From Bacillus subtilis subsp. subtilis str. 168 (GTDB lineage: Bacteria; Bacillota; Bacilli; Bacillales; Bacillaceae): a stretch of DNA of 32,000 nt. The notes below the pieces were generated by a model. It was not told the DNA's origin. It was given only the letters and a program-made list of their open reading frames with translations, and did not search any database. Below, piece after piece: positions 1 to 32,000 of the stretch; positions within the stretch are counted from its first letter, which is position 1, and the number at the start of each line of letters is the position of its first letter. The DNA lies in NCBI RefSeq assembly GCF_000009045.1, contig NC_000964.3:4183607-4215606 (forward strand). Reading direction: 5' to 3'. The translations under genes were made by a program, and so were the position numbers.

Positions 1-291
1 TACCTTTTTCCCTTTCTCAGTCGGGAACAGTTTTTTTATTTTTTTATTTTGCTCATCCGGCAGTTTTTGAATAAATCCCTGCATTTCCAGCTTCTTAATG
101 GCCCGCGCGGCCGTTGTCCGGTCCACTTTTATCATTTCCGCCAATTTTTCTTGAATAATTCCCGGATTTTCGTATATACGCACGAGATAGAGATACTGCC
201 CTCTTGTTAAGTCTAAATCTTTAAATTCGATGTTGCTTATGGAATCCAACGCTCTTGCTATCATGCCGATCTCACGCAAAATATCATTCAT
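1..291 (-). CDS. yybA: MarR-family transcriptional regulator, first 97 codons only (gene continues past the left window edge)
   Basis: Absent from the ORF track because it is open at the edge. Manual reverse-complement translation from CAT at 289-291 gives MNDILREIGMIARALDSISNIEFKDLDLTRGQYLYLVRIYENPGIIQEKLAEMIKVDRTTAARAIKKLEMQGFIQKLPDEQNKKIKKLFPTEKGKKV with no stop. The sequence is winged-helix MarR-like and the gene is divergent from yyaT. Confidence 0.8.
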   Translation of the reverse strand, partial: MNDILREIGMIARALDSISNIEFKDLDLTRGQYLYLVRIYENPGIIQEKLAEMIKVDRTTAARAIKKLEMQGFIQKLPDEQNKKIKKLFPTEKGKKV

Positions 292-310
292 TCCTAAAAC
301 CCCTCACGTA

Positions 311-334
311 TTTTTGTTGCAATTACAACAAAAA
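311..334. promoter_or_regulatory. Perfect 9-6-9 inverted repeat TTTTTGTTG-CAATTA-CAACAAAAA in the yybA/yyaT divergent intergenic region; candidate MarR (YybA) operator
   Basis: Read directly from the sequence. It lies between two divergent start codons (291 and 411), the usual place for MarR-type operators. Confidence 0.45.
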
Positions 335-410
335 TGTTTTAACCTTACTATTATAAGACCACATGCGTGCTGTACAGTCCAGACTAATATCAGAAAAGGA
401 TTGATTCATA

Positions 411-857
411 ATGAATATAAAAAGAATAACAACTGAAGCTGATTTACATGAAGCTTTAAAGATTAGAAGAGGCGTTTTCATTGAGGAGCAACATGTGTCT
501 GAAGCCGATGAGTTCGATGAATTTGATACGCTTCAGGAACAATGCCAGCATATCTTGGTATATCATGAGAATCAGCCTGTCGGCACCGGACGCGCGCGCA
601 TCGTTGGCCATACAGCAAAGCTGGAAAGAATCTGCATCCTAAAACCTTACCGTAAGTACGGATTGGGGAAGATCATCGTAAGCGGGTTAGAGGAAATCAT
701 GAAAGAAAAAGGACTGACTTCATATAAGCTGCATGGTCAAACACAAGCGGCAGGCTTTTATCAAAAACTGGGCTACCAGATTTCTTCACAGGAATTTATG
801 GAGGACGGCATCCCTCACGTCTTGATGACAAAAGAAATATCGCGGAATATAACATGA
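411..857 (+). CDS. yyaT: GNAT-family N-acetyltransferase
   Basis: 148-aa ORF with a GNAT acetyl-CoA motif region (LERICILKPYRKYGLGKIIV). AAAGGA RBS upstream. Stop overlaps the yyaS start (ATGA). Confidence 0.85.
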   Translation: MNIKRITTEADLHEALKIRRGVFIEEQHVSEADEFDEFDTLQEQCQHILVYHENQPVGTGRARIVGHTAKLERICILKPYRKYGLGKIIVSGLEEIMKEKGLTSYKLHGQTQAAGFYQKLGYQISSQEFMEDGIPHVLMTKEISRNIT

Positions 858-1459
858 AATATATGTATTACGGAATAGGCATACTCATATTAAGTTTGGG
901 CATTTCCTTAACCATACAATCAGGACTGGGCACATCACCCTTCGATGCCCTTTTGGTTGGTCTGTCAAAAAAAATCGGTCTTACCGTAGGAAGCTGGGAG
1001 GTCCTTATTTCTGTGATCCTCTTAATCTGCAACGCTATATTAACGAGAAAAAAACCTATTTTGCTGGGCTTGATTACAGCATTCATTACTGGAATAGGCA
1101 TTGACCTATGGTTGTTTGTTGTAAAAAACACCATCTATCTAAACTCGTTGTTAAGCAAACTGATTTGTTTTGGAATTGGTTTGGTGCTCATCGGTCTTGG
1201 AACAGCCATCTATCTTCAGACGAAATTCGCATCAACACCGATCGATCATTTAACACTTATTATCCGAGATCTCTCCAAAAGAACAATATTGTTTTCAAGG
1301 ACATTGGTATACGCTCTTTTCTTAGTATTAGCCATCATCTTTAAAGGCCCTATCGGCATCGGAACTCTTTTAACGGTTTGTTTGGGAGGAATGCTCCTTC
1401 ACGTTTTTATGCCTATTGTGGAAAGACATTTCTTATCAAAGAATAGAAGAGGTTATTAA
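854..1459 (+). CDS. yyaS: Polytopic membrane protein (YczE/YyaS/YitT-like), function unknown
   Basis: 201-aa ORF that is strongly hydrophobic with several predicted TM segments. Translationally coupled to yyaT. Confidence 0.8.
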   Translation: MKYMYYGIGILILSLGISLTIQSGLGTSPFDALLVGLSKKIGLTVGSWEVLISVILLICNAILTRKKPILLGLITAFITGIGIDLWLFVVKNTIYLNSLLSKLICFGIGLVLIGLGTAIYLQTKFASTPIDHLTLIIRDLSKRTILFSRTLVYALFLVLAIIFKGPIGIGTLLTVCLGGMLLHVFMPIVERHFLSKNRRGY

Positions 1460-1475
1460 GAAACCTCTTCTCGAT

Positions 1476-1511
1476 CCAAAAAACGAAACGCAAAACAAGC
1501 CCCGTTTCGTT
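1476..1511 (-). terminator. Rho-independent terminator downstream of satA (minus strand)
   Basis: Stem AACGAAACG (1482-1490) pairs with CGTTTCGTT (1503-1511). On the minus strand it is followed by a T-run (plus-strand A-run 1478-1481). A second hairpin, AGAAGAGGTT/AACCTCTTCT at 1445-1471, sits right after the yyaS stop but lacks a T-tract. Confidence 0.55.
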
Positions 1512-1553
1512 GTCAATTCTTTATCTCTGGTACTGTTGAGGTTTTATAATCAA

Positions 1554-2075
1554 TTAAAATTTATAGTACCAAAAAATCGCAATTTCATTTGCTGTTGGAA
1601 AGTTGGAATAAAGCATCGTATCAACCGCACCTATTATAAAGTGATGTTTGGCATAAAAATGACAAGCTGAAATATTAATATCTTGGGTTTCAAGCATAAG
1701 ACCACAAAAATGATTCTCCTTTGCCCACTCAATCGCTTTATGTAATAATGCTGTTCCAACACCTTTTTTTCTATAGTCTTTTGCCACGGCAATGTCCTCT
1801 ATTAGTGCATACCCATTCCAGTTAGAACGGATCTTAATCCGGCCAATGCAGTTGTTTTCAAGATAATATAAAAAAGCCGCTTTCCCCTCTTCTTCAACAT
1901 AACTAACATCCATGTCATCATCTTCATATTGTTTAAAATAAGGTTTAGAAAATCGTTCCTCAGTATATGTCCAAACACCGTTTTCAAAAGCAGGTATCAT
2001 TCTCCCAAAAACAACGAAAGGTTCGTTTGGTTTATTGAAATCTTTCATATTCAAATGAGTCATTTTCATGATCAT
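1554..2075 (-). CDS. satA: GNAT-family streptothricin N-acetyltransferase
   Basis: The track ORF 1554..2090 begins at a TTG. The GGAG RBS sits 7-8 nt before the ATG at 2075, giving 173 aa (MIMKMTHLNMKDF...). GNAT motif DYRKKGVGTALL. Matches B. subtilis YyaR/SatA. Confidence 0.85.
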   Translation of the reverse strand: MIMKMTHLNMKDFNKPNEPFVVFGRMIPAFENGVWTYTEERFSKPYFKQYEDDDMDVSYVEEEGKAAFLYYLENNCIGRIKIRSNWNGYALIEDIAVAKDYRKKGVGTALLHKAIEWAKENHFCGLMLETQDINISACHFYAKHHFIIGAVDTMLYSNFPTANEIAIFWYYKF

Positions 2076-2261
2076 ATCAATCTCCGCCAATCGAGATAAT
2101 ATTTAGTAAACTCGTTTCGATACTATTCAACAACAGCTTCCAAAAGTGTACTCTTTAAGAGAACAGCATTAGATAAGGCATCCATTACCTTATATATTTC
2201 ACTATCTTAATGAGGTATTTCAACAGAGGCTTGTGGTACAGTAAAAAGGAATAGAAACAAG

Positions 2262-2442
2262 AGAAAAGAAGATGAACCTATGCCCACTAACAATAAACTC
2301 AATGAGAAATATCATACTTCCTTCAACTCGCCCACAACCCTGTTGACTAGTATCCGTGGAGAGAGGAAGCTTTGACACAGCTTCTGCCATTGATGACATC
2401 TCTATTGAAGTATCCAAAGGACAACCAAGGATCGCTCTTTGA
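2262..2442 (+). pseudogene. Most degraded remnant of a yyaL-like gene: 5' head (about 2262-2377) plus a short C-terminal-like tail (to 2442)
   Basis: AGAAAAGAAGATGAACCTATGCCCACTAACAATAAAC...CTCGCCCACAACCCTGTTGACTAG...GAAGCTTTGA aligns by eye to yyaL 7574-7700, with substitutions and an internal deletion of about 12 nt. No intact reading frame. Confidence 0.55.
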
Positions 2443-2485
2443 CTTTTTCAAGAAGAAAGTAGAGTGAATAAAGGAGTGATTGAGT

Positions 2486-2842
2486 ATGTTAACAAGAGAA
2501 GATATCTTTAAACACGTCAAAGAAAAATACGGTACATCGCCTGATTACCCGTGGGAGAAATACCCAAACTATGCTTCTTTGAGACATACATCAAACAAAA
2601 AATGGTACGGTCTTATCATGAATGTTCTCCCAGAAAAATTAGGCTTGGATGGTCATGGCGAAATAGATATTCTAAATCTAAAATGTCCCCCTGAAATAAG
2701 TGATCGCTTAAGAAACGGGGAAAATATCTTACCCGGATATCATATGGATAAGGAACATTGGATTTCAATTGTTTTAGAACGGACAGATCCAGAAGGCGAA
2801 ATCTATAACTTAATCGAGCAGAGCTTTCATTTAACCAAGTGA
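2486..2842 (+). CDS. yyaQ: MmcQ/YjbR-family small protein, function unknown
   Basis: The track ORF starts at TTG 2480. AAAGGAG lies 8 nt before the ATG at 2486, giving 118 aa (MLTREDIFKHVKEKYGTSPDYPW...). Confidence 0.8.
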   Translation: MLTREDIFKHVKEKYGTSPDYPWEKYPNYASLRHTSNKKWYGLIMNVLPEKLGLDGHGEIDILNLKCPPEISDRLRNGENILPGYHMDKEHWISIVLERTDPEGEIYNLIEQSFHLTK

Positions 2843-3001
2843 AGATAAAGAGTGTTCCTGCTAATCAAGCTGCGAAGAGTAGTGGGCACTTTCATTTTAG
2901 GATACTGTTCTTCACTCTGTCCACAAACGCAACTTAGTTCATCTGGTGCGAGAGTGGGAGAAGAATTTCAACCAACTTCTTATGTAAAAGGATGAATAGT
3001 T

Positions 3002-3568
3002 ATGACAAATAACTTAAAACAGAGAAGAATCATTTTAGATTTAGCAGTTACTTTAGATGGTTTTATTGAAGGGAAAAATGGAGAAGTTGATTGGTGTATT
3101 ATGGACCCTGATATGGGGTTTACTGATTTTTTAAATCAAATTGATACTATTTTATATGGTAGAAAAAGCTTCGATTTATGGGGACAATACATTCCAAAAA
3201 ATGAAGACCCTGATACAGAAAAGGAACTTTGGAAATTGGTTCATAGTAAAAAGAAATATGTTTTTTCCAGAACACAAAATGAGATTGATAATCAAGCCAT
3301 ATTTATAAATGATAATATTCTTGAAGAAGTAAATAAATTGAAGAAAAATCCTGGTAAAGACATCTGGCTATATGGTGGAGCGAGTCTCATTACAACTTTT
3401 ATAAATTTGGGGCTTGTTGATGAATTTAGATTATCTATTCACCCTGTTGTTTTGGGAGAAGGAAAACCGTTGTTTATTGATGTAAAACAGAGGATAAATT
3501 TAAAAATGGTGAATACAAGAACATTTTCCTCTGGCGTTGTGCAAATCGTTTATCATTGGAATGGCTAA
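3002..3568 (+). CDS. yyaP: Dihydrofolate-reductase-like protein (RibD C-terminal domain family)
   Basis: 188-aa ORF with hallmark stretches of this family: RRIILDLAVTLDGFIEG, ILYGRKSFDLW and WLYGGASLITTFINLGLVDEFRLSIHPVVLGEGKPLF. Confidence 0.85.
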   Translation: MTNNLKQRRIILDLAVTLDGFIEGKNGEVDWCIMDPDMGFTDFLNQIDTILYGRKSFDLWGQYIPKNEDPDTEKELWKLVHSKKKYVFSRTQNEIDNQAIFINDNILEEVNKLKKNPGKDIWLYGGASLITTFINLGLVDEFRLSIHPVVLGEGKPLFIDVKQRINLKMVNTRTFSSGVVQIVYHWNG

Positions 3569-3610
3569 CATTGTAAAGTAACACTCGACAGTAATCCTTC
3601 TTATTGAACT

Positions 3611-3643
3611 AAAGGGGAATCCATAAATAATGGGTTCCCCTTA
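3611..3643 (+). terminator. Hairpin downstream of yyaP (AAGGGGAA-T-CCAT / ATGG-G-TTCCCCTT)
   Basis: Read directly. The stem is GC-containing but the 3' T-tract is weak. Confidence 0.45.
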
Positions 3644-3796
3644 ATATACTATGGAATTATCAATATCAAATTTTCTGTAATAAAAGAGGATTGAAAAGGA
3701 CGATGTCTCCTCAATTAACATCATTAAGCATTATAGTATATTTTCTTCTCCCTCTTTTAAGTAATCGGCTAAGTTTTGTATTTATAAAAAAACGAA

Positions 3797-4042
3797 AGAA
3801 GGTGATCCAATGCCTACTAACAATAAACCCAATAGATTAATCGCTGAGAAATCTACTTATTTTACTTCAACATGCTCATAACCCTGTGGACTGGTTCCCT
3901 TGGGGAGAAGAAGCATATGAAAAAGCGAAACGCGAAAACAAGCCTGTTCTCGTATCTATTGGGTATAGCTAACGATGGCTAATCTAAAGAACATGCTATT
4001 GATGCCATGTTTATTCATTTTACAAAAAAGGATCAACCTTGA
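3797..4042 (+). pseudogene. Frameshifted remnant of a yyaL-like gene: 5' head (3797 to about 3967) plus a C-terminal-like tail (3989-4042)
   Basis: GAAAGAAGGTGATCCAATGCCTACTAACAATAAACCCAATAGATTAATCGCTGAGAAA... parallels yyaL 7577 onward. A 1-nt insertion (TATTTTACTTCAACA versus TATTTACTCCAACA) shifts the frame, and a TAA follows at codon 24. Confidence 0.7.
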
Positions 4043-4067
4043 ATTACTTTCACAAGATTGATCCTTT
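4022..4067 (-). terminator. Rho-independent terminator of tetB
   Basis: AAAGGATCAA (4027-4036) pairs with TTGATCCTTT (4058-4067) just past the tetB stop. On the minus strand the stem runs into TTTTTTG. Confidence 0.6.
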
Positions 4068-4074
4068 CACTCAT

Positions 4075-5451
4075 TTAGCCATGTCTCCGCGAACGTTTAT
4101 ATACATTCAAGATTACTAGCCAACAAATAACAATGATTCCTGCAAAAAGTATGAGCATATTGCTATACAAATAGGTAGAGTGATCAACGTCAATAGGCAG
4201 CAGCCTATGATCTAGGAAGCCGATAGATAATAAACCGCCTACAATCGCAATACCCGTTCCCTCTGATAAAAAGCTCGTGAAATTAAGCAAACTCATTCCA
4301 GCGCCCGCTTCCTTTTCTTTCAAACTGCTAGACACAACTGTAGATATAACTGTTTTTGTGAAAGATAGCCCCCCAAAAACAAAAATTACTATAATTGTCA
4401 TGATCCATGGTGCTGCATCTATAAAAAAGGCAGCGATTAAAAAGCCGGAAGAAAGCAATGCACTTCCAATAGTTAGTACATACAAGGAACCTTTCCGATC
4501 AACAAGCAATCCCCCAATGTAACCAAAGATGATGACACTCATTGTTCCGGGGAAAATAATGCCGCTTCCAATTGCTGCAGTACTTAAATGGTGAACATCT
4601 TTCATCATGTAAGGAACCATAGAGACAAATCCTGCTACTGTACCAAATATTAGTCCTCCGCAAAGGGTTCCAATCACAAAAAAGACGTTTTTCCCTAATT
4701 CAGGGTCAACAAAAGGGTCCTGAGCTTTCCTAATGTGTTGCACAAATATGAAGAAAGCAAGGATACTGATGATCAGAAAAGAAAATCTATAAGATGTTGT
4801 AAACAGCATAAAAAATACGATACCTGCAGACATCAATATAATCCCTGCCATATCAATGTGTCCTCTTATTCTCTCTTCCTTTTTCAACAATTTTATAAGG
4901 AATGGAACGGTGATAATTGTTGCAGTTGGAATAAGCAGCAAATACGACCAATGGATATAATGAGCAACCATTCCGCCAATAGCTGGCCCAACACCTTCTC
5001 CCATTGCTACCAGGGACCCGATCAGGCCAAATGCTTTCCCCCTGTTCTCTTTTGGAATATAGCGCGCAACGACAACCATCACAAGAGCTGGGAATGCGGC
5101 TGCACCAATTCCTTGAATAAATCGGGCTAGAATGAGAATAGGAAAGAAAGAGTGTCCAACAAATCCAATGATCGACCCTAAGCCATTTACCATAATCCCA
5201 AATAGAAGCAGATTTTTGATGCCCAGCTGGTCTGATAGCTTTCCATATAGAGCTGTTCCAATGGAGAAGGTTAACATAAAGGCTGTATTCACCCAGTTTG
5301 CACTTGCTGGCAGTTTATTAAACTCGTTGGCAATATCAGGTAATGAGACGTTCAGAACCATTTCATTTAATACGCTGAAAAATGATAGAACACAAAGCCA
5401 AATCAAAACTTGATTGTGCCGTAAAGTTGACTGTGAATAAGACGTATTCAC
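4075..5451 (-). CDS. tetB: Tet(L)-type tetracycline-divalent metal/H+ antiporter (14-TMS MFS, DHA2-like)
   Basis: 458-aa ORF with a GTG start (CAC at 5449-5451) 7 nt after GGAGGGG. The sequence [44 protein letters not shown]... is recognisably Tet(L). Confidence 0.95.
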
Positions 5452-5457
5452 AATTTC

Positions 5458-5474
5458 CCCTCCATTAATGAGGG
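5458..5474 (-). promoter_or_regulatory. Short hairpin (CCCTC / GAGGG, 7-nt loop) overlapping the tetB Shine-Dalgarno
   Basis: Read directly. It lies between the leader-peptide stop and the tetB GTG. This fits the known leader-peptide-dependent translational control of tet(L) genes. Confidence 0.4.
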
Positions 5475-5484
5475 CAGACGCAGT

Positions 5485-5547
5485 TTATAGGGTCATTGAT
5501 ACGCTTCCCTCTTTTAATTGTACCCTGTTCATTTTATTGCACTTCAT
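5485..5547 (-). CDS. tetL: tet(L) leader peptide, 20 aa (MKCNKMNRVQLKEGSVSMTL)
   Basis: An ATG preceded by GGGGGAG at proper spacing, ending 33 nt upstream of the tetB start. It forms the C-terminal part of track ORF 5485..5682. Confidence 0.75.
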   Translation of the reverse strand: MKCNKMNRVQLKEGSVSMTL

Positions 5548-5769
5548 AATAACTCCCCCTACATTTGATTGATATGATCTTATTATATATAGACTAAGGA
5601 TTAAACTTTTACTTTTTTTATAAAAATTTGACCAGATTGCGAAACAAGGAAAAACGTTATTCGCATTTATCTCAAGTGGCAAAATGAAACATTAGTTTAT
5701 ATTTTCACATCACAATTATCGATAAGCAGTCAGTTATTGTATTTGTTTAGGATAACTGTGGTAACCTGA

Positions 5770-6039
5770 ATATAACCAACTTAGGAAGAAGGTGATCCCA
5801 TGCCAAATAAAAGTAAACCCAATAGATTAATCGCTGAAAAGTCTCCTTATTTACTCCAACACGCCCACAACCCTGTGGACTGGTTCCCGTGGGGAGAAGA
5901 AGCATTTGCAAAAGCAAAACGCGAAAACAAGCCGGTTCTGGTCAGCATCGGTTATTCGACGACTTGTCATTGGTGGCCTGGGATAATCAAATCGTGTGGA
6001 ACTCCATTAAAAGATAACAGAAGCCATTTTAAACGATAA
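5770..6039 (+). pseudogene. yyaO: Truncated duplicate of the yyaL 5' end (79-codon ORF)
   Basis: The first 56 residues match YyaL almost exactly (two substitutions). An extra Thr follows, then CHW, and the sequence then diverges (STTCHWWPG... versus STCHWCHVM...). Nucleotide homology, including the RBS GGAAGAAGGTGATCCC, runs to 5975. Confidence 0.85.
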
Positions 6040-6088
6040 TACTATTTGTTCAAACAATACAGTCTACCTTTTATTTCATTCATTTTCT

Positions 6089-6128
6089 AAAACCTGTAAT
6101 CCGTAACCACGCGGTAGCAGGTTTTTTT
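6089..6128 (+). terminator. Rho-independent terminator after yyaO
   Basis: AAAACCTG...CAGGTTTT stem with internal CCG/CGG pairing, followed by a T7 run (6122-6128). Confidence 0.55.
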
Positions 6129-6134
6129 ATTTGC

Positions 6135-6165
6135 TTGACTTAGAGTTAACTCTAAATTGTAAACT
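6135..6165 (+). promoter_or_regulatory. MerR-type promoter of yyaN-yyaM: TTGACT - 19-nt spacer - TAAACT, with the perfect palindrome TTAGAGTTAACTCTAA (6140-6155) spanning the spacer
   Basis: Read directly. An over-long 19-bp spacer containing a dyad is the signature of MerR-family-controlled promoters. It lies immediately upstream of a MerR-family gene. Confidence 0.65.
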
Positions 6166-6177
6166 AACTTTAATTAA

Positions 6178-6606
6178 ATGAGAGGGATGATGTTGTTGTA
6201 TTCCATTAGTAAAGCTGCTGAGAAGACTAGTATTAGTTCGTATACATTAAGATATTACGAAAAGATTGGGTTACTTCCACCACCAAAACGAAAAAACAGT
6301 GGAAGGCGTTTTTATACGGAGACTGATATTCAGTTCATGTTATTCCTGAAAAGTTTAAAGGAAACAGGTATGTCTTTGGAGGATATTAATGAGTTTGTCA
6401 AAGACGGATGCATTTTGGAAAAAATCAATTCGGATGTTAAATCGGCACAACTCTCCCCATCTATAAATAAACGTATTGAGATTTTAACCAAGCACTTAGA
6501 GAAAATGGAAATTAAAAAAAGGGAGCTGGAAGAAGTGATTTCTACTACAAAAGGAAAACTGGATACATATTATTCAATTTTGAAAGAGGAAGTGGAAAAC
6601 AAATGA
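6178..6606 (+). CDS. yyaN: MerR-family transcriptional regulator
   Basis: N-terminal HTH YSISKAAEKTSISSYTLRYYEKIGLL, followed by a coiled-coil region. The true start may be one of the ATGs at 6187/6190 after GAGAGGG. Stop overlaps the yyaM start. Confidence 0.85.
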   Translation: MRGMMLLYSISKAAEKTSISSYTLRYYEKIGLLPPPKRKNSGRRFYTETDIQFMLFLKSLKETGMSLEDINEFVKDGCILEKINSDVKSAQLSPSINKRIEILTKHLEKMEIKKRELEEVISTTKGKLDTYYSILKEEVENK

Positions 6607-7520
6607 AACATTTAAATATATACATAATGTTACTTGGCTTCTCTATTTTCACGGGAGCTACTTTTAATCTTGCAAAATATACAGTTGGATATTTTTCTCC
6701 ATCGTCTTCTGCGGCATGGCGTTTCGGTTTAGCGGCTGCAGTGATGCTCATCATTTTGATTTTTACTGAAGGTATAAAGAAGAGTCAATTACGGAAAAAC
6801 GCCGTTTCATACATTGTTCTTGGAATTATAGGAATCTTTGGATTTAATGCCTTGTTTTTTGTTGGTTTAAAATATACATCTCCCGTTAACGGAGCATTAA
6901 TAATGGGGCTGAATCCTTTATTAACAGCAATTCTCGCTCGAATTATCTTAAAGGACAACATGACAAAAAAACAAGTACTCGGCATATTCTTTGCATTCAT
7001 CGGTGTATTGTTAGTCATTACACAAGGTTCTATCGAAACCATTAAAACCTTATCAATTTCAGGAGGAGACTTAATAATCTTTACAGGTAACGTTTGTTGG
7101 GCACTTTATGGCGTACTTGGACGTCGGTTTGTAAAGGATGGTACACCGCTATCTACAACCACTTATACGATGGTTATTGGTGCTGTTAGTTTAATAGTAG
7201 TTTCCTTATTTACATCCAAACCTGTTTCTTTATCGAACATCCCGATTGGAGTTTGGGGGGCAATTGCTTTTATGGCTTTTTTTACAAGTGTTTTGGGTTA
7301 CCTATGGTGGAATCAGGGGATTAAAGAGATTGGAGCTAGTAAAACATCTTTATTTTTCAACCTTGTTCCCGTTGTAACGATGATTATTTCATTTGCCGTT
7401 GGAACACCAATAAAGGTATTTCAAGTTATTGGGGCTGTGCTAGTTATATTAGGCGTTTTAACCGCTTCGGGGGTAATACGTATTCCTAAGTACAATACTA
7501 AAGAACAGTCAGCTATATAA
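6603..7520 (+). CDS. yyaM: EamA/DMT-superfamily transporter (about 10 TMS)
   Basis: 305-aa hydrophobic ORF with the duplicated EamA architecture. Translationally coupled to yyaN. Confidence 0.85.
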   Translation: MKHLNIYIMLLGFSIFTGATFNLAKYTVGYFSPSSSAAWRFGLAAAVMLIILIFTEGIKKSQLRKNAVSYIVLGIIGIFGFNALFFVGLKYTSPVNGALIMGLNPLLTAILARIILKDNMTKKQVLGIFFAFIGVLLVITQGSIETIKTLSISGGDLIIFTGNVCWALYGVLGRRFVKDGTPLSTTTYTMVIGAVSLIVVSLFTSKPVSLSNIPIGVWGAIAFMAFFTSVLGYLWWNQGIKEIGASKTSLFFNLVPVVTMIISFAVGTPIKVFQVIGAVLVILGVLTASGVIRIPKYNTKEQSAI

Positions 7521-7558
7521 AGAAATAGGGAGTATTTTTGAGAAAATGTGTTAAGTTA

Positions 7559-7764
7559 AATATACACTAATTATAGGAAGAAGGTGATCCCATGCCAAAC
7601 AAAAGTAAACCCAATAGATTAATCAATGAGAAATCACCATATTTACTCCAACACGCCCACAACCCTGTGGACTGGTTCCCGTGGGGAGAAGAAGCTTTTG
7701 AAAAAGCAAAACGCGAAAACAAGCCGGTTCTGGTCAGCATCGGTTATTCGACTTGTCATTGGTG
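7559..7764 (+). repeat. Reference (intact) copy of the roughly 0.2-kb direct repeat formed by the yyaL RBS region and first 58 codons
   Basis: Direct-orientation copies at 5770-5975, 3797 to about 3967 and 2262 to about 2377 (see the pseudogene features). Confidence 0.8.
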
Positions 7765-9661
7765 CCACGTGATGGCCCACGAAAGCTTTGAAGACGAAGA
7801 AATCGCGCGTCTTCTCAATGAACGGTTTGTGGCGATTAAAGTCGACCGGGAAGAGCGGCCTGATGTGGATTCTGTTTATATGAGAATCTGCCAGCTGATG
7901 ACCGGGCAGGGCGGCTGGCCGCTGAATGTGTTTATCACGCCTGATCAAAAGCCGTTTTACGCGGGTACATATTTTCCAAAGACGAGCAAATTCAATCGTC
8001 CCGGTTTTGTTGATGTGCTTGAGCATCTGTCTGAGACGTTTGCGAACGACCGCGAGCATGTCGAGGATATTGCGGAGAACGCCGCTAAACATTTGCAGAC
8101 CAAAACAGCTGCAAAAACTGGTGAGGGCCTTAGCGAATCAGCGATTCACCGGACATTCCAGCAGCTTGCCAGCGGGTTTGACACGATCTACGGCGGTTTC
8201 GGGCAGGCACCGAAATTTCCAATGCCTCATATGCTGATGTATTTGCTACGTTATGATCACAATACAGGGCAGGAGAACGCTCTATACAACGTGACGAAAA
8301 CATTGGACAGCATGGCGAATGGCGGCATTTACGATCATATCGGCTATGGGTTCGCCCGCTATTCGACCGATGACGAGTGGCTCGTTCCCCACTTTGAAAA
8401 AATGCTGTACGACAATGCGCTGCTGCTGACCGCTTATACAGAAGCCTATCAGGTCACGCAAAACAGCCGCTATAAAGAGATTTGTGAGCAGATCATTACG
8501 TTCATTCAGAGGGAAATGACTCATGAAGACGGAAGCTTTTTCTCGGCTTTGGACGCGGACACAGAAGGAGAAGAAGGAAAGTACTACGTGTGGTCAAAGG
8601 AAGAGATTCTAAAAACGCTCGGGGACGATCTCGGAACGCTGTATTGCCAAGTGTATGACATCACTGAAGAAGGAAACTTTGAAGGCAAAAATATTCCTAA
8701 CCTCATTCACACAAAGCGAGAACAAATCAAAGAGGATGCCGGGTTAACCGAAAAAGAGCTCAGTCTCAAACTCGAAGACGCAAGACAGCAGCTCTTGAAG
8801 ACACGCGAGGAAAGAACCTATCCGCATGTCGATGATAAAGTGCTTACCTCATGGAACGCGCTGATGATCGCGGGTCTTGCGAAAGCGGCAAAGGTATACC
8901 AGGAGCCGAAATATCTCAGCCTAGCGAAAGACGCCATCACATTTATTGAAAACAAATTAATCATCGACGGCCGTGTGATGGTCCGATATCGTGATGGCGA
9001 AGTGAAAAACAAAGGCTTTATCGACGATTACGCTTTTCTCCTATGGGCTTATCTGGATCTCTATGAAGCTTCGTTTGATCTTTCTTATTTACAAAAAGCG
9101 AAGAAACTGACAGACGATATGATCAGCTTATTTTGGGATGAGGAGCATGGCGGATTCTACTTCACCGGACACGATGCAGAAGCCTTAATCGTACGGGAAA
9201 AAGAAGTGTACGACGGCGCCGTGCCTTCAGGAAACAGTGTGGCAGCTGTTCAGCTGCTGCGTCTCGGGCAAGTCACAGGCGACTTATCACTGATCGAAAA
9301 AGCGGAAACAATGTTTTCCGTGTTCAAGCCAGACATAGAAGCGTATCCGAGCGGCCATGCTTTCTTTATGCAAAGTGTGTTAAGGCATCTGATGCCTAAA
9401 AAAGAAATCGTGATTTTTGGCAGCGCAGACGATCCAGCCAGAAAACAAATTATAGCGGAGCTTCAAAAAGCCTTTAAGCCCAACGACTCCATTCTGGTGG
9501 CAGAGCAGCCCGAGCAATGCAAAGACATTGCGCCATTTGCAGCAGACTACCGCATCATAGACGGCAAAACAACCGTTTATATTTGTGAAAACTTCGCCTG
9601 CCAGCAACCGACAACAAATATTGAAGAAGCGATCCACACATTAATAAGCAGCAGGGATTAA
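7592..9661 (+). CDS. yyaL: Thioredoxin-domain protein of the DUF255/SSP411 family (N-terminal CxxC thioredoxin fold plus six-hairpin glycosidase-like domain)
   Basis: 689-aa ORF with GGAAGAAGGTGA RBS. CHWC motif at residues 55-58 and long alpha/alpha-toroid-like remainder. Confidence 0.9.
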
Positions 9662-10557
9662 GACCCTTGCTGCTTACTTTTTGATTTCTTATGGTACCAT
9701 AAAGCGATCCCCGCAAACACAAGGTTGACCGCTATCGTAAAGAAAGCCTCCCACATCGGGTTCCCCCGCGTAACGGTAAACAGAGAAGGAATTCCTCCAT
9801 ACACACTGTTTTTTTCTGTAATAAACATACACAAAAACATATTATTCGCGGCATGGGCGCCAAGTGATATTTCGATGCTCCCAGTTTTAATCGTGTAATA
9901 CGTCCACACAAACCCAAATGTTAAGTACTCAATTCCTGCCCAGACAGCGCCATTGTTCATTTCTGGATTCGCAAAATGCAATACGCCAAACAATCCTCCG
10001 ACAATCAGTGTCAAAAATAGAGGATTTTTCGTCAATCTCCCGAAAGCTTGAAGCAAAAATCCCCTGAAAAATAGTTCCTCAGCTGATGTCTGAATCGGAA
10101 CCAAAATGAGGGCAGCCGCTAGCAGCCAGATAAATCGTGATGCATTAAACTCTTGCATTGAATAGCTATCAGGATGAATCACAAAATCAATCAATTGTAC
10201 GGCGATCATTAGCAAGAAATAAGCAATAAAACCAAAGGAAATTCTCCGCCAATTCATCTTTGAATTTGGTGTTATCACCGTTCGGAAAGGCCGCTTCAAA
10301 ATAAAGCGCACAGCCAGCCAAACTCCCGGAATGGCGAATAAATAAATCACATGGGACAAATAAAGATCTACGAGGGGATCACTCAGCACAGCTTCATCCA
10401 AATCAAACGTGATATTGGGATTCACAATAACCGTGAACAATATAGCGAAAAGGTAAGCTATATTCCCTAATACATATAACCCTACCATCACCAAAAAAGC
10501 GAAAAAATATCTCCACAACGTATTGTTTCCTTCTATAGGACGGATAAATGAATTCAT
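9658..10557 (-). CDS. yyaK: CPBP-family (CAAX/Abi) intramembrane metalloprotease
   Basis: CPBP motifs are visible: [16 protein letters not shown] and HAANN. The track ORF is extended to a TTG at 10581; I prefer the ATG at 10557 (MNSFIRP..., 299 aa). Confidence 0.85.
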
Positions 10558-10782
10558 TCCTTCTATGTCTCTTCCTTTCAATGAGAATATTACTATATAT
10601 TTGCATAAATTGGTCTATGAATCTACTGTTTTGGAAATCTTTTAAGCAAAATTAAAATATAAAGTGTGAATTTAGTTCTTCCATCTAGTGATTTGAACTC
10701 TGTTGCCAATGAACCAAGATACTTATAATAGTCCCAAGAGGGGAATTTTCAGTCTTTTCTACTACTCAAAAGGGGGTTTTTT

Positions 10783-12138
10783 ATGAATACGATCTTCAAA
10801 CAAAAGAATACACATCCTTTCTCAAACGCAGCGAATCGTTTAGACCGCCTTCCGATTTCACGCGTTCATTTCCAAGTGTTAACCGCTCTCGGCATTGTTT
10901 ATTTCTTTGATCTCGCAGATTTATTTACCCTCAGCAACGTAGCGCCGGCACTGATCGAGCATTGGGGCATCCCGCTTTCAACTATTGCTAACGTAACGGC
11001 CGCTTCGTTTTTAGGCATGTTTTTAGGCGCTTCACTGGGCGGACGGCTGTCCGATCGAATCGGCCGCAAAAAAGCCTTAAATCTATTTGTCTTTGTTTTC
11101 TCAATCGCATCGCTATGCAATGCTGCGGCATGGGACATTCCATCTTTAATGACATTCCGTTTCCTCACCGGATTTGGCGTTGCAGCCGCCATGGTCATTA
11201 CGAATAGCTATTTGGCGGAATTTTTCCCTTCAAGTGTACGTGGAAAATATATTTCTTTTTGTGCCATGATTGGATTGATTGGGGTTCCGATCACCAACAT
11301 TGTGTCTGCCTTTGTCATTCCTCTTGGTTCATGGGGATGGAGGCTAGTATTTGTATGGGGTGCCGTCGGCCTTATTTATTTTTTCTTCATCCACCGTCTG
11401 GAAGAGTCACCTCGCTGGCACGAAAATCGCGGGGAATATGCGAAAGCCGATGCGATCCTCACCCGAATTGAAGAACAGGTTGAAAAGGAGAAAGGCCCGC
11501 TTCCGGCAGCATCCCAGCCTAAAGTAAGCGAAACTGTTAAGCAGAATGCAGGTTACGCAGGCTTATTGAAAGGCAGAAACCTCAAAATTACCATCGTATT
11601 ATCTGCTGTATGGATTTTTGAAACGTTTGGGTTTTACGGATTTGCTTCATGGGTTCCAAGCCTGCTAAAAAGCAATGGCGTAACCATGGAAAATACATTA
11701 TGGTATAACGTATTGCATTCCGTCGGCGCTCCACTTGGCGCACTGCTCGGCTCCATGATTTCCGAAAGATTTCAAAGAAAATGGATTTTAGCTGCGAGTG
11801 CGTTTCTGACGGCCATCGCCGGGCTCTTATATGGTATGACTTTTATTCCCATCATGATCATTGTATTTGGTTTTATCGTGAATATCACAGAACGGGTCTT
11901 TACCTCGAACTTATACGCCTATACATCTGAACCTTATCCGACTGAATACCGCTCGTCTGGCAGCGGTTTAGCCTATGGTCTTGGCCGTTTTTCAAACATT
12001 TTTGGCTCATTGCTTGTCGGATTTATTGCCGTTCAGCTCGGCTATATCAGCGTCTTCTTATTTATTGGGGGCTGTTGGCTCGCATGCTCCTTGCTGTTAA
12101 TCTTCTTCGGTCCTAATACGAATGCAAAACAGATTTAA
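10783..12138 (+). CDS. yyaJ: MFS transporter (12 TMS, sugar-porter/SV2-like)
   Basis: 451-aa ORF with AAGGGGG RBS. MFS signature GGRLSDRIGRKK between TM2 and TM3. Confidence 0.85.
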   Translation: MNTIFKQKNTHPFSNAANRLDRLPISRVHFQVLTALGIVYFFDLADLFTLSNVAPALIEHWGIPLSTIANVTAASFLGMFLGASLGGRLSDRIGRKKALNLFVFVFSIASLCNAAAWDIPSLMTFRFLTGFGVAAAMVITNSYLAEFFPSSVRGKYISFCAMIGLIGVPITNIVSAFVIPLGSWGWRLVFVWGAVGLIYFFFIHRLEESPRWHENRGEYAKADAILTRIEEQVEKEKGPLPAASQPKVSETVKQNAGYAGLLKGRNLKITIVLSAVWIFETFGFYGFASWVPSLLKSNGVTMENTLWYNVLHSVGAPLGALLGSMISERFQRKWILAASAFLTAIAGLLYGMTFIPIMIIVFGFIVNITERVFTSNLYAYTSEPYPTEYRSSGSGLAYGLGRFSNIFGSLLVGFIAVQLGYISVFLFIGGCWLACSLLLIFFGPNTNAKQI

Positions 12139-12140
12139 AA

Positions 12141-12169
12141 AAGTCAGTGCGGATCTGCCGCACTGATCT
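12141..12169. terminator. Bidirectional terminator between convergent yyaJ and maa
   Basis: TCAGTGCGG (12144-12152) pairs with CCGCACTGA (12158-12166). A plus-strand A-run precedes the stem, giving a T-run on the minus strand. Confidence 0.6.
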
Positions 12170-12171
12170 CA

Positions 12172-12726
12172 TTACAATTGCTTCAAAATCCTTGCGGGGT
12201 TTCCGCCTACAACAGTATTAGCGGGTACATCCTTAGTGACAACAGATCCAGAAGCAATCACTGCGTTATCACCGATTGTCACTCCCGGGTTAATCACCGC
12301 CCGGCCTCCAATCCAAACTTGATCTCCAATTGTCACAGGCTTACCGAACTCCTTCCCGGATTTCCTTTCGATCGGATCAAGAGGATGACCGGCCGTGTAG
12401 ATATGTACACCTGGCGCAATCAAACAATGACAGCCGATACGCACCTCACACACATCTAAAATGACACAGTCAAAATTAACAAATGTATGATCTCCGATAT
12501 GAATGTGATAGCCATAATCACAGCGGAATGTCGGCAAAATCGTGACTTGATCCCCAACCGAACCGAGCAGCTCCTTCAAAAGCTTCGTCCGCACTGCATC
12601 ATCTTCCGGTGTTTCGTTGTATTGTCTAATCAGCTGTCTCGCATGCTTGCGTTCTAGTAATAGTTGTTGATCTTCCGAATTGTATAATTCTCCGGCTGCC
12701 ATTTTTTCTTTTTCTGTCCTCAGCAT
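12172..12726 (-). CDS. maa: Maltose O-acetyltransferase (hexapeptide-repeat left-handed beta-helix)
   Basis: 184-aa ORF with the N-terminal Mac domain ([17 protein letters not shown]...) and hexapeptide repeats ([13 protein letters not shown]). Confidence 0.9.
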
Positions 12727-12743
12727 TTAAGTCACTCCAGATG

Positions 12744-13124
12744 TCAGATTGTAATCTCGATCAAATTTCCTTCATCATCCTCAATCACGCTTTCATAGTA
12801 GCCGTCTCCTGTTGTCCTCGGGCCGTTTACTACTGCGAAACCATCCGCCTTCAATCGATCAGTCAGTTCGTCAACTTTCTCCCGGCTCCCAACGGAAAAG
12901 GCAATATGTGCCCAGCCTGTCATTGTTTGTGAGGGCGGATCGGTCACATTCCCTTTTTTCATAATTTCCAGCCTTGCTCCGGAATCAAACGTAATAAAAT
13001 AAGACTTAAAATCTTTTTTCTCATTATGATACAAATCATTCGCTTCGCCATTAAAATACGATTCATAAAAAGACTTCATTCGCTCTAAATCATTGACCCA
13101 GACCGCTGTATGTTCAATCTGCAT
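12744..13124 (-). CDS. yyaH: VOC-superfamily (glyoxalase/bleomycin-resistance fold) protein
   Basis: The track ORF is over-extended to 13271. GGAGGAGG RBS precedes the ATG at 13124, giving 126 aa ([20 protein letters not shown]...). Confidence 0.85.
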
Positions 13125-13163
13125 TTCTTCCTCCTCCTTCGCCTTCAATGAAGTTATAAGGTA

Positions 13164-13177
13164 TGAAATGCATTTCA
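13164..13177. promoter_or_regulatory. Perfect 14-bp palindrome TGAAATGCATTTCA, a LacI/GalR-type operator-like site
   Basis: Read directly. It lies 2 nt past the ccpB stop and about 46 nt upstream of the yyaH start. On the minus strand it is flanked by a -35-like TTGAAC (13178-13183) and a -10-like TATAAC (13153-13158). Confidence 0.4.
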
Positions 13178-13179
13178 GT

Positions 13180-14115
13180 TCAAGCTTTTTTCTTAAATTT
13201 ATGCTGAATTTTGATATCAGCGGGTTCATCCTGCAAAAATAGAGAAAATGCTGCGATGCCGAGCTGCTCAAGATTCAAATCAAGCGACGGAAAACCAAGA
13301 ACACGGCTGATAGAAGTATTTCCCTCGCCTATGATTTCAACATCCCAATTATTCTTTTTGGCAAATAGATGAATTCCAGCTGCCACTTCATCACTATTTG
13401 CATAAATAGCAGTCGGAACCCGCCCGCTCATATAAAAATGTTCAGCTGCCAGCTCACCATCATTCATATCGTTGCATCCGGACAGCATATGGCGGTCTTC
13501 CAACCTTCCGCAGACAGCTTTATAGGCCGCAGCTTTATCAGCCGTGCTCGGGCTCCTATCAGCTTCTCTGACACACGTAAAAGCAATATTCTCATGCCCG
13601 CGGCTCTTTAAATAGCGAAAGCTCTCTGCATAAGCAGTTTTTCTGTCATTAAAAGCACAAGGGACATCAATGTCTCCGGTATCCTCACAAGCGATGACCG
13701 GCCCATATTCCTGATAAGCTAAAATGCTGTCCCAATGATTGGCGCGGGAAGTAATGATGAGACCGTCTATTTTCTTCGTTCTTAACAGCTCTAAATATTT
13801 GATTTCAATATCGGGGTTATAATTGGTGGGGAGAAGGGTCGTTGCATACTCATGCTGAAAAGCCGCCTTGGTGATTCCGTTAACGATTTTATCAAAGCAG
13901 GGATGATCGCTATAAGGCAGAATCACACCGACCGTATGGGTTTTCCCGCGAATGAGATCGATTGCGGTTCGATTTGGTGTATAATCCAATTCCTTCATGA
14001 CTTGATGAACAAGCTTTCTCTTTTCTTCAGATACATACGGATGATGATTCAATACACGCGAGACAGTCGAAACAGATACATTTGCCAGTCTTGCGATCTC
14101 TTTTATATTTGCCAT
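13180..14115 (-). CDS. ccpB: LacI/GalR-family regulator, catabolite control protein B
   Basis: The track ORF is over-extended to 14385. AAGGAG precedes the ATG at 14115, giving 311 aa. N-terminal [26 protein letters not shown]. Confidence 0.9.
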
Positions 14116-14134
14116 CTCTTTCTCCTTTTCATAT

Positions 14135-14167
14135 AAAAAAAGCAGTAAGTGTAAAATCCTTACTGCT
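14135..14167 (-). terminator. Rho-independent terminator of exoA
   Basis: AGCAGTAAG (14141-14149) pairs with CTTACTGCT (14159-14167). A T-run follows on the minus strand (plus-strand A-run 14135-14140). Confidence 0.65.
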
Positions 14168-14173
14168 ATCTCA

Positions 14174-14932
14174 TCATATATTGATGATAAGTTCAACAGG
14201 ACAATGGTCGGAACCCATGACGTCCGCTGATATGCTGGCATCTTCAATCTGTTCCTTAAGGCTTTCAGAAACAACAAAATAATCAATCCGCCATCCAATA
14301 TTTCTGTCCCGGGCGCCGGCACGATACGACCACCAGGAATAAGCGCCTTCAAGATCAGGATAAACATGACGAAAAGAATCAACAAAGCCAGCTTCTAAGA
14401 AACGAGTGAATGCCTCTCTTTCTTGATCTGAAAATCCAGCGTTATTCCGGTTCGCCTTTGGATTTTTCAAGTCAATCTCCTGATGGGCTACATTCAAATC
14501 ACCGCATAAAATCACTGGTTTTTTCTGATCCAATTCAAGAATATAAGACAGTAAAGCCTCTTCCCATTGCATGCGGTAATCAATCCGCTCTAATCCCCTT
14601 CTGGAATTGGGCGTGTAAACAGTCATCACAAACACGTTTTCAAATTCCAGCGTAATCACTCTGCCTTCTTGGTCATGCTCTTCTACTCCGATACCGTAGA
14701 TGACCTGCAGCGGTTCTTGCTTAGAAAAAACAGCTGTGCCGGAATATCCTTTTTTCACTGCATAATTCCAGTACACATGATAGTCTTCAGGCTGGAGATC
14801 AACCTGGCCGTCCTGTATCTTCGTTTCCTGAAGACATATAATATCTGCATCCTCTTCTTTCAAATAAGAGAGGAAATCCATTTTTCTCATCACAGCCCGC
14901 AGGCCGTTTACATTCCATGAAATCAACTTCAT
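14174..14932 (-). CDS. exoA: Exodeoxyribonuclease III-family AP endonuclease
   Basis: 252-aa ORF ([13 protein letters not shown]...SDHCPVEL) with classic ExoIII/APE1 motifs. Confidence 0.92.
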
Positions 14933-14951
14933 GTTTCATCCTCCCCCCTAT

Positions 14952-14985
14952 AAAAAAGAGCAAGAACCCGAAGGTCCTTGCTCTT
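14952..14985 (-). terminator. Rho-independent terminator of the rpsF-ssbA-rpsR operon
   Basis: AAGAGCAAGAACC/GGTCCTTGCTCTT stem with a T-run on the minus strand. Confidence 0.7.
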
Positions 14986-14996
14986 TACATATCAGC

Positions 14997-15263
<267 letters not shown>

Positions 15264-15279
15264 TTAGGCGATAATCACA

Positions 15280-15798
15280 TTAGAATGGAAGATCATCATC
15301 CGAGATGTCAATCGGTTTGCCGTCGTTGGCAAATGGGTCATCATTAAAGCTGTTCCCCTGATTGCGTCTCTGGTTGTTTTGATTTCCCCCAAATGGATTA
15401 TCATTTTGGCCTCCGCCAAAGTACTGGCCTCCGCCGCTGTTTCCTTCGTTGTATCCACCTGAACCAGAACCGCCGCCGTTTTTCGGCTCAAGAAATTGAA
15501 CACTTTCAGCTTGGACCTCTGTCACGAAGACACGCTGTCCTTGCTGGTTTTCATAGTTTCTTGTTTGTAAACGGCCATCTACGCCTGCAAGGCTTCCTTT
15601 TTTCAAGAAGTTTGCAACGTTTTCGGCTTGTCTTCTCCAAGTGACACAATTAATGAAATCGGCCTCACGTTCTCCGGACTGGTTCGTAAATGTACGATTC
15701 ACAGCAAGAGTAAACGTAGCAACAGCCGCACCGTTTGGCGTATAACGAAGCTCTGGGTCTTTTGTCAGTCTTCCGACTAATACAACTCGGTTAAGCAT
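15280..15798 (-). CDS. ssbA: Single-stranded DNA-binding protein
   Basis: 172 aa from the ATG at 15798 ([23 protein letters not shown]...). OB fold, Gly/Asn/Gln-rich linker and acidic tip DISDDDLPF. Confidence 0.95.
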
Positions 15799-15838
15799 AA
15801 GAAAGACCACCTTTTACCATTATATATTTCAAAATTGC

Positions 15839-16200
<362 letters not shown>

Positions 16201-16229
16201 ATTATACCAAAGCTCTTGTCCCTTTACAA
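16201..16229 (-). promoter_or_regulatory. SigA-type promoter of rpsF-ssbA-rpsR: TTGTAA - 17 nt - TGgTATAAT (extended -10)
   Basis: On the plus strand, TTACAA lies at 16224-16229 and ATTATA at 16201-16206, 17 nt apart. Confidence 0.6.
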
Positions 16230-16236
16230 CTGCATC

Positions 16237-17337
16237 CTATACATTAAATCGGAAATGAATAACATCTCCGTCTTGGACCACATATTCTTTCCCTTCAAGG
16301 CGGACTTTTCCTGCCTCTTTAGCTCCTGCCATACCGCCGCCCGCAAGAAGATCCTCATAAGCAACTGTCTCAGCACGAATGAAGCCCCGCTCAAAGTCAC
16401 TATGAATAATTCCTGCACACTCAGGGGCTTTCATGCCTTTTTTGAATGTCCAAGCTCTGACTTCCTGTTCTCCGGCTGTGAAATATGTTGCGAGGCCGAG
16501 AAGAGAGTAAGACGCTTTGATCAGCTGATCAAGACCTGATTCTTGAATGCCCAGCTCTTCCAAGAACATTTGCTTTTCTTCGCCTTCAAGCTCAGCGATT
16601 TCAGATTCGATTTTTGCACACACAACGATAACTTCTGCGTTTTCGCCGGCAGCGTACTCGCGAATCTTCGCTACATTTTCATTGCCAGATGGATCAGCAA
16701 CTTCATCTTCACTTACGTTGGCCACGTACAAAATAGGCTTCGAAGTCAGTAAATGGAGCTGCTTCACAAGCTTTTGCTGCTCTTCAGTGAATTCTACAGA
16801 TCGAGCAGGCTTTTCACTCTCAAACGCTTCTTTCAGTTTAGATAAAATCTCAAACTCAAATACAGCGTCTTTATCTTTTTGCTTCGCAAGCTTGCTGACG
16901 CGTGTAATCCGCTTTTCAACTGTTTCCATATCAGCGAGGATCAGCTCAAGGTTGATCGTTTCAATGTCATCAATCGGATCAACCTTTCCGGAAACGTGTG
17001 TAATGTTGTCATCGGAAAAAGCACGGACAACGTGGCAAATCGCGTCAACTTGGCGAATATGAGATAGGAACTTGTTGCCGAGTCCTTCTCCTTTAGATGC
17101 GCCCTTTACAATCCCTGCAATATCAGTGAATTCAAAAGCAGTCGGCACAGTCTTCTTCGGGTTGACCAGCTCAGTCAGCTTTTGCAGACGATCATCCGGC
17201 ACCTCTACAATTCCCACGTTCGGATCAATTGTACAGAACGGGTAGTTGGCTGATTCGGCACCGGCCTGTGTAATTGCGTTAAATAGTGTTGATTTTCCGA
17301 CGTTCGGCAAACCAACAATTCCAGCTGTTAAAGCCAT
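16237..17337 (-). CDS. ychF: Ribosome-binding ATPase YchF/EngD (Obg-like)
   Basis: The track ORF is over-extended to 17424. The conserved start is [23 protein letters not shown] at 17337, giving 366 aa. Confidence 0.95.
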
Positions 17338-17414
17338 TCTTTCATCTCCTCTATATAAAACCGTCATTGTATGAACGTATTTTGAACCTAGAGCAATTAT
17401 AAGGAGGTTCACTG

Positions 17415-17450
17415 GAAAAGACAAGCTGACAAAAAAGCATTTTCAGCTTG
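17415..17450 (-). terminator. Hairpin with T-tract downstream of yyaE
   Basis: CAAGCTGA/TCAGCTTG stem (17422-17429 and 17443-17450), followed on the minus strand by TCTTTTCC. Confidence 0.5.
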
Positions 17451-17463
17451 CCAATCCCTTTGA

Positions 17464-19467
17464 TTATGCTTTTTTCAAGCCTACTAAACAGTCAAAAAGC
17501 GTACTTCCCATTCCATTATCAGAATTTGTATCATTTGTCAGTGCATTGACTGACCCTCCAAAAGCCGCCCACATGCCTTCATCTATATTAATCGTCTTCG
17601 CATGAGCCTGCTTCATCACTTTCACCTTGCCCTTCATGCTTCCGCGGTCATTAAAGATGACAACTTCGTCTCCATCCTGAAGATCCTGCCCAGCCGCTAT
17701 ATCTGGAGAAATATCGACCTGAACGTGCTGAAGCTTTTCAATAAACGGCACATGCTGTGAATGATTGGAACGCTGCGGATGAATGGATAAGAGCGTATAA
17801 GGGTACTTTCCAGCTAACTCCTCATTATGGAAAACAGATTCTTCGGGCACATTTAATTGAAGCGAGCCGCTAAATCCTTTTTGCTCAGCTAGCGACGAAG
17901 TAAATTCAAATTTTCCACTCGGCGTCAAAAACTGATAATCATCCCACGGCACCTGTTTTACTGGAAGAGGGAGGTGGCCTTTTTCTTTTAAACGCTCAAG
18001 TGTCACATCCTCTGCTTCCAATGAAGAAAGCCCCATCTCTAAAAATTCTTGAGTGCTGTATTCAAACAGCTCGCCAAACCCAAGACGTTTTGCAAGCTCT
18101 GACCAGATCCAGCTGTCCGATTTCGCTTCACCCTGCGGCTCCACAAGCTTCTTCCCGTACTGAACATAATGATGATACATACTGGAATAGTAGATATCTT
18201 CTTCTTCAAAAACAGTGGCAGTCGGCAAAACATAATCACACAGCTCTGCGGTATCCGTCATAATGGAATCAATCGCGACCGTCATTGGAACCTTTTCAAA
18301 TGCTTGTCTCACCTTATTTGTATTCGGCACCTGAGTCAGCGGATTTCCGCACGTCACAATAATCATCTCAATCGCAGGATCAGCAGCGGTCAACACTTCT
18401 TCAGCCTGTGTCATCATTGAAAAAGAACGGGATGTTGTTTTTAATTCCGGCAGCGTCAGCTTTGTTTTTGCAAAGCTCTCACCAATCTGGACATTTCCGA
18501 AATTCGCGCCGCCGCCCTTAATTCCGACATTTCCGCTTGCCGCCACAAGTGCATCAATCCAACGAATCGTTCCCCCGCCGTTTTTATATCGCTGCATGCC
18601 AAGCCCCATAAAAGTAGACACCGGACCATCAGCATACAAACCTGCCAAATACTCCAGCTCCTCCATAGAAGTTTCTGTTTTCACAATAAACTCTTCCAGA
18701 GAAACGGTCTTCAAAAGCTCTTTCACATCATCAAAACCGACAGAATGCTCAGAAATAAACGTTTCATCCGTTCTTCCCATCTCAATCAGAACCTTCAAAA
18801 CGGCTGCCGCAAGCCAGCCGTCCATTCCAGGCTTTACAGAGATATAGCGGTCGGCAAGCTTAGCAGTCGGGTTGAAGATCGGATCAATCACCGTAATCGT
18901 GGCGCCCTTCTTTTTCACCTGCTGCAAGTGATGGTATAAGTGCATATTTGTTCTTGATACATTTCTTCCCCACACAACAACATGCTTGCTGTTGTAAATA
19001 TCAAGCGGTCCGTGACCGTACGAACGGCCAAAATCCCAGCTTTGCGCCTCGATACCGGAGCCCCAGCATATGCTTCCGACGATTTCGGTCACGCCGCCAT
19101 ATCCATTAAAAAAACGCTGATCAAGCGCTTTTAACAGACCGTTATTCGCATAATCATGGCTGTGCAAAACAGCAGTCGTCTCCGACGTTTCCTTGATTTC
19201 CCGAAGTTTATCGGCAATTTCATCAAGTGCCTGCTCCCAAGAAATCCGCACAAACTCGCCATTTTGTTTTTTCATTGGATAGCGAAGCCGATCAGGCGAA
19301 TTTGTTTTTGTCTCAAGCATTCTGCCGCGGCCGCAGATTTTACCTTCCGTAATCGGATGGTTTGGATCTCCGTCCACTTTTGTTACCTTTCCATCATCAA
19401 CAGTCACCAAAAAGCCGCAGCTGTCCCAACAATTCAGCGGACATGCCGACTGATGCACTTTGCTCAT
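17464..19467 (-). CDS. yyaE: Molybdopterin (bis-MGD) oxidoreductase, formate-dehydrogenase-alpha-like
   Basis: AAGGAGAAG RBS precedes the ATG at 19467, giving 667 aa. N-terminal Fe-S cysteine cluster SACPLNCWDSCG...ICGRG, followed by MopB and C-terminal molybdopterin-binding regions. Confidence 0.85.
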   Translation of the reverse strand: MSKVHQSACPLNCWDSCGFLVTVDDGKVTKVDGDPNHPITEGKICGRGRMLETKTNSPDRLRYPMKKQNGEFVRISWEQALDEIADKLREIKETSETTAVLHSHDYANNGLLKALDQRFFNGYGGVTEIVGSICWGSGIEAQSWDFGRSYGHGPLDIYNSKHVVVWGRNVSRTNMHLYHHLQQVKKKGATITVIDPIFNPTAKLADRYISVKPGMDGWLAAAVLKVLIEMGRTDETFISEHSVGFDDVKELLKTVSLEEFIVKTETSMEELEYLAGLYADGPVSTFMGLGMQRYKNGGGTIRWIDALVAASGNVGIKGGGANFGNVQIGESFAKTKLTLPELKTTSRSFSMMTQAEEVLTAADPAIEMIIVTCGNPLTQVPNTNKVRQAFEKVPMTVAIDSIMTDTAELCDYVLPTATVFEEEDIYYSSMYHHYVQYGKKLVEPQGEAKSDSWIWSELAKRLGFGELFEYSTQEFLEMGLSSLEAEDVTLERLKEKGHLPLPVKQVPWDDYQFLTPSGKFEFTSSLAEQKGFSGSLQLNVPEESVFHNEELAGKYPYTLLSIHPQRSNHSQHVPFIEKLQHVQVDISPDIAAGQDLQDGDEVVIFNDRGSMKGKVKVMKQAHAKTINIDEGMWAAFGGSVNALTNDTNSDNGMGSTLFDCLVGLKKA

Positions 19468-19493
19468 CGCCGTCTTCTCCTTACCTTCTATAT

Positions 19494-19540
19494 GAAAAAG
19501 CATGAGTGTCGGCCTATTTATGAAGTAGGCTCCTCATGCT
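19494..19540 (-). terminator. Terminator/attenuator-like hairpin spanning the yyzM stop codon
   Basis: AGCATGAG (19499-19506) pairs with CTCATGCT (19533-19540), with inner GCCT/AGGC pairing. On the minus strand TTTT follows, and the yyaE RBS starts about 15 nt later. Confidence 0.4.
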
Positions 19541-19724
19541 TGACTAGTACTTTTTTTAGTTTTCTTTCAAATTCTCTTCTCGGAATCATAACACTGTGAG
19601 AGCATCCCTCACACTTAATTCGAATATCCATTCCCATGCGTATAATTTTCCAGCTGTTCGCTCCGCATGGATGCGGTTTTTTCATTTCTACGATATCATT
19701 CAGGCCAAAGTCTTTATCCGCCAA
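19518..19724 (-). CDS. yyzM: Small DUF951-family protein
   Basis: 68-aa ORF with a TTG start after AGAGGTGAAGGG. Cys/His pattern HPCG...CEGCSH. Confidence 0.7.
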   Translation of the reverse strand: MADKDFGLNDIVEMKKPHPCGANSWKIIRMGMDIRIKCEGCSHSVMIPRREFERKLKKVLVKHEEPTS

Positions 19725-19817
19725 GACCCTTCACCTCTTTTCCTAAACTGCTGTATCTATTGTACAAAAAAACTGATCATAAGAGCAATCAAGATACCCG
19801 AAAAGAAATACATCCTC

Positions 19818-20816
19818 TTATTTCCATTTACTCAAAATAGGATATAAGAGCAGACAAACTAACAAATACAAATTGAGCATCCCATATATCGGATACAAGA
19901 ACGCGATCAAATCAGAAAATCCGAAAGAAGTAAAAGGTACCATTAACACTAACAAAATCAACACAATCATCCATCTCGGCATATGAATAAACGCCATCAG
20001 CCGGCTGGACAAACCCAGCAAACCAGCTACCGTCGTCGTGTAAATCGCCAGGCACAGCACCGCCGTCATACATAAAAAAAGGAAATAAGGCGCACCCTCC
20101 AGAACGGCAAACAGCGGTATTTCAAACTGAGAAAGGGAGCCCGCCAGCTCCACCAACGTTTCATTATAAACAAATGAGATCACGCCAAAAATAAGACCGC
20201 TTGCCACACTTGCGATTTTTGCTTCTCCGAGCCCTTTCATCTCTTTCCCAACAGAGGATAAAATCGCAACAACTGAAAGGATGTTTAAAGAGGTAAACGT
20301 AATGCTCGCAGGCCAGTTATACTGCTGGGACAAATCAATCGTCCACGTATGGTGATGTGTGCTCTGAAAGGAGATCAGCGCATATAAAAGCCCCGCTACT
20401 AACACAGGAATCAAAATACTATTTATAGATAATATTCCTTTCACATCCCACAAAAACAAGCACACTGTCACGATGCAAATCAGCGTGATTCCCCACCAGA
20501 AAGGAAGCTTGTACATTTGCAGGGTCACACCGCCTCCGGCAATCATCACCATAGTCGTCGAAAACAAATAAAAAATGATGAGGACATCATAAATTTTCGC
20601 CAGCCATGGCCCCATTAAATGCTCCAGAACCGGCAGAAAATGAGTGGATTGAACCTTAAAACTGATTTTCATCACAATATAAGACGAGAAAATGAACATA
20701 ATTGTAAACAGCACAATAGCAAGTCCGCTTTCCGCCCCAAAAAACTGCCATATCTCCTGACCGCTCGCATATCCGGCCCCGATCAGGCTCCCTAATATGA
20801 GCAGCATCCACTTCAT
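19818..20816 (-). CDS. yyaD: Polytopic membrane protein, function unknown (YkvI-like by recollection)
   Basis: Hydrophobic ORF. The track start at 20903 has no RBS, whereas GGAGAG precedes the ATG at 20816 (MKWMLLILGSLIGAGYASGQEIW...). Confidence 0.8.
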   Translation of the reverse strand: MKWMLLILGSLIGAGYASGQEIWQFFGAESGLAIVLFTIMFIFSSYIVMKISFKVQSTHFLPVLEHLMGPWLAKIYDVLIIFYLFSTTMVMIAGGGVTLQMYKLPFWWGITLICIVTVCLFLWDVKGILSINSILIPVLVAGLLYALISFQSTHHHTWTIDLSQQYNWPASITFTSLNILSVVAILSSVGKEMKGLGEAKIASVASGLIFGVISFVYNETLVELAGSLSQFEIPLFAVLEGAPYFLFLCMTAVLCLAIYTTTVAGLLGLSSRLMAFIHMPRWMIVLILLVLMVPFTSFGFSDLIAFLYPIYGMLNLYLLVCLLLYPILSKWK

Positions 20817-20958
20817 TCCGGCTCTCCACAACACTATCACCTCATAGACAAAGTTCAGCTTGTTCCCGTTATTGTTACTATATAAATAAAGGAAAGCAAA
20901 CATGCCATATTTTCATAGACATTTGAACACAAGCTGAAATTATCATACGAAATACACA

Positions 20959-20985
20959 TAAAAAAGACTGCTAATACGGCAGTCT
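20959..20985 (-). terminator. Orphan hairpin with T-run on the minus strand (AGACTGC-7 nt-GCAGTCT)
   Basis: Read directly. No annotated minus-strand gene lies upstream of it within the yyaD-yyaC gap. Confidence 0.4.
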
Positions 20986-21018
20986 AAAAAGAGATATTTA
21001 TTTGTTTGTCCGCGGAAT

Positions 21019-21048
21019 GAAGAAGTGAACTTCACTCTTCACTTTTTT
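21019..21048 (+). terminator. Orphan hairpin with T6 run on the plus strand (GAAG-A-AGTGA / TCACT-CTTC, then ACTTTTTT)
   Basis: Read directly. No annotated plus-strand gene lies upstream of it within the yyaD-yyaC gap. Confidence 0.5.
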
Positions 21049-21293
21049 CTAACCATTCCTACCTATTCAAGTGTTTCATAAGCAGACCATTGCTTGATCA
21101 TGATCGAGGCAATGGGGGACAATACTTGTAATCGCCCACTAACCATTCATATCATGCCCTCTACTTTTTTAAAATCTCTGGTGCCATACACAAAGCATAA
21201 AAAATCATACTGCTGGATATACTGTAAACAACCTTACATAACTACACACACCATAGCAATTCTGTTACCTACTATAACAAGGAAGTGAAACCC

Positions 21294-21911
21294 ATGAATC
21301 GAAAAGGCGGGCTTTTTTCTTCTCAGGAACGAGTAAAGCAATATGTTTCACATACAGATGCTGCAGCGGCAAAACAAATCCAAACCATCCTTTCTTCATC
21401 CTTACGTAAAGCTGCTGGCAAACCAATTGTCGTGGTTTGTATCGGAACAGACCGTTCAACCGGTGACTCATTAGGCCCGCTCGTAGGAATGAAACTCAAA
21501 CAGATGCAGCTCACCAGATTCCATGTCTACGGAACCTTATCTGACCCCGTCCATGCTGTGAACATGAAGGATAAAATCAATGACATTCATAAATTACATA
21601 AAAACCCATTTGTTATAGCAGTCGATGCATGCTTAGGCCGCGTTAAGAGTGTGGGTTCATTTCAAATCGGGGACGGGCCATTAAAGCCCGGAGCCGGTGT
21701 ACAAAAAGACCTTCCTGAAGTGGGAGATCTTCATATTAACGGAATCGTGAATGTGAGCGGTTTTATGGAATATTTTGTATTGCAAAATACTAGACTCAAC
21801 TTGGTCATGAATATGGCAAATGTTCTAGCGGAAGGTTTGAGTTTAACAGATCGGACAGAGTGGAGGCAAGAACGCCTTAACCCGTTGCAAAGGCTCACTG
21901 GGCGCATATAA
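21294..21911 (+). CDS. yyaC: Sporulation protein YyaC (GPR-endopeptidase-like fold)
   Basis: AAGGAAGTG RBS precedes the ATG at 21294, giving 205 aa. The stretch VVCIGTDRSTGDSLGPLVG is typical of the YyaC/GPR family. Confidence 0.85.
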   Translation: MNRKGGLFSSQERVKQYVSHTDAAAAKQIQTILSSSLRKAAGKPIVVVCIGTDRSTGDSLGPLVGMKLKQMQLTRFHVYGTLSDPVHAVNMKDKINDIHKLHKNPFVIAVDACLGRVKSVGSFQIGDGPLKPGAGVQKDLPEVGDLHINGIVNVSGFMEYFVLQNTRLNLVMNMANVLAEGLSLTDRTEWRQERLNPLQRLTGRI

Positions 21912-21914
21912 AAT

Positions 21915-21946
21915 AAAAACCATCTTCGTTTGAAAGATGGTTTTTT
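21915..21946. terminator. Bidirectional terminator between convergent yyaC and spo0J
   Basis: AAAAACCATCTT-7 nt-AAGATGGTTTTT, with A- and T-runs on either side. Confidence 0.7.
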
Positions 21947-21949
21947 CAT

Positions 21950-22798
21950 TTATGATTCTCGTTCAGACAAAAGCTCTAAAATCCGGTCAAGGTCTTCATT
22001 AGAGAAAAATTCAATTTCGATTTTGCCTTTTTTCTTCTGTCTTTTAATATTAACTGTTGTTCCAAAATAATTTTGGAGATAGGATTCCCGTTCTTTTAGA
22101 ACCGCATCTTTCACAGGTTCTTTTTTCTTTGTTTCACGTGGAACATTCTGATTCAACTGCTGAATCAGCTGCTCAAGTTGGCGAACATTGAGCTGCTCCG
22201 CAATCACTTTTTGTACCAGCGGTTCAAGCTTATTTTTGTTTTTTAAGCCAAGAAGCGTGCGTCCATGTCCCATAGAAAGCGTGCCTTCGGCAATAAGCTG
22301 TTGAATATTTTCTGGCAGTGTCAGCAGTCTTAAATGATTCGCAATATGCGGTCTGCTTTTCCCAAGACGTTTGGCAAGCTGCTCTTGTGTGAGATCTAAG
22401 TGTTTCAAAAGGGAGTCATATGCCTGAGCCTCTTCAAGCGGAGATAAATCTTCACGCTGAAGGTTTTCTAATAAAGCAATTTCCCTCATTAACGCCTCTG
22501 ATAATTCACGGACAATGGCCGGAACTGTATCTAAACCTGCCAGCTTTGCCGCTCGAAAACGCCGTTCACCCGCAACAATATCATAGCCTTTTAAAGATTT
22601 TCTGACGATAAGCGGCTGAAGAATGCCATGCTGCAGCACAGATTCTTTTAGTTCAGCTAATGCCTCGTCATCAAAGTGTTTTCTTGGCTGATAAGGATTA
22701 GGGCGTAAATCGGCAATTTTAATTTCTTCAACTGTCTCTTCAGACAAATCTACCTGATTAAATAACGCATTAATCCCTTTTCCAAGGCCTTTAGCCAT
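21950..22798 (-). CDS. spo0J: ParB-family chromosome partitioning/condensin-loading protein Spo0J
   Basis: 282 aa with the ParB box GERRFRAA and an HTH region. Start overlaps the soj stop. Confidence 0.95.
22130..22145. other. parS: parS centromere-like site TGTTTCACGTGGAACA (reverse complement TGTTCCACGTGAAACA) inside spo0J
   Basis: Exact 16-bp near-palindrome read directly. It matches the known B. subtilis parS consensus, and its location within spo0J is the known one. Confidence 0.9.
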
Positions 22799-23552
22799 TC
22801 GCAGCCACTTCCTTTGCTAAATCTAAATATACTTCCGCACCTCTTGACCGCGGATCGTATAAAATGATGGGTTTTCCGTGACTCGGTGCCTCACTCAGAC
22901 GGACATTACGCGGAATAACTGTCTTATATACTTTATCCCTAAAATACTTTTTAACCTCTTCAATCACTTGAATGCCAAGGTTTGTCCGGGCATCAAGCAT
23001 TGTCAGCAATACACCTTCAATCATTAAATCAGTATTCAAATGCTTTTGCACAAGACGTACTGTATTTAATAACTGGCTGAGACCCTCCAAGGCATAATAT
23101 TCGCACTGTACAGGAATCACAACGGAATCCGAGGCAGTAAGGGCATTAATCGTCAGCAAGCCCAATGACGGCGGACAATCAATGATAATATAATCATAAT
23201 TTTGCTTTACTGCTTCAAGCGCTCTCTTCAATCTCACTTCTCTTGATATTGTAGGAACCAGCTCGATCTCAGCCCCTGCAAGCTGAATCGTCGCAGGAAT
23301 CACATCCAAGTTCTCTACTGTCGTTGCTTTAATAATATCTATTACATCTGCATCATCTACTAAAATATCGTACACACACTGCTCTACATCGGCTTTTTCA
23401 ATCCCTAATCCGCTTGTCGCATTTCCCTGCGGATCAATATCTACCAGCAGAACCCTTTTCCCTATGTAAGCCAAACATGCCCCAAGGTTGACAGACGTCG
23501 TTGTTTTGCCGACCCCGCCTTTTTGGTTCGTAATTGCTATGATTTTTCCCAC
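22791..23552 (-). CDS. soj: ParA/MinD-family ATPase Soj
   Basis: The track ORF is extended by 6 codons. The GTG at 23552 gives the 253-aa [19 protein letters not shown]... with the deviant Walker A motif. Confidence 0.95.
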
Positions 23553-23799
23553 GATGTCACCTACTTTCACATGAACATGTACTATCTTGCTTCTATTCTA
23601 TCAAAAAAAGATTAAAGCGTTTCATTTTTTTCATCATTTTGTTCCGAATCAGAAGGGAAATAATTGAAAATTCAAGCACGCTTTATGCTTTCTCTTATAA
23701 ATTCTGCAATTTCTATGTTTTTTTGACTTAAAAAAGGAATTTCTTAAAGAAAAAAAGAAGAAGTCACAGTACAGAACGTGGAAACAGGATGGTGAGAAA

Positions 23800-24240
23800 A
23801 TGGTTTATCAAACGAAGAGAGATGTACCCGTTACGCTGATGATTGTGTTTCTCATATTACTGATACAAGCAGATGCCATTGTTCCTTTTGTGCTGGGAAA
23901 TATGAGAGTTTCCGGCTGGATCATTTTTATTCTGCTGACTCTTTTAAATGGACTCATCATTTGGAGCTTTATTGACCTAAAATATGTATTGAAGGAACAC
24001 CATCTGATCATTAAAGCCGGATTGATCAAACATCAAATTCCTTATGAAAACATCGATAAAGTCGTTCAAAAAAAGAAACTATGGTCCGGTTTTCGTCTGA
24101 TCGGCTCTCGCCATGCCATCACAATATATTATCAGGGGGGATGGGGACATGCAGTAATTTCACCGCAAAAATCTGAAGAATTTATCCACAAGCTCAAAGA
24201 AAAGAATTCTAATATAATAATATTCACTAAAAGTAAGTGA
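23800..24240 (+). CDS. yyaB: Membrane-anchored bacterial PH-domain (bPH) protein
   Basis: 146-aa ORF with two N-terminal TM helices and then a small beta-rich domain (HHLIIKAGLIKHQIPYENIDKV...AITIYY). Confidence 0.75.
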   Translation: MVYQTKRDVPVTLMIVFLILLIQADAIVPFVLGNMRVSGWIIFILLTLLNGLIIWSFIDLKYVLKEHHLIIKAGLIKHQIPYENIDKVVQKKKLWSGFRLIGSRHAITIYYQGGWGHAVISPQKSEEFIHKLKEKNSNIIIFTKSK

Positions 24241-24263
24241 TTACCTTTTGTTAAAAATATAAA

Positions 24264-24290
24264 AAGCTCTCCTGCTTTTCAGGAGAGCTT
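24264..24290. terminator. Bidirectional terminator between convergent yyaB and noc
   Basis: AAGCTCTCCTG-5 nt-CAGGAGAGCTT, a perfect 11-bp stem. Confidence 0.7.
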
Positions 24291-25142
24291 CTATTTTGGT
24301 ATGCGAATCGTTAATTGAATATATTCTTCAAATTCTTCTTCTTCCGTATTCAATTTTACACCGCTGTCTTCCACCATTGATAGTGACTGGCGAATCGTGT
24401 TCATCGCAATTCTTGTATCTCTGCTGAATGCTTTGCGTCTCGGCTTTGGCTTTCTCTGGCCTTGCTCCAGCATTTTCACCACGCGGTCTTCTGTCTGCTT
24501 TACATTTAAACTTTTCTCAATAATCTCTGTGAGCAGTGTGACTTGGAGCTCAGGCTGTTTCAGCGGAATCAGTGCTCTGGCATGGCGCTCGGTGATTTTC
24601 TTCTCCATAATCGCCTCTTGGACCGGCTGAGGCAGCTTTAATAACCGAAGCTTATTCGCGATTGTAGACTGCCCTTTTCCTAAGCGCTGTGCGAGTGCCT
24701 CCTGTGTTAAATCATGCAGCTCAAGCAGCCTAGCATAAGCATGCGCTTCCTCAATAGAAGACAGTTCTTCCCGCTGCAAGTTTTCGATTAACGCCACAGA
24801 AGCGGTTTCCGTGTCGGAAAAATCCTTAATAATTGCCGGAATCTTTTCCCACTCAAGCGATTGCACCGCTCTCCAGCGTCTTTCACCTGCAATGAGTTCG
24901 TATTGGCCTTCTTCTTCTGTATGCCTAACAACAATCGGCTGAATAATGCCGTGTGTATGAATGGTCATTGCTAACTCTTTGATTTTTTCATCTGAGAAAA
25001 TGGTGCGTGGCTGAAAACGGTTGGGAACGATAGCATTTACCGGTATTTCCAGAATCTCTTCTTTGTTTGTATCATGTTCAGCAATCTCCGGCTCCTGTTC
25101 CTTCTCACCAAGCCCGAAGAAACGAGAGAATGAATGCTTCAT
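24291..25142 (-). CDS. noc: Nucleoid occlusion protein Noc (ParB paralogue)
   Basis: 283 aa with the N-terminal amphipathic [12 protein letters not shown], the ParB box GERRWRAV, and clear similarity to Spo0J across the central region. Confidence 0.95.
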
Positions 25143-25263
25143 GTACCTACACCACCTTTAAAAACTGCCATTTTTATAATTCTATTTTCTCATGGTTTTT
25201 CCTGCTGTACATCCATCAATTTTGATGAAAATATGATGGTATTGTCATATCAGGCTGTCTAAA

Positions 25264-25983
25264 TTACCCTTCAATTGGCGATTTATTAGGAGTTCCCGGT
25301 TTTCTTGGATACTTCTTAGGTGTATTTTTTATTTTGCGTATCACCATAATATTACGATCGCTTTCTTCAATAGGCAGCTTAAAAGAATGGATATTCTCAA
25401 GTTCTCCTCCAAGCGTCGTGATTGCTTTTTTGCCTGCATTCAGTTCTTCTTCAGCTGATGCGGCTTTTAAAGCAACAAATAAACCGTTTTTCTTCACCAG
25501 AGGCAAGCAAAGCTCACTCAAAACAGATAATCTCGCAACTGCGCGCGCCGTCACAATATCATAGCTTTCACGCACGTCTTTCCGTTGCCCGAACGTTTCA
25601 GCTCTGTCATGGCAGAATGTTGTATTCTCCAATTGCAAAGCTTCAGACAACTTTTCTAAAAACGTAATCCGTTTGTTTAGTGAATCCACGATTGTGACAT
25701 GGAGGTGCGGAAAGCATATTTTTATCGGCAGACTTGGAAAACCCGCTCCCGCTCCAACATCACAAATCGTGTTCACCTGATTGAAGTCGACATAAAAAGC
25801 AGCTGTAATGGAATCATAAAAATGCTTTAAATACACTTCTTTTTTCTCTGTTATTGAAGTCAGATTGATTTTTTCGTTCCATTCAACCAGCATGTCGTAA
25901 TACAGCTCAAATTGCTCCAGCTGACGGGGAGAAAGGGAGATCCCTTTTTCCGCCAAACCAGAAGTGAATTCTTCAATATTCAT
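25264..25983 (-). CDS. rsmG: 16S rRNA m7G methyltransferase RsmG (GidB)
   Basis: 239 aa with the SAM-binding motif [15 protein letters not shown]. Confidence 0.95.
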
Positions 25984-25996
25984 GCCGTCATCCTTT

Positions 25997-27883
25997 CTAC
26001 TCGGCTATCTTCGCAATGCGTCCCTGCTCTAAATACACCAATAGAATTGAAATGTCCGCCGGGTTTACACCGGAAATGCGGGAAGCCTGGGCAACAGACA
26101 AAGGCCGTACATTTTTCAGTTTTTGACGCGCCTCGGTCGCAATCCCCTTAATTGCGTCATAATCAATTCGGTCTGGAATTTTTTTATTTTCCATCTTCTT
26201 CAGTTTTTCCACTTGCTGAAGAGATTTTTCAATATATCCTTCATATTTCACTTGGATTTCTACTTGTTCTGCCACGTCTTGAGGAACCGGCACTTCTGGC
26301 GGCGCCAGTTTTGTGACTGTTTCATAGTTCATTTCAGGACGTTTCATCAAGTCTGTGCCGCGAACTCCATCTTTCAATTCGCTTCCGCCAAGAGAACGGA
26401 TATATTCTTGATTTTCCGGAGACGGCTTGATAATTACAGAATGAAGACGTTTTTTCTCCGCCTCGATCGCCGCTTTTTTCTTCTCAAAAGCCGCATAGCG
26501 CTCATCAGAAATCAATCCAATGCGATGTCCGATTTCTGTCAGACGCAAATCAGCATTGTCATGGCGAAGCAGCAATCTGTATTCCGCACGTGATGTCAAA
26601 AGACGATATGGCTCATTGGTACCTTTTGTCACAAGGTCATCAATCAGAACACCAATATAGGCGTCAGAACGGCTTAGAATTACTTCTTCTTTTCCAAGCG
26701 CTTTTCGTCCTGCATTGATTCCCGCCATAATCCCTTGTCCCGCAGCTTCTTCATAACCGGATGTTCCGTTAATTTGGCCTGCAGTATAAAGGTTTGTGAT
26801 TTTTTTGGTTTCAAGTGTCGGCCATAGCTGTGTCGGTACGATTGCATCATACTCGATCGCATAGCCGGCTCTCATCATTTGCACGTTTTCAAGTCCAGGA
26901 ATCGTTGCAAGCATTCTTTGCTGTACGTCTTCTGGAAGACTTGTAGATAAACCTTGGACATAGACTTCCTGTGTATTTCTGCCTTCCGGCTCAAGGAAGA
27001 TTTGGTGACGCGGTTTATCATTAAAACGGACAACTTTGTCTTCAATGGATGGGCAGTATCTTGGGCCCGTACCTTTGATCATACCGGAATACATCGGTGA
27101 ACGGTGCAGGTTGCTGTCAATAATCTCATGTGTCTCAGGGCTTGTATATGTCAGCCAGCAAGGGAGCTGATCTGTGATATATTCCACTGTTTCATATGAG
27201 AAAGCGCGAGGCACATCGTCACCAGGCTGAATTTCCGTTTTGCTGTAATCAATCGTGTCGCTTTTAACGCGAGGCGGCGTACCTGTTTTAAAACGAACAA
27301 GGTCAAAACCGAGTTCCTCCAAATGCTCAGAAAGCTTAATAGAAGGCTGCTGGTTATTCGGGCCGCTTGAGTAAGACAGATCGCCAAGAATGATACGTCC
27401 TCTTAAATATGTCCCTGTCGTCATGACAACTGCTTTCGCACGATAATGTGCGCCTGTTTGTGTAATAACGCCTCGGCATTCGCCGTCTTCAACGATCAGC
27501 CGCTCCACAATTCCTTGCAGCAATGTTAAGTTTGGTTCTTTTTCAAGCGTATTTTTCATTTCGTGCTGATATTGGAATTTGTCTGCTTGCGCACGCAATG
27601 CACGAACCGCAGGACCTTTTCCTGTATTCAGCATTCTCATTTGAATATGTGTTTTATCGATGTTTCTTCCCATTTCTCCGCCGAGCGCGTCAATTTCGCG
27701 GACGACAATCCCTTTTGCGGGGCCGCCGACAGACGGATTACATGGCATAAATGCAACCATATCTAGGTTGATGGTCAAGACAAGCGTTTTGGCGCCTTGG
27801 CGTGCAGATGCGAGGGCAGCCTCAACACCGGCATGCCCGGCGCCAATCACAATCACATCGTATTGGCCTGCTTCATACCCCAT
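25997..27883 (-). CDS. mnmG: tRNA uridine-5-carboxymethylaminomethyl modification enzyme MnmG (GidA)
   Basis: 628 aa with the FAD-binding motif [15 protein letters not shown]. Confidence 0.95.
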
Positions 27884-27903
27884 GATTCTAGTTCCTCCTT
27901 TAA

Positions 27904-29283
27904 TTATTTTCCTAAACAGAATTGAGAAAAGAGCTGATCAATTAAGCTTTCGTGGACAGAATCTCCAATGATTTCCCCTAAAAGCTCCCAGCATCTTGTA
28001 AGGTCAATTTGCACCATGTCGATCGGGACATCCTGTTCGATGCCGCTAAGCGCATCTTCAATGGCGCGTTTTGCTTGCTGTAAAATAGTGATGTGACGTG
28101 TGTTGCTGACATAAGTCAGATCACCGCTTTCAATGGCACCCGTGTAGAACAGTGATTGAATCGCTTCTTCCAGATCATTGATGCCTTCCTCTTTTAAAAG
28201 AGATGTCGTAACAACTGGACGTCCATTGGCAAGCTCACGGACACGTTCAGTGTCAATCTTCGGCTCAAGGTCAGTCTTATTCAAAATCACGATAACATCC
28301 ATGCCCTCAACGGCTTCAAAAAGCTTCACGTCTTCTTCAGAAAGCTCTTCACTATAATTAAGCACAAGTAAAATCAGGTCCGCTTCCTTTAGGACCTGGC
28401 GAGAACGTTCAACACCGATTCGCTCAACAATATCCTCTGTTTCACGAATACCTGCTGTATCAACCAGACGAAGCGGAACGCCCCTTACATTCACGTATTC
28501 CTCAATCACATCCCGTGTCGTTCCGGGAATATCGGTTACAATGGCTTTTGCCTCATGAACGAGGCTGTTCAGAAGAGATGATTTTCCTACGTTTGGCCGG
28601 CCGATAATGACGGTAGAAAGACCTTCACGCAAGATTTTTCCTTGCTCAGAAGTCCTCAGCAGCGTCTCAATTTCCTTTTTCACGGCGGTTGCCTTTTCGA
28701 CTAAAATCTGATGCGTCATTTCCTCTACATCATCATACTCCGGATAATCAATATTCACCTCAACATGGGCCAGTGTTTCTAAAATCTCACTGCGCAAACG
28801 GCGCACCAAAGCAGAAAGACGCCCTTCCATTTGATTCATAGCAACGTTCATTGCCCGGTCCGTTTTCGCTCTGATTAAGTCCATAACCGCTTCCGCCTGT
28901 GAAAGATCGATTCGGCCGTTTAAAAACGCACGTTTCGTAAATTCACCAGGCTCTGCCAGTCTCGCTCCCTCTCTCAATGCAAGCTGAAGCACTTGGTTCA
29001 CAGTCACAATTCCCCCGTGACAGTTAATCTCGATGACATCTTCTCGTGTAAAAGTTCTCGGCGCTTTTAACACTGATACCATTACTTCCTCAACGACACG
29101 ATCCGAAGGTCTGTCTACGATATGACCATAATGAATCGTATGTGATTCGACCGAGCTGAGTGTTTTCCCCTTCGGTCCCTTATAAATTTTATCTGCGATT
29201 TGAATGGCTTCTGGTCCGCTCAACCGTACAATCGCAATCGCGCCTTCTCCCATCGGTGTGGAAATTGCCGCAATTGTATCCAT
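27904..29283 (-). CDS. mnmE: tRNA modification GTPase MnmE (ThdF/TrmE)
   Basis: AGAGGTGA precedes the ATG at 29283, giving 459 aa. G1 motif GRPNVGKSS and C-terminal FCLGK. Confidence 0.95.
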
Positions 29284-29382
29284 GTTGTTCACCTCTCTTT
29301 ACTTATACTTCATCTATATAAAAAAATTTTTATTATGCCAAAACTAAAAGATAACATAGTTTGGTTCGAAGTGGAAGATTTG

Positions 29383-29391
29383 TTATCCACA
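29383..29391 (+). promoter_or_regulatory. Consensus DnaA box TTATCCACA
   Basis: Exact 9-mer read directly in the jag-mnmE intergenic region. Confidence 0.8.
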
Positions 29392-29422
29392 GAAATAGAA
29401 ATTCGTCCCTTATTACTTTAAC

Positions 29423-29431
29423 TTATCCACA
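29423..29431 (+). promoter_or_regulatory. Consensus DnaA box TTATCCACA
   Basis: Exact 9-mer, 40 bp from the first box and in the same orientation. Confidence 0.8.
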
Positions 29432-29469
29432 TGTGAATAACAATTAATTTTATTTCCTGAACTTCCTTT

Positions 29470-29478
29470 TTATCAACA
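29470..29478 (+). promoter_or_regulatory. One-mismatch DnaA box TTATCAACA
   Basis: Read directly. Same orientation as the two consensus boxes. Confidence 0.45.
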
Positions 29479-29550
29479 GGATACACCTAAAAAGAAAAAA
29501 CTTAAACGGCAAAACCTTGATATTACTAGGAAAAGTAGATTTTTCGGATA

Positions 29551-29590
29551 CAAAAAAACCGAAATCCAATTTTTATCGGACTTCGGTTTT
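29551..29590 (-). terminator. Rho-independent terminator of the rnpA-spoIIIJ-jag transcription unit
   Basis: Long stem AAAACCGAAGTCC...GGATTTCGGTTTT on the minus strand, 4 nt after the jag stop, running into a T7 tract. Confidence 0.7.
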
Positions 29591-29593
29591 ATG

Positions 29594-30220
29594 CTATCTT
29601 TTATGGGAAATAACGAGATGACGATTTTCGCCTTCACCCATTGAATATGTTTTGATCTGGTGGTTTGCATATCCAGAAAGAGTATCGTGAATAATTTTTC
29701 TTTCGCTGGACGGCATGGGCTCAAGCTGGATGGATTTTTTCGTTTTCAAAACCTGGTCAGCAAGCTTGATGGCCAGCTGGCTCAGTGTTTCTTTTCTTTT
29801 CAAACGATAGTTTTCTGCATCCACCGTCACATTTTTATATTGGCCTGGATAACGGTTAAGGGCAAGCTGTGTCAAAGTTTCAAGGGCGTTTAAAGTTTGT
29901 CCTCTTTTCCCAATCAACAATGCTGCCTTTTCACCTGTTATATGATATCTCACTGTCTTTTTGCTTTCTTGAACAGTCACATCAGACTTCCCGGCAATGG
30001 CTTCGGCAATCGTTTGAAGATATAACTTCGCTTGCTGAATCGGATCAATCTTTTCAACCAGCTTTACGATCGCAGGCTTTTTACCGAAAATACCGAGAAA
30101 CCCTTTGTTTCCCTCTTCAATAACAGTAATTTCTACCTTATCCTTCGTTAATCCCAACTCTTGCAATCCGGACTGTACTGCTTCATCGACATTTCGCCCT
30201 GCAGCAGTCACATTCCTCAC
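29594..30220 (-). CDS. jag: Jag/KhpB RNA-binding protein (Jag-N, KH and R3H domains)
   Basis: 208 aa with a GTG start overlapping the spoIIIJ stop (GTGA). R3H-like region [16 protein letters not shown]. Confidence 0.9.
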
Positions 30221-31002
30221 TTTTTCTTTCCTCCGGCTTTTTGCGGCTCAGGATTTTTTTTAATATCAGGTCCTTTAATGAGGAAAGTTTGCGCAATCAT
30301 AAACAAGTTACCAACTACCCAATAAAGAGAAAGAGCCGCCGGGAAGTTGATCGCAAATACGATAATCATAATTGGCATAATCCAAAGCATCATCGCCATT
30401 TGCGGATTTTGCTGCGCATTGCCAGCCATCATCAGTTTTTGCTGAACAAATGTAGCGACACCGGCAACGATAGGAAGAATATAGTAAGGATCTTTTTCTC
30501 CTAAGTCAAACCATAAGAAGCTATGCTCTGAAATCGCCTGGGTTCTCATGATCGCATGATAGAATCCAATTAAAATCGGCATCTGGATCAAAATCGGGAA
30601 ACATCCCGCCAATGGATTGACACCATGCTTTTGGAATAAAGCCATTGTTTCCTGTTGAAGCTTTTGCTGCGTTTTTTGATCCTTTGAGCTGTATTTTTCT
30701 TTAAGCTTTTGCATTTCCGGCTGTAAAGCCTGCATCGCTTTCGAACTTCTCAGCTGCTTAATCATCAGCGGTAAAATTAATAAACGAATTAAAATGGTAA
30801 CTAGAATAATTGAAAGCCCGTAGTTATCTCCCGTCAATTTCGCTACATACGTAATGAGCTCAGACAATGGATATACTACGTACTTGTCCCAGAAATGCGG
30901 ACTATCTGCAGTGATCGGCTCTTTCACACTCGAGCATCCAGCCAAAAGCATGAATACGCCAACCATACTTAATAGCAACCCTATTCTCCTTTTCAACAAC
31001 AT
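30217..31002 (-). CDS. spoIIIJ: YidC/Oxa1-family membrane protein insertase (lipoprotein)
   Basis: 261 aa with the lipobox LLAGCSS, conserved YidC core helices and a basic C-terminal tail. Confidence 0.95.
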
Positions 31003-31146
31003 TTCCTCCTATAATTAATCTTTACACTCTTTTATTGCAAAGCATACTTGTATGTATTTTAGCATCTTTCAGTTTTAAATGGTGTCTTTTTCTGATCAAC
31101 CAGAAAGGAAGCGCTTTTAAAAGTTGTAAGAAAGCAGTGGTGATGC

Positions 31147-31506
31147 CTACTTTGACGAAGATTTCTTATATAATGAAGACTTTCTGAATAGATGCTGCAG
31201 ACTTTTTTTCGTTTCCTCATATGTCAGCTGGCTCGCCGGTTTTCTGGCAATAATGATGTAATCCTTTTCCTTCAGTCTCTCTTTCTCTTCAAGAAAGGCC
31301 TGCCGAATCAAACGTTTGATCCGATTTCGCATCACAGCATTGCCAATTTTTTTGCTGACGGAAAGCCCGACACGCAGTTCATCATTTTCAGGCTGATCAA
31401 GCGTATATAAGACAAACTGGCGGTTTGCAACTGATGTCCCATGTTTAAACACTTTTTGAAAATCTTCATTTTTCTTTAAACGATTTCGCTTCTTCAAATG
31501 ACTCAC
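31147..31506 (-). CDS. rnpA: RNase P protein component
   Basis: RNR motif [15 protein letters not shown]. The track start is the GTG at 31506. A TTG at 31497, 8 nt after GGAG, would give the 116-aa form, so the start is uncertain by 3 codons. Confidence 0.9.
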
Positions 31507-31619
31507 TCCGATACTGGCTGGCAGAAACTTTTAAAATTTATTATGAACATGAGATGCATCTGAACCAGGAAGCATGCCCCGGTTCATTACGCATCACATC
31601 TATCTTTTCCCATAACGTG

Positions 31620-31648
31620 AAAAAAGACCACTGACATTATTCAGTGGC

Positions 31649-31650
<2 letters not shown>
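31620..31650 (-). terminator. Hairpin with T6 tract between rpmH and rnpA (terminator/attenuator)
   Basis: GGCCACTGA-6 nt-TCAGTGGTC on the minus strand (one G-U pair), followed by TTTTTT. It begins within the rpmH stop codon. Confidence 0.55.
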
Positions 31651-31786
<136 letters not shown>

Positions 31787-32000
31787 TGACACCTCCCTCG
31801 AGGAATAGCTGTTAAAGACAGTCTTACTTATTATATTTGCGTTACCTATTCATTGTCAACTTCACTAGTGCTTTTATTTCTTGCAACCATAATAGGATAC
31901 CATACCTTTTCAACTTTCGAAACCTTATTTTTTAGATTCCTTAATTTTACGGAAAAAAGACAAATTCAAACAATTTGCCCCTAAAATCACGCATGTGGAT

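What the first reader, a model, noticed from the sequence alone, without database searches (positions are those of the whole stretch)
2262..7764. Four direct copies of the yyaL 5' end split the region into three cargo modules, suggesting serial insertion at one hotspot
The RBS region GAAGAAGGTGATCC(C)ATGCC and the next roughly 170 nt of yyaL (7574-7764) recur in the same orientation at three other places. The first is 5785-5975 (yyaO). By my manual alignment it differs by about nine substitutions plus one 3-nt insertion, and the ORF track shows near-identical N-termini for the two proteins. The second is 3797 to about 3967, which is more diverged, with a 1-nt insertion and a premature TAA. The third is 2262 to about 2377, the most diverged, with an internal deletion. 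Decay therefore increases with distance from the intact gene. The copies delimit three modules: yyaQ-yyaP, tetB plus leader peptide, and yyaN-yyaM. This is the pattern expected if circular elements, each carrying its own yyaL 5' end, inserted one after another into the resident yyaL 5' end. The insertion could be site-specific or Campbell-type. Each event would rebuild an intact yyaL and push the previous 5' end leftwards. The window contains no integrase, transposase or IS, so any recombinase acts in trans or has been lost. I do not know of this locus being described as an accretion hotspot.
Basis: partly seen in the sequence, partly recalled or inferred. Interest (0 to 1): 0.8.

Follow-up and report, generated by a model that had tools for sequence, protein, structure and literature searches.

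The report
Serial mobile-element insertions at yyaL start
The four repeated yyaL gene starts in this Bacillus subtilis region are scars left by mobile elements that inserted one after another at one fixed spot in the gene, probably via a large serine recombinase still found in related species, which would explain how tetB and neighbouring genes reached the chromosome.

Summary
There are four same-strand copies of the yyaL ribosome-binding site plus about 180 nt of coding sequence, where chance predicts none. Copy 1 is longer than reported (2262 to about 2415). All three displaced copies end at one point, the codons for the CHWCHV active-site motif.

Nine related Bacillus genomes share conserved genes downstream of yyaL but carry unrelated cargo upstream, bracketed by 15 displaced yyaL 5' fragments. 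Fourteen of these break at the same core. One B. subtilis strain lacks exactly the yyaO-yyaN-yyaM module.

In five species pairs, the 5' end of the intact gene has been swapped, and the switch point lies at +162 to +180. This fits site-specific recombination better than scattered homologous crossovers.

A B. velezensis strain has an intact 502-aa large serine recombinase 86 nt from such a junction, at the end of an ICEBs1-like conjugative element. B. atrophaeus and B. mojavensis carry decayed relatives of this recombinase.

Motif spacing (-18 in yyaL, -23/+23 in element arms) matches the known 5-bp difference between attB and attP sites.

The window is therefore a recombinase-less accretion array. 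The principle is known. The locus was not found described in the searched literature.

The parts
2262..2392 (+). Copy 1, the oldest displaced yyaL RBS + 5' end (attL-like B arm). It has internal deletions of 13 and 44 nt. The core TG lies at 2391-2392.
   Evidence: Alignment with the B. mojavensis counterpart shows it reaches the core. Coordinates.
2393..2415 (+). Element-side (P'-type) arm of module 1: ATGACATCT|CTATTGAAGTATCC, with the inverted motif GTATCC ending at +23 from the core.
   Evidence: The same motif at the same distance occurs in L094, L086_a and L097.
2393..4001 (+). Module 1: yyaQ (YjbR family, 2486-2842) and yyaP (RibD_C family, 3002-3568), plus its right-end yyaL-like arm (copy 2).
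   Evidence: ORFs, Pfam context. The module is shared with B. mojavensis at 87% identity but is followed there by different cargo.
3795..4010 (+). Copy 2: a yyaL RBS + 5' end of the insertion type. A 21-nt insertion at 3970-3990 adds a second GGNTA motif at -23. The core TG lies at 4000-4001. It also has a 1-nt insertion and a premature TAA.
4002..5972 (.). Module 2: tetB/tet(L) (4075-5451, minus strand), its leader peptide (5485-5547, minus strand), and about 180 nt upstream of copy 3. The stretch 4024-5605 is about 80% identical to plasmid tet(L) regions.
   Evidence: No plasmid carries an adjacent yyaL fragment.
5785..5975 (+). Copy 3 (yyaO ORF 5800-6039): displaced yyaL RBS + 5' end, 95% identical to yyaL, with a 3-nt CGA insertion. 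The core TG lies at 5971-5972 and homology stops after CATTGGTG.
   Evidence: It matches the intact yyaL 5' end of strain L088 at all informative sites.
5973..7761 (+). Module 3: yyaN (MerR family, 6178-6606), yyaM (EamA family, 6603-7520), and the element-supplied upstream region + RBS + 5' end of the present yyaL. The whole module is absent from B. subtilis strain L088.
7742..7776 (+). Inferred attachment core inside yyaL, GGTTATTCGACTTGTCAT-TG-GTGCCACGTGATGG (codons G51-M61, including CHWCHV). GGTTA starts at -18, and the presumed crossover lies at or near TG 7760-7761.
   Evidence: Breakpoints, switch points, motif spacing.
7592..9661 (+). Intact yyaL, a 689-aa protein of the thioredoxin-domain / DUF255 (SSP411) family. 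Its first ~170 nt and its upstream region were supplied by module 3.

Best explanation
The 5' end of yyaL contains the chromosomal attachment site (attB) of a family of integrative elements of the B. subtilis group. These elements recombine at a fixed core in the codons for C55-V60 (TGTCATTGGTGCCAYGT). The most likely catalyst is a large serine recombinase of about 500 aa.

The element-borne site has two arms. One is a yyaL-like arm comprising a promoter-like region, the RBS and about 170 nt of coding sequence. The other is a short element arm carrying the inverted motif TAACC.

Integration leaves the resident promoter and 5' end on the left as a dead fragment joined to the element arm. It places the element's own 5' end in front of the rest of yyaL. 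Elements then decay, losing their recombinase and transfer genes. The gene-proximal copy is, or becomes again, a usable target, and the next element integrates there. The result is an array of cargo modules separated by yyaL 5' fragments, oldest on the left.

The window holds three such recombinase-less modules: yyaQ-yyaP, tetB, and yyaN-yyaM.

Shown here: the repeats, the common breakpoint, module polymorphism, swapped 5' ends, and recombinase-bearing relatives at the same site. Inferred: that this recombinase is the catalyst, the exact crossover position, the order of events, and that homologous exchange between repeats repairs yyaL or deletes modules.
For: (1) There are four copies where 0 are expected by chance.
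(2) Of 15 displaced fragments in 9 Bacillus genomes, 14 run to the same core. Nine of the 13 junctions aligned break right after CA(T/C)G(T/A), and unrelated DNA follows.
(3) In five species pairs, the change from swapped 5' type to orthologous gene body lies at +162 to +180. For example, L084 YyaL is 95% identical in protein but its 5' DNA is only 76% identical. B. atrophaeus shows the reverse pattern.
(4) Module presence/absence is bounded by the repeats. L088 lacks module 3, and its yyaL has the copy-3 type 5' end without copy 3's private mutations, which argues for insertion in the strain 168 lineage. L096 equals L087 plus an 11.7-kb element.
(5) Recombinase: L097 has an intact 502-aa protein with Resolvase, Recombinase and Zn_ribbon_recom domains, starting 86 nt after a yyaL fragment junction and followed by ICEBs1-type conjugation genes. 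L096 has a split relative and L094 a truncated one. The best solved homologue is the SPbeta integrase SprA.
(6) Motif spacing: GGNTA starts at -18 in all plain copies that retain the motif and at -23 in all four insertion-type copies (-24 in L085_b, which has a 1-nt indel). The inverted TANCC ends at +23 in four element arms. The known attB/attP difference for these enzymes is 5 bp (PMC11722253).
(7) L095 shows the other end of an ICEBs1-like block abutting yyaL.
(8) The accretion and decay scheme is an established model (PMC5704250).
Against: No experiment links this recombinase to this site. Every recombinase copy seen together with the yyaL body in one locus is broken (L094, L096). For the intact copy (L097), the yyaL side of the element lies outside the fetched DNA.

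Overall dyad symmetry of the core is not above shuffled controls. The right half of the proposed attB has only a weak motif (ATGGCC ending at +16 rather than +18).

Many gene-proximal copies next to elements are the plain type (motif at -18) rather than the insertion type. The model therefore needs either later repair by homologous exchange or elements with B-type arms.

The element arms after copies 2 and 3 in the window lack the TAACC motif, and tet(L)-plasmid homology begins only about 20 nt after the core of copy 2. Module 2 may therefore have arrived or been remodelled by another route.

Serine-recombinase elements are usually described as having very short repeats and disrupting their target, unlike the ~190-nt repeat seen here.
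Confidence: 0.75

Rival explanations
1. Insertion occurs purely by homologous (Campbell-type or transformation-driven) recombination. Circular or linear foreign DNA carrying a yyaL-like 5' segment recombines through RecA with the resident 5' end, and no dedicated recombinase is involved.
For: The repeats are long (about 190 nt at 76-95% identity), which is enough for RecA. These species are naturally competent (my own knowledge). L087's 5' end is a chimera that switches from native type to element type near the start codon, as expected if an element was lost by homologous crossover between repeats. Homologous modules have different core-proximal 5' types in B. subtilis and B. mojavensis.
Against: Homologous crossovers should be scattered along the repeat. 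Instead, five switch points and 14 of 15 fragment ends fall within about 20 nt at its right edge. It also fails to explain three things: why unrelated cargo modules all begin with a similar short arm holding TAACC at +23, why a serine recombinase gene sits 86 nt from such a junction, and why motif spacings differ by 5 bp.
Confidence: 0.12
2. Integration is site-specific at the same core, but a different enzyme catalyses it (for example a tyrosine recombinase or an unrecognised protein). The serine recombinase genes found nearby are merely cargo or belong to other events.
For: No functional test was possible. The L096 and L094 copies are defective. Elements with a gene-restoring repeat typically use tyrosine recombinases. 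The conserved 274/281-aa gene next to yyaL in L096 and L094 has no known function.
Against: No tyrosine recombinase or transposase domain was seen in any of the 13 Bacillus loci. Two diverged serine recombinase lineages (52% identical) occur at this site in three species. The intact one lies directly beside the junction, the usual place for an integrase. The 5-bp spacing rule is specific to large serine integrases.
Confidence: 0.08
3. The copies arose by local tandem duplication of the yyaL start, followed by independent unrelated insertions between the copies, or else the similarity is just a conserved RBS.
For: The copies are direct repeats in one small region. Decay increases leftwards.
Against: Similarity spans about 190 nt of coding sequence, not only the RBS. 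The copies are distinct 5' types that match other species better than they match each other. The intact gene's 5' end is of foreign type relative to its body. Whole modules bounded by repeats are present or absent between strains.
Confidence: 0.03

Closest known systems
Tandem accretion of ICEs/IMEs and their decayed, recombinase-less derivatives (CIMEs), e.g. ICESt1/ICESt3-related arrays in Streptococcus thermophilus (Pavlovic 2004; reviewed in PMC5704250)
   Same: The scheme is the same: site-specific integration, decay of the element with retention of both att sites, then integration of a new element into the att site that carries the gene end. [quoted passage not shown] Intact relatives provide the recombinase.
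   Different: The known arrays are mostly described for tyrosine integrases at the 3' ends of tRNA or protein genes. Here the target is the 5' end of a protein gene, the repeat includes a promoter-like region, the RBS and about 170 nt of coding sequence, and the candidate enzyme is a large serine recombinase.
SCCmec and composite SCC islands at the 3' end of rlmH (orfX) in staphylococci, driven by Ccr large serine recombinases (my own knowledge)
   Same: Both involve a large serine recombinase and a single chromosomal hotspot near the replication origin. Both form tandem arrays that include recombinase-less pseudo-elements carrying resistance and other cargo, and the target gene is preserved.
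   Different: SCC repeats are only about 15-18 bp and lie at the 3' end of the gene. The yyaL elements carry a ~190-250-bp replacement 5' end. No relationship between this recombinase and Ccr was tested. The best solved homologue is SprA of SPbeta.
SXT/R391 ICEs integrating into the 5' end of prfC (my own knowledge)
   Same: The element inserts in the 5' end of a conserved gene and supplies a new promoter and 5' coding sequence, so the gene stays functional.
   Different: SXT uses a tyrosine integrase and a 17-bp core. Serial arrays of decayed modules are not its hallmark.
ICEBs1 of B. subtilis
   Same: L095 and L097 carry ICEBs1-type genes: Rep_trans relaxase, FtsK-like coupling protein, ImmR/ImmA pair, CwlT-like hydrolase, AAA_10 (ConE-like) and a RapI-like regulator.
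   Different: ICEBs1 uses a tyrosine integrase next to immA and inserts in trnS-leu2 (my own knowledge). In these relatives the position after immA holds cargo (AriA/AriB, EamA or a 281-aa protein), the recombinase is a large serine type at the opposite end, and the target is yyaL.

Membership tests
Accretion array of site-specific integrative elements / CIMEs | [quoted passage not shown] | tested here: met
   There are four copies of the yyaL RBS + 5' end, and all reach the same core.
Accretion array of site-specific integrative elements / CIMEs | Modules have lost their integration and transfer genes but keep both flanking att sites | tested here: met
   No recombinase, relaxase or transposase is present in the window. 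Modules 1-3 are each bounded by repeats.
Accretion array of site-specific integrative elements / CIMEs | Related elements that still encode a recombinase occupy the same site in other genomes | tested here: met
   L097 has an intact recombinase plus ICE genes. L096 has a split recombinase in an 11.7-kb element. L094 has a truncated one.
Accretion array of site-specific integrative elements / CIMEs | Single modules bounded by the repeats are present or absent between strains | tested here: met
   L088 compared with the window, and L087 compared with L096.
Accretion array of site-specific integrative elements / CIMEs | Excision or cis-mobilisation of modules when a cognate recombinase is supplied | not testable with these tools
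   This needs an experiment or read-level data.
Large serine recombinase (integrase) system | Recombinase with Resolvase catalytic domain, Recombinase domain and zinc-ribbon domain, about 450-600 aa | tested here: met
   The reconstructed 502-aa protein has all three domains. L097's 502-aa protein has the same three. SprA is the best solved match.
Large serine recombinase (integrase) system | Recombinase gene lies next to the element's attachment site | tested here: met
   In L097 the gene starts 86 nt after the junction CATGTC|CACTAAAATAACCA.
Large serine recombinase (integrase) system | Short att sites with inverted half-sites around a central dinucleotide, outer motifs about 5 bp closer to the centre in attB than in attP | tested here: inconclusive
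   On the left arm the motif is at -18 (plain yyaL) versus -23 (insertion-type arm), and the element arm has it at +23 (rule). However, the right half of attB is weak (+16), global dyad symmetry is not significant, and the central dinucleotide (TG or TT) is inferred.
Large serine recombinase (integrase) system | The enzyme catalyses recombination between these two sites | not testable with these tools
   This requires an in vivo or in vitro assay.
ICEBs1 family (for the intact relatives) | Tyrosine integrase adjacent to immA and integration in trnS-leu2 | tested here: not met
   After immA come AriA/AriB (L095), EamA (L089) or a 281-aa protein (L094). The recombinase is a serine type, and the site is yyaL.
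Integron | IntI tyrosine recombinase next to attI, with cassettes ending in folded attC sites | tested here: not met
   No tyrosine recombinase was found in any locus. The repeats are gene 5' ends, not attC hairpins.

The most novel reading that the evidence does not exclude
The yyaL start is a native landing pad for a previously uncharacterised large serine integrase of the B. subtilis group. The element-borne site evolved from a copy of the target gene itself. A 14-21-nt insertion in that copy moves the outer recognition motif 5 bp outward (-18 to -23), which turns a B-type half-site into a P-type half-site.

Repair of this insertion by exchange with the displaced copy would restore yyaL, lock the element in place, and regenerate a fresh attB. 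This would act as a ratchet that builds an integron-like array of resistance, transport and anti-phage modules beside oriC. The arrays, including the one in strain 168, could still be mobilised in trans by an incoming element.
Probability: 0.3. Interest if true: 0.75.

Novelty: new member of a known kind. Interest (0 to 1): 0.6.

Why it matters
It explains an unannotated oddity in the reference genome of the main Gram-positive model organism. yyaO and two unannotated pseudo-starts are attachment-site scars. The chromosomal tet(L)/tetB gene, yyaN-yyaM and yyaQ-yyaP are acquired cassettes sitting about 20 kb from the oriC-proximal genes.

It identifies a hypervariable hotspot in the B. subtilis group whose cargo includes anti-phage systems (PARIS, Dodola, SIR2) and efflux or resistance genes.

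It points to a new integrase/att pair with a natural target in B. subtilis. That pair could be tested directly and might be useful for genome engineering.

It also offers a natural case in which the two att half-site types of a serine integrase can be compared on a shared sequence background.

Tried and rejected
- **Genome-collection scan with YyaL.** A self-scan of these 82 loci found duplicated N-termini only in L021, so the phenomenon is not a general property of yyaL.
- **Plasmid searches.** They found tet(L) homology only at 4024-5605. The yyaL-like hits were full-length genes on chromosome-like Paenibacillus replicons, so the idea of a tet(L) plasmid carrying a yyaL fragment was not supported.
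- **Phage and viral collections.** No match.
- **Exact-protein lookup with the window's own YyaL.** All 24 contigs had the same context.
- **Promoter/terminator consensus scan.** 25 sites found against 19 expected, which is uninformative.
- **Dyad-symmetry scoring of the core.** Not above shuffled controls. I use only the specific motif-spacing result.
- **ICE-like block in L095.** I first read it as proof that an ICE integrates here. I then noted that the ICEBs1 int position is occupied by AriA/AriB and that the left end was out of reach. This was settled only by L097.
- **Literature searches.** No description of yyaL as an integration site was found. The classic papers on tetracycline-resistance amplification in B. 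subtilis could not be retrieved, so the link to repeat-mediated tetB amplification stays untested.

Full report
**1.

The motif GAAGAAGGTGATCCNATGCC (up to 3 mismatches) occurs four times in the window, all on the + strand, at 2265, 3795, 5785 and 7577. Shuffled sequence gives no matches. The repeat finder recovers the same four sites as families D1-D3. A multiple alignment shows that similarity runs from the ribosome-binding site through about 180 nt of coding sequence.

Copy 3 (the yyaO ORF) is 95% identical to yyaL over 179 nt and has a 3-nt insertion. Copy 2 is 86% identical, with a 1-nt insertion and an early TAA. Copy 1 is 84% identical over the part blastn aligns. The window is 100% identical to a B. 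subtilis chromosome over 19.7 kb. Its right-hand part holds the oriC-proximal genes parB, noc, rsmG, mnmG, mnmE and yidC, and no recombinase.

Two details needed correction. Copy 1 has a second, 44-nt deletion and then resumes with TGCCATTGATGACATCT, so it extends to about 2415. Copy 2 contains a 21-nt insertion (3970-3990) and continues to about 4010.

**2. Mobile-element collections**

Plasmid tet(L) regions match only window 4024-5605, which is tetB, its leader and its terminator, at about 80% identity. Plasmid hits to the yyaL 5' end were full-length yyaL homologues on large Paenibacillus replicons. Phage and viral collections gave nothing. So no plasmid or phage in these collections carries a truncated yyaL segment beside tet(L).

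**3. Comparative genomics is decisive**

A broad genome scan returned only distant homologues. Among those 82 loci, only one, a Thermacetogeniaceae MAG, had extra N-terminal fragments. I therefore used YyaL orthologues from the B. subtilis group to fetch their contexts.

Downstream of yyaL the gene order is conserved (yyaK, yyaJ ... rpsR, ssb, rpsF, ychF). Upstream, the cargo differs completely between close relatives. Almost every one of these genomes carries further yyaL 5' fragments:

| Locus | Organism | Displaced fragments |
|---|---|---|
| L084 | Bacillus sp. C28GYM-DRY-1 | 3 |
| L085 | B. halotolerans | 2 |
| L086 | B. tequilensis | 2 |
| L087 | B. atrophaeus | 1 |
| L094 | B. mojavensis | 2 |
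| L096 | B. atrophaeus (second strain) | 1 |
| L097 | B. velezensis | 1 |

B. licheniformis has none within 10 kb and has a different downstream context.

Modules recur independently of their neighbours. The yyaQ-yyaP module, with both flanking fragments, is shared by B. subtilis and B. mojavensis at 87% identity, but is followed by different cargo in each.

**4. Module polymorphism**

B. subtilis strain L088 (YyaL 99% identical) lacks exactly yyaO-yyaN-yyaM. In a three-way alignment, L088's intact yyaL carries the copy-3 type upstream region and 5' end at all seven informative sites. It then continues as normal yyaL, whereas copy 3 in the window breaks off right after CATTGGTG. L088 lacks copy 3's private changes (one substitution and the CGA insertion). 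This favours insertion of a 1.79-kb element in the strain 168 lineage over recent precise loss in L088.

Likewise, B. atrophaeus L096 equals L087 plus an 11.7-kb element. The displaced fragment keeps L087's native upstream sequence and breaks at GCCATGTC|AATTAATTAAAATAACCA. The intact gene receives an element-derived upstream region.

**5. One fixed recombination point**

Of 15 displaced fragments in the Bacillus loci, 14 run to the same core. The exception, L084_a, is truncated at +143 and fused to an ABC-ATPase fragment. Nine of the 13 junctions aligned break immediately after CA(T/C)G(T/A), which are the H59-V60 codons of the CHWCHV motif.

Mismatch maps between species pairs give independent support. 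The 5' end of the intact gene is mosaic relative to its body, and the switch lies at +162 to +180 in five pairs: window/L084, window/L086, L089/L095, window/L087 and L085/L094. For example, L084 YyaL is 95% identical in protein, but its first 165 nt are only about 72-76% identical in DNA. B. atrophaeus is 84% identical in protein, but about 94% in the 5' segment.

Campbell-type homologous crossovers should be spread over the 190-nt repeat. As a rough guide, five events all landing in one 20-nt stretch would have a probability of order 1e-5 under a uniform model.

Even the distant MAG L021 has fragments that break at ...CACTGGCGCCACGT|TCATC.

**6. The recombinase**

B. mojavensis L094 has, inside the array, a 233-aa protein with a Resolvase domain and half of a Recombinase domain. 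Its relatives are mostly truncated. In B. atrophaeus L096, however, two adjacent ORFs together reconstruct a 502-aa protein with Resolvase, Recombinase and zinc-ribbon domains. This is a large serine recombinase whose best solved homologue is the SPbeta integrase SprA. It is the only recombinase in the 11.7-kb element. The gene directly upstream of yyaL is homologous between L096 and L094 (E = 9e-29), so these are related elements at different stages of decay.

A full-library search found an intact 502-aa relative, 52% identical, belonging to a cluster of 500-503-aa proteins in B. velezensis, B. amyloliquefaciens, B. siamensis and B. subtilis. Its context (L097) is the same chromosomal neighbourhood that precedes yyaL in B. 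velezensis L089. The order there is:
- a displaced yyaL fragment (9722-9914) breaking at CATTGATGCCATGTC|CACTAAAATAACCA;
- the recombinase gene, starting 86 nt later;
- ICEBs1-type genes on the other strand: RapI-like, CwlT-like, a ConG-sized protein and AAA_10/ConE-like.

L095 (B. amyloliquefaciens) shows the complementary end of such an element. It carries Rep_trans relaxase, an FtsK-like protein, DUF961, ImmR/ImmA and AriA/AriB, followed by a yyaL 5' arm joined to the gene body.

**7. Site architecture**

I took the TG of CAT-TG-G as the centre. The motif GGNTA then starts 18 nt to the left in every plain copy that retains it, intact or displaced. In all four insertion-type copies (win_c2, L085_b, L086_L, L095_L), the 14-21-nt insertion creates a second GGNTA at -23 (-24 in L085_b, which has a 1-nt indel). 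The element-side arms carry the inverted motif (TANCC) ending at +23 in win_c1, L094, L086_a and L097, and at +27 in L096, which has a 4-nt duplication. The background rate of that motif is 0.0024 per nt.

For large serine integrases, the outer-domain motifs lie 5 bp closer to the centre in attB than in attP (PMC11722253). This matches -18 versus -23/+23.

I treat this as suggestive, not proven. Overall dyad symmetry is not significant. The right half of attB has only a weak motif at +16. The arms are related by descent, so they are not independent observations.

The insertion brings a stop codon. Where an insertion-type arm adjoins the gene body (L086, L095), yyaL is split, which explains the 629-aa gene calls.

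**8. Proposed mechanism**

An element circle carrying [yyaL-like arm]-core-[TAACC arm] recombines with yyaL at the core. The resident promoter and 5' end are left behind on the left, fused to the element arm. The element's own arm now heads yyaL. The element then loses its recombinase and transfer genes.

The gene-proximal copy is, or becomes again, a plain B-type site. Exchange with the displaced copy is a plausible route. L087's 5' end switches from native type to element type near the start codon, and L096's two copies are identical over the last ~85 nt before the core. A further element can then integrate there.

This is the accretion and decay scheme described for ICEs, IMEs and CIMEs (PMC5704250). 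In the window, module 1 fits best, with a TATCC arm at +23 on its left and an insertion-type arm at -23 on its right. Module 3 is supported by the L088 polymorphism. Module 2 (tetB) is the least canonical. Its left arm lacks the motif, and plasmid-type tet(L) DNA begins about 20 nt from the core, so it may have been remodelled or captured by another route.

**9. Comparison with known systems, and novelty**

The principle is known from CIME accretion, composite SCC islands at rlmH, and SXT at the 5' end of prfC. What differs is the combination of three features:
- a large serine recombinase;
- a 5'-end target;
- a ~190-250-nt gene-derived arm that can restore the gene.

The review consulted states that serine-recombinase elements usually have very short repeats and disrupt their target.

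The intact relatives are ICEBs1-like but fail ICEBs1's defining integration features, namely a tyrosine Int next to immA and a trnS-leu2 target. They are therefore variants with a swapped integration module.

Searches of the available literature found no description of yyaL as an attachment site or of this array. That library is incomplete, so prior description cannot be excluded.

I file this as a new member of a known kind, with a more novel reading given separately: an attP derived from the target gene by a 5-bp motif shift, and a repair-driven ratchet.

Noticed in passing
L086 9801-10004 and L095 9810-9999: In B. tequilensis and one B. amyloliquefaciens strain, yyaL is split. A 20-nt or 14-nt insertion with an in-frame TAG lies just before the CHWC codons, which explains why several orthologues are annotated as 629 aa starting at M61. 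In L086 the insertion forms a hairpin (GTATAGCTA...TAGCTATAC).
   Followed up: partly
L095 7266-9749; L084 7875-9736; L094 5292-7208: Cargo next to the yyaL junction is often anti-phage defence: AriA/AriB (PARIS) in L095, DolA/DolB in L084, and a SIR2-domain protein (PDC-S25/ThsA-like) in L094. The site therefore acts as a defence-island hotspot.
   Followed up: partly
L021 380-3000: A Thermacetogeniaceae MAG (class Clostridia) has two extra yyaL 5' fragments that break at the same CHWCH-coding core. They bracket a nucleotidyltransferase/HEPN pair. The same site therefore seems to be used far outside Bacillus. No recombinase is visible on the short contig flank.
   Followed up: partly
window 4002-4030 and 5605-5784: Homology to plasmid tet(L) regions starts only about 20 nt after the core of copy 2 (at 4024) and stops at 5605. 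The remaining 180 nt before copy 3 has no plasmid match. The origin of the tetB module's ends is unexplained.
   Followed up: partly
L089 5668-5905 and L097 6332-6382, 12783-12986: A short yyaL 5' fragment in reverse orientation lies after an EamA gene in B. velezensis. The sequence beside it matches the RapI-proximal end of the L097 ICE. This may be a remnant of an older, inverted integration or a rearrangement.
   Followed up: no
L084 1217-1665: The leftmost fragment in L084 ends early (+143) and is fused in frame to an ABC-ATPase fragment, giving a 143-aa chimeric ORF (Thioredox_DsbH + ABC_tran). It is the only fragment that does not reach the common core.
   Followed up: no
window 7540-7576, 5750-5784, 2230-2262, and equivalent positions in L084-L097: About 25-40 nt upstream of the RBS, many copies share extended -10-like motifs (TGTGGTAA/TGTGGTACAGT in one set, TCTGGTATATTAAAT in another). 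This suggests each element arm also brings a promoter for yyaL. The generic promoter scan was not informative.
   Followed up: partly
L089 7877-8948, L095 5927-7007, L094 8396-8974: An ICEBs1-type immR-immA pair lies one cargo block upstream of yyaL in three species. It is followed by different genes (EamA, AriA/AriB, a 281-aa protein) in the position where ICEBs1 has int. In L089 the conjugation genes are gone, so it is a decayed remnant.
   Followed up: partly
window 3795-4010 and 5785-5975: Copies 2 and 3 are direct repeats flanking tetB at a spacing of 1989 nt. They could serve as end points for the tetracycline-selected amplification of the chromosomal tet locus reported in older B. subtilis work (my own recollection). 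The papers could not be retrieved to check.
   Followed up: no
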